Shown: positions 1 through 50,555 of the stretch, piece by piece | How the letters are laid out: the number at the start of each line of letters is the position of its first letter | How positions within the stretch are numbered: position 1 is the first letter of the stretch | Assembly (NCBI RefSeq): GCF_007126715.1 | Contig: NZ_SLAT01000178.1 | Reading direction: 5' to 3' (one strand) | Source: Roseinatronobacter sp. | GTDB lineage: Bacteria; Pseudomonadota; Alphaproteobacteria; Rhodobacterales; Rhodobacteraceae | Length of the DNA stretch: 50,555 nucleotides | Translations under genes and position numbers: made by a program | The notes under the pieces: model-generated | What the model was told of the DNA's origin: nothing | Databases searched by the model: none | What the model saw: only the letters and a program-made list of their open reading frames with translations

Positions 1-512
1 CCCGCGCTATCGGGCACGGCCAGCGCAAAGGGGTTGGTGCCGATCACTGGGCGCTTGCCCCCGATGGGCGCCATCGATGCGGGCGCATTCGTAAAGCACA
101 GCGCGACAAGCCCCGACTCGGCCAAACGCTCGGCATGATGACCCAGAACACCGCAATTATAGGACCTCGACACCGCCAGTGCCGCAACGCCCTGCGCGCG
201 CACGGCTTCTTCAAATTCCGGCCAGCCCGCGTCAATCGCGGCATGGGCGAAACCATGCGCGGCATCGACCTGAACCGCAGCAGGTCGCGGGCGGCTAACA
301 ACCGGGCTGGCCGTGCCCAGAACCTTGCCGCAGCGCAGATGCTCGGCATAGATCGGCACATACAAGAGGCCGTGGCTGCGAATCCCATCGCGCTCGGCCA
401 GGCGGGTCGAGCGCGCGACCGCCGCCGATTGTTCCCCGGATGCCCCAGCGCGAAGCAAAACCTGCTGCGCAAGATCTTCAACCTGATCCAATGAAAGTGT
501 CGTGTCAGTCAT
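1..512 (-). CDS. Ldh_2 family oxidoreductase (malate/L-lactate/sulfolactate dehydrogenase, ComC-like); 3' end runs off the window
   Basis: Absent from the ORF track; translated by hand: MTDTTLSLDQVEDLAQQVLLRAGAS...RDGIRSHGLLY...VDAAHGFAH...SYNCGVLGHHAERLA...TNAPASMAPIGGKRPVIGTNPFALAVP. SHG, DAxxG and GTNP motifs are typical of Ldh_2. GGGGGA RBS; tandem ATGs at 515 and 512. Confidence 0.88.
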   Translation of the reverse strand, partial: MTDTTLSLDQVEDLAQQVLLRAGASGEQSAAVARSTRLAERDGIRSHGLLYVPIYAEHLRCGKVLGTASPVVSRPRPAAVQVDAAHGFAHAAIDAGWPEFEEAVRAQGVAALAVSRSYNCGVLGHHAERLAESGLVALCFTNAPASMAPIGGKRPVIGTNPFALAVPDSA

Positions 513-559
513 CATATCCCCCAAGATCACGGTATGGGGGTAGTTTGTTCAGATCAATC

Positions 560-593
560 GAATTAAAGTTAATTCAACTTCAGTTTTTCTGTA
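560..593. promoter_or_regulatory. Divergent promoter region with a palindrome and a probable LysR binding box
   Basis: GAATTAA-AG-TTAATTC (560-575) and TTCAG-N5-CTGTA (579-593) in the AT-rich spacer between the dehydrogenase and lysR genes. Confidence 0.5.
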
Positions 594-603
594 TCATATA
601 GCC

Positions 604-1524
604 ATGATTCGAACCCAAACCCTGCGTGTTTTCGTCACCGTTGCCAGTTGCGGAAACATCCGCGACGCGGCCAAGGCCCTGCGCCGAACGGATTCTGCGA
701 TATCCATGACGCTCAAACAGCTTGAAAGCGACCTTGACGCCCCCTTGTTCGAAACGGACCGAAAACACACGCTCACACCGCTCGGCGTTGAGGTGAACAA
801 GCTCGCGCAAGACTTGCTGCGCGAGCATGATCGCACCATTGAACGGATCATCGCACTCGCAGAGGGGCGTGAAGGGGTCTTGCGTATTGCCGCTGTCCCA
901 TCCGTCGCGGCACAGCTTTTGCCGCCAGTGCTCAGCGCCATGTTGGTCGATCATCCTGGCGTCCAGATCGAGTTGCTGGATACCGACAGCGCCAGCGTAC
1001 ATATGCTGGTCGAAACGGGTGTGGTCGAGCTTGGCATAGGCGGCATGCCTCCAGCAGGCGCTGGCCTGAGTTTCATCGCCTTGTTCAATGACCCGTTTCG
1101 ACTCGTATGCAGGAAGGACCATCCGCTTGCGCGACTTGCAAGACCCTTGACGCGCCATGATATTCGCGGGCATCGGCTGATCAGCAACAAATCGACTGCG
1201 GGCTATTCCGGTTTTGATCCTGACGGTCCGGAGCGCGTATCGGCGCTAAGTGCACGTAATGTCATTTCACTTCTGGCATTGGTACGTGCCGGGGCCGGGG
1301 CAACGATCTTGCCTGCTCTTGCTACGCGTTCGATCGATGAAGACCTTTGCGCACTTGAACTGCATGACCACTTGGCGCTTCGGACCGTTGGCTTCATCTT
1401 GCGGCGGGGCGGCATCAGCAGCCCGATTTGCGCAGCATTTCAGGACCGTCTTGTCTCGCTGATCAGGACCGCTGATATTTCAACCCAATCGATGTTGCCT
1501 GACAAAGACCAATGCCAGCCTTGA
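604..1524 (+). CDS. LysR family transcriptional regulator
   Basis: N-terminal HTH (LRVFVTVASCGNIRDAAKALRRTDSAISMTLKQLESDLDAPLFE), GVLRIAAVPS substrate-binding domain, 306 aa. Confidence 0.95.
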   Translation: MIRTQTLRVFVTVASCGNIRDAAKALRRTDSAISMTLKQLESDLDAPLFETDRKHTLTPLGVEVNKLAQDLLREHDRTIERIIALAEGREGVLRIAAVPSVAAQLLPPVLSAMLVDHPGVQIELLDTDSASVHMLVETGVVELGIGGMPPAGAGLSFIALFNDPFRLVCRKDHPLARLARPLTRHDIRGHRLISNKSTAGYSGFDPDGPERVSALSARNVISLLALVRAGAGATILPALATRSIDEDLCALELHDHLALRTVGFILRRGGISSPICAAFQDRLVSLIRTADISTQSMLPDKDQCQP

Positions 1525-1722
1525 AGATTGGCGCTGGAAGAGTTCAGCAGTGGCGTGTTGGCAAAGCCATTTCCGATTCTTGAACGCTTGCCCGAAGCGA
1601 GGCAGCAGGTTTCGTCTTATCTGCACCGCTTTTAGGGTTGGGTAATGCCGAGCTTGGAACCGAACGGATCAGACGCCGGCACGAGCGGGGCTTTTGAGGT
1701 GATGTGTCTTCGATGCGAAGTT

Positions 1723-2490
1723 TCAGGCGGCCTGTGCCGCGAGGAAGCCTTGCAACCGCTCGGTTGATGGGGCACGCAGCACCTGCCGCGGGTCACCTTG
1801 CTCGGCGATAACTCCCTGATCCAGAAAGATCACGCGGTTGGATACGTCACGCGCAAAGTTCATCTCATGGGTGACCACAATCATGGTACGGCCCTCTTCG
1901 GCAAGGCTGCGCATGACCCGCAAGACTTCTCCGACAAGCTCTGGGTCCAGCGCGCTCGTCGGTTCGTCAAACAACATCAATTCGGGCTCCATCGCCAAGG
2001 CGCGCGCAATGGCCACGCGCTGTTGCTCTCCGCCGGATAAAAACCCCGGATAGGCGGATTTGCGATGGGCAACACCCACGCGGGCCAGATAATGATCGGC
2101 CCGCTCGCCTGCTTCGGCGCGCGACAGGCCATGGACACGGATCGGCCCCAGCATCACGTTGTCTCGGGCGGTCATGTGCGACCAGAGATTGAATTGTTGA
2201 AAAACCATCGTCACCCGCGCACGAAAGGCGCGCAGGCGGGCCTCTTCTGCTACGACCAGATCACCATTTCGGTCGCGTTTGCACACCAACTCTTCGCCGC
2301 CAAATGAAATGCTTCCCTCGGTGGGGTGTTCCAGAAAGTTCAGGCAGCGCAGGAAGGTGCTTTTTCCAGAACCCGATGCACCGATCATGGAGATGACGTC
2401 GCCCTTTCGGGCAGACAGGCTGATCCCGCGCAACACCTCGCGGGTGCCGAAGCGCTTTCGAATATCCTTGGCGTCCAGAAACGTGGTCAT
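1723..2490 (-). CDS. Polar amino acid ABC transporter ATP-binding protein (HisP/AotP-like)
   Basis: Walker [41 protein letters not shown]. Start moved to the ATG at 2490 behind an AAGGAG RBS. Confidence 0.95.
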
Positions 2491-2501
2491 TGCGAGCTCC
2501 T

Positions 2502-3614
2502 TCAAGGGCTTAGAAGAGGGCCGTCCCGAAACGAGACAGCACCAGCGATCTTGCCAAGGCGTTTTCCGGCCTCGGCGATGCGGGTTGCGGGGCGAGAATA
2601 GAAAACGCCGGAAGTCGTAGCTGCAACCGAGGTGACAGCACCGGTTTCGAGGTCGGTGATCTGGGCCACTGTCTCACCCCGCTCGACATATGCACCGAGT
2701 GCAGCGACATAGGACAAAAGCCCCGCGACTGGCGCTGTCAGGGCCTCGGACCCTTCAAGCGGCGTGACGGCGCAGGCCAGTTGGGGCAGATCGACACTGC
2801 CTTCCAGAACACCCAAGTAGATCATGTAATCCATAATCGCCTGCGCGTCCTGCATGCCCAAGTCGCGGCAGACATCCGCGCGCCCACGCAGTTCGACCGT
2901 GCAACTGACACAGCCCAGCGGAATTGGGTGGTCGGGCAGGCGCGCCGCCAAGCTGGCCCAAGGTCGGCTCAATGCCTCATCAAAGGGATGCCCCCCCGAA
3001 ACATCGGCCACAAGCATCGCACGACAGCCAGTAAGAGCGGCAAGGGGTGCGAATGTCTCGGCCGCGGCGGGCTGTGTATAGAGGTGCATTTCCGCCTCGC
3101 CGTCGCAATGCAGATCCAGCACCACGTCAGCGCCGATACCTTGCGCCATCAGATGATGTCGCAATGTGTCGGCAGGGCCAACAGGCAGGCGCTGCGCAAG
3201 TGCATCGGCAAGCGCGCTACGCACTGCGTGGGCATTGGCTTGCGGGTCATCCCCCAGTTGCCCTTGCAGCGCACGCGCGGCGTCTTCGGTCAAATCGGGG
3301 TAGTCGCGATTGAAATTACGCCCGTCATACAGATCAAACCGTCCTGACAGATCACCATGCAGAACCTGACCAAGCGCAAGCGGATTGGCAAAAGGCACAA
3401 CCTTCACATGGCCGCGCAGAATCCCGTCCGCTTCGGCTTTTGCAAGCATATCAACCAGCATCCGCGCCGCCATCATTCCGGGAGCTTCATCGGCATGCAA
3501 TCCGGCTTGGACATACACATATGGTCGTGCCGTTGGGTCGCCAAAGGACAGCGTCAGCACTTCATGCGTGATGCCGGGCCCGCGACCGGGGATTTTGAAA
3601 CGGTGTTCATGCAT
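2502..3614 (-). CDS. Succinylglutamate desuccinylase/aspartoacylase family (M14-like) hydrolase, AotO-like
   Basis: [19 protein letters not shown] and TVELRG motifs; embedded in the amino-acid ABC operon. Confidence 0.9.
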
Positions 3615-4347
3615 TGACGGTTACCTTCGTAGTTTCAGATGGCGAGACATTGGCGCTGTCACGCGGATCAAGATGGCGCAGGAAGAGCTTTTCAAGGATG
3701 CGGAATATCAGTGTCAGTACCACAGTCAGCGCCAGGAAAAACACTGCCGCCATGCCAAAGCTTTCTGTTATGACCAGGTGGTTGTAATAGACATCGCGGC
3801 CCACGCGCAGGATTTCGACGATCGTGATCGTGCTCGCCAGTGCGGTCGCATGCATCAGTTGTACCACCTCGTTGCCATATTGCGGCAGCGCGCGCCGCCA
3901 TGCACCCGGCCAAAATATATCGCGCAACACCTGCGTGCGTGACAGGCCCATGGCGCGGGCCGCCTCTACTTCGCCAGCGGGCGTATTGCGAATGGCTCCG
4001 GCGAAGATTTCAGTCGTATAGGCTGTCGTGTTGAGCGTGAAGGCCAGCCATGCGCAGAAAAATGGATCGCGGAAGAAGGGCCAAAATGCGCTTTGACGGA
4101 CGATGTCCAACTGCGGCAGCCCATAATAGATGATGAACAGTTGTACCAGCAGAGGGGTGCCGCGCAGTATGTAGGTAAAGATGAAAACCGGCCAACTCAA
4201 TAATGGATGGGACGAGGCCCGCGCCAGTGACAACGGGACGGCCAGCGCCAGACCGGCCAGACCGGCAGTGCACAGAAGGATGAGTGTTATCTGCAAGCCG
4301 CGCCAGAAGGCGGGCAACATTTCGATGATGATGGACCAGTTGATCAT
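3607..4347 (-). CDS. Polar amino acid ABC permease (HisM/AotM-like)
   Basis: RGTPLLVQLF, AYTTEIFAGAI, EVEAARAMGLS (EAA loop). Confidence 0.93.
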   Translation of the reverse strand: MINWSIIIEMLPAFWRGLQITLILLCTAGLAGLALAVPLSLARASSHPLLSWPVFIFTYILRGTPLLVQLFIIYYGLPQLDIVRQSAFWPFFRDPFFCAWLAFTLNTTAYTTEIFAGAIRNTPAGEVEAARAMGLSRTQVLRDIFWPGAWRRALPQYGNEVVQLMHATALASTITIVEILRVGRDVYYNHLVITESFGMAAVFFLALTVVLTLIFRILEKLFLRHLDPRDSANVSPSETTKVTVNA

Positions 4348-5033
4348 CCCACGGCCTCCCGTCTCAGGCTGCGTGACATGCGCCAGTTAAGAGCGCCGAG
4401 CCCAAGGATCGAAACCGTGGTGATAGCAAGATAGATGGCGCCAACTATCATGTAGAAAGTGAAGGGTTCGCGTGTGGCCGCAGACGCAAGCGAGGCACGG
4501 TGCATCATGTCATCAAGCCCAATGATGGATACCAGCGCGGTTGCTTTCAGCAGCACCAGCCAGTTATTTGTAAAGCCCGGCAACGCATGACGCACCATCT
4601 GCGGGATAGTGACATTGCGCAGTACTTGCCCGCGAGACAGTCCGATCGATTGCGCTGCTTCTATCTGGCCCCTTGGAATCGCAAGGATTGCGCCGCGAAA
4701 GGTCTCTGTCAGATAGGCACCAAAAACAAAACCCAATGTGATCGTGCCAGCCATGAAGGCATTGACATCCACATATCCCCATCCTTGCGCCTGGGTGATA
4801 GTGTTCAGCAGTATCTGTCCGCCGTAAAAGATGACCAGCATCAGCAACAGGTCAGGAAGCGCACGGATAACCGTGGTATATGTTCCCGCAACCGCCCGCA
4901 AAACGGGAGAGGCTGACAGCTTGGCAACGGCCCCCATCATCCCGAAGACCGATGCTACAGCCAGTGACACCACCGCCACCGACAGAGTGACCCGCAACCC
5001 GTCAAGGATCATGGGTAGGTATCCATGAAACAT
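4344..5033 (-). CDS. Polar amino acid ABC permease (HisQ/AotQ-like)
   Basis: YTTVIRALPDLL, AYLTETFRGA, GQIEAA, NNWLVLLKATALVS. Start set at ATG 5033 after GGAAGG. Confidence 0.93.
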   Translation of the reverse strand: MFHGYLPMILDGLRVTLSVAVVSLAVASVFGMMGAVAKLSASPVLRAVAGTYTTVIRALPDLLLMLVIFYGGQILLNTITQAQGWGYVDVNAFMAGTITLGFVFGAYLTETFRGAILAIPRGQIEAAQSIGLSRGQVLRNVTIPQMVRHALPGFTNNWLVLLKATALVSIIGLDDMMHRASLASAATREPFTFYMIVGAIYLAITTVSILGLGALNWRMSRSLRREAVG

Positions 5034-5055
5034 GCGCTTTCCTTCCCGGCCAGAA

Positions 5056-5080
5056 GCCTGCCCGGCAGTGCCGGGCAGGC
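5056..5080. repeat. Perfect GC-rich inverted repeat between the binding-protein and permease genes (probable mRNA-stabilising hairpin)
   Basis: GCCTGCCCGGCA-G-TGCCGGGCAGGC, with no U tract. Confidence 0.7.
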
Positions 5081-5094
5081 AGGTCAAATCCGCC

Positions 5095-5880
5095 TTAGTT
5101 CAGCGCGTCGCGCGCGGCTTCGGGCATGATGTCAAATTCGAAATACTGGCTGGCCATCTCGTCATAAGTGCCATCGGCCATGATCTCTGCGAGTGCAGCG
5201 TTCACGCGTTCGCGCAGTGCATCATCATTCTTGCGCATGGCAATGCCCACGCCCCCCTCTCCGGCGCGGGTCAGGCTGATCGGGTCGCCCACCTGCACGA
5301 AACCTTCGCCTTGCGGGGTGTTCAGAAAGGCTTCGGCGGACACAACCGACGATCCAAAGGCAATGTCGCCGCGGCCTGCAGCCAGTTCCAGATAGACCGC
5401 AGGCTCACGGTCCACGGCCAGAATCCGGCTGTCGGGATAGTTTTCTTCAAGGAAATCTGCGCGTGGGCTGTTGCGCAAGACAATGATCGTCTGGCCCGCA
5501 AGGTCTTCGGGACTGTAGCTTGTGAAATCGCCTTCTGCCGCGATAAACCGCGACGGCACATCATAGTACGGGTCGGAGAAATCGACCCGCTCGCGCCTTG
5601 CATCCGTGATCGTCATCGAGGCAACGATCATATCGAACCTGTTGGCAGACAGCGCGGGGATCATGCCTTCCCATTCCTGCTGGACCAGTGTGCATTCCAC
5701 TTGCATACGGTCACAAAGGGCATCGGCAATATCGATATCGAAGCCGGAAAGTGCGCCATCGGGCGCCACCTGGCTGAACGGGGGATAGTTGCCTTCGACG
5801 CCTATGCGAATCTGGTCAGATGCAAGGGCTGGGACTGCTAAAACAGTGGTAAGTACGAGTGAAGTAATGGTATTTCTCAT
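5095..5880 (-). CDS. Polar amino acid ABC substrate-binding protein (ArgT/HisJ/AotJ-like)
   Basis: Signal peptide MRNTITSLVLTTVLAVPALA; EGNYPPF, GFDIDIA, WEGMIPAL, ASMTITDAR motifs; GGAG RBS before ATG 5880. Confidence 0.95.
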   Translation of the reverse strand: MRNTITSLVLTTVLAVPALASDQIRIGVEGNYPPFSQVAPDGALSGFDIDIADALCDRMQVECTLVQQEWEGMIPALSANRFDMIVASMTITDARRERVDFSDPYYDVPSRFIAAEGDFTSYSPEDLAGQTIIVLRNSPRADFLEENYPDSRILAVDREPAVYLELAAGRGDIAFGSSVVSAEAFLNTPQGEGFVQVGDPISLTRAGEGGVGIAMRKNDDALRERVNAALAEIMADGTYDEMASQYFEFDIMPEAARDALN

Positions 5881-5930
5881 GTTGAACTCCAGTTGGTGAA
5901 GGTAGGATTCGGGTTGATGTGGCATCTTTT

Positions 5931-5976
5931 TTTTCATAATATAAGAAAATGAAAATAGATCAGTCAAATGAAAATA
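5931..5976. promoter_or_regulatory. Candidate RpiR operator in the divergent promoter
   Basis: TTTTCAT-N11-ATGAAAA inverted repeat (5931-5955) and direct repeat AAATGAAAATA at 5947 and 5966. Confidence 0.4.
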
Positions 5977-6872
5977 TCCGCTGGTCGGCTGGGGTCGCGC
6001 GCGATTTTGCAAAATGCAGCCTTGGGCAACAGGTCGTGGAAAGCCTGCGTACCGGGTCCAGGTCGCAACGTAGCCTTTCGGAATTTATCTTGCGTGATCC
6101 GGTATTTATGGCCACACATGGTATTGAAGATGTGGCGCGCGCTTCGGGCATTTCGGTAAGTACAATCAGCCGGTATGTGCGTGATCTAGGCCTCGAAAAT
6201 TATGCAGCCTTCCGCAGTGGTATTGCCGATCGTGTCCATGCGCTGATTGCCCCTGTTACCAAACTTGAAAGCCGCCTGTCAGAGAATGCAGAGGATGCGC
6301 CCGGCGCCAATTCCCTTGCCACAGCGCAGGCGCAGATGGTCGCTCTGGGCGACGAGGCCACACGTCAAGCGGTTGTCGAGGCCGCGCAGATGTTGGGTAA
6401 GGCGCCGCAGATCTGGGTGATGGGCTTTGGACTTTCGGCGCATCTGGCCGCAATGCTGTCTTTGGGGTTGCAACCCTATCGCGAAGGCGTGGTCAATGTG
6501 GTGCAATATGGGGGTACCGAAGTGGCGGCAGGGCGTCTGATGTCTCTAGGGGAGGGGGATGTCGTGGTCGCGATCTCATTTCCACGGTATTCCAGCGATT
6601 TGAAAGACTTGACTCGCATGGCGCAAGCGATGGGTGCCAAGATCATAGCGCTTACGGATTCCCCTGCGGCACCGCTTGCACAAGAGTGCGACCATTTATT
6701 GCTGGCGCCCGCTCAGCATCCGGTTTTACCATCTTCCTGTCTGCCGGGGCTTGCGTTGATCGAGGCGCTGTTGTCAGAATTCCTGCTATCTGACCCTGCC
6801 AATGTCACCCGCGCCAAGCGCCTTGCAACGATCATGTCCGCATATCTGGCAGATGGCGAGAAGAAGGACTGA
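5949..6872 (+). CDS. MurR/RpiR family transcriptional regulator (HTH + SIS)
   Basis: IEDVARASGISVSTISRYVRDLG HTH; SIS motifs VMGFGLS, AISFPRYS, ALTDSPAAPLA. Start uncertain. Confidence 0.92.
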   Translation: MKIDQSNENIRWSAGVARDFAKCSLGQQVVESLRTGSRSQRSLSEFILRDPVFMATHGIEDVARASGISVSTISRYVRDLGLENYAAFRSGIADRVHALIAPVTKLESRLSENAEDAPGANSLATAQAQMVALGDEATRQAVVEAAQMLGKAPQIWVMGFGLSAHLAAMLSLGLQPYREGVVNVVQYGGTEVAAGRLMSLGEGDVVVAISFPRYSSDLKDLTRMAQAMGAKIIALTDSPAAPLAQECDHLLLAPAQHPVLPSSCLPGLALIEALLSEFLLSDPANVTRAKRLATIMSAYLADGEKKD

Positions 6873-7022
6873 CATTCGGTGCTTCTTTCTTGAATGCCAT
6901 GTTCAGGCTTGGTCACCAAATGGCGCAAGATTCTTGTTCATCGCGAAACACTAAGGTTCTGATTCATCAGTGATCTCGAGGGTCGCTCACCCAATAGCAA
7001 ATCAATGTTGCAGCGGATCAGC

Positions 7023-7940
7023 TTATGCCGCATCCGATGTCTTTGCTTCTTCGAGAACCCATTCGGTGAAGGCCCGGACCTTGGGGCGGGTCGCGTCCTC
7101 TTTCGGGTAGACAACATAGTAGGAATAGCTTTGGTGCTTGTCGGACGGGGCTCCGAACGGGTGCACCAGTAACCCAGCCCGCAGGTCGGCGGCAGCAACT
7201 GCTTGTCCGACCAGCGCAACCCCTTGCCCGGCAATGGCGGCTTGCGCTACCAGATTATCTTCGCTGAACCGTGGGCCATGTTCGGGGTCGATATCAGTCA
7301 GCCCAGACGCTTTCAGCCACATCCGCCAATTGGGCGCGAACGGGTGCTGCATCCGCCATTGCGAATGCAGAAGTGTGTGGTGGCGCAGGTCTTCCGGGCT
7401 GCGCAGCGGATGTATCCCTGTCAGTAATGACGGGCTGCACACTGGCGCTGCAAGTTCCGACATCAGGCAGCGCACGTCCATCCCGTCATAATTTCCATCT
7501 CCGTAGCGCAGCGCCACATCGACATCGCCGCGCTGGAAATCGGCAAGCCGGTCGGTTGCATCTATGCGGATATCGAATTGCGGATATAAGGTTCGAAAGC
7601 CTTCCAGTCTGGGCACCAGCCATTTCGCCCCAAGCGAGGGCGCGACGCTGACTGTCAGCAGGCCGGCTTCCTCTTGCCGGCGCATGGCGGTGTAGCCTTC
7701 GGCAAGCAGGTCAAGCCCTTCGGTCATGGCAGGCAAGGCGATCCGGCCTGCATCCGTCAACAACAGCGCGCGTGTAAGGCGACGAAACAGTTTCACCCCG
7801 GCAATGTCTTCCAAGGCCCTGATCTGCTGGCTGATGGCAGCGGGGGTTACGTTCAGTTCCTCGGCGGCTTTGCTGAAGCTCATATGCCGTGCCGCCGCCT
7901 CGAAGGCGCGTAGGGCGTTGAGTGGCGGTAGCTGGCGCAT
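7023..7940 (-). CDS. gcvA: GcvA-like LysR transcriptional regulator
   Basis: MRQLPPLNALRAFEAAARHMSFSKAAEELNVTPAAISQQIRALE, KWLVPRL, DVALRYGDG, AAIAGQGVAL, RPKVRAFTEW. Confidence 0.88.
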   Translation of the reverse strand: MRQLPPLNALRAFEAAARHMSFSKAAEELNVTPAAISQQIRALEDIAGVKLFRRLTRALLLTDAGRIALPAMTEGLDLLAEGYTAMRRQEEAGLLTVSVAPSLGAKWLVPRLEGFRTLYPQFDIRIDATDRLADFQRGDVDVALRYGDGNYDGMDVRCLMSELAAPVCSPSLLTGIHPLRSPEDLRHHTLLHSQWRMQHPFAPNWRMWLKASGLTDIDPEHGPRFSEDNLVAQAAIAGQGVALVGQAVAAADLRAGLLVHPFGAPSDKHQSYSYYVVYPKEDATRPKVRAFTEWVLEEAKTSDAA

Positions 7941-7952
7941 GGGGCCTCATGG

Positions 7953-7967
7953 ATAAGAATACCTAAT
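7953..7967. promoter_or_regulatory. LysR T-N11-A box upstream of the gcvA-like gene
   Basis: ATAAG-AATAC-CTAAT, an imperfect dyad containing CTAAT, 12 bp upstream of the start codon. Confidence 0.55.
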
Positions 7968-8114
7968 TCATAGCGCAGAAAGCACCGTTTGTCACGAGGT
8001 CTAAATTCTCGCATTTATGACACATGACCAGTGAACAACAACATATTCTGGTCACGAATAGGATTAGTTTAACTTGCCCTATTGTAAGCCAAATCCAACC
8101 ATCAGAGGTGACAC

Positions 8115-8339
8115 ATGCTTCCTTACACAAACATGATCAACCAAGACCACAACGGCACCCGGCAGCAGGCCAATGAGGCGCAGGCCGCAGCACTTTATCA
8201 GGGTTTGCGCAGGACGAAACATCTGGTCCGGGCTGCTGCATATGCGTTGCGCGGTCTTGGGGCCGCGCCTGTGCGGGCCTTGCAGTTTGTGCGGCAAAAG
8301 GCAGAGCGCGGAGCGAAAAACCGGACGTCCCCGTGCTGA
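8115..8339 (+). CDS. Small hypothetical protein (74 aa) divergent from the gcvA-like gene
   Basis: GAGGTG RBS before the ATG; basic, Ala/Arg-rich C-terminal half; position typical of a LysR target. Family not recognised with certainty. Confidence 0.5.
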   Translation: MLPYTNMINQDHNGTRQQANEAQAAALYQGLRRTKHLVRAAAYALRGLGAAPVRALQFVRQKAERGAKNRTSPC

Positions 8340-8869
8340 ACGACGCTCCATATTCTTCAGTGCCATCAAACCGAAATGGAGAGTAAGATGGTGCTCTACG
8401 TCTTCTTCAAGAAATTGCGTGTCCGCGCCCAGGGTGTCGGATCATCCGACAGGAATTGAAAGCATTCGCCCGGATCAGTCCTGAGCTTTGCAGCGCTATC
8501 GGTCTTTTCCCACAAGGCTTTCGCGATCAGGCTGACGAACTTCGTTCGCGGATCTGGCGATAGAGGGCAGCACCATCTGCCAACCTGCAGCGCGAAAGGG
8601 CAGGGCGGCAAGGTTAGTCGCTGCACTCACCGTGCTGCCAAAGCAGAGCAGAAGCCCATCCACCCCAAAGGTGCCGCTTCCGGGCAGTTCTGACGCGTCT
8701 GGATGAGTGGACCCCGTAAAGGCATCGCAGACGCTGCTTTTTTTAGCATTATCTTGGTTCGTTCCCTCGGAAGCGGGGGCAAATATAATTTTCGTTGACG
8801 AATTACAGATAAAATGTCACCGTTTAGTCTGCACTGCGCCAAGACGGTGCTGAAACAGGGAGTTTTGAA

Positions 8870-9841
8870 ATGATACTTCGCTTCAACATGGCCGCTGCGG
8901 CAGTCGCGCTGGTCGCGTCGCCCGCATTCACCCAGACAGCTTGGGATATGCCGACCCCTTACGGCGATGCCGTTTTCCACACGCAAAATATCACGGCCTT
9001 TGCGGATGAAATCCGCGAGGCAACTGACGGTGCGCTGGATATCACGGTGCATTCCGCAGGATCGCTTTTCGCACATGGGCAAATCAAGGATTCTGTGCGG
9101 CGCGGTTTGGCACCGATAGGCGAGATCCTGATGTCCCAGCTTGTAAATGAAAACCCCGTTTTCGGTGTCGACAGCATCCCCTTCCTTGCCGCCAGTTATG
9201 ACGAGGCAGAGGCGCTTTGGGCCGCATCGCGTGATGCGGTGTCAGAGGCGTTGGAAGCGCAGGGGCTGACATTGCTGTTCTCGGTGCCGTGGCCCGGACA
9301 ATCGCTGTTCCTGCGCGAGGAAGTGACAGAGCCTGCGCAGCTTCAGGGTGTCACGTTCCGCGCCTATAACAATGCAACCGAACGCATGGCGCAACTCTTG
9401 GGCATGATCCCGACGCAAGTGGAAGCGGGCGATATTCCGACTGCCTTTAGCACCGGGCGGGTGGCGTCGATGATTACATCGCCGTCGACCGGGGTATCTT
9501 CGCAGGCATGGGATTACACCAGCCATTACATTGATGTGCAGGCTTGGCTGCCAAAGAACATGGTATTCGTGAACAGTTCTGCACTGGACGCCCTGTCTGA
9601 TGAGGAGCGCAGCGCCGTTCTTGCAGCGGCAGAGGCCGCAGAGACGCGCGGGTGGGAGATGTCGCGCGCCGAGACTGACACACAGATTGCCGCGCTGGAA
9701 GAGGCGGGCATGATCGTGATGCAACCCTCTGACGCGCTGTCCGCGCGACTCTCAGAGATTGGCGAGACGATGGCCGCCGAATGGATGGACGAGGCCGGTG
9801 AAACCGGTGCGGCTGTTCTGGACGCGTTCCGCGCCGAGTAA
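8870..9841 (+). CDS. dctP: TRAP transporter substrate-binding protein (DctP family)
   Basis: Signal peptide; WDMPTPY, ITVHSAGSLF, DSIPFLA, PWPGQSL, FRAYN, AWLPKN; GGGAG RBS. Confidence 0.93.
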   Translation: MILRFNMAAAAVALVASPAFTQTAWDMPTPYGDAVFHTQNITAFADEIREATDGALDITVHSAGSLFAHGQIKDSVRRGLAPIGEILMSQLVNENPVFGVDSIPFLAASYDEAEALWAASRDAVSEALEAQGLTLLFSVPWPGQSLFLREEVTEPAQLQGVTFRAYNNATERMAQLLGMIPTQVEAGDIPTAFSTGRVASMITSPSTGVSSQAWDYTSHYIDVQAWLPKNMVFVNSSALDALSDEERSAVLAAAEAAETRGWEMSRAETDTQIAALEEAGMIVMQPSDALSARLSEIGETMAAEWMDEAGETGAAVLDAFRAE

Positions 9842-9852
9842 TCAAGACAGTC

Positions 9853-9879
9853 AGGCAGGGCCAAGCGCCCTGCCTTTTT
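9853..9879 (+). terminator. Intra-operon hairpin plus U tract after dctP (partial terminator or stabiliser)
   Basis: AGGCAGGGC-CAAGC-GCCCTGCCT-TTTT. Confidence 0.65.
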
Positions 9880-9901
9880 CTTTCGCCGAAAGGGGGCGCA
9901 G

Positions 9902-10456
9902 ATGCGCAAGGCCTTGGACGGAGTATATGCCAGTGCGCTGGCGCTTGCGTGCCTGTCGATGGTGGCGATTGCCATGCTTGTTCTGGTGCAGATCCTTGGT
10001 CGGGTGCTCGACCGCGCGCTGTATCTTTTTGGCGCATCGCCGGTCGGCTTTACCATCCCGTCCCTGTCGGATTTCGGGGGGTTCTTGTTCGTGGCGGCGG
10101 CGACGCTGGCGCTTCCTGCCACGCTTCGGGCGGGCGGGCATGTCCGGGTCAGCCTGTTGCTGAACATGGGCGGGCCAATGGTGCAGCGCGGTCTGGGTGT
10201 TCTGGTGCTGCTGGCCGCTTTGGCGCTTGCGGGGTTCGCGGCCTGGCATTCGGGGGCACAAGCCTTGGATTCCTGGCGCTTCAATTCTGTGTCTTTCGGC
10301 ATGGTGCGTGTCCCCTTGTGGATACCGCAGGGCGTCATGACGCTTGGTTTTGGCTTGTTGCTCATCGCCTTGCTGGACGAGTTGATCACAGCCTTGCGCA
10401 GTGGTGAGACTTCGTTTCAGCGTGCCGAAAAAGCGCGCAGCACCGGGGGGCACTGA
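9902..10456 (+). CDS. dctQ: TRAP transporter small permease
   Basis: Four hydrophobic segments; GGHVRVSLL and PLWIPQ motifs; lies between dctP and dctM. Confidence 0.92.
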   Translation: MRKALDGVYASALALACLSMVAIAMLVLVQILGRVLDRALYLFGASPVGFTIPSLSDFGGFLFVAAATLALPATLRAGGHVRVSLLLNMGGPMVQRGLGVLVLLAALALAGFAAWHSGAQALDSWRFNSVSFGMVRVPLWIPQGVMTLGFGLLLIALLDELITALRSGETSFQRAEKARSTGGH

Positions 10457-11760
10457 TGGACCTGCTTTCCCTGTCTATCATTCTTGTCATCACGCTGTTC
10501 GGGTTCTTGCTGGCAGGGTTGTGGGTTGGGTTTTCGCTGATGGCAGTCGCCCTTGTGGCGATGGAGCTGACACGTCCCGGCCTTGCGGGCGCAGTATTTG
10601 CGACCAAGGTCTGGGGCTCTTTGAATGTTTGGGATCTGACGGCGCTGCCGATGTTCATCTGGATGGGGGAAATCCTGTTTCGCTCTCGCCTGTCCTCGGA
10701 CCTTTTCCGGGGGCTGGCCCCGTTCACGCGCCGTTTGCCGGGCGGGTTGCTGCATGCCAATATTCTGGGCTGCGCGCTATTTGCAGCGGTGTCCGGCTCT
10801 TCCGCTGCGACCACGGCTACAGTCGGGCGCATGTCCTTGCCGGAATTGAAGAAACGTGGCTATGATTCCGATATTTCCATCGGCACGCTGGCCGGTGCGG
10901 GCACATTCGGCTTTCTGATCCCGCCGTCAATCATCCTGATCGTTTACGGGGCCGCAACCGAGCAGAGCATTGCGCGGCTGTTTCTGGCCGGTGTGCTGCC
11001 GGGGCTGATGCTGGCGTCGCTTTTCGCTGGCTATGTCATGCTGTGGTCGGTGTTCAACCGCGACAAGCTGCCTGCGCCTGAACCTGCCCCATCCTGGGCC
11101 GTGCGCTGGGATGCATTGAAGGCGCTTGGACCGACGGTGGCGCTGATATTTGCTGTCATCGGCTCGATCTATGCTGGGCTTGCCTCGCCAACTGAGGCGG
11201 CGGTGATCGGCGTTGTCGGCGCGCTGCTGATCTCAGGCTTCTCAGGGGGGCTGGACTGGGGCAGTGCGGTTGACAGTCTGCGCGGTGCTGCGATGACCAC
11301 CTGCATGATTGCCTTTATTCTTGCGGGCGCGTCATTTCTGACGGTTGCCATGGGCTATACCGGTATTCCGCGCCTTCTGGCCCAGTGGATCGGGGCGCAG
11401 GGCTATTCGCAATTCGCCCTGCTGGCCGCACTGCTGGTGTTCTTTATCATTCTGGGGTTCTTCCTTGACGGTATCTCGATTGTGGTGCTGACCACATCGG
11501 TCATTCTGCCCATGGTCATGGCTGCGGGCATTGACCCGATCTGGTTCGGCATCTTTCTGGTTTTGGTGGTCGAGATGAGCCAGATCACGCCGCCTGTGGG
11601 CTTCAACCTGTTCGTGTTGCAATCCATTACGGGGCGCGGCATTTTCCAGATTGCGCGTATGGCGCTGCCTTTCTTTCTGATCCTTGTCCTTGCGACTGCG
11701 ATCCTGTCAATATTCCCGGAGATTGCCTTATGGCTGCCGAACACGATGCTGAACCGATAG
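10456..11760 (+). CDS. dctM: TRAP transporter large permease
   Basis: ALPMFIWMGE, FAAVSGSSAAT, GTFGFLIPPSI, PTEAA, QITPPVGFNLF. Confidence 0.95.
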   Translation: MDLLSLSIILVITLFGFLLAGLWVGFSLMAVALVAMELTRPGLAGAVFATKVWGSLNVWDLTALPMFIWMGEILFRSRLSSDLFRGLAPFTRRLPGGLLHANILGCALFAAVSGSSAATTATVGRMSLPELKKRGYDSDISIGTLAGAGTFGFLIPPSIILIVYGAATEQSIARLFLAGVLPGLMLASLFAGYVMLWSVFNRDKLPAPEPAPSWAVRWDALKALGPTVALIFAVIGSIYAGLASPTEAAVIGVVGALLISGFSGGLDWGSAVDSLRGAAMTTCMIAFILAGASFLTVAMGYTGIPRLLAQWIGAQGYSQFALLAALLVFFIILGFFLDGISIVVLTTSVILPMVMAAGIDPIWFGIFLVLVVEMSQITPPVGFNLFVLQSITGRGIFQIARMALPFFLILVLATAILSIFPEIALWLPNTMLNR

Positions 11761-12287
11761 TCCCCTCCCACCCGGTCATTCCCAATATCGGGCCGGTGGT
11801 CAGCTCTGCGCATCTGGCAAATTCATCCTTGCCGGCCTTGTCTGAGGTGGAGTTTGCCCTGACGATGGCGAATAACGCCTTTCACCGATGGATGGCGCGC
11901 TGCATGACCGCCGCCGGTATGCCGGGCCTATCGCCGCTAGAGGTGCTTATTGTGCATCTGGTCAATCACCGCGCACGACCCAAGACCCTGGCCGATATCT
12001 GCCTTGTCCTGAACATAGAGGACACGCATCTTGCCAATTACGCGATCAAGAAGCTGGAGTCGCACAAGCTGGTCAAGACCGGGCGCAATGGCAAAGAAAA
12101 GTCTGTGGCGATAACCCAAAAAGGCGAGGAACTCTGTATCCGTTATGCAGATATTCGAGAAGCATTGGTCGTGCGTGCCGCGCGGCAGATGGGACATGAC
12201 CCTGCCGACCTTAGCCGTATGGCTGCGATGATGCGGGCTTTGTCCGGTGCCTATGATCAGGCGGCGCGTGCGGCGGCAGCATTGTAA
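11730..12287 (+). CDS. MarR-type winged-helix transcriptional regulator
   Basis: VVSSAHLA...LSEVEFAL, KTLADICLVLNIEDTHLANYAIKKLE, ITQKGEELC. GGAG RBS; overlaps the dctM 3' end by 31 nt. Confidence 0.85.
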   Translation: MAAEHDAEPIVPSHPVIPNIGPVVSSAHLANSSLPALSEVEFALTMANNAFHRWMARCMTAAGMPGLSPLEVLIVHLVNHRARPKTLADICLVLNIEDTHLANYAIKKLESHKLVKTGRNGKEKSVAITQKGEELCIRYADIREALVVRAARQMGHDPADLSRMAAMMRALSGAYDQAARAAAAL

Positions 12288-12397
12288 AGGGCCATGATCG
12301 GCAAGACAGTTTAGGTGTTTGAAACCGGGTGTTTAGCTGGTGCGAGCTTTGTTCAGGAATAGAAGCAAGCAACAAGGGCCATTCGCGGTTTGATGGG

Positions 12398-12791
12398 ATT
12401 GGCACAGTGACCGCCTATGGCACCTATGACATGCGCCGCTGCCACAAAGCCTGCATAGACAGACAAGCGACCTCGATCATCCTCAATTGTAAAAACGGGC
12501 GACCGCAGAAAGAGGGCCGTCCGGCATCCTGCACCCGCAACGAAAATCTGCGCGCGACCCGACACTATGGGCGTGCTTTTTCGATGCGCTCGACCCGGTG
12601 GCGTTTCATCCGCTCGACCTCAAAGTCTTGGGAGAGCGTATCATCGGGAGAGGCCAGACCACCGAAATTCAAATCTGTATTGCACTTATGAACCGCTTCT
12701 CGGCCCTCGGCGCGGCCGAGATCCCATGCCTAGCCTGAACCCAAGTGGAAAGGGGAAGTCGCGCCTCAAGCGTCCGTTACGCAACAACGGT
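12398..12791 (+). mobile_element. Decayed IS5-family (IS903 group) insertion sequence: 3' transposase fragment plus right end
   Basis: First frame IGTVTAYGTYDMRRCHKACIDRQATSIILNCKNGRP...RNENLRATRHYGRAF (12398-12580); shifted frame LKVLGERII...QTTEIQICIALMNRFSALGAAEIPCLA* (12619-12738). Both resemble IS903-group transposase C-termini. GCAACAACGG at 12781-12790 resembles the terminal inverted repeat. Confidence 0.85.
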
Positions 12792-12979
12792 CCTCCTCGA
12801 CAAAATCAGGCCGACTGTTCCAATTGCTCGAAGACGGACTCTGTGGGATTAGTTCCAAGGCTGATGGGGCAGGTCAGTTATCTTGAAGTCAGAGTCGTTC
12901 GCAAACTTTGCGACAATCATGCGATATATTTCGGATCGTGCGGGGTTTTGCCATGCAAACCGGTCCCCCTTGTTTTCGT

Positions 12980-14035
12980 TCACTGCGGATCATGCAGAGA
13001 AAGGACCATGTTCAGACGGTTTTCCATTTGTGCCAAATCATCGCTCATCCTTGACATGATTTCTTTTGGGTCAATGGGTTGCCAGTAAGCCAAAGGCGCG
13101 AAGGGCACGAAGATGTCACTTTCCAACGGAAACAAAGCGATGGTCTGCCCTTCGTGGAAGGCAAGGATGACCCTGTCGCGCTGCGCCAGTTCAAGCAAGA
13201 GTTTCTGAGGGAACTGCCTTTCTATTCGCTTAAGGGTGTCGTCCGATTCTGCGAAGGCAAGAAACTGCTGTTCCAACCCTGCAATCGGAGCGACCGCGCA
13301 TAGGCCATGCTTTCCCTTGATCGCCTTGTGTATTCGGATGTCTACCATGTTGGGCAGCAGCACTGCAGTCGCATCGCCCAAGGGATTGATGTTCAGTTTG
13401 ATACAGATGGCGTGAAGGTTCGACTTTCTGTGGCTATCGCGTCGCTGTTGGGCCTTGTAGTGATAATTGATGTTCAGCCGACACAGCGTAACCTCTTGCC
13501 CGGCCCGCTGACCCTTGAACAGGTCGGCCCCTTGCACCGCGCTCACATGGGGAAATAGCGGCCAGTGCCGAATCTTGTCTTTGCTGATAACGGGATCAGG
13601 TTCATACGTGAAACCGCGCAGTGCGATTGCCGCGCTGCGGCCGATAATCGCGCGCGTGGTCTGGCGATATACTCGGGCAGGCCGATATTGCACAAACAGC
13701 CACGCCACCAAGATGGAAATCGCGGAAAGAACTAGCAGGCGCGGAAATTCCAGAAACGGGGCAGACCAGCCGAATAATGCTATGAAAATAAATAGCACTG
13801 CCAGCGCGACCAGAGGCAAAACCAGCCGCGCGCGCCGGTCAAGACCATCACAAATATTACGGCGCAACTTTTCGAGTTCCACCACGGCGTGATCAAGTTC
13901 CGTGCTTTGCTGCCGGAGCCGTATGTCAGTTGCGCGCGCAGGGCCACCTTTGCGGGCGATGCCGATGGATGCTCCGATGCTTGCGATCCGGCGCATGATA
14001 CTGCCCCAGAGGCTGGTCGCTGAAAATCGCGTCAT
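12980..14035 (-). CDS. Hypothetical membrane protein with two N-terminal TM helices and a soluble domain (DUF3137-like layout)
   Basis: Helix ELEKLRR, then TM1 LVLPLVALAVLFIFIALFGW and TM2 LLVLSAISILVAWLFV, then GFTYEPD...DLFKG. Family assignment is by layout only. Confidence 0.65.
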   Translation of the reverse strand: MTRFSATSLWGSIMRRIASIGASIGIARKGGPARATDIRLRQQSTELDHAVVELEKLRRNICDGLDRRARLVLPLVALAVLFIFIALFGWSAPFLEFPRLLVLSAISILVAWLFVQYRPARVYRQTTRAIIGRSAAIALRGFTYEPDPVISKDKIRHWPLFPHVSAVQGADLFKGQRAGQEVTLCRLNINYHYKAQQRRDSHRKSNLHAICIKLNINPLGDATAVLLPNMVDIRIHKAIKGKHGLCAVAPIAGLEQQFLAFAESDDTLKRIERQFPQKLLLELAQRDRVILAFHEGQTIALFPLESDIFVPFAPLAYWQPIDPKEIMSRMSDDLAQMENRLNMVLSLHDPQ

Positions 14036-14144
14036 AGCGTCAGGGCCATCGGGTATGTCACGGGCTGCCTATGAGCTGCCAATCTTGTGACGTGGCAACG
14101 ATCCAAGGCTTGCGGCAAACCACAACCACTTTCCCGAAGTGCAG

Positions 14145-17100
14145 TCATGGCAGCGGGACTGGAAGTTTGACAAGGTTGCCGTGAATGTCGCGGAAGTCGT
14201 CAGGAAAATGAACCCTGATTTGCCCCGGTTCCGCTGCGGGGTTTGCCACCATCACCGATACCCGCCGTGCTTCGCTGTCCGTTTCAATGTTCAGTGCAAC
14301 CTGCGTATCTTCGGCATCTATTGCAGTAATCGCCGCTTCAAACGCGGCCCAGGGCAAAGGTGCCTGGAAGCTCAGGCTGATCGGGTATCCGTCTGAAAAC
14401 TTGTGTGGCTCGACTGACGTGATCTCAACCGTGGATGGTACGACGCCAGAAGGAAGCGTTACAATCGTGTCGGTGAAACTTGGGCCATTGCGCGCCCCGA
14501 TGCGAAATGCAGGCGCGGGCCCCGGAGTCAGCTGCGAGGTATGTACATCAAAACGGCCAGTTGAAACGTGGTGCGCCAGAACATGCCATGGTGCGCTGCC
14601 CGTCGGGCTATAGGCAACCTCTGTCTGCATGATATCCCCGGTTTCGTCCCATTCCAATCGCAGGATATCCGCACTGACCTCGACCAACCGGGAATTGGTG
14701 ATGCCGGGCACATTTGCAGAAGTCGCCAATCGGGCGCGGATCTGTGCGCCATCACGGATCACAAGCGTTGCAGCGTCTTGCTTGACCGGCAAGCTGACGC
14801 GGAAACGCTGCCAACCCATCGGATCATCAACGGGGCGTATTCGGGTTGGGTCGGCCGCCCCCAACAGGCCGACAGGCGCATGGGCCAGAAGCTGGCCATT
14901 CGTATCGTAAAGCTCTGCGATATATTGCCCGGGTCCGGGTGTGGGCCAGCCATCGACCATTCGCGACAGCGCGTGAAGCTGCAATCCCTGTCCCGGAGCG
15001 CCGATCCGACCCGTCAGAACAAGGCGTTCCGTCTGGGCGACACCGTCGGAAAGGCGATTGCCCAGATTGGCCCATCGTTGCATCGGGTTTTTATCCTGTT
15101 GCAGGTTGCCTTCCTGAAAGACTGCGAAAGTGCCTCTTGTGACAGCGGCCTGCATCCGCTCATACTCCCACTTGGTCAGTGACATGTATCGATGATGCAT
15201 CATCCAGGGCCACATCATTGAAACCAGCGTGCCGTCTGCCTCGGCGTTGCCCTCCTGCTGTGACTTGTTCCAACCGTCGAGGCCGTCCGGTGCCATGCGC
15301 CATGCCTCGATCCCGTCCTCATTGCGGCCGCGAAGCGCCTCGGCAGGGACACTGCCGGGATCGGGGCAGGCGGCATCGGGCTGCGTCGCATCTCCGGGCA
15401 CATGTTCAAGCGCGAATTCATGGCCTAGCTCATGCAGATGGACCTGAACCGTTTCGTCCAGATCTGCTGTGGTCTCGAGCACTGAGACATAGACCCGCAT
15501 TCCTGGGAAGCCGAAGCTGGTACGGTCTGTCTGTGCAACAGCCATTCCGACGGCATAACCTGCGACAAGCTCGCCGATGTATCCCTCTGGCACGAAAATG
15601 ACGATGGCATCGCCGTCATTTGTTGCCGCGTCGAGATGCTCGGCCTGTCGAAAGAGTTCTTGCCATTCGCTGAACGCGCGCAACCGGCGTTGTGCAGGCC
15701 GCTGAGCCCTCACATCCTCTGGGGTCATGGCACCTTCCAAGAAAAGAGCGAGTGACGCTATCTGATCTCTCGTCAGATCAGGCGGCGGTGGGAATGTTTC
15801 GTCACGAAGTGTGCATAGAACCTGCTGCTGATCGATGTCAGGCAGGTTCATGTCGTCAAGCAAACCCTGCCACATCTCTGCCCCTAACCGAGAGCCCGAT
15901 GCGCCACCTTCAGCCGATTGTGGGGGTGCTTGTCCAATTGGCGCACCGGAGGCATCGAAATGCAGGTCAGGAAGGGCCTGTTGATCAATCACCGGCAATG
16001 CGGCCTGGCGTATGGCACGGGCCTGACTGTGGGGAAAGAAGCTGGGCACTTGTCGCGCGGTTTCGCGCATGACCGCGCCCGCAAAAGCCTGCACATCGGC
16101 GGGCGCACCTTCTTCCCAGTCGCCGACCCGGGCAAAGGTGTAATGCAGCGTCAGCGTGTCCGGATCAGCGTCCCAGACTTCGTAATCATGTTCGGCTTCA
16201 AAGCGTGCAGCGTCGAGGGGCTCGGGGAAGGGGTCATGCGGCTCCAGATCCAGCCGCAGCGTTCCGGAGTTCGACCCCGGGCGCCAGCCGAAAAAATTCG
16301 CCGTATGCCGGGCGTGGCGGCGGTCCTCGTCTGAAAAGACGGTGTCGTCATCATGGCGCCAGATTTCCAGCGTCTGGCCACGGCGCGCTGCGCCATGTTG
16401 GCCCACCCAGCGCGGATGTCGTTCGCTGAGATTGATCTGCATCCGGAACCGGTCGGGCTGCATGTACTCGGCCACTTCCTCGTGCTTGTCCCAAGTGAAA
16501 TAGGCGCGTGTCAGTGTGGGCTTGTCGCGGGTCAGTTCACCGTCCCGGACCACCTGGAATGTGTGCAGCCGCACAGCTTCGCGGTCGCTGTCGAAGATCG
16601 GCAGCGCAAGTGCCGAGGGCACAGCACCATTTCCCGAGGGCGCCTGCACGCTCAGGTCAAGCATGGTGGAAAAATTCCAGATGTAGTCATCTTCCAGCCG
16701 TGCGCCTTCGGCGCTGATGACACCATCAGGCCCGCCGGTGATCTGTGCATAGTAGATCGTGCCGGAATAGAGGTCGTCATCTGAGGTAAAGCTGTAAGTC
16801 GAGGCACGGTCATGCCTCCATTCTCCGGAAAGGTCGAGTTGGTCACCATCGGGGGCGAGCGTGTAGACTTGAACTGCGCTTTGAAGGCTTGGAAGGTTTA
16901 CCGGCTCGCTGAAGGTGATCGAAATGTTGGGTGTCGAGTGGTTCACATTCTCGCGGTCGGGGCTCGGGGTGACGCGATCAACCTGAAAGGGAGGTTCGCA
17001 GGCGATGGGATCATTCTCGAACCGTCTTCGCTCGACGATGCACAGGCGCACAACCGACGTGCCTACAGGGCGTGCCGAAAGCTGGTGTGACTGGTCGCAG

Positions 17101-17690
17101 GGTGGGACAGACCCCCACGGTGGTTCCGTCGCCGAAAGGCACCCCACTTCCACCGAGCTGACATTGATCTGCAAGCCGTCCGGGTTGCGGTCTATGCGGG
17201 CAAAGCCGTTTTCAGTCAGTAGCATGGCGTCATCGTGCCCCAATGACCGTACCGCGCGCCCTGAGGGCGTCAGGAAATTGGTCCCCATCCCCGCCAATGC
17301 GGTAGGGGATGTATTCATGCCGCCCAGTTGGGAAAACGCGACATGACTCACGCCTTGTTCGCTTGGGGCACCGAGGGTCATAAAGACGATGGCACCCTCT
17401 TCTCCCGGCACATTCAGCGTCGCGTCGATATTGATACCGCGGAGCAGGGCGCGGCCCTCACCTTCAAGTTCGGCCGTCCAGGTACCCTGCGCGCTCAGGC
17501 GCCAGACCACATCGACCGCGCCACTGGCAGTTGCATCGCGGGTATGGCGCTCGGGGGCGGGGGGGTGTTCAAAGGTGAAGGTCTCGCGCGCCTGAAGCTG
17601 GGGCGCCAGCGGCACCAAGGCAGAGAACAGGCCAAGGATGATGGCGGCCAGAACAGGCCGGATCAGGGGGTCAGAACGGTGCGCCGGCAT
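14145..17690 (-). CDS. Large secreted Ig-like-domain protein with a metzincin-type zinc-binding motif
   Basis: Signal peptide ending LQA; Big_5-like domain (VTPSPDRENV...ISITFSEPVN...YIWNFST); HELGHEFALEH; downstream SMMWP (possible Met-turn); second Ig-like C-terminal domain ending FRDIHGN. GGAG RBS before ATG 17690. Confidence 0.8.
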   Translation of the reverse strand: MPAHRSDPLIRPVLAAIILGLFSALVPLAPQLQARETFTFEHPPAPERHTRDATASGAVDVVWRLSAQGTWTAELEGEGRALLRGINIDATLNVPGEEGAIVFMTLGAPSEQGVSHVAFSQLGGMNTSPTALAGMGTNFLTPSGRAVRSLGHDDAMLLTENGFARIDRNPDGLQINVSSVEVGCLSATEPPWGSVPPCDQSHQLSARPVGTSVVRLCIVERRRFENDPIACEPPFQVDRVTPSPDRENVNHSTPNISITFSEPVNLPSLQSAVQVYTLAPDGDQLDLSGEWRHDRASTYSFTSDDDLYSGTIYYAQITGGPDGVISAEGARLEDDYIWNFSTMLDLSVQAPSGNGAVPSALALPIFDSDREAVRLHTFQVVRDGELTRDKPTLTRAYFTWDKHEEVAEYMQPDRFRMQINLSERHPRWVGQHGAARRGQTLEIWRHDDDTVFSDEDRRHARHTANFFGWRPGSNSGTLRLDLEPHDPFPEPLDAARFEAEHDYEVWDADPDTLTLHYTFARVGDWEEGAPADVQAFAGAVMRETARQVPSFFPHSQARAIRQAALPVIDQQALPDLHFDASGAPIGQAPPQSAEGGASGSRLGAEMWQGLLDDMNLPDIDQQQVLCTLRDETFPPPPDLTRDQIASLALFLEGAMTPEDVRAQRPAQRRLRAFSEWQELFRQAEHLDAATNDGDAIVIFVPEGYIGELVAGYAVGMAVAQTDRTSFGFPGMRVYVSVLETTADLDETVQVHLHELGHEFALEHVPGDATQPDAACPDPGSVPAEALRGRNEDGIEAWRMAPDGLDGWNKSQQEGNAEADGTLVSMMWPWMMHHRYMSLTKWEYERMQAAVTRGTFAVFQEGNLQQDKNPMQRWANLGNRLSDGVAQTERLVLTGRIGAPGQGLQLHALSRMVDGWPTPGPGQYIAELYDTNGQLLAHAPVGLLGAADPTRIRPVDDPMGWQRFRVSLPVKQDAATLVIRDGAQIRARLATSANVPGITNSRLVEVSADILRLEWDETGDIMQTEVAYSPTGSAPWHVLAHHVSTGRFDVHTSQLTPGPAPAFRIGARNGPSFTDTIVTLPSGVVPSTVEITSVEPHKFSDGYPISLSFQAPLPWAAFEAAITAIDAEDTQVALNIETDSEARRVSVMVANPAAEPGQIRVHFPDDFRDIHGNLVKLPVPLP

Positions 17691-18771
17691 CGACGATCTC
17701 CGTGGCTCCGCGAACCTGAAAATTAATGCAATCCCCCTCAACTGGCCGCATGCCCTCGACGCGGCACAGACGGCCCTCGACCTCCAACTCTATACGGTCC
17801 TCTTCCTGATCCATCGTCAGGAACCAGATCGTTGCTGTTGCCTGCCCCTCGCCATCGTCGCTGGTGTAGAATACCCTCGGCATGGGGCCTTCCCCGTCAA
17901 CGACAAAGAGAACCTCGACAGGGATGCTTTCGCCCTCAGGGACGGGGGCTTGTGTCCAGATATTCAGGCTCAGCACATCCTGATACAGAAAATTCGCGGA
18001 TGCCGGGGAATGCCCTTGCAGTGACAGATGCACTGTCCCGTCATCGGTCTGACCATAGCTGGCGGTCGCGCTGGCACCCGCGCGCGTGATGGTCAACCAT
18101 TCAAAGGCATCGGTGCCGACCATCCCCTCCAGCCGTCCGAGTATTTCGACCTCGACCGCGCGTGACCCCTGCGCTGCCGGGGCGTCGAGCCCGGCGCTGG
18201 CCGCCGTGAATTCGATCGCTCCGCCCTTGCAGATCATCCCGCCATTTTGCAGAACGGGCGTGAAATCATCATTCTCGACCTCGTGCAGGCAGAACCGGCG
18301 TGATGAAAATTGCCCGCTGACCGTTCCTTCGTCTGTGGTCAGATCCAGCATGATATCAACCGCCTCGGCGCGGTCCAGTTCTGCCAGCCAGATCGTGCTG
18401 GGGTCCGTGTTTGGGTCGGGCCAGTCCTCGATCAGGATGACTTCGGCCGCGACCAGCATATCGGTTGTGAATTGCGCGGGCGCTGTGGCGCCATCGGCCT
18501 CGAATGTCAGGCCGATCATGATCGCGTCATAGGGACCTTTGCCAGGCGCATGGGCTGTCAGGTCGATGTATAGTTCCGCACCGCCGGAAAACTCCATAAG
18601 CTCGATCATCAGGCCGTCATCCGGTGCATCGGGGCTGCCGACGGCGATATCGAACACCTCTCCGTCAATCTGCCCCAGGATGCGTCCGTCCTGCGCAATG
18701 CCCGCAACCGGGATGGCGCTTAACAAAATACCAAGGGCGGCGGCATGGCCGAGATGGGTTATACAGTGCAT
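17671..18771 (-). CDS. Secreted acidic hypothetical protein with two internally duplicated domains
   Basis: Signal peptide MHCITHLGHAAALGILLSAIPVAGIA-Q; GAGG RBS before ATG 18771; overlaps the downstream gene by 20 nt. Confidence 0.75.
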   Translation of the reverse strand: MHCITHLGHAAALGILLSAIPVAGIAQDGRILGQIDGEVFDIAVGSPDAPDDGLMIELMEFSGGAELYIDLTAHAPGKGPYDAIMIGLTFEADGATAPAQFTTDMLVAAEVILIEDWPDPNTDPSTIWLAELDRAEAVDIMLDLTTDEGTVSGQFSSRRFCLHEVENDDFTPVLQNGGMICKGGAIEFTAASAGLDAPAAQGSRAVEVEILGRLEGMVGTDAFEWLTITRAGASATASYGQTDDGTVHLSLQGHSPASANFLYQDVLSLNIWTQAPVPEGESIPVEVLFVVDGEGPMPRVFYTSDDGEGQATATIWFLTMDQEEDRIELEVEGRLCRVEGMRPVEGDCINFQVRGATEIVDAGAPF

Positions 18772-19463
18772 CAGGAGCCTCATAGAAAGGAAATTGGTTG
18801 AGGCAAAGCAGGTGCAGCGCGCGGCACAGCATCCACCTCTGTCGCAGGCCGCGTTGTCGTGGTGGTGATGGATAGATCCACACACTGCGAAAATGATGGC
18901 ATCACCATCTTCATGCAAAACGGTTCCTTTGTGGTGATCACAGAGCCCGGTGGCGAGAGCACAGCCCTGTCGCTAACCATGTATAAGTCAAAGGAAATGG
19001 TCTGCCCCCCTCTAAACAGAGGGGAGATATTGAATCAGCGTTGATAGCGCAAAGATACATGCTTGTGACCCTCAACAGTGGGCACCGAACGCGTCGATCT
19101 GATATCTCCAAATTGTGACAAAACGAGTGCTGAAACTGCCATCCGGGGCCGCCTTCACACGCCCGCCTTGTTGGATTGCGCGCGGTAGGCTGACCGCAGC
19201 GAGCGGGTTACCACGGCCAAGTTTTGCGGTCTTGGTCAACAGCAGATACCTCGCTGCCGGGCTGCTTACTGCGCATTATTGCCGGTCACTGTCAGTATGA
19301 CGGCGGGCTGCTTTCGCAATGTGCTGCATCTGCGTTGCCACTACCTTAAAGGCGCGTTCTCAGCCCTTGCGAAGGCGAGTGCCTGTCCGAGATGACCGGC
19401 CATTCGCTGATTTGCCCAATCAACTGACGGCAGTCATGTCACGAGCCACGGTTGATACTTGCC

Positions 19464-21446
19464 TCAGTGGCGGTTTCTGGCCCAGCTTTGCAACGCCAGA
19501 TCACGGATGATTCCGATCTCGTCCTCGTCAACGGGCGATTCAGATACTGTCTTCAGCCCGTCATCGTGGAAAATATAAAGTCGTGACGTGAATTGCGAAA
19601 AAGGCAGCGAGGCTTCACCAAGGTGCTCCCCGTTGCCTTGCGTCGAAACGACAATACCATCCCCCCAGTCCTGCCCGCTGTCATTATTGGGGTTGAAGAA
19701 ATACACACGCATGACGCCGGATTGGTCAAGTGCCACCCGGATGATGGATATGGCATGCCAGCCCACGAATGCGCCCTGACTGTCCGTCACGGCAATGCCT
19801 GCGGGCTGTGGGTGGATGACAGGCTCATTGCCATTATGCAGCGGATGATAGGCCGTGTGAAAATCCCGGATGAACTTGTCATATTCGGACAGCTTGCCCG
19901 TCGCGATATCCACTGCAATGTGAAACTCGCGGCCAACCCACCATCCATGCAGTTCGGGGTTGATCCAGCGATGCGGATCTTCGGCACGCCCCGCGACCAA
20001 CCGACCCATTTCTGCATAGATACGGTCCAGATGCGGGACCAGAACAATCGAGACCGGGTCTGCATCCAGCGGGGTGTGCAGGGCCAGGCCTGCGGGCAAC
20101 AGGGCGGAATCCAACGGTTTGCCTTCGAAATACATGATGACACGATCATTCGAGGTGGCTTGTGCAAGCTGCCACAGCAGGTAATCGGGGTCATTGAGCG
20201 CCCACATCGACAGGGCGCGCGCCGATTGACAGGTCGGGTTGTTTCCTTGTCCGATCCCCAAAGGTTGCCCTAACAGAAGCATAACGCCCGCAACAAGCCG
20301 CTGGTGTGGTGTCGCTCCGACACCGAAGGCACTGGTCAGGCTTGCTTCGCAGGCGGGTGTCAGCTTGGAACCCAGAAGGCGCCACAGCGACGGCGCTATG
20401 GGCGGTGAGTAAAGAATGCCGCGTTCCAGAATCAAGGCGATACCGAGCGCAGCTTGCGCGGTTCCCGGATGCACGGCCACCTCGATCAATTGCTGCACAA
20501 GCGCCTGATAGCAGCGAAACGAATCCAATCCGGTATTGCTAAGTCCCAGCGCGTCCGACACCAAATAGCCGTGACCGCTTTCAAGCACGAAGCGCAAGAA
20601 TACCGCGTGATAATCCGACACAAGGCCGGTGTCATGCATCGCGCGCGCCATACCGCTGGCTTCGGCCTGCAATGTGCCTGTATCTGACGCGGCGAGCCGG
20701 TCGCGATAGACCTCCAGCCCCGGATCTTCGCGGCACAGTTCGGTTGGCCCGAAAAGCGCGCTGATCAGCCGGCCTGCGCCCAGTCGCGTATCGCTGGTGC
20801 TAAAGCTCTGACCTTCTTCATTCATGGCAAGCGCGATCTGTAGGATCATTGACTTGACATGATCCACCTGAATGGGGCGCTGGCGCAGGATGCGCCAGAC
20901 TTCATCGACAAGCTGGCCCAGAATGCCTTCGGTTCCGATGCTTGCAAGGATGTGCTTGAGCAAGGCATCCACGGCACCGTCCAACTCGCGCGCTTTGACA
21001 CGGTCAGCTTCGTGATGTGCGCCAAGGATTCGGTCCAGATTCAGCGCCAGTACCTGTGCCAGAAAATGGCGCGCGTGTTCAGAGGGCAGGCTTGGCCGCG
21101 CTTTTTCATCGCGTGCGGCAGAAAGAAAGCGCAGCAGGCTGACACATTCCAGCGCAACAGTCCTCGGTTCGGCCATTTTGAGTGTATTTCCGACCATGCC
21201 GGGAATCAGACTCGACGGTGTGGCCCAGTCGGTGCCTGCAAAAATGCCAGCTTGCTCCAATTCCTCGACGCGCGGTTCAAGCGCCGCGATCCCCTCTGGA
21301 TGTTTCAGAAGGCGTTTGATCGTGTCGAGCATCCGCCCTTGATAGGTCGCCTTGCCCGCTGAAGACGCGGTTGAAAGCTGGGACAGCACATGCTCAAAAC
21401 TACGCAGGATCGGGCTGAGTGTCTCGTCCTGAAAGCTGGTGGTCAT
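19464..21446 (-). CDS. Hypothetical protein (660 aa) with a putative C-terminal papain/calpain-like cysteine peptidase domain
   Basis: Long ORF, AGGA RBS before ATG 21446; motifs GIGQGNNPTCQSARA, GWHAISI, YFFNPNNDSGQDWG. CDS is confident; function is inferred. Confidence 0.8.
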   Translation of the reverse strand: MTTSFQDETLSPILRSFEHVLSQLSTASSAGKATYQGRMLDTIKRLLKHPEGIAALEPRVEELEQAGIFAGTDWATPSSLIPGMVGNTLKMAEPRTVALECVSLLRFLSAARDEKARPSLPSEHARHFLAQVLALNLDRILGAHHEADRVKARELDGAVDALLKHILASIGTEGILGQLVDEVWRILRQRPIQVDHVKSMILQIALAMNEEGQSFSTSDTRLGAGRLISALFGPTELCREDPGLEVYRDRLAASDTGTLQAEASGMARAMHDTGLVSDYHAVFLRFVLESGHGYLVSDALGLSNTGLDSFRCYQALVQQLIEVAVHPGTAQAALGIALILERGILYSPPIAPSLWRLLGSKLTPACEASLTSAFGVGATPHQRLVAGVMLLLGQPLGIGQGNNPTCQSARALSMWALNDPDYLLWQLAQATSNDRVIMYFEGKPLDSALLPAGLALHTPLDADPVSIVLVPHLDRIYAEMGRLVAGRAEDPHRWINPELHGWWVGREFHIAVDIATGKLSEYDKFIRDFHTAYHPLHNGNEPVIHPQPAGIAVTDSQGAFVGWHAISIIRVALDQSGVMRVYFFNPNNDSGQDWGDGIVVSTQGNGEHLGEASLPFSQFTSRLYIFHDDGLKTVSESPVDEDEIGIIRDLALQSWARNRH

Positions 21447-21581
21447 TTGTAACGGTCCTGTTTCACGCAAAGGCACTGCGGCTTATGTGGCGGATATCCT
21501 TGCGGCTATCGCGCGGTGATACAACCCTTCAGGTCGTGTATTAATAGGTAACGCCGCGATCGCGCCTTCCCCGGCTGATTT

Positions 21582-21609
21582 CCTGTGCGGGACAGGCAAC
21601 CCGCACAGG
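21582..21609. repeat. 10-bp stem hairpin downstream of the ATP-grasp gene
   Basis: CCTGTGCGGG-ACAGGCAA-CCCGCACAGG; no U tract on the minus (sense) strand. Confidence 0.6.
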
Positions 21610-21654
21610 CCACACGATCTTGAAGCGATCGACGCGTGATGGCGTGAAAGCTCG

Positions 21655-22881
21655 TCAGAGGTAGAAGTCGAGCTCTTCCTGCGCCTTGAGCAAGTCGCGC
21701 AGGCGATGCGGGTCTTCCCCGAAGAAATAGACAAGCCCCCAATGCGTGCCAAAAGCCGTGCGCTTTGTCACTTTGGATTCCATGGGCGGTGCGAGTTCAT
21801 GGAATTCGAAATACGGGTCGTTCTCGGTTTCCGGTGGGATGCTCAACTCGCTTACCACACGGCGTCGGGGGTAGACGCCGAAGCAGCCGGCATGGCCCTT
21901 GGCATCCTTGATCGGGGTCGGGAAGAACGCGTCCAGTTCATCCTGCGTGGCTTTGGGATCAAAGGCCAGAACCAGCGCCTGATAGGCGTTGAAACCGTAA
22001 GCGCGCTCCATCAACTCGAAAGCATTGAAGCCGGGCGGACGGTAGGCCACCTCACCGAAATACATGGTCCCGTCATTGGTGACAAAATACTCAGGGTGGA
22101 TGAACCCGAAATCAATGTCGAACACCTCGATCAGCTTTTCGATCTGCTCGGTGATCTTGGCGCGGTATTTTTCCAGCTCCGGCGTAGCAGGCACGAAGAC
22201 CGAATAGCCCAGAGTCACATATTCCGAGATATTCAGGAACTGAATCTTACGATCCTTGATCCATGCCTCGACCGCGAATTCCCAGCCGTCAAGATGCGAT
22301 TCCAGTAGGGCCGGGAATTCATCATCGGCAATCGCGGCCACATCATCGGGCGAGCGTATGACCCGGTGGCCAAGGCAACCTGCCTTGTCGAAAGCCTTGA
22401 AATGGATCGGGTCATTCGGGTCCCCGTCCAGTTTCAGCAATGTCTGATTGACGCGCTTTAGAAAGCGGATCACGTCGGTGTGGTCCATCGCTTCCTCGAA
22501 GATGCCGACGCGAATGCCACCAAGCTGCGCACGACGTTTCATCAGGGACTTGTCGCGAAACAGCATCGACTGGCCAAGCAATCGCGGATTTTTCATCAGC
22601 ACCGAGTTGATCGCGCCTGCCCATTCGACAGTTTCTTCAAACAGCGGAATCGCCACATCGACGCCCATGTCCTTCAGCGTGGTTGAAAGCTCAAAGGACC
22701 GGTCATTCAGGCGCTCGAAATCCCAGCTGACGAAGGGGATGCCATGCTGGGTCGCATAGTCCTCGGCCCATTGCGGTGCGACGATCACATAGCGCCGGTC
22801 GAATTTCTCCAGCGCGTCGATGCATCTCAAGCTCCAGCCAAGGATAGCGACATAGCCTTTCTGCGGGTCTTTGGTTTGCAT
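21655..22881 (-). CDS. ATP-grasp carboxylate-amine ligase (L-amino-acid-ligase-like)
   Basis: FRDKSLMKRRAQLGGI, FKAFDKAGCLGHRVI, LLESHLDGWEFAVE, GFIHPEYF, YFGEVAYRPPG; strong AAGGAG RBS. Confidence 0.88.
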   Translation of the reverse strand: MQTKDPQKGYVAILGWSLRCIDALEKFDRRYVIVAPQWAEDYATQHGIPFVSWDFERLNDRSFELSTTLKDMGVDVAIPLFEETVEWAGAINSVLMKNPRLLGQSMLFRDKSLMKRRAQLGGIRVGIFEEAMDHTDVIRFLKRVNQTLLKLDGDPNDPIHFKAFDKAGCLGHRVIRSPDDVAAIADDEFPALLESHLDGWEFAVEAWIKDRKIQFLNISEYVTLGYSVFVPATPELEKYRAKITEQIEKLIEVFDIDFGFIHPEYFVTNDGTMYFGEVAYRPPGFNAFELMERAYGFNAYQALVLAFDPKATQDELDAFFPTPIKDAKGHAGCFGVYPRRRVVSELSIPPETENDPYFEFHELAPPMESKVTKRTAFGTHWGLVYFFGEDPHRLRDLLKAQEELDFYL

Positions 22882-22910
22882 GAATTCTCCTTCATGATGT
22901 GCATTTAGAC

Positions 22911-22937
22911 GATATGCCCATGTTCCTTGGACATATC
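22911..22937. promoter_or_regulatory. Inverted repeat (candidate operator or 5'-UTR hairpin) upstream of the ATP-grasp gene
   Basis: GATATGCCCA-N7-TGGACATATC, 9 of 10 positions complementary, at the edge of an AT-rich promoter region. Confidence 0.45.
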
Positions 22938-23653
22938 AAATCGCATCAAAAACTTTCTAACACGAATTATCTTTACGCGCCACCCGCTGTAGGATGATCG
23001 CATAAGATATTGAAATATATTGCTATTGCTAATATTCAAGTTGGAGATGGCAAATTTATTACTTAGATGCTCTAAATAGTTTCCGAATGCCTTGCTGCGG
23101 CATAACCCTCACAGACCAGCAGGTTGTGAGCAGGTAAATCGAGAGTCCGTGCACATCGCCTGCCTTGGCATATTGACGGGAAACAGATGCTGCGCGGGGA
23201 AAGGCGGCTGGAACACCCATGTTCGATTCCTATCGTCCGACCTGTCGAAAAAGCAGACGGACACAGGTTTTGAAACTGGGGGCAACCCCCAGATTTGCCG
23301 CTGATTATCGTGTTCCACGGCCCGGATTTCAGCTAAGTTGCAGTCTGCAATCCGGCATGACTTCTCCGATTGCCGATGCGCAGTTTCATTCGGTTAGCCT
23401 GCCAAGGGGCCTTACTTGCAACTATCGGCTTCGTGAAGGCGCGGATGAGCCGGAAACCCTCGCTTCCACACTACACCGAAGCTGTCCCATGGCGCTGGTG
23501 ACTGCCACTGGACACACAAGAAAAATCCTTCGCGGGATCTGTGCAACAAAGCCTCGCACGATCCTGTGATCAGTAAATACGTATTCCAGTGCTTGAAATG
23601 ATCGCTTGCCAGCATTTTGTGACAATGAGGTTTGATTGCACAAGGAGATAGAT

Positions 23654-24079
23654 ATGAAACGCATGGGTTATGCTATATGGAAAGGTGATCTCAAAACCGG
23701 GGTTGGCACTACAAGCACTGAGAGCGGTGTGTTGAAAGATGCCAAATACGGGTTTTCCACTCGGTTCGAGGATGGCCCTGGTACCAATCCAGAGGAATTG
23801 ATTGGTGCCGCTCATGCCAGTTGTTTTTCAATGGCGCTGTCACTTATCTTGAGTGAACACGGCCTTACCGCCGACCAGATCGCCACGACTGCAACAGTGA
23901 AACTGGACAAGGTAGACGGGGGCTTTGCTGTCACCGCTGTTCATCTTGACATGGTTGCGGATATTCCGGGCGCATCAGAGGATACCTTTATGGCTGCGGC
24001 AGAAGCGGCAAAATCAGGATGTCCTATTTCCAAGCTTCTGAATGCCGAGATCACGCTCTCTGCGAAATTGAACAGCTAG
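23654..24079 (+). CDS. osmC: OsmC family peroxiredoxin
   Basis: [45 protein letters not shown]; AAGGAG RBS. Confidence 0.95.
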
Positions 24080-24259
24080 GCTGGATCAAATTGAACGGGC
24101 CATGCGCGTGATTTCGCAGACGCGACCGCTTGTTTTAACCGGCATAAGAAACGACAGCACCGGCGGCAAAGGCTGCCGGACTACACCATTCAAACCAATA
24201 TTATCGCGTGGGTTTACTTATCCGGCGCGATGCAGGGTCAGGAGCCGCTGGTGCAAATG

Positions 24260-25429
24260 CTACAAAAGCACACTCGGGTCGCCAAAGCCTTGGGGTATAT
24301 AGAGGTTATGCGGGCCAAGGTTTTTCACATCCGTCTCGCCACATAGGGCCATGGTGATATCAAGTTCCTTGTGGATCACCTCTAGCGCCTTGGTCACGCC
24401 GGCCTGACCCATCGCGCCCAGACCATAGGTATAGGCGCGCCCGATATAGGTTGCCTTGGCCCCCAGTGCCAGCGCCTTTAGCACATCCTGACCAGAGCGG
24501 ATACCGCTATCGAGATGGACCTCGACATCCTTGCCCACGGCCTCGACAATCGAGGGCAGCATACGGATTGAACTGACTGCGCCATCCAGTTGGCGGCCAC
24601 CGTGGTTGGACACGACAATCGCATCCGCGCCTATATCGGCTGCGCGGCGTGCATCTTCTGGGTCCATGATTCCCTTGACGATGACCTTGCCACCCCACCA
24701 TTCCTTGAACTGTGCGATCCGGTCCCAGTTCAGGGCCGGGTCGAACGCCTCGGCGGTCCAGGTCGACAGCGATGACGGGTCGCTGACGCCTTTCGCATGG
24801 CCGACGATATTGCCAAAGAAACGGCGCTTGGTGCCCAGCATCTCCAGCCCCCAAGGGATTTTCGTCATCATATTGGCGATGGATTTGGCGGTCAGCTTGG
24901 GTGGGGCAGACAGGCCGTTTTTCAGATCCTTGTGGCGCTGGCCCAAGACCTGAAGATCGACCGTAATCACGATGGCTGAACATTTGGCCGCATGCGCACG
25001 TTCGAACAGGCGGCGCATGAAGTCGTCGTCTTTCAGCGTATAGACCTGAAACCAGAACGGGTTTTTCGTATGCGCCGCCACATCCTCGATCGAGCAGATC
25101 GACATTGTTGACAGCGTATAGGGCACGCCAAATTTCTCGGCTGCGCGGGCGGCCTTGATTTCGCCATCGGCAGATTGCATGCCTGTCAGCCCGACCGGCG
25201 CAAGGCCGACCGGCATGGCCACATCCTGCCCGATCATCTGCGACTTGGTAGAGCGGCCGGACATATCGACGGCAACGCGCTGCTTCAGCCGGATTTGCGC
25301 GAAATCCGAGGTATTTTCTCGGAAGGTCTGTTCTGTCCAGCTGCCCGATTCCGCGTAGTCATAAAACATGCGCGGGGTGCGTCGCTCGTAAATCTTGCGC
25401 AGATCCTCAATATTGGTGATGACGGGCAT
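24260..25429 (-). CDS. lldD: FMN-dependent alpha-hydroxy acid dehydrogenase (L-lactate dehydrogenase)
   Basis: PRMFYDYAESGS, LSTMSICSIE, VSNHGGRQLDGA, DSGIRSGQDVLKALALGA. Confidence 0.92.
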   Translation of the reverse strand: MPVITNIEDLRKIYERRTPRMFYDYAESGSWTEQTFRENTSDFAQIRLKQRVAVDMSGRSTKSQMIGQDVAMPVGLAPVGLTGMQSADGEIKAARAAEKFGVPYTLSTMSICSIEDVAAHTKNPFWFQVYTLKDDDFMRRLFERAHAAKCSAIVITVDLQVLGQRHKDLKNGLSAPPKLTAKSIANMMTKIPWGLEMLGTKRRFFGNIVGHAKGVSDPSSLSTWTAEAFDPALNWDRIAQFKEWWGGKVIVKGIMDPEDARRAADIGADAIVVSNHGGRQLDGAVSSIRMLPSIVEAVGKDVEVHLDSGIRSGQDVLKALALGAKATYIGRAYTYGLGAMGQAGVTKALEVIHKELDITMALCGETDVKNLGPHNLYIPQGFGDPSVLL

Positions 25430-25491
25430 TCGGGCTCCCCCCTGAAATTGGTAAAAAATGTTTACCGAAGCCAAGGGGCTGATGCAAGTGT

Positions 25492-26040
25492 TCAGCCAAG
25501 CACGCGCCTGACCCAGCCCTTTTTCTTGGGCGGGGCTTGTTCTGCATCGTTTTCTGCCAAGGATGGGTTCTCGGGATCTGATTGCTCTGTCGCCGGTGGG
25601 CCTTCGATTTCGGCTTGGAACCGCGTGAAGAATTCGCCCGCCATGCGACGCGCAAACCCATCGACAATTCGACTGCCAAGCTGCGCCAGCTTGCCGCCAA
25701 CCTTGGCGTCCACCTCATAGCTTAGCAATGTCCCGCCATTCTCGCCGGGCGACAGTCTTACATGCGCGTCACCTTTGGCAAACCCGGCTGCACCACCCTT
25801 GCCTTCGCCTGACAGGGTGCAGCTTTCACCCTCGACGACGTCTTTCATGGTGACAACGCCCTTGAAGGTGGCTTTCACAGGGCCAACCTTTTGCACGACA
25901 ACTGCCTCGTAACCATCTGCGGCCGAGCCGCTGAGTTCCTGACATCCGGGCACACAGGCCCGCAATACTTCAGGATCAAACAGCGCGGTCCAGACAGTTT
26001 CTGGCGGGGCTGCGATCTGGCGTTCATCAGACATCTGCAT
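25492..26040 (-). CDS. coxG: CoxG/SRPBCC family protein
   Basis: LFDPEVLRACVPGC, KVGPVKATFKG, GEGKGGAAGFAKG, VGGKLAQLGSRIVD. Confidence 0.9.
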   Translation of the reverse strand: MQMSDERQIAAPPETVWTALFDPEVLRACVPGCQELSGSAADGYEAVVVQKVGPVKATFKGVVTMKDVVEGESCTLSGEGKGGAAGFAKGDAHVRLSPGENGGTLLSYEVDAKVGGKLAQLGSRIVDGFARRMAGEFFTRFQAEIEGPPATEQSDPENPSLAENDAEQAPPKKKGWVRRVLG

Positions 26041-26190
26041 GGCGTGACCTTTCCTTTGGCTTTGCGCATAGGGTAGGGGATTGGCGCGTGTTGGAAAAGA
26101 AGGCTTTGGTCGCATGGACTTTGGTCTTAGGCTGTGGCTTTGACCACCTGCGCGATTGACGCCTGCGCAAATTTATGGCCTGAATTTACG

Positions 26191-26856
26191 ATGCGTGATT
26201 TGACCAACCGCCCCAGCATACTGACGGAACAACCGGCGCAAGCCGCGCATGATCGTGTGTATCGGGGCTTGCGCCAACAAGTGATGCATGGGGAATTGCC
26301 GCCGGGGCAAGCGCTGACTCTGCGCGGGATTGGCAAGGCGTTTGGCGTCAGCATGACCCCCGCGCGTGAAGCGCTGCGTAGGCTTACGGCAGAGGGGGCC
26401 TTGTCATTATCGGCATCCGGGCGGGTGACGACGCCGGAGTTGAGCAATGACCGGATTGAGGAACTGGCGCAAATTCGCGCGCTGCTGGAACCCGAATTGG
26501 GCAGCCGCGCGCTGCGGCGTGCCCATCTGGCCTTGATCGACCGGATGGAAACCATAAACGAGGCGAATGCCCGCGCGATCCATCGGCAAGACCCGGTAGA
26601 GTATATTCGCACCAATCTGGAGTTTCACCGCACGCTGTATTTGCGCGCCCAAAGTCCAGCGATGCTGGGGTTGCTGGAAACGGTCTGGCTACAGCTTGGC
26701 CCCACCATGCGCGCCCTCTATACCCGATTGCGGCGCACAACTGCACCGCCGCACCATCGTTTGATTCTGGAAGCATTGCGCGCGGGTGATGACGCGGCGT
26801 TGCGTCTGGCCCTGCGAACAGATGTGACGCAGGGCTTGCGGCATTTGCAGGGATGA
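26191..26856 (+). CDS. GntR (FCD) family transcriptional regulator
   Basis: GELPPGQALTLR...FGVSMTPAREALRRL HTH; NLEFHRTLY. Confidence 0.92.
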   Translation: MRDLTNRPSILTEQPAQAAHDRVYRGLRQQVMHGELPPGQALTLRGIGKAFGVSMTPAREALRRLTAEGALSLSASGRVTTPELSNDRIEELAQIRALLEPELGSRALRRAHLALIDRMETINEANARAIHRQDPVEYIRTNLEFHRTLYLRAQSPAMLGLLETVWLQLGPTMRALYTRLRRTTAPPHHRLILEALRAGDDAALRLALRTDVTQGLRHLQG

Positions 26857-26895
26857 CAAAAACTGCAGTTTTGCGGACAGGTGCTGCGTCGACGA

Positions 26896-27573
26896 TCAGG
26901 TGATCTGTCCGTCCTGCAGATGAACCACCCGATCCATGCGCCGCGCTAGTTCCATGTTATGTGTCGCGATCAGGGCCGACAGCCCCGTGTCGCGCACCAG
27001 TGACATGAGCGCGGCAAACACCTGATCTGACGTGGCAGGGTCGAGGTTTCCGGTCGGTTCATCGGCCAGAAGCAGGCTGGGTTCATTGGCAAGTGCGCGG
27101 CAGAATGCAACACGCTGTTGCTCGCCGCCCGAGAGCGCGGCGGGGCGGTGATCGGCCCGCGCGGCAATGCCCACGCGGTCCAGCAAGTCACGCGCGCGGG
27201 TTTCAGCCCTGGCCTGCGGCACCGCATTGGCAAGCTGTGGCAGAATCACGTTTTCCAGCGCCGAAAATTCTGGCAGCAAATGGTGAAACTGATACACAAA
27301 CCCGACCTGCCCCCTACGCGCTGCTGTGCGCGCGCGATCACCAAGCCGGGTCATATCGGCCCCATCAATCTGGACAGAGCCAGTGTCAGGCGTGTCAAGC
27401 AGGCCCGCGATATGCAACAGCGTCGACTTGCCGGCACCCGAGGGGGCGACCAGCGCCACAATCTCGCCCCGGTCGATTTGAAGCGAGGCTTCGTGCAGGA
27501 CTTTGACCTCGTTTGGCTTGCCCGCGTTATAGGTCTTGGAGATTGAATTCAGGGTCAGGGCTTGATCATTCAT
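26896..27573 (-). CDS. lolD: Lipoprotein-releasing ABC transporter ATP-binding protein
   Basis: [54 protein letters not shown]. Confidence 0.95.
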
Positions 27574-28852
27574 AGCGCAGCGCCTCCACCGGGTTCATCC
27601 GCGCGGCGCGGCGTGCAGGGAAGATTGTTACGATGAACGACAGCGATAGCGATAACCCGACGGCCTTGAGCACATCGACCAGCCGCAACTCTGCCGGCAG
27701 ATTGTAGATACCCCGGATGGACGGGTCCCAGACCCCCCCCCCAGAAAGATAATTCACAAGGCTGAATATCTGGTCGATATAGAGCGCGAACAGGCAGCCC
27801 AGAATAACACCGGCGATTGTGCCCAACACGCCGACACTTGCCCCGCAGATGAAGAAAACCCGCAAAACCGACCCTTCGCTGAGTCCCATTGTGCGCAAGA
27901 TGCCGATATCGCGGCCCTTGTTCTTGACCAGCATGATCAGCCCCGAAATGATATTCATGGCCGCAATCAGGACGAGGATCGACAGGATCACGAACATCAC
28001 ATTGTCTTCCACATCCAGCGCGCGCAAGAACGACCCCGCGCTGTCGCGCCATGTCCACAGCATCGCGCGCTCTCCGCCCGCGCGCAGCAGGTCGCTGCGC
28101 ATGCTGTCAATCTGGTCGGGATTGGTGACCATCACCTCCATTTCATCGGCAACACCGTCGCGGTTGAAATAGGTCTGGGCTTCGGAAAACGGCATATATA
28201 ACCGCGTTCGGTCAATATCGTAACGCCCGGCGGTAAAGATATAGACCACCTCATAGGCCGAAATTCGCGGGCTTGTGCCAAAGGCTGTGCGCGCGCCATC
28301 GGGTGAAATGACGCGGATTGAATCGCCAAGCGAGATATTGAGTTCGCGCGCGACCCCGGACCCGATCGCGACACCTTCGCCAAAGCGCGAGATATCGCCC
28401 AAGGCTTGCTCGGGGTCGGCGACACGGGGGATGGTAAGCAGGTTTTCCTGCGAAATCCCGAATACTTCGACACCCGTATTGCGCCCATGTGCCGAAGCCA
28501 TGACCTGCCCGCGAATAAGCGGGGCAACCCGCGTCACACCGCGCACGGCGGCAAGACGCTCGGCCATATCTTCGTAATCTTCGATAACGCGGCTGGTGCG
28601 GCCTGCATCGTCGACATGGACCGAGGAATAGATGGTCACATGTGCATTCGCACCAAGGATCGTGTCGACAAATTCGGCCCGGAACCCCGAACGGACCGAC
28701 AGGGTCGCGATCAGCGCAAAAACCGCCAGCATAATCCCAAGAAACGAGATGATCGTCATGGCGCTGACGCCACCTTCGGCGCGGCGTGCACGCAGATAAC
28801 GCCAAGCGATCATCCATTCAAATGCGGCAAAAGGGGGCGTGTGGCCGGTCAT
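27566..28852 (-). CDS. lolE: Lipoprotein-releasing ABC transporter permease (LolC/E)
   Basis: [56 protein letters not shown]; overlaps lolD. Confidence 0.93.
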
Positions 28853-29022
28853 GCGCGATACTGTCCTGCTCTGGGTTTTGCGCAAACTCTCGACAATGCG
28901 CGACAAGGTCAAGCACAAAGCACATCAGTTGTCGGTGGTTTGATCGCCGATCCCTGCATGGATGTTTACCGTTTTCTGACGAGGAGAGACGGTCAATTTT
29001 CAGACATGCTAATGCGCAATCT

Positions 29023-29058
29023 AAATGCAAACCGCCCATCTGCGTGGCAGATGGGCGG
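29023..29058 (-). terminator. Rho-independent terminator of the dsbA-like gene
   Basis: On the minus strand CCGCCCATCTGC-CAC-GCAGATGGGCGG followed by TTTGCATTT. Confidence 0.7.
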
Positions 29059-29084
29059 GCGACATGTCTGGTTGCGAAAGATTA

Positions 29085-29951
29085 TCAGTTGCGCAGGAAT
29101 TCTGCCGTTTCGATCAGGACTTCCGCGTCCACAAAGCCACGGATCATTTCAGTTTCCATGACAAATGTCGGTGTCCCGCTGATCTGCAACCTTTGGGCAA
29201 GGGCGCGGTTATCGGCCAGTATGTTGCTGACCTCTTCGCTTTCCATTTCGGCTACGAGGGCGTCGAAATCGAGGCCCAACTCCTCTGCAAGTTCATCCAG
29301 ATATTCCGGTGTTACCGGGCCATCATGGCGGATCAATGTATCATTGACCTGTTCGTACATGTCATCGCCACCCAGTCGCAGGCTGGCGATTGCAAAGCGC
29401 GATGACAGCTCTGATTCTGGCCCAAGGATCGGAAATTCCTTGACGATCAGGCGTATACCCGAATCTGCTTCCAGCAGTTCCAGCACTTCATCATGGGCGC
29501 GTTTGCAAAAGCCGCAGCGATAATCCAGAAATTCTACCAGCGTAATGTCGCCCTCCGGGTTGCCGCCAACCCAGGAATTTGGGTCATTGAACAGCGCGTC
29601 TGCATTGGCTTCGAGGATCGCGCGGTCCATGTCGGCTTGCGCTTCTGCGTTGCGTTGTTCAAACGCGGCCACCGCCTCGAAGATCACTTCGGGGTTTTGC
29701 AGCAGATAGCTGCGCACCTGTTCGCCAAATTCGGCGTCAACGCTTACGGTTCCGGGAACCGCGCTTGCGCCCAACTGGCTGAGGACCTCTTCTTGCTGCG
29801 TGGGTTCGGCGTCAAGCTGTGCAGATTGCACTGCATCTGTATCCGCCGGAGTTTGCCCGTTGCTGCCCGACGAGGTGAGAACAATCAGCCCAAGAGCAGA
29901 GGCGGCAAGGCAGGTTCCTATCAGTGCAGTGTCGGTCAGCGGCAATGTCAT
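29085..29951 (-). CDS. DsbA/ScsC-like thiol-disulfide oxidoreductase
   Basis: VRSYLLQNPEVI, EFLDYRCGFCK (CxxC), KEFPILG, ISGTPTF (cis-Pro loop). Confidence 0.93.
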   Translation of the reverse strand: MTLPLTDTALIGTCLAASALGLIVLTSSGSNGQTPADTDAVQSAQLDAEPTQQEEVLSQLGASAVPGTVSVDAEFGEQVRSYLLQNPEVIFEAVAAFEQRNAEAQADMDRAILEANADALFNDPNSWVGGNPEGDITLVEFLDYRCGFCKRAHDEVLELLEADSGIRLIVKEFPILGPESELSSRFAIASLRLGGDDMYEQVNDTLIRHDGPVTPEYLDELAEELGLDFDALVAEMESEEVSNILADNRALAQRLQISGTPTFVMETEMIRGFVDAEVLIETAEFLRN

Positions 29952-30181
29952 TTGAAAGCTCCTGTATGTCTTGTATCGCGGCGATGGCCGTTTGGTCGTA
30001 GGCCGAAATCAGTTGCGCCTTATAAAGCTCGTGCGAGGCCGGGAATCAACCCTTTCAGCCCTGTTGAAGCTCGATTTCACGAAAGTGAACGCTTTTGCAA
30101 CGCGCATTCTGTTCATCACAGGTTTTCTGTCCGGCATGTCAGGTGTATTGGGGGATCGGGCAGGTAAGAAAAGAGGTCGAA

Positions 30182-31435
30182 TTGCGCATCGGGGCAGGGT
30201 GGCAACATATGGTCTGCGTGGTTTGCAGCCTTTTTGTGGTGTTGCTATGCGCACCGGCGACGCTTGCGCAGACCAGCATGGGCGCACAGGCGCGCGTGCT
30301 TGTCGCAGGAACAGCCTTGGGTGCGGGACGTGACACGCTTTCACTGGATATCGCGCTCAGCCAGCCAGTCCCGTACCGATTGCGCACATTTGCGGCCCCG
30401 CCGCGGCTGGTAATTGATTTCAATACAGTGGATTGGGCTGGTGTGGATCTGGGTGCCGAAGCACCGCGCAGCCATGTGCGCGCAACCAGACAGGGCCAGT
30501 TGTCGGACGGCTGGTCGCGTCTTGTTCTTGACCTTGGTGCACCTTTTCAGCTGGCAAGTTCGGAACAACGCATTGATCCTGACAGTGGTGAGGCCGTTAT
30601 TTCCTTGCGGTTGAAGCGGGTCGCATTGGAAGAGTTCGAGCGCAGCGCGCAGGACGAGCGGCGCTTCGTGCGCCTGAGCGGTGCGGCCTTTCTGCACCCT
30701 GAATCCGCACCGGCCCCTGCGCGCGCGCCGCGCAAACCCGTTGTGATGCTGGACCCCGGTCATGGCGGTATCGACCCCGGCGCCGAACGAGACGGGATCC
30801 GGGAAGCGGATATTGTCCTGAGTTTCGCACGGCAATTGCGTGAAGTATTGCTGCGTCGCGGGCACTTCGATGTCGCCATGACCCGCGACGCGGACGAGTT
30901 TGTTTCCCTTGATGGTCGGATCAGGGCCGCGCGCGCCGCGCAGGCGGATCTGTTCTTGTCGCTTCATGCCGATGCCTTGCCCGAAGGGCTGGCAACGGGC
31001 ACTGTCATCTATTTGCTGGGGGACGAGGCCAGCGACGAGTCTGCGGCATATCTGGCCGAACGCCATGATCGCGCCGATATGCTGGCGGGTGTCGACCTGA
31101 CCGGCAACACGGATGAGATCGCGCGTGTGCTGATGTCAGTCGCCTGGCAAGATACAGCGCCGCGGGCGCGTGGGCTGGCCGATGCGCTGGTCGAGGGGCT
31201 TGGAGATGCAGGAATGCGGCTGCACCGAAGGCCTATCCAGTCGGGCGCATTCACGGTTTTGCGTGCCGTCGATATGCCGTCTGCACTGATCGAGCTTGGC
31301 TTCATGTCAAGCCCGCGCGATTTGCAAGATTTGCGTGATCCTGACTGGACTTTGTCGATGGCCGAGGCATTGGCGGATGCGTTGGAACTTTGGCAGGAAC
31401 GCGACACGGCAATCCAGGAGTTACGCAGGCGTTAA
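30182..31435 (+). CDS. amiC: N-acetylmuramoyl-L-alanine amidase (AMIN + Amidase_3)
   Basis: PPRLVIDF, SRLVLDL, MLDPGHGGIDPGA, FLSLHAD, PSALIELGFMS. Start at TTG 30182 after GAGG is inferred. Confidence 0.9.
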   Translation: MRIGAGWQHMVCVVCSLFVVLLCAPATLAQTSMGAQARVLVAGTALGAGRDTLSLDIALSQPVPYRLRTFAAPPRLVIDFNTVDWAGVDLGAEAPRSHVRATRQGQLSDGWSRLVLDLGAPFQLASSEQRIDPDSGEAVISLRLKRVALEEFERSAQDERRFVRLSGAAFLHPESAPAPARAPRKPVVMLDPGHGGIDPGAERDGIREADIVLSFARQLREVLLRRGHFDVAMTRDADEFVSLDGRIRAARAAQADLFLSLHADALPEGLATGTVIYLLGDEASDESAAYLAERHDRADMLAGVDLTGNTDEIARVLMSVAWQDTAPRARGLADALVEGLGDAGMRLHRRPIQSGAFTVLRAVDMPSALIELGFMSSPRDLQDLRDPDWTLSMAEALADALELWQERDTAIQELRRR

Positions 31436-31531
31436 ATCCGCGTTCGTGTCACGGTGTTTTGACGGGGCTGTGTTTTTGACCTTGTTCGAAGAAGGGCCTA
31501 TAAGGCTCTATCTGTTCATGAGAGGTATCCA

Positions 31532-34063
31532 GTGCTCCGAGCGATTCTTTCCTTTTTCGGCGGCTTGGTCAGCTTTGCCATTACGGCTGTGTTTGTTGGC
31601 GCTTTGGCCGTTGCGGGTGTGTTCTGGTATTATGGACAGGACCTGCCTAGCCATGAACAGCTTGCCAATTATGCGCCGCCATCAATCAGCCGGATTTATT
31701 CCGGTGAGGGGCGCTTGATTGACGAATTTGCGTTGGAGCGTCGCCTGTTCACGCCGATTGATGATATTCCGGAACAGATCAGAGATGCTTTCATCGCAGC
31801 CGAGGACCGCAATTTCTACGTCCATACAGGCTTTGACGCGCGCGCAATTGCTGTAGCTGCCTATGAGGCTGTCGCTTCTCGGGGTGAGAATATTCGCGGT
31901 GCGTCCACCATCACCCAACAGGTTATGAAGAATTTCCTTTTGTCGGGCGACCGGACGGGCGAGCGTAAAATCAAGGAGCTGATCCTTGCCAGCCGTGTCG
32001 AGGGCACGCTGAACAAGGACCAGATTCTGGAACTTTACCTTAACGAGATTTTCCTTGGCCAGAATTCTTATGGTGTGACTGCGGCTGCGCAGACCTATTT
32101 CAACAAAACGCTGGACGAGCTTGACCTGCATGAGGCCGCATTTCTGGCGGCCCTGCCGCAAGCGCCTTCCAGCTACCACCCTGTGCGCAACCGTGATCGT
32201 GTTGTTGCAAGGCGCAACTATGTGTTGGGTGAAATGCTGCGCAATGGCTTCATTTCGCAAGCCGAGCATGACGAGGCGCGCGCTTTGCCGCTACTGACAG
32301 TTCAGTCGGGCGACATTGCTGCGGCCCGGTCCAGCATGCCGCCTCGGGATTATTTTACGGATGAAGTGCGCCGCCAGTTGTCCAGCAGTTTTGGCGAGGA
32401 CGAGTTCTTTGCCGGTGGCCTGTCGATCCGTGCAACAGTCGACCCTGAAATGCAGGTTCATGCCGCACATGCCCTTCAGCGTGCACTTGAACAATATGAT
32501 CGTGGCCTTGGACGGCTGCGCACCACGGGCGAAACCATCGCGCCGGACCTGCTGGAAAGCGAAGAGGAGTGGCGCAATGCGCTGGCAGCGATGGAGCTTG
32601 CACGCGATGTCACCTTGGGCAACCGTTGGTATCCGGCCGTCGTGCTGGATGTCAGTGCTGATGAGGCCCGTCTTGGGATCGAAGCTGTCGCCGATGACTA
32701 TCACGCCCCGCATGTGGTAGAACGCGCGGATATTTCCTGGGCGCGCGGGTCGCTGTCGGACAATCTGAATGTTGGCGATGTGGTCTATGTGCGGCGCGTC
32801 ACCTCTGACAGCGATGGCAGCCATGTTCGCTGGTCCTTGCGCCAAATCCCCGAAGTTCAGGGCGGGTTTATGGCAATGGACGTCAATACAGGGCGTGTGA
32901 TCGCGATGCAGGGGGGCTTTTCCTATCAGGCCTCGGTGTTCAACCGCGCAACTCAGGCGCAACGCCAGCCCGGTTCTGCCTATAAGCCGTTCATTTATGC
33001 AGCCGCGCTCGATTCCGGGTTTACCCCCGCGACGATTATCGTGGATGCGCCGATCGAAGTGGACACCCCGCAAGGGATATGGCGGCCGACGAATGCCACC
33101 AACCAGTTTTATGGGCCGACCCCTGTTCGCCGCGGGATCGAGTTGTCGCGCAACCTTATGACAGTGCGGCTTGCGCAGGAAATCGGCATGGATGTCGTCG
33201 GCGGATATGCCGAACGCTTCGGTGTTTATGATCGTGCGCAGCAATTTCTAGCGGCATCGCTTGGGTCACAGGAAACGACATTGTTTCGCATGGTTGCCGC
33301 CTATGCCATGTTCGCCAATGGCGGCGAACGAGTGGAGCCAACACTGGTTGACCGGGTGCAGGACCGCTGGGGCGAGACTGTGTACCGCCATGACCAGCGC
33401 AATTGTGTGGATTGCGAGGAACGGGCCTTGCCTGCTGGCCGAAGCCCGTGGATCGCATCGCGCCGTGCGCGGGTGATAGATGCTGTTACGGCCTATCAGT
33501 TGACCTCGATGATGGAAGGTGTGGTCCAGCGTGGCACCGCAGCGCGCACTGTGAACCTGCCAGTTCCCGCCGCAGGCAAGACCGGCACAACCAATGAAGC
33601 GCGCGACGTGTGGTTCGTTGGATATACATCGAATATCGTGGCAGGGTGCTATATCGGCTATGACCAGCCACGTCCGCTGGGGCGGGGCGCTGGTGGCGGC
33701 ACGATGTGCGGGCCTGTGTTCAACGAATTCATGCTAGAGGCGGTCAAGAAATATGGCGGTGGGCGTTTCCGTGTGCCGGAAGGCGGCTATTTTCTGAAAA
33801 TTGACCGAAATAGCGGTGCGCGGCTTGCCGATGATGCAACCGGCCCCAATGTCATTTCAGAGTTTTTCCGTGAAGGTGTCGAGCCGATCTTTGGCCTTGC
33901 GGCTGTGATCGACGGCGGGTTTTCACTCGGGTCGGACCTGCCGGTCTTTGCACCGGGCGAAAGCTATGAGGCATTGCAGCGCGAAGATGAAGGTCGCGGC
34001 ACTGCGCCAAGTTCGAGTGGTCCAGCCAGCCTCGGCTCTGTGTCCACGGGTGGTCTGTATTGA
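31532..34063 (+). CDS. mrcA: Penicillin-binding protein 1A
   Basis: AAEDRNFY, GASTITQQVMKN, RKIKE, QPGSAYKP (SxxK), SRN, GKTGTTN. Confidence 0.96.
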   Translation: MLRAILSFFGGLVSFAITAVFVGALAVAGVFWYYGQDLPSHEQLANYAPPSISRIYSGEGRLIDEFALERRLFTPIDDIPEQIRDAFIAAEDRNFYVHTGFDARAIAVAAYEAVASRGENIRGASTITQQVMKNFLLSGDRTGERKIKELILASRVEGTLNKDQILELYLNEIFLGQNSYGVTAAAQTYFNKTLDELDLHEAAFLAALPQAPSSYHPVRNRDRVVARRNYVLGEMLRNGFISQAEHDEARALPLLTVQSGDIAAARSSMPPRDYFTDEVRRQLSSSFGEDEFFAGGLSIRATVDPEMQVHAAHALQRALEQYDRGLGRLRTTGETIAPDLLESEEEWRNALAAMELARDVTLGNRWYPAVVLDVSADEARLGIEAVADDYHAPHVVERADISWARGSLSDNLNVGDVVYVRRVTSDSDGSHVRWSLRQIPEVQGGFMAMDVNTGRVIAMQGGFSYQASVFNRATQAQRQPGSAYKPFIYAAALDSGFTPATIIVDAPIEVDTPQGIWRPTNATNQFYGPTPVRRGIELSRNLMTVRLAQEIGMDVVGGYAERFGVYDRAQQFLAASLGSQETTLFRMVAAYAMFANGGERVEPTLVDRVQDRWGETVYRHDQRNCVDCEERALPAGRSPWIASRRARVIDAVTAYQLTSMMEGVVQRGTAARTVNLPVPAAGKTGTTNEARDVWFVGYTSNIVAGCYIGYDQPRPLGRGAGGGTMCGPVFNEFMLEAVKKYGGGRFRVPEGGYFLKIDRNSGARLADDATGPNVISEFFREGVEPIFGLAAVIDGGFSLGSDLPVFAPGESYEALQREDEGRGTAPSSSGPASLGSVSTGGLY

Positions 34064-34169
34064 ACGCGCCGTGCTGGTTAGCCCCGTTCTGAAGGTGCTG
34101 GCGCTTGCCCCTGTCGGCGGGCCGCGCTATGCACTGCGATGAAAAATCCAGATGATATGGTGAAGACCT

Positions 34170-35297
34170 ATGCGCTCCGAGACGCTCAGCACGATTGATG
34201 CGATCCGTAAATCTCTGCTCCTTTTGGGGCAGCGGATGGATATCGAGACAGCACCGCACAGGCTGGAAGAATTCGATGCAATGACGGAGAATCCTGATTT
34301 GTGGAATGATCCGGCACGTGCGCAAGCGTTGATGCGGGATAGGCGCATGTTGTCGGATGCGCTGGAAACGCACCGCTCCATCTCGCAGGAACTGGAAGAT
34401 CAGATCGGATTGATCGAACTGGGCGAGGCCGAGGGAGATGCAGAGGTCGTCGCCGAGGCAGAGGCAGAACTTGCGAAGCTGGGCAAAGTGGCGGCAGAGA
34501 AAGAGCTTGAGGCACTTTTGAACGGCGAGGCGGATTCGAACGACACTTTCCTCGAGATCAATGCCGGCGCTGGCGGCACCGAAAGTTGCGACTGGGCCTC
34601 GATGCTGGCGCGGATGTATGTCCGTTGGGCAGAGAAAAAAGGCTACACAGTCGAAATGATGAGCGAAAGCGCGGGCGAAGAGGCGGGTATCCGTTCCGTT
34701 GCCTACAAGATCAGCGGGCATAATGCCTATGGATGGCTGAAATCGGAGTCGGGGGTTCACCGTCTTGTGCGCATCTCGCCTTTTGACGGGTCTGCCCGGC
34801 GTCATACCTCTTTCAGCTCGGTCTGGGTTTACCCTGTTGTGGATGACAATATCGAGATTGATATCAATCCCTCCGACATTCGCATCGACACCTACCGCTC
34901 TTCGGGTGCGGGGGGGCAGCATGTCAACACGACCGACTCGGCGGTACGGATCACCCATGTTCCGACTGGAATTGTCGTGACCTCCAGCCAGAAATCACAG
35001 CACCAGAACCGCGAAATCGCAATGAACGCGTTGAAATCGCGTTTGTATGAGATGGAGTTGCGCAAACGGAACGAGGCGATTGAAGCCGCGCATGATGCCA
35101 AGGGGGATGCGGGCTGGGGCAATCAGATCCGCTCTTATGTGCTGCATCCCTACCAGATGGTGAAAGATCTGCGCACCGGGCACGAGACATCAGACAGTCA
35201 GGGCGTGCTGGATGGCGCGCTTGATGGCTTCATGGCGGCAACATTGGCAATGGATGTGTCTGGCAAATCCCGCGCAGAGGCAAATGCCGAAAGCTGA
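34170..35297 (+). CDS. prfB: Peptide chain release factor 2
   Basis: GVHRLVRISPFD (SPF), SGAGGQHVN (GGQ), WGNQIRSYVLHPY; a single uninterrupted frame. Confidence 0.97.
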   Translation: MRSETLSTIDAIRKSLLLLGQRMDIETAPHRLEEFDAMTENPDLWNDPARAQALMRDRRMLSDALETHRSISQELEDQIGLIELGEAEGDAEVVAEAEAELAKLGKVAAEKELEALLNGEADSNDTFLEINAGAGGTESCDWASMLARMYVRWAEKKGYTVEMMSESAGEEAGIRSVAYKISGHNAYGWLKSESGVHRLVRISPFDGSARRHTSFSSVWVYPVVDDNIEIDINPSDIRIDTYRSSGAGGQHVNTTDSAVRITHVPTGIVVTSSQKSQHQNREIAMNALKSRLYEMELRKRNEAIEAAHDAKGDAGWGNQIRSYVLHPYQMVKDLRTGHETSDSQGVLDGALDGFMAATLAMDVSGKSRAEANAES

Positions 35298-35387
35298 CAG
35301 GGGCCGCTGTCGGCCAATCTGAAAGAATCTTCTTGCAGGACAGATTGTCGCAGCCCTATCCTTTGTGAAAACGCAGCGGAGGATCGG

Positions 35388-36170
35388 ATGAACGACAATA
35401 TGACACAACAGGCCCATTTGCCGCCGTCAGAGATTCCGGCACCCGAGCATATCGGTATCGAGGATTTAAGCGCGATCCTGCGAGCGGGATTGCGTGATTT
35501 CATGCGTGCCCCGCTTTTCGGTATCGCCTTTTCGCTAGTCTATGTGCTGGGCGGGCTGATCATTTATGCGATCTTCCTCGCTGCGGGACAAAGCTGGTGG
35601 TTCATACCGATTGCAGTGGGTTTCCCGTTGCTTGCGCCTTTCGCCGCAATCGGCCTTTATGAGGTCAGCCGCCGTCTTGAACAGGGTGAGCCGCTTGGCT
35701 GGGCTGCCGTGGCGGGGTGCGTGTTTGCCCAGAAGGACCGTCAAATCCCCTCGATGGCAATGGTTATCATGCTTGCCTTCATGTTCTGGGTCTTTGTTGC
35801 CCATACGATCTTTGCGTTGTTCTTTGGTCTGCAACCCATCACCAGTTCGACCACAGACATGCTTTTGTCAGGGCCAGGGCTTATGATGTTGCTGGTCGGT
35901 GGAACTATCGGGGGGGCGATGGCGGCGGTTTTGTTTGCGTTGACGGTCGTTTCCTTGCCGTTGCTGCTGGACCGCGAAGTCGATTTCATAACCGCGATGA
36001 TTACCTCTGTCGGGGTGGTGACCAAGAATTTCAGCGCGATGGTGGTCTGGGCGGGGCTGATTGCGGTGTTGCTCTTCGTCGGGATGCTTCCGTTCTTTTT
36101 GGGACTGTTCGTGATCCTGCCTGTTCTTGGCCATGCGACCTGGCATTTATACCGGCGCGCGCTGCCCTGA
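35388..36170 (+). CDS. DUF2189 family integral membrane protein
   Basis: GLRDF, GFPLLAPFAAIGLYEVSRRLE, PLLLDREVDFITAMITS, PVLGHATWHLYRR. Confidence 0.85.
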   Translation: MNDNMTQQAHLPPSEIPAPEHIGIEDLSAILRAGLRDFMRAPLFGIAFSLVYVLGGLIIYAIFLAAGQSWWFIPIAVGFPLLAPFAAIGLYEVSRRLEQGEPLGWAAVAGCVFAQKDRQIPSMAMVIMLAFMFWVFVAHTIFALFFGLQPITSSTTDMLLSGPGLMMLLVGGTIGGAMAAVLFALTVVSLPLLLDREVDFITAMITSVGVVTKNFSAMVVWAGLIAVLLFVGMLPFFLGLFVILPVLGHATWHLYRRALP

Positions 36171-36250
36171 GCTAAGGCGGCCAATATTTTTTGTGGGGCT
36201 GGACACTGCGCGCGGGGCAGGGCAATCTGGACCCAAAGAGGGAGTAAGTT

Positions 36251-36691
36251 ATGCCCGCAACGTCGCGCCGCAGTTTTCTTGTTACAGTCTTTGGGGTGAT
36301 CGGAACGTTATGGTTCGCGGTTCACGCAATTGAATATGTTTTCGCGCGGTATTCCGCGCTGGAGGCAAGTTTTTCCTTGCCGGCTCCTTTTGGCCTGTCG
36401 GGGCTGTTTGAGGGTATGCCGCAATGGGCAAGCATTGCCGTGACAGCCGCGATCTGGCTGGGCCTTCTGGGGGCCTTCCTGCTATTGCTTGGTGATCGGG
36501 CCTCGGTTCTGATCCTGTCCTTCACATTGCTGGCAACCTGTGTCGCCCTTGTTTGGGGGATATTGAACTTTTTAGAGGGAAATCAGTCCCTTGAGGGGGT
36601 GAACTTGATCTTGTTTCTGGGCAGTCAAACTCTGATGGCGTTCGGATTATGGTTGTATTCGAGAACAGCGAAAAGGTATCAGACTATCTGA
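36251..36691 (+). CDS. Hypothetical membrane protein (four TM segments)
   Basis: GGAG RBS; hydrophobic segments; MPQWA...IWLGLLGAFLLL. Confidence 0.75.
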   Translation: MPATSRRSFLVTVFGVIGTLWFAVHAIEYVFARYSALEASFSLPAPFGLSGLFEGMPQWASIAVTAAIWLGLLGAFLLLLGDRASVLILSFTLLATCVALVWGILNFLEGNQSLEGVNLILFLGSQTLMAFGLWLYSRTAKRYQTI

Positions 36692-36786
36692 CACCACATT
36701 GGCTGGATGGCCGGGCTGTCTGAGGATGCGATTGTAATTTCAGACGCAATCGCTAAGTCTGGCACCCAGTCAAACCGGAGTATCAG

Positions 36787-37818
36787 ATGAAACGCCACGC
36801 AAATCTCTCGGACGCTATCGGCAACACGCCCCTTATCCGGCTGAACAAGGCCAGTGATGCTACGGGATGCGAGATATTGGGCAAGGCAGAGTTCCTGAAC
36901 CCTGGCCAATCGGTGAAGGATCGTGCCGCGCTTTACATTATCCGCGATGCGGTCGAGCGCGGCGCATTGCGGCCCGGCGGCACGATTGTCGAAGGCACTG
37001 CGGGCAATACCGGGATCGGGCTTGCATTGGTTGGGGCTTCGCTCGGGTTCCGAACGGTTATCGTCATTCCTGAAACGCAGAGTCAGGAAAAAAAGGACAT
37101 GCTGCGCCTTGCGGGCGCGGAACTGGTCGAGGTGCCCGCCGCACCCTATCGCAACCCCAATAACTATGTGCGCTATTCCGGCAGGCTTGCCGCAGCTTTG
37201 TCCGAGTCAGAGCCAAATGGCGCAATTTGGGCCAACCAGTTTGATAATGTTGCCAACCGACGCGCGCATTTCGAGATGACGGGGCCAGAAATCTGGGCAC
37301 AGACCGAAGGCAAGGTGGATGGATTCATCTGTGCCGTGGGATCAGGCGGGACGCTTGCTGGCGTGGCCGAGGCGTTGCAGCCCAAAGGTGTCCGAATGGG
37401 TCTGGCAGACCCAATGGGGGCGGCGCTGTATAGCTTCTACACGACGGGCGAGTTCAAATCCGAAGGTGACTCTATCACCGAGGGAATCGGGCAGGGGCGT
37501 ATCACCGCCAATCTGGAGGGGTTTACCCCGGATTTCTGTGCACGCATCCCTGATGAGGAGGCGTTGCCTATCGTGTTCGATCTTCTGGCGGAAGAAGGGC
37601 TGTGCCTTGGCGGGTCTTCAGGTGTGAATGTAGCAGGTGCCATACGCATGGCACGCGACATGGGTCCGGGGCATGTGATCGTGACGATCCTGTGTGATTA
37701 TGGAACGCGATATCAGTCAAAACTGTTCAATCCCGAATTCCTGCACGGCAAGGGCCTGCCCGTGCCAACATGGATGGAGCGAAAACCCCGCCATTTGCCA
37801 GATGTCTTTGAGGGGTGA
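36787..37818 (+). CDS. cysK: Cysteine synthase A (O-acetylserine sulfhydrylase)
   Basis: IGNTPLIRL, KAEFLNPGQSVKDRAA (PLP lysine), EGTAGNTGIGL, GSGGT, EGIGQG. Confidence 0.95.
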   Translation: MKRHANLSDAIGNTPLIRLNKASDATGCEILGKAEFLNPGQSVKDRAALYIIRDAVERGALRPGGTIVEGTAGNTGIGLALVGASLGFRTVIVIPETQSQEKKDMLRLAGAELVEVPAAPYRNPNNYVRYSGRLAAALSESEPNGAIWANQFDNVANRRAHFEMTGPEIWAQTEGKVDGFICAVGSGGTLAGVAEALQPKGVRMGLADPMGAALYSFYTTGEFKSEGDSITEGIGQGRITANLEGFTPDFCARIPDEEALPIVFDLLAEEGLCLGGSSGVNVAGAIRMARDMGPGHVIVTILCDYGTRYQSKLFNPEFLHGKGLPVPTWMERKPRHLPDVFEG

Positions 37819-37822
37819 TCCC

Positions 37823-40282
37823 TTGCAGCTTTTGCGACATCTGCAATCTGTTGTGCTTGCATTTGTGCTAGCACTGTCGGCACCCGTGTTCGTGCCCGGC
37901 GTTGCATCGGCACAGAGTAGCCAACAGGTCGTCGCGCCCAATTATGATGAATGGCGCGTTTTTGCAGAACGCGCCGAGCGGCTGATTGACCTGCAATTCA
38001 CCTCTGATGAGGTGTTGGCAGAGTTGCGCGCGGAACTTGTCGTGTTCAGGGGGCGGTTTCTGGCTGCGCAAGATGCGAATGCCACAAGAATCGTATCCGT
38101 TCGTGAACAGGTTGCCGCGCTGGGGCCGCCGCCAGAGGACGGCCAGAGCGAAGCAGAAGAAGTTGCAGCGCGCCGTGCAGAACTGGGCGAGCAACTGACG
38201 CAATTGCAAGCGCCGGGCATCGCCGCGCAAGAAGCATTTCGCCGCGCGGACGGGCTGATCCGCCAGATCGACCTGATCGCACGCGAACGGCAGGCAGAAG
38301 CGTTGCTGACGCTTTGGCCTTCGCCGTTGAACCCTGTCAACTGGGTGGCTGCCGTCGATGCGGTCTGGGGAACGGTATTCACCTTTGGAACCCAAGTGCT
38401 GGGCGCTTTGGAAGACCCGGCACATCAACGCGAATTCCGCTCTAACCTGCCGGTGGTGGGGTTCTTGTTTCTGGTGGCAGGATTTGTGCTGTTGCGCGGG
38501 CGGGCTTGGATAGAACGGCTTGTTGGCCGGTTGCTCGACGAGGAAGGCGACCGCAAGAGCAAGCGCCTTCTGGCGCAGATCATGTCGCTGACGCAAATTA
38601 TCGTGCCTGTAGCGGCGGTGGCTGCGCTTAGCACGGCCTTGGTTCTGACATCGCTTACCGGCGAGATTGGCGCCGCGCTGGGAACGGCGCTGGTTCAGGC
38701 GGGGATCGGGTATTTCACCGCCCGCTGGGCCGGGCGGCAGTTATTCCCGGTGCACGAATCCCGGCGCGCGCCGTTGCAACTGCCAGCCTCTCGCAGGCGC
38801 GAGGGGCGGTTCATGGCCAATCTTGCGGGGTTGTTCATCGGGCTGAATGTCATCATCAGCACATTATTCGATCCGTTGCGCCAATCAGACGCAGCCAATG
38901 CCGTGATCGCCTTTCCTCTCATGGTTCTGGCGGGCGTGGTTCTGTTCAGGCTTGGTACCTTGCTGTCGCGGCATTTCATGCTTGTTTCTGCTGACAGCAC
39001 TGAAACGCGGTTCTTCGATCGCATTGTCGGGGTGCTGGGAAAGCTGGCAATGCTTATCGGCATCGGCGCGCCGGTGATTGCCGCAGTCGGCTATGTGCAG
39101 GCCGCGCAAGCGCTTTTATATCCGTCTATCGTGTCACTGGGCCTAATCACCTTGCTGCTGTTCCTGACACAGTTGGTGGATGATATTTTTGATCTTGTGA
39201 CCCATCGCGGGCCAGATGATCCGGCGGCGCTGATCCCGGCATTGATCGGTTTTGCGATCGTGCTTGTGTCCTTGCCGCTATTTGCAATGATCTGGGGTGT
39301 TCGTGCCACCGAATTGCTGGAAATCTGGCAAGTCTTGCGTGAAGGGTTCCGGGTTGGCGAAACGCGCATATCGCCCACCAATATCCTGAGCTTCCTTCTT
39401 GTTTTTTCGATTGGTTATGTCGCCACCCGTATGGTGCAGGGTGCGCTTGGCAGCGGAGTGTTGCCCAAAACCAAGATCGACAAGGGCGGTCAGAAGGCCA
39501 TCATCTCGGGCACCGGCTATGTCGGTATCTTTCTTGCTGCGCTGATTGCCATCTCGACCGCAGGCATTGACCTGTCGGGACTTGCGATCGTGGCGGGTGC
39601 GCTTTCAGTGGGCATCGGCTTTGGTCTGCAAAACATCGTTTCGAACTTCATTTCAGGGCTGATCCTGCTGATCGAGCGACCAGTGGCCGAGGGTGACTGG
39701 ATCGAAGTTGGCACCACAATGGGGACGGTGCGCTCTATCTCGGTGCGCTCGACCGTGATTGAGACTTTTGACAGAACCGATGTGATTGTCCCGAATGCTG
39801 ACCTCATATCGGGGACCGTTACGAACTGGACGCGCTACAATTCGATGGGCCGGATCATTATTCCGGTCGGGGTGGCTTACGGATCGGATACACGCAAGGT
39901 TGCACGCATCCTCAAGGAAATCGGTGATGCAGAGCCACTGGCCTTGCTGGACCCTGAACCGCAGGTACATTTTGTGGATTTCGGCGCGGATTCTCTCGAT
40001 TTCGAATTGCGCCTTGTGCTGAGTGATGTGGGCTTTGGGATGTCAGTGCGCACAGAACTGCGCCACCAGATTGCCGAGCGGTTCAAGGCCGAGGGGATCG
40101 AGATTCCCTTCGCACAGCGGGATATCTGGCTGCGCAACCCCGAAGCCCTGCGCGGAGAGGCATCGGTGGCTGCAGTCGAAACACCGCGCGACCCGCGCGA
40201 CGAGAATGCGCGCACCAAGATGCGGTATGACGAGATTGGCGATGCCGATCCCGGCGGCGGTGATTCAGATGGGGGGCGATAA
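37823..40282 (+). CDS. MscS family mechanosensitive channel with a long N-terminal periplasmic/TM region (DUF3772-type)
   Basis: AIVAGALSVGIGFGLQNIVSNFISGLILLIERP, IVPNADLI, VGVAYGSD, GIEIPFAQRDI. TTG start after GAGGGG is inferred. Confidence 0.92.
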   Translation: MQLLRHLQSVVLAFVLALSAPVFVPGVASAQSSQQVVAPNYDEWRVFAERAERLIDLQFTSDEVLAELRAELVVFRGRFLAAQDANATRIVSVREQVAALGPPPEDGQSEAEEVAARRAELGEQLTQLQAPGIAAQEAFRRADGLIRQIDLIARERQAEALLTLWPSPLNPVNWVAAVDAVWGTVFTFGTQVLGALEDPAHQREFRSNLPVVGFLFLVAGFVLLRGRAWIERLVGRLLDEEGDRKSKRLLAQIMSLTQIIVPVAAVAALSTALVLTSLTGEIGAALGTALVQAGIGYFTARWAGRQLFPVHESRRAPLQLPASRRREGRFMANLAGLFIGLNVIISTLFDPLRQSDAANAVIAFPLMVLAGVVLFRLGTLLSRHFMLVSADSTETRFFDRIVGVLGKLAMLIGIGAPVIAAVGYVQAAQALLYPSIVSLGLITLLLFLTQLVDDIFDLVTHRGPDDPAALIPALIGFAIVLVSLPLFAMIWGVRATELLEIWQVLREGFRVGETRISPTNILSFLLVFSIGYVATRMVQGALGSGVLPKTKIDKGGQKAIISGTGYVGIFLAALIAISTAGIDLSGLAIVAGALSVGIGFGLQNIVSNFISGLILLIERPVAEGDWIEVGTTMGTVRSISVRSTVIETFDRTDVIVPNADLISGTVTNWTRYNSMGRIIIPVGVAYGSDTRKVARILKEIGDAEPLALLDPEPQVHFVDFGADSLDFELRLVLSDVGFGMSVRTELRHQIAERFKAEGIEIPFAQRDIWLRNPEALRGEASVAAVETPRDPRDENARTKMRYDEIGDADPGGGDSDGGR

Positions 40283-40367
40283 ACGCGCATAGCTTGTGAC
40301 AGATCAAGGCCCGGTCTGCCCAGACAGGTAAACTGGGCGCAGGACATGATAATCACAGGAGGCACCT

Positions 40368-40610
40368 ATGTCGCACACCCCACACGAATTGCCCGAGGAA
40401 TTCCCGCACGCAGTGGAGTTGATCCACAAGCTGAAGTTGGAAGATGCGCATTTCGCGCGTCTGTCGGAGCAGTATCACGAGGTCAATCGCGCGATTCACC
40501 GTGCAGAGACACTGGTTGAACCCGTATCGGATGCGCATGAGACAGAATTGCGACGCAAGCGCTTGGTATTGAAGGATGAAATTGCACGTATCCTGAACGC
40601 GGAAGCCTAA
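40368..40610 (+). CDS. YdcH/DUF465 family protein
   Basis: MSHTPHELPEEFP...HFARL...YHEVNRAIHRAE...LRRKRLVLKDEI; AGGAGG RBS. Confidence 0.9.
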   Translation: MSHTPHELPEEFPHAVELIHKLKLEDAHFARLSEQYHEVNRAIHRAETLVEPVSDAHETELRRKRLVLKDEIARILNAEA

Positions 40611-40661
40611 GGTTTCCTTGCGCGCTTCGTTCCGGGCATGGTGAAAGTCACATTATGAGAC

Positions 40662-41123
40662 CTAGCCTTTAGAGATGGCTTCCAACCTGTCGCGCGACAT
40701 CTCGCCCGGAACAATGGTGATGGGAATTGGCAAGCTGCCGGAATTGCGCGACATCTGGGTGACAAGCGGGCCGGGGGAATTGCCTTCTGTGCCTGCGCCC
40801 AGAACCAAGATTCCGATATCCTGATCCTCGCTGATCTGGGCAAGAATTTCATCCACCGGTTCGCCTTCGCGGATGACAAGTTCCGGGTCCACACCTTGCC
40901 TGTCACGCATCCATTTTGCAAAAACCTCGAAATGGGCTTCGATGCGTTCGCGTGCCTCGGCGCGCATCAGGTCTGCGACCCCGGCCCAGCCCTGAAACTC
41001 GTCCGGCGAGATAATCGACAAAATCTGGACCTTTGCGCCGGTTTGTGACGCCCGTAACGCAGCAAAGCGCATTGCGTTCAGGCATTCGCGGCTGTCATCC
41101 AGAATGACCAGAAATTTGCGCAT
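40662..41123 (-). CDS. Universal stress protein
   Basis: MRKFLVILDDSRECLNA, LVIREG, ILVLGA...PGPLV, PITIVPG. Confidence 0.92.
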   Translation of the reverse strand: MRKFLVILDDSRECLNAMRFAALRASQTGAKVQILSIISPDEFQGWAGVADLMRAEARERIEAHFEVFAKWMRDRQGVDPELVIREGEPVDEILAQISEDQDIGILVLGAGTEGNSPGPLVTQMSRNSGSLPIPITIVPGEMSRDRLEAISKG

Positions 41124-41224
41124 CACGATTCCCGTTCCAATTCGTCAACGCATCTTGTCCAAAAGCCCGCGGTGTGTAAACAAAAAGACCACTCTGGCCT
41201 TGGATCAAACAGGTCGTTTTCCGT

Positions 41225-41929
41225 TTATCCCCAAGTCACATTGCCCAGAAAAATATAACCGGCGCCGTAGATTGTCTTGATCAGTCGGGGGTTGCGCGGG
41301 TCTTCGTTCAGCTTTGTGCGCAGGCGCGAAATGCGCACATCCATTGCGCGGTCAAAACTCTCTCCGGCGGTGCCGCCCAGCGCATCGAGCATCTGGTTAC
41401 GCGAGATCAGGCGCTTGGGGCTGTCCAGAAACAGGCGCAGGACTTCGCCTTCGGCATGACTTATGGGAATTTCGCGCGCGTCCTTGTCGATCAGCACGTA
41501 GCGGTCGAATTCCGCTGTCCAGCCATTGAATTGCGCGCGTGTGTTGCGCGCCTCTGGCTGTGTGCCGGGCTTGCGCAACCGGGCGCGAATGCGCGCCACA
41601 ACCTCGGCCGGATCAAAGGGTTTGATGATATAGTCATCCGCCCCCAGTTCCAGACCGGTCACGCGGTCCTGCACCTGTGCGCGGCCAGAGATGATGATGA
41701 TCGTGGCCCCGGATTCCAGCGCAAGCCGGTGCACCAGCGCCAACCCGTCGCGGTCTGGCAGGCCAAGATCAACAAGGCAGACATCCGGGGTGATGCGTTT
41801 CAAGGCGGCCTCGAATTCGGTGGCGCGCGCATAGGTCGTGGTGTGAAACCCTGCATCCTGCAATGCCGAAGACAACACCTGCCTGATTTCAGGTTCGTCA
41901 TCCAGAATGGCGATATGCGGAATGCTCAT
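41225..41929 (-). CDS. OmpR-family DNA-binding response regulator
   Basis: ILDDE, LVDLGLPDRDG, GADDYIIKPF, DRAMDVRISRLR, IKTIYGAGY. Confidence 0.95.
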   Translation of the reverse strand: MSIPHIAILDDEPEIRQVLSSALQDAGFHTTTYARATEFEAALKRITPDVCLVDLGLPDRDGLALVHRLALESGATIIIISGRAQVQDRVTGLELGADDYIIKPFDPAEVVARIRARLRKPGTQPEARNTRAQFNGWTAEFDRYVLIDKDAREIPISHAEGEVLRLFLDSPKRLISRNQMLDALGGTAGESFDRAMDVRISRLRTKLNEDPRNPRLIKTIYGAGYIFLGNVTWG

Positions 41930-43854
41930 GTGATGATCTCCAGAGCGCTGCGCAAGTCGCTCAGTGTAAAAGGTTTATCCAGAACCGGAAACTCGCTGGT
42001 GGCTTCGCGGTAGAGTGCATCGCCCGGTGGGAGTGCTGTCATCAGATGCAAACGCCTCATGCCCTGCGCACGGCATGCGCGCAATAGATCAAGGCCCGAG
42101 CCTGTTCCGACCAGATTGATGTCAGACAACACAAGCCCAAGGCCGGGCAGGTCCACAAGCGCCATCGCTTCGTCATGGCTGGCAGCTTCTATCACATTAT
42201 GGCCCAGATCGCGCAGCATTTCACGCACGTTCTCGCGGATGCTATCCGTGTCTTCCACCAAGAGCACAAGTTCGGGCGGCTGTGATCGCGTTACTTGTGT
42301 CGCAGGCTTGAAGGGCAGGCGCAAGGTCACCTCTGCCCCGCCGGTTGCGCGGTTTGCAAGCCGGACAGTGCCCCCTGACAGCGTGATCTGGTCATAGACC
42401 ATCGCCAGCCCCAGTCCTGACCCCTCGCTGCCCTTGGTCGTAAAGAACGGGTCCAGCCCCTTGTCCAGCGCCAGCGCGCTGAATCCTTCGCCAGTATCTT
42501 CGACGCGCAATTCCAGCCATGTGTCGCTGACACGGCGCGCGGATAGGGTAATTTCGCCGGGTTTGGCCCCCAAGGCATCGCGCGCATTCAGAATCAGGTT
42601 GAGAAGCGAGTCCTGCAAAGCGCCCTGATCCAGCATCAGGGGTGGCAATGCGTCACGCAGTCTCATGTGCAGGCGAATATCGGGCGGCAGGGCAGGGCGT
42701 GCCATGACCTGAAGATCTTCCAGCAGCGCCGCCAGATCGGTCGGTTGCGGGCGCAATTCCCGATGACCAGAGATGGTGGCAATACGGTCCAGTAGCACCC
42801 CCCCACGCCTTGCGGCGGCAATGGTTGATTGCGCGATCTGCGCAATTTCCGGCGGCAGGTTCTCGCGGCGCGCAAGCTGTCCTTGCAGCCCCAATATGAT
42901 GGTCAGCAAATTTCCGAAGTCATGCGCTAACCCCGATGACAGTTGCGCGGCCAGTTCGCGCTTGCGCGTTTGTGCAAGGGTGGCGCGGGCCTGGGTTTCC
43001 TCGGTCACGTCCATCGACATGACATAGATACCGCTGATGGGCCCATCATCGACCTGATCGGGTGTCAGGGCCAGTCGGACGCGGCGACCGCTCTCATCAT
43101 GGGTGAATTCATGGACCGAGTTCTCGCCCTGCAGCGCAAGATCCAGCCATTGGCTTATCTTGTCATAGACCGCCCCCATCACCTCTTGCACGGTCATACC
43201 AACGATATTCTGGGGCAGACCGGGAAAAACAGAAGACAGCCGCCGGTTCGAAAATGTATAGCGCAGGTCGCGGTCGAGATGGGCGATATGGGCGGGCATC
43301 ATTTCCGCGGTCAGGCGGGTTCGGGCCTCCATCTCGGTGAGTTCGCGCTTGGCCTGTTCCAGTGCGGCATTCGAGGCGGCAAGCGCCCGGTTCGTCTGTG
43401 CCAGCCGTTTCGTATGGGCCAGCAATTCGCCCGACAATTCTTCGGAATGGGCCTGTAGCAGGCGTTCTTGCAGCTTCACTTCGGTGATATCGGTATAAAC
43501 CGTGACCCAGCCGCCTTGCGGCAGGGGGGCACCCTCGACGCTGATCCAACGGCCATTGGCGCGTTCGCGCTCCATGTAGTGGGGGACAAAGGCGCGCGCG
43601 GCCTCGACGCGCACGCGCACCGCTTCTGCTTCATCGTCAACCTGTCCGTATTCCCCGCGTGAGACAAGATGGCGGATCGTCTGCTCGAATTCCGCGCCGG
43701 GCTGCACCAGATGGTCGGGCAGCTCGAACATTTCCTGATAACGGCGGTTGCTGACCGACAGGCGAAGATCGCTGTCAAAGATCGACAATGCCTGCTGGAT
43801 CATGTTCAGTCCGGCCCCCATCAGCTTGATGCGGGTATCTTCCGATAGTGACAT
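41926..43854 (-). CDS. Cytoplasmic PAS-domain hybrid sensor histidine kinase
   Basis: Two PAS regions; GLAHDFGNLL (H box), NLILNARDA, DTGEG, PFFTTK, GSGLGL; C-terminal receiver (LLVED, LSDINL, KPF). AAGGAG RBS before ATG 43854. Confidence 0.94.
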   Translation of the reverse strand: MSLSEDTRIKLMGAGLNMIQQALSIFDSDLRLSVSNRRYQEMFELPDHLVQPGAEFEQTIRHLVSRGEYGQVDDEAEAVRVRVEAARAFVPHYMERERANGRWISVEGAPLPQGGWVTVYTDITEVKLQERLLQAHSEELSGELLAHTKRLAQTNRALAASNAALEQAKRELTEMEARTRLTAEMMPAHIAHLDRDLRYTFSNRRLSSVFPGLPQNIVGMTVQEVMGAVYDKISQWLDLALQGENSVHEFTHDESGRRVRLALTPDQVDDGPISGIYVMSMDVTEETQARATLAQTRKRELAAQLSSGLAHDFGNLLTIILGLQGQLARRENLPPEIAQIAQSTIAAARRGGVLLDRIATISGHRELRPQPTDLAALLEDLQVMARPALPPDIRLHMRLRDALPPLMLDQGALQDSLLNLILNARDALGAKPGEITLSARRVSDTWLELRVEDTGEGFSALALDKGLDPFFTTKGSEGSGLGLAMVYDQITLSGGTVRLANRATGGAEVTLRLPFKPATQVTRSQPPELVLLVEDTDSIRENVREMLRDLGHNVIEAASHDEAMALVDLPGLGLVLSDINLVGTGSGLDLLRACRAQGMRRLHLMTALPPGDALYREATSEFPVLDKPFTLSDLRSALEIIT

Positions 43855-43925
43855 GGCGGTGCTCCTTCCCCCGATCGTGATGCTAGTCTGCGAGTGAAAG
43901 CGGGGAAAGCCCAGAAAATCAGGCG

Positions 43926-43938
43926 TTACAATTCGTAA
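43926..43938. promoter_or_regulatory. Candidate regulator binding dyad between the kinase and ligase genes
   Basis: TTAC-AATTC-GTAA in the divergent intergenic region. Confidence 0.4.
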
Positions 43939-44045
43939 GGATTGCGCAAAACTACGGCAAGAATCACCGCGCTTGATGGCGCATGAGGGAGAGCGCAACG
44001 CGACAAGTTCGCGCAGCGCAGGAGTTGCCAAGAGGAGGGGGCCCT

Positions 44046-46028
44046 GTGAGTACCACGGCCGTAACCAGCCATTCGCTGGATGATCTGACGTCGGTTCCGG
44101 CGCTTTTGGCGCGCAATGCCAAAAGATTTGGTATGCAGACCGCCTACCGGGAAAAGGAATTCGGGATCTGGCAATCTTGGACCTGGACCGAGACGCTGGC
44201 CGAGGTACGCGCGCTCGGGCTTGGGTTTCTGGCGCTGGGGATGCAGCGCGGCGACTATGTGGCAATCATCGGGCGCAACCGTCCGGCGCTATACTGGTCG
44301 ATGGTTGCTGCGCAATCCGTGGGCGCGATACCCGTGCCGCTCTATCAGGACGCCGTGGCCGAGGAGATGGCCTATGTGCTGGACCATTGCGGCGCGAAAT
44401 TTGTTGTCTGCGGTGATCAGGAACAGGTCGACAAGGTGCTTGAGGTTCAGGAAACCGTCAAAAGCATCGAAGAGATCCTGTATCTCGACAAGCGCGGGAT
44501 GCGAAAATACGACCATAGCCATATGAACTGGCTGGGCGATGTCATGCGTGAGGGGCGCGCGGCAGAAACCCGGCTGGGGGCCGAGTTGGACAAGCGCACA
44601 TCCGCGCTGACGCTCGATGATACCTGTGTCATGCTCTATACATCGGGCACGACGGGCAAGCCCAAGGGCGTTGTGCTGAGCAATCGCAATATTATCGTCA
44701 CCTCCAAGAACAGTTCCGAGTTTGACAAGCTGCGCCCCGGTGACGAGATTCTTGCCTATTTGCCAATGGCATGGGTGGGCGATTTCATCTTTGCGATCGG
44801 TCAGGCCTATTGGACCGGATTTTGCGTGAACTGCCCGGAATCGGCGCAGACCATGTTGACCGACCTGCGCGAGATCGGGCCAACCTACTATTTTGCACCG
44901 CCGCGCGTGTTTGAGACAATGCTGACCACTGTGATGATCCGAATGGAGGATGCGTCACCGATAAAGCGGCGTATTTTCAATTATTTCATGGGCTTCGCGC
45001 GTGATGTTGGACCAAAGCTGTTGGATGGCAAGCAAGTAAGTGCAGGTGAAAAGCTGAAATATGCACTTGGCAACCTGCTGGTATATGGTCCGCTGAAAGA
45101 CACGCTTGGCCTGCGCCGCATTCGTGTGGCCTATACCGCCGGCGAGGCAATCGGGCCAGAGATTTTCGATTTCTATCGCGCGCTGGGGATCAACCTCAAG
45201 CAGCTATACGGCCAGACCGAGGCGTCGGTTTTCATCACCCAACAACCTGATGGGGAGGTGCGCTCGGATACGGTCGGCGTGCCATCGCCGGGGGTCGAAG
45301 TGCGCATTGCCGAGAATGGCGAGGTGTTCTACCGCTCGCCCGGCACGTTCGAGAGCTATTACAAGAATGCAGAAAGCACGGCTTCGACCAAGGACGCCGA
45401 AGGCTGGGTTGCCACAGGGGATGCCGGTTTCTTTGAGGAAGCAACCGGCCATCTGCGCATCATCGACCGCGCCAAGGATGTGGGCAAGATGGCCGATGGT
45501 GGCATGTTCGCGCCCAAATATGTTGAAAACAAACTGAAATTCTACCCAAACATTCTAGAATCGGTTGTTTTCGGAAATAACCGTGACCGCTGTGTGGCCT
45601 TCATCAATATTGACCTTGGCGCTGTCGGATCCTGGGCCGAGCGCAACAACATTGCCTATTCCAGCTATCAGGAACTCGCCAGCCTCAAGCCGGTTCTCGA
45701 TACGATCCAAGAGCATGTCGAGACTGTCAATGAAAGTGTCGCACAAGATGACATGCTGTCGGGCTGCCAGATTCACCGCTTCCTTGTGCTGCACAAGGAA
45801 CTCGACGCCGATGATGGCGAAATGACCCGGACCCGCAAGGTGCGCCGCCGGATTGTGGAAGAGAAGTTCACGGATCTGATCGACGCGCTCTATGGCGGGA
45901 AGGATAGCATCTATACCGAAACCGAGGTGACCTATGAGGATGGGCGCAAAGGCAAATTGAAAGCAACGCTGGAAATCCGCGACGCCAAGGTTTTCGGGCA
46001 GGTCGCGGCCAAGGTTGCGGCAGAATGA
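44046..46028 (+). CDS. Long-chain fatty acid-CoA ligase (AMP-binding family)
   Basis: YTSGTTGKPKG, YGQTE, TGDAG, IIDRAKD, TRKVRR; GTG start after GAGGAGG. Confidence 0.93.
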   Translation: MSTTAVTSHSLDDLTSVPALLARNAKRFGMQTAYREKEFGIWQSWTWTETLAEVRALGLGFLALGMQRGDYVAIIGRNRPALYWSMVAAQSVGAIPVPLYQDAVAEEMAYVLDHCGAKFVVCGDQEQVDKVLEVQETVKSIEEILYLDKRGMRKYDHSHMNWLGDVMREGRAAETRLGAELDKRTSALTLDDTCVMLYTSGTTGKPKGVVLSNRNIIVTSKNSSEFDKLRPGDEILAYLPMAWVGDFIFAIGQAYWTGFCVNCPESAQTMLTDLREIGPTYYFAPPRVFETMLTTVMIRMEDASPIKRRIFNYFMGFARDVGPKLLDGKQVSAGEKLKYALGNLLVYGPLKDTLGLRRIRVAYTAGEAIGPEIFDFYRALGINLKQLYGQTEASVFITQQPDGEVRSDTVGVPSPGVEVRIAENGEVFYRSPGTFESYYKNAESTASTKDAEGWVATGDAGFFEEATGHLRIIDRAKDVGKMADGGMFAPKYVENKLKFYPNILESVVFGNNRDRCVAFINIDLGAVGSWAERNNIAYSSYQELASLKPVLDTIQEHVETVNESVAQDDMLSGCQIHRFLVLHKELDADDGEMTRTRKVRRRIVEEKFTDLIDALYGGKDSIYTETEVTYEDGRKGKLKATLEIRDAKVFGQVAAKVAAE

Positions 46029-46870
46029 ACGGGCAGGGGGACGCAATGCGCGATACGGCACCGGATGAGGGCTATGTCACCGCTGATGGGCGCAAGATCG
46101 GGGGAGTTGCGATGGAAATGCGCAACATTACCCTGCGCTTTGGCGGTGTGGTGGCGATCAAGGATATCAGTTTCGACATCCGCTGGGGCGAGATCCGCGC
46201 GATCATCGGGCCGAATGGTGCGGGCAAGTCGTCTATGCTCAATGTGATTTCTGGCTTTTACCACCCGCAAGAGGGCGATGTGATCTTCAAGGGCTACAAA
46301 CGCCCGAGGATGCGCCCCTATCAGGTGGCGCGGATGGGAATTGCACGGACTTTCCAGAACATTGCCCTGTTTGAAGGCATGAGCGTTCTGGACAACATCA
46401 TGACCGGTCGGTTGCACCATATGAAAGCCAATCTTTTTCAGCAGGCGATGTGGTGGGGCCGCGCACAGCGCGAGGAAGATGCCAACCGCGAACAGGTTGA
46501 GAAGATCATCGACTTTCTGGAAATCCAGCATATCCGCAAGACCCCGGTAGCGCGTCTGCCATACGGGTTGAAAAAGCGGGTAGAGCTTGCACGCGCGCTG
46601 GCGGCGGAACCCAGCATTTTGCTGCTGGATGAACCGATGGCGGGCATGAATGTCGAGGAAAAAGAGGACATGTCGCGCTTCATTTTAGACGTGAATGACG
46701 AATTCGGCACGACGACAGTGCTGATCGAGCATGACATGGGCGTGGTAATGGACCTGTCAGACCGGGTGGTGGTCATGGATTACGGCAAGAAGATCGGTGA
46801 CGGCACCCCGGACGAGGTGCGCAACAATGAAGAGGTCATCAAGGCCTATCTGGGGGTGGCGCATGAATAA
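46025..46870 (+). CDS. Liv-type ABC ATP-binding protein (LivG-like)
   Basis: GPNGAGKS, ARTFQNI, LLDEPMAG, IEHDM. Start may be 46046. Confidence 0.93.
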   Translation: MNGQGDAMRDTAPDEGYVTADGRKIGGVAMEMRNITLRFGGVVAIKDISFDIRWGEIRAIIGPNGAGKSSMLNVISGFYHPQEGDVIFKGYKRPRMRPYQVARMGIARTFQNIALFEGMSVLDNIMTGRLHHMKANLFQQAMWWGRAQREEDANREQVEKIIDFLEIQHIRKTPVARLPYGLKKRVELARALAAEPSILLLDEPMAGMNVEEKEDMSRFILDVNDEFGTTTVLIEHDMGVVMDLSDRVVVMDYGKKIGDGTPDEVRNNEEVIKAYLGVAHE

Positions 46871-46911
46871 CCGGCATTTGACACGGGTGCAGATGACAGG
46901 GAGGGCGCGCA

Positions 46912-47898
46912 ATGCCTGATACGCTTTTATTCGCGATGGAGGCCACTTTGAACGGCCTGACGGCGGGCGTGATGTATGCGCTTGTGGCACTTGGGTTTGT
47001 GCTGATCTTCAAGGCCAGCGGCATTTTCAACTTTGCCCAAGGGGTGATGGCCTTGTTCGCCGCGCTTACGCTTGTGGGCTTTCAATCAGGCCAGATTCCG
47101 TTCTCGCATCTGATCAACGCGATGTTCGGCACCCGGTTGCACCATTTCGGCTGGAACATGCCCACGCTGCTGGCGATCCCGGCGACCGTGCTGGTCATGA
47201 TCCTGCTGGCGGTTCTGGTGGAACGCTTCATCCTGAAACATCTGGTCAATCAGGAACCTATCATTCTGTTCATGGCAACCATCGGTCTTGCCTATTTCCT
47301 TGAAGGTGTCGGTGACATCATGTGGGGGGCCGAGGTCAAGGCGTTGGATGTGGGGCTGCCCAAGGGCATGTCGGGCGCGGTTGATGATGTGACTTTCGCG
47401 TGGTTCGGGTATGGCTTCTATATCGACCGGCTGGAGATATGGGCCGCGGGTATTGCTGCACTTCTGGTGGCGGCGCTGACTGTGTTTTCCCAATATACCA
47501 AGCAAGGCCGCGCGCTGCGCGCTGTGGCTGACGACCATCAGGCAGCGCTGTCGGTGGGTATCAGCCTTCGTTTCATCTGGGTTCTGACATGGTCCATTGC
47601 GGGTATCGTGGCGTTGGTTGCCGGGATCATGTGGGGGTCAAAATCGGGGGTGCAATTCTCGCTCTCGCTGATCGCACTCAAGGCGTTGCCGGTGCTTATC
47701 CTTGGTGGTTTCACCTCGATCCCCGGTGCGATTATTGGCGGGCTTATCATCGGGGTTGGCGAGAAACTGTTCGACTTTTTCATGAGCCCCATCATCGGCG
47801 GGGCCACGGAAAACTGGTTTGCCTATATGCTCGCGCTGGTCTTCCTGCTGTTCCGTCCACAAGGCCTTTTTGGCGAACGAATTATCGAGAGGGTCTGA
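46912..47898 (+). CDS. Liv-type ABC permease (LivH-like)
   Basis: YALVALGFVLIFKASGIFNFAQG, GRALRAVA, ILGGFTSIPGA, RPQGLFG. Confidence 0.93.
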   Translation: MPDTLLFAMEATLNGLTAGVMYALVALGFVLIFKASGIFNFAQGVMALFAALTLVGFQSGQIPFSHLINAMFGTRLHHFGWNMPTLLAIPATVLVMILLAVLVERFILKHLVNQEPIILFMATIGLAYFLEGVGDIMWGAEVKALDVGLPKGMSGAVDDVTFAWFGYGFYIDRLEIWAAGIAALLVAALTVFSQYTKQGRALRAVADDHQAALSVGISLRFIWVLTWSIAGIVALVAGIMWGSKSGVQFSLSLIALKALPVLILGGFTSIPGAIIGGLIIGVGEKLFDFFMSPIIGGATENWFAYMLALVFLLFRPQGLFGERIIERV

Positions 47899-47901
47899 GA
47901 C

Positions 47902-48978
47902 ATGCTGTATCGTGAAGCAGGCGATTTCAAGACAAGCTACGTCGCCGACAACCAGACATTTCCGATCAAGTTTGACCGGTATGGCTATTACTTCATCCTT
48001 GGTTTTGCCTTTCTGGTCATGCCGTTCATCATCAATGATTACTGGGCCAATTCTATCGTCGTGCCCTTCCTGATCTACACGATTGCGGCCTTGGGGTTGA
48101 ATATTCTGATCGGCTATTGCGGGCAGCTTTCGCTTGGCACGGGGGCGTTCATGGCCTGCGGCGCCTATGGCAGCTACAAGCTGATGACGGCCTTTCCAGA
48201 GTTGAACATCATTTTCGTGATTATCATTGCAGGGTTTATCACGGCCGCCGTTGGCGTGCTGTTCGGCCTGCCCAGTCTGCGCATCAAGGGCTTCTACCTT
48301 GCCGTGGCAACGCTGGCGGCGCAGTTCTTTCTGATCTGGCTGTTTACGCGCACGGCGTGGTTCTACAACTATTCGCCAACCGGTATGATTTCGGCCCCCA
48401 CACGAGATGTGTTCGGGGTTGCCGTAACCGGACCGCGTGCCAGTGCCGTGTCGATGTATATGATCTGTCTGTGCTTTCTTGTCGTCACAGCCTGGCTAGC
48501 GCGCAATCTGACGCGCGGCTCGCTTGGGCGGCAATGGATGGCGATCCGGGACATGGACATCGCCGCCGAGATTATCGGGGTGAACCCGCTGATGGCCAAG
48601 CTGACCGCTTTCGCCGTGTCCTCTTTCTTTGTCGGAATATCTGGGGCGCTGTTGTTCACGGTCTATCTGGGTGCCGCCGAAGCAGGAGAGGCTTTCGGGA
48701 TCGACAAGTCCTTCCTCGTCCTGTTCATGGTGATCATTGGCGGGCTTGGGTCGATCTTCGGGGCCTTTGCCGGGGCCTTCTTTCTGATCGTCGGGCCCGT
48801 GCTTTTGAAACTTTTGCTGGTCAACGGGCTTGGATGGCCCACGGATCTGGCTGCACATCTGGAAATCATGATTATCGGTGCGCTGATCCTTGTCTTTCTG
48901 ATCGTCGAGCCGCACGGCATCGCGGCTCTCTGGAGAACGATCAAGGAGAAACTGCGACTGTGGCCTTTCCCCTACTAG
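47902..48978 (+). CDS. Liv-type ABC permease (LivM-like)
   Basis: GLNILIGYCGQLSLG, LRIKGFYLAVATL, AIRD, IIGGLGS, EPHGI. Confidence 0.93.
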   Translation: MLYREAGDFKTSYVADNQTFPIKFDRYGYYFILGFAFLVMPFIINDYWANSIVVPFLIYTIAALGLNILIGYCGQLSLGTGAFMACGAYGSYKLMTAFPELNIIFVIIIAGFITAAVGVLFGLPSLRIKGFYLAVATLAAQFFLIWLFTRTAWFYNYSPTGMISAPTRDVFGVAVTGPRASAVSMYMICLCFLVVTAWLARNLTRGSLGRQWMAIRDMDIAAEIIGVNPLMAKLTAFAVSSFFVGISGALLFTVYLGAAEAGEAFGIDKSFLVLFMVIIGGLGSIFGAFAGAFFLIVGPVLLKLLLVNGLGWPTDLAAHLEIMIIGALILVFLIVEPHGIAALWRTIKEKLRLWPFPY

Positions 48979-49024
48979 GGGGCAGGCTGACCTGAGACTT
49001 GTCATTCATATGGGAGGAGAACCG

Positions 49025-50317
49025 ATGAAGATGACCCGACTGGCCGCGACAATTGCGGCAACCATGATTGCAACTGGCCCTGCTTTGGCCGAAACGTTGC
49101 ATTTCCCGTCACTCAGCTACCGCACCGGGCCGTTCGCGGCAGGGGGCATTCCCTTCGCTGACGGGTATTCCGACTACCTTACGCTGATCAACGAGCGTGA
49201 TGGCGGGATAGGCGGTGTGCCCATTCGTCAGACCGAATGTGAAACCGCTTATAACACCGAACGTGGCGTTGAATGCTACCAGTCAATCCGGGGCGATAAC
49301 CCGCTGGTATTGCAGCCGCTGTCGACCGGCATCACCTATCAGTTGATTCCACGCACCATGGAAGATGGCATTCCCATGCACACGATGGGCTATGGGCGCA
49401 CATCAGCCGTGAATGGCGAGGTGTTCAACTGGACCTTCAACTATCCGGCCAACTATTGGGACGGCGCCAGCGTGATCATCAACTACCTGCTGGAAGAGAA
49501 TGAAGGTTCTCTTGAAGGCAAGAAGATCGCGCTCCTCTATCACAATTCGGCCTATGGGCGCGAGCCGATCCCGACCCTGACAAATCTGGCGGAGCGGCAC
49601 GGTTATGAGTTGCTGACCATCGGTGTGGATAGTCCCGGTCAGGAACAGGGCAGCCAATGGTTGCAGATCCGCCGTGAACGGCCAGACTATGTGGTGATGT
49701 GGGGCTGGGGTGTTATGAACCCGACCGCCATTCAGGAAGCCGCCAACATCCGTTTCCCGATGGAGAATTTCATCGGCGTCTGGTGGTCCGGCTCGCAGCA
49801 GGATGTACGGCCTGTAGGCGCGGGTGCGCATGGCTACAAGGCGCTGGCGATGCACGGCACCGGCATGGATTACCCGATCTATGAGGACATGCAGCAATAT
49901 GTCATCGACGCGGGCAAATATGCGGGTACGGGCGATGAAGTCGGCACAGTGCTGTATTCGCGCGGCATGTATGCCGCCATGCTGGCGGTAGAGGCCGCGA
50001 AGAAGGCGCAGGAAATCCACGGTGTTGCAGCGATCACGCCCGCAATGATGCGCGATGGTATGGCAAATCTCGAAATTACCGAGGAATTGATGGCTGAACT
50101 GGGCCTGCCGAATTTCGGCCCTGCCTTTTCGGTCGCATGTGAAAACCACGGCGGTTCCGGTGCGGCGATGATCCAGCAATGGGACGCAGAAGCCGGTGAA
50201 TGGAACCTGATCACCGACTGGATCGAGCCTGATCGTGAAATGATCATGGAAATGGCGATGGAAGACAGCCTCGCCTTCGCAGCCGAGAACAACATGACTC
50301 CGGCCTGCCTGAATTAA
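49025..50317 (+). CDS. Liv-type ABC substrate-binding protein
   Basis: Signal peptide; YRTGPFA, INERDGGIGG, CETAYNTERGVECY, YHNSAYGRE; GGAGG RBS. Confidence 0.93.
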   Translation: MKMTRLAATIAATMIATGPALAETLHFPSLSYRTGPFAAGGIPFADGYSDYLTLINERDGGIGGVPIRQTECETAYNTERGVECYQSIRGDNPLVLQPLSTGITYQLIPRTMEDGIPMHTMGYGRTSAVNGEVFNWTFNYPANYWDGASVIINYLLEENEGSLEGKKIALLYHNSAYGREPIPTLTNLAERHGYELLTIGVDSPGQEQGSQWLQIRRERPDYVVMWGWGVMNPTAIQEAANIRFPMENFIGVWWSGSQQDVRPVGAGAHGYKALAMHGTGMDYPIYEDMQQYVIDAGKYAGTGDEVGTVLYSRGMYAAMLAVEAAKKAQEIHGVAAITPAMMRDGMANLEITEELMAELGLPNFGPAFSVACENHGGSGAAMIQQWDAEAGEWNLITDWIEPDREMIMEMAMEDSLAFAAENNMTPACLN

Positions 50318-50325
50318 GCACAATA

Positions 50326-50354
50326 GTGGTCCCGGGCCTGTATTCCGGGACCAC
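50326..50354. repeat. Intra-operon hairpin after the substrate-binding protein gene
   Basis: GTGGTCCCGG-N9-CCGGGACCAC. Confidence 0.65.
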
Positions 50355-50385
50355 ATCCCCAGCCTGACAGCGAAAGCCTGAACCG

Positions 50386-50555
50386 ATGTTGGACACAAGC
50401 CCCACACAAACGAAGCTTCTTGAAGTCAACAATATAGAAGTGCTGTATAATCACGTTATCCTTGCGCTCAAGGGGGTCAGTCTGGATGTTCCCAAGGGTG
50501 GCATCACAGCGCTTCTGGGGGGCAATGGTGCAGGCAAGTCTACGACGCTCAAGGC
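50386..50555 (+). CDS. Liv-type ABC ATP-binding protein (LivF-like); runs off the window
   Basis: Translated by hand: MLDTSPTQTKLLEVNNIEVLYNHVILALKGVSLDVPKGGITALLGGNGAGKSTTLK. Confidence 0.92.
   Translation, partial: MLDTSPTQTKLLEVNNIEVLYNHVILALKGVSLDVPKGGITALLGGNGAGKSTTLK

Follow-up and report, generated by a model that had tools for sequence, protein, structure and literature searches.

Glutathionylspermidine synthetase/amidase makes its product with an ATP-dependent ligase and breaks it with a cysteine enzyme of the papain fold, and the NAGGN osmolyte cluster combines an asparagine-synthase-like enzyme, a GNAT/ATP-grasp enzyme, and an M42 peptidase. The catalytic triad of phytochelatin synthase is Cys-His-Asp. 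For the glutathionylspermidine enzyme of E. coli (PDB 2IO7), a CHAP papain-like domain has been described (PMC10318531), and in the hmrA/ldmS operon the gene next to that of the ligase LdmS has been proposed to break down the LdmS dipeptide (PMC9486568). We found no paper on the gene pair described here; a study of amidoligase operons (Iyer et al. 2009) may describe related systems.

The pair lies in a window of 50,555 nucleotides (i.e., the whole stretch of DNA that was analyzed). According to the ORF list, both genes are on the minus strand, with the ligase gene upstream of that of its partner. The features are as follows (positions in the window).

19464..21446, minus strand: partner protein, 660 aa from the ATG
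19557..20267, minus strand: predicted papain-fold domain of the partner (residues 394 to 630)
19692..19694, minus strand: codon of Asn585, predicted third triad residue
19755..19757, minus strand: codon of His564, predicted to be catalytic
20229..20249, minus strand: codons from Gln400 (predicted oxyanion hole) to Cys406 (predicted nucleophile)
20268..21419, minus strand: N-terminal all-helical region of the partner (residues 10 to 393; model pLDDT, 93)
21447..21654, no strand: intergenic region of 208 bp, unconserved apart from a ribosome-binding-like motif at 21456-21461
21655..22881, minus strand: ATP-grasp ligase, 408 aa, resembling L-amino-acid ligases

The ORF finder placed the start of the partner at a GTG (position 21476; 670 aa). 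We prefer the ATG because the ribosome-binding-like motif (ACAGGA) is kept in close relatives and close homologues have 660 aa. A scan of the 208-bp gap, which performs at chance level, gave no promoter-like or terminator-like match, and none of the listed RNA pieces spans this unconserved gap. RNA run X1, which comes as contigs, covers little of the stretch. Hydropathy predicts neither a signal peptide nor a membrane helix for the ligase and the partner (best means over 19 residues, 0.92 and 1.33). The G+C content of the two genes (0.56 and 0.58, versus 0.59 for the genome) does not mark the pair as foreign.

The single ligase sequence matched Pfam ATP-grasp_4 under the curated cut-off (E = 3.4e-4). 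A profile of 72 sequences retrieved RizA (4wd3; E = 1.4e-7), 4dim (E = 3.6e-6), and BL00235 (3vot; E = 5.3e-5) from the PDB, and all Atlas neighbors of the ligase are ATP-grasp proteins. K111, K162, E194, H262, E264, E277, and R281 are invariant; five of these (K162, E194, E264, E277, and R281) were found in 72/72 sequences and align with the motifs of RizA and BL00235. We take the conserved Lys and Glu residues to bind ATP and Mg, and the Arg to bind a carboxylate. This profile similarity, together with the conserved Lys, Glu, and Arg, places the protein in the ATP-grasp superfamily; ATP-dependent ligation of free L-amino acids, the reaction of L-amino-acid ligases, is a candidate activity. 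Ligases of the pair show a median identity of 75% across phyla; no fused or longer form was found, which is weak evidence.

The partner matched neither a Pfam entry (at E = 0.1) nor an NCBIfam family; its own family comprises >2,500 clustered proteins. A sequence search of the PDB returned no match, and neither this search nor that with the deep profile returned a calpain; weak PPR-repeat matches of the latter were dismissed as noise from helical sequence. Its motifs are QPLGIGQGNNPTC (Q400 and C406), GWHA (H564), and FFNPNN (N585). These four residues are kept in 150/150 homologues (with an ambiguous X at the His position of one), and Q400 and C406 are invariant in 46/46 deep sequences. In the AlphaFold model, the Cys is at a helix start, preceded by the oxyanion Gln, and the His and Asn are on strands, which is the clan CA layout. 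Residues 394 to 630 match C39, calpain, staphopain, phytochelatin synthase, and other structures (Z = 5.8 to 7.3), and Foldseek returned calpain cores (probability, 0.77 to 0.98; E = 0.03 or worse). This papain-fold match is moderate in strength and consistent across several families, and the partner is a predicted papain-like cysteine enzyme, which would hydrolyze or transfer amides in a thiol-dependent manner. A fold search limited to the N-terminal 390 residues gave generic helical matches only (best Z, 7.0 over ~60 residues; Foldseek E = 0.4 or worse), which does not show a new fold. Complex prediction for partner residues 68 to 660 and ligase residues 5 to 408 (72-row alignments) scored 0.00, which speaks neither for nor against a complex.

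A first-pass annotation had described two co-oriented genes ~210 bp apart and without signal peptides, encoding a 408-aa ATP-grasp enzyme and a 660-aa protein with a papain-like motif set. The gap length and hydropathy, the profile matches to ATP-grasp structures, and the motifs and AlphaFold model bear this description out. It had also called the block accessory, which is apt at the gene level (the partner occurs in 10/25 genomes of the genus and 6/251 of the order).

The two genes travel together. Both occur in 11/41 genomes, with neither in the remaining 30; in the phylum draw, the corresponding numbers are 11/301 and 290, and no genome of either set carries a single gene. The ligase shares the locus of the partner in 69/79 genome loci, and this linkage persists on the deepest branches (L110, L111, L113, L136, and L171). 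Ligase and partner also codiverge (53 dereplicated pairs; Spearman, 0.72), a correlation reached by 0/999 permutations. The pairing proposed in the first-pass annotation thus survives its adjacency test. As a two-gene system, it stands with respect to linkage but is not always an adjacent pair: standalone partners are common (29/80 metagenome loci flanked on both sides by 1.5 kb or more), and other lineages have a deacetylase as a third component (see below). Some genomes carry three to four partners versus two to three ligases. A plasmid search returned one unannotated Halomonas record. Carriers also occur among Bacillota and Cyclonatronaceae, and Roseinatronobacter thiooxidans and a Salinicola strain are further examples.

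The pair sits almost only in bacteria with ectoine genes. In the phylum draw, ectC exceeded the cut-off in 11/11 carriers versus 51/301 genomes overall; in the order draw, it did so in 6/6 carriers versus 91/251 (Fisher p = 0.006 without G000), kin not being independent in these counts. Of 10 further carriers, selected to widen the taxonomic range (two Myxococcota, one Dehalococcoidia, and one Burkholderiaceae genome among them), 9 have ectC. One carrier (G004) is without ectC but has ectA, and its ectB is cut at a contig end; since ectA and ectB are present, we rejected the reading of its in-frame ligase stop as a sequel of ectoine-pathway loss. Another (G576; completeness not stated) has the pair and none of ectC, ectA, and ectB over the cut-off. 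The pair is missing from most ectoine makers (40/51), and within the genus ectC does not discriminate (ectC, 21/24; pair, 9/24).

Physical proximity to ectoine genes is occasional. In L046, the pair begins 71 bp after an ectR-like MarR gene, itself divergent from ectA-ectB-ectC-ectD-ask. The next recognizable gene after the partner is ectD in L028; in L023, ectD is 5.6 kb away. In L128 and L130, the partner and a solitary ectC are divergently oriented. An ect gene was found in 3/79 genome loci, versus ~0.3 expected under a rough model, while the other 76 have none nearby. A link to ectoine breakdown via eutD (ectoine hydrolase) is unsupported, with a near-cut-off match in only 1/5. The osmolyte or stress role suggested in the first-pass annotation gains independent support from this nesting in ectoine makers, but not from the neighboring osmC that had been offered as a hint of it. 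A close osmC (54%) occurs in only 1/203 loci (L126), besides three weak 29% matches; osmC is a chance neighbor, and we rejected it as a component of the system.

A distinct histone deacetylase (HDAC) subfamily occurs in 9/11 pair carriers versus 0/290 noncarriers of the phylum draw, including 0/40 ectC-positive noncarriers. Its members are 62 to 93% identical to one another and ~40% identical to the housekeeping HDAC of the genome, and they are encoded next to the pair in L012 to L015, L062, L073, G207, G267, and G308. Their best PDB relatives are HDAC6 and bacterial class II-like deacetylases, with acetylpolyamine amidohydrolase scoring lower. Alphaproteobacterial carriers, including the present genome, gave 0/11 matches to the subfamily at E = 1e-75; 5/5 such carriers have HDAC matches at 37 to 44% only, and the dedicated form was likewise not found in G069, nor in G573, G575, and G581. 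The HDAC on contig C130 of the present genome was rejected as a dedicated partner, being of a common type found in 36/41 relatives. An arg-like operon and a GNAT gene precede the pair in L136, and the standalone partners of L106 and L107 come after argD-like and argJ-like genes. These arg labels denote sequence resemblance, and such neighbors would fit an acetylated-diamino-acid theme.

Since the two genes travel together and are nearly restricted to bacteria with ectoine genes, the pair likely builds and recycles a peptide tied to salt protection. The ectoine nesting and the co-occurring deacetylase make acetylated diamino acids candidate substrates. We tentatively favor, as a possibility short of probable, a cycle that makes and breaks a peptide containing an N-acetylated diamino acid, for which N-acetyl-diaminobutyrate is an example and a candidate only. 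The substrate would be a diamino acid of the ectoine pathway, likely N-gamma-acetyl-2,4-diaminobutyrate or its deacetylated form. The ligase would convert an amino-acid carboxyl into its acyl phosphate and couple this to a free amine; an acyl-enzyme would arise at Cys406 of the cytoplasmic partner, which would hydrolyze or transfer the product, with its helical region likely serving in substrate binding or access control. Where present, the dedicated HDAC-family enzyme would strip the side-chain acetyl group. Such a cycle may park or recycle an osmolyte precursor when salinity changes.

The alternative that survives best, though we regard it as unlikely, is that ectC merely marks halophiles and that the pair builds and breaks down a distinct small peptide solute composed of common amino acids (e.g., a NAGGN-like N-acetylated dipeptide degraded by the deacetylase). 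ectC may be just a marker of salty habitats or salt-adapted bacteria, and the named carriers live for the most part in saline or alkaline settings. Beside the pair, no transporter and no third biosynthetic gene is conserved; therefore, its substrates are probably general. BCCT transporters nearby in L018, L034, and L186 would suit this reading, as would GNAT genes beside the HDAC (L073, L196, and G580) or directly before the ligase (L136), but the L073 GNAT was found in just 1/5 carriers tested. The position of the L046 pair directly behind ectR also argues against it, as does the absence of the partner from 160/160 ectC-negative genomes of the order. This order is largely marine.

Protein tagging seems more doubtful still. 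Here the ligase would add an amino acid to a protein, the helical region (390 residues) would recognize the target, Cys-His-Asn would remove the tag, and GNAT and HDAC would toggle acetylation there. Such a large conserved helical region is typical of scaffolds, and the conservation of the ligase and the relatedness of the deacetylase to HDAC6 agree with a protein substrate. However, the nearest solved relatives of the ligase are small-molecule ligases rather than RimK or tubulin-ligase types, no candidate target gene is conserved nearby, and a tag alone does not account for the ectoine nesting. It is less probable again that the partner polymerizes a ligase-made dipeptide by transpeptidation, as phytochelatin synthase does, into an osmotically silent reserve resembling cyanophycin. 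The helical region could accommodate the growing chain, and the fold matches include phytochelatin synthase Alr0975 (Z = 6.6; rmsd, 4.2; 151 residues), but C39 peptidases, calpains, and staphopain tie with it at that Z value, the pair has no conserved companion gene for a separate depolymerase, and the standalone paralogues suit hydrolases better. That the partner is a general protease or noncatalytic regulator sharing no substrate with the ligase is very improbable: some copies stand alone, and in a deep-branching clade the shorter partners had no visible ligase neighbor (L105 to L108, on short contigs), but the exact co-occurrence, codivergence, deep linkage, and invariant triad speak against it.

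Returning to the make-and-break cycle on an acetylated diamino acid, its broadest version, which we hold somewhat more tentatively, is an unrecognized branch of ectoine-type metabolism. In hundreds of halophilic species of many phyla, the ligase, a new papain-fold family, and a dedicated HDAC-family deacetylase would reversibly lock N-acetyl-diaminobutyrate (or, in other lineages, acetylornithine) into a reserve in peptide or polymer form; in the boldest form, the same writers and erasers (ATP-grasp, papain fold, GNAT, and class II HDAC) would act on a protein, as a bacterial analog of the tubulin code. For an enzyme pair that is widespread, very conserved, and uncharacterized, there is now a narrow list of candidate substrates. 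If acetylated diamino acids are the true substrates, bacteria employed in ectoine production would have an additional metabolite or storage route in their osmoadaptation, and the finding would give a function to a Pfam-less family of >2,500 proteins and to a bacterial HDAC subfamily.

Compared with known systems, the ligase shares with L-amino-acid ligases (RizA and BL00235) the ATP-grasp core, the H-x-E and E-x-x-x-R motifs, and a similar length, but it is very distant from them (profile E = 1e-7 at best) and far more conserved across phyla. The partner, like the calpain core (C2), C39, staphopain, and phytochelatin synthase (C83), has a predicted papain fold with the Gln...Cys, His, Asn order (Z = 6.6 to 7.3; Foldseek probability, ≤0.98); it differs from them in the lack of any sequence-level match (10 to 16% identity) and in its flanking domains. 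It has no Pfam (E = 0.1) or PDB sequence match to calpain (MEROPS C2; PF00648) and no Pfam match to phytochelatin synthase (PF05023), and its third residue is Asn; it cannot be assigned to any single papain-fold family. As in the NAGGN cluster, an ATP-grasp enzyme and a peptidase-like enzyme would be associated with salt adaptation, but the ligase and peptidase folds differ and the NAGGN genes are not conserved neighbors; neither cyanophycin synthetase nor NAGGN gave an NCBIfam match or a recurring neighbor in 79 loci. As with LdmS/HmrA, a ligase gene lies beside a putative product-degrading gene, the partner being a predicted papain fold rather than HmrA. Unlike glutathionylspermidine synthetase/amidase, the pair consists of two separate genes with an L-amino-acid-ligase-like ligase, its cysteine domain is calpain- or C39-like and accompanied by the 390-residue helical region, and GSP_synth and CHAP (Pfam and NCBIfam) have no match in it. 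What the pair would share with that enzyme is the proposed make-and-break logic of a ligase and a predicted papain-fold enzyme.

The two-gene layout proposed in the first-pass annotation was recovered as described, with both ORFs on the minus strand and 208 bp between them:

22881-21655, minus strand, ligase ORF (ATP-grasp protein, 408 aa)
21446-19464, minus strand, partner ORF (protein with a predicted papain-fold domain, 660 aa)

The partner was assigned an ATG start because of a conserved ribosome-binding-like motif and the lengths of its homologues. No hydrophobic stretch indicative of export was seen in either protein, in agreement with the earlier claim that signal peptides are absent. 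The nearest named relatives are from Pararhodobacter and Roseinatronobacter (83 to 88%). The neighboring osmC gene does not belong to the system. Elsewhere in the window, a basic-amino-acid ABC transporter operon (1723-6012, minus strand; binding protein, two permeases, and ATPase) is interrupted by an AstE/AspA-family hydrolase (2502-3614); in NCBIfam, the top matches, all below cut-offs, are transporters for lysine/arginine/ornithine and for histidine, and the operon lies at least 13 kb from the pair with no indicated link to it. Downstream of the pair are three co-oriented genes (12980-18918, minus strand; 415, 1198, and 351 aa) with no homologues in the other compared loci. The 1198-aa protein carries an Ig-like Big_5 domain and a metallopeptidase-like motif (HELGHEFALEH); the 415- and 351-aa proteins had no family match.

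The ligase lies directly upstream of the partner, on the same strand, in 68 of the 79 genome loci, a set biased to close relatives because it was drawn from the best 80 of 591 matches. The other loci have a divergent ligase (1 locus), a contig edge (5 loci), or no ligase (5 loci); all five genomes with a ligase-free locus encode a ligase elsewhere, in three cases beside another partner copy. At the genome level, co-occurrence is exact in two draws (relatives draw, 11 genomes with both genes and 30 with neither; phylum draw, 11 and 290; genome G000 is counted in both). The two proteins have codiverged (Spearman 0.72; 0 of 999 permutations), and the ligase-upstream order is kept on the deepest branches. 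In a set of 80 metagenome loci, collected with a deep alignment and including many near-copies, the ligase was present in 30 and clearly absent in 29; the other 21 were too short to decide. These ligase-free loci, together with the surplus of partners in three genomes of one genus (3 to 4 partners versus 2 to 3 ligases each), argue against a strict two-gene unit. Most loci have no conserved transporter, precursor peptide, or extra enzyme adjoining the pair. One ligase gene (L185:2603-3946, genome G004) contains an in-frame TAG at mid-length, i.e., a pseudogene or an assembly error. At L188:3958-7387 (genome G288), a standalone ligase is followed by one small gene and an FMN-dependent dehydrogenase 86% identical to window 24260-25474, the same relative order as ligase-osmC-dehydrogenase in the window; this likeness possibly reflects a shared mobile block or chance.

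Pfam returned only a subthreshold ATP-grasp_4 match for the ligase, and a single-sequence search against solved structures gave no match. A profile of 72 sequences matched RizA (E 1.4e-7), 4dim, and BL00235, whereas its matches to D-Ala-D-Ala ligases were much weaker. Residues aligned to the motifs by which the former ligases bind nucleotide, metal, and carboxylate are invariant and presumably serve the same binding roles. By sequence comparison, the family (at least 1,818 clustered relatives) is very conserved (identity, median 75% and minimum 46% across 53 dereplicated loci).

The partner had no match in Pfam, NCBIfam, or PDB sequences, and its relatives (at least 2,530 after clustering) are named, if at all, only "hypothetical"; deeper members occur in Ureibacillus, Mesobacillus, Virgibacillus, and Cyclonatronaceae. 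Its AlphaFold model (pLDDT 83) has two parts. Structure comparison matched residues 394 to 630 to C39 peptidases, calpain cores, staphopain, and phytochelatin synthase (Z 6.6 to 7.3), and Foldseek returned calpain cores with high probability but E values of 0.03 or worse. Q400, C406, H564, and N585 are invariant (one X) in 150 partner sequences, including 52 with no ligase in the locus. Each single match is moderate; the predicted papain fold is convincing because of the agreement across families and these invariant residues. Residues 10 to 393 are all-helical in the model (pLDDT 93 when modeled alone), and a fold search with them gave no informative match. A deep clade (L105-L108) has shorter partners (~608 aa) without the C-terminal helix of other members; no ligase was seen in these short loci, and an Amidohydro_3 gene follows the partner in L106-L108.

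Carriers of the pair are nearly always ectoine makers, as judged by ectC over the cut-off. In the phylum draw, ectC was found in 11 of 11 carriers versus 51 of 301 genomes overall (minus G000, 10 of 10 carriers in five families; nominal Fisher p 7e-9, an overstatement because kin are not independent). The order draw, searched with the partner alone and the only habitat-matched control without ectoine, gave 6 of 6 carriers versus 91 of 251 genomes (p 0.006 minus G000). The marker was also present in 10 of 11 carriers of the relatives draw (the exception, G004, has ectA, and its ectB is cut at a contig end) and in 9 of 10 further carriers chosen for spread from the 79 loci; in carrier G576, no ect gene passed the cut-off. 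Of 36 distinct carriers in all, 34 encode ectC, and the count rises to 35 when ectA is accepted as well. At one locus (L046), ask-ectD-ectC-ectB-ectA lie on one strand, and a MarR gene, which we take to be ectR-like, lies on the other with the ligase (71 bp away) and the partner; this gene is 43% identical to the MarR gene divergent from ectA in the window's genome. Two other loci (L028 and L023) have ectD in the vicinity of the pair; in L128, L130, and four near-copies, the partner is oriented divergently to a solitary ectC. Most ectoine makers have no pair, and within the window's genus ectC does not separate carriers from noncarriers.

In other lineages, an HDAC-family protein (PF00850) recurs adjoining the pair; its catalytic motifs are intact, and it carries a distinctive insert in its N-terminal part. 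Among solved structures, it is closest to HDAC6 and to class II-like deacetylases of bacteria. At E 1e-100, 9 of 301 genomes encode this subfamily; they coincide exactly with the nine carriers outside the window's class, and none of the 290 noncarriers, 40 of them with ectC, has it. The agreement extends to a single genus (g123): of three ectC-positive genomes, G207 alone encodes both the pair and the HDAC. The gene adjoins the pair in G207, G267, and G308, lies ~3 kb from a ligase in G256, and is unlinked in the other five. Two of five additional carriers also encode it, and it neighbors the pair in the Desulfobulbaceae loci L012-L015. This HDAC was not found in any of the alphaproteobacterial carriers tested; therefore, the window's organism runs the pair without it. 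At L073:3620-8876, GNAT, HDAC, ligase, and partner form four co-oriented genes, the best candidate locus for the whole system. The pair ends a co-oriented run at L136:205-8917 resembling argC, argB, argD, an amino-acid acetyltransferase, argJ, and a further GNAT, which suggests ornithine chemistry in that lineage.

Homologues of the pair are transcribed. Three stranded metatranscriptomes from a single study contain 63, 35, and 81 reads that partly cover both genes; the reads, mostly <95% identical, come from relatives and speak for these rather than for the window's genome or cotranscription. All first mates map to the plus strand and, given the usual library design, therefore represent sense RNA.

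Beyond the observed anatomy, conservation, co-occurrence, and ectoine and HDAC associations, a mechanism can be proposed. By established ATP-grasp chemistry, which runs via an acyl-phosphate intermediate (PMC6920838, PMC9486568), the ligase would couple a carboxylate with an amine. By papain-family chemistry (PMC10318531), the partner would pass through an acyl-enzyme and hydrolyze or transfer the acyl group. The substrate may be an N-acetylated diamino acid, since this is the simplest one tying the ectoine requirement to a dedicated deacetylase; PMC9597258 counts such compounds among the compatible solutes. We favor this reading tentatively, at somewhat below even chances. That the pair instead handles an unrelated peptide solute is unlikely but deserves consideration; a protein-tagging system is less probable, and construction of a storage polymer is slightly less so again. 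It is very improbable that the ligase and the partner share no substrate.

No description of the pair was found in the literature searched; supplements of Iyer et al. 2009 and PMC10318531 may list the family, and PMC2922099 covers other ATP-grasp systems. The pair would work like glutathionylspermidine synthetase/amidase or the ldmS/hmrA operon, yet it belongs to neither of these systems and falls outside the calpain, phytochelatin synthase, cyanophycin, and NAGGN families. The pair is a real, uncharacterized new variant among the systems combining a ligase with a cysteine enzyme.
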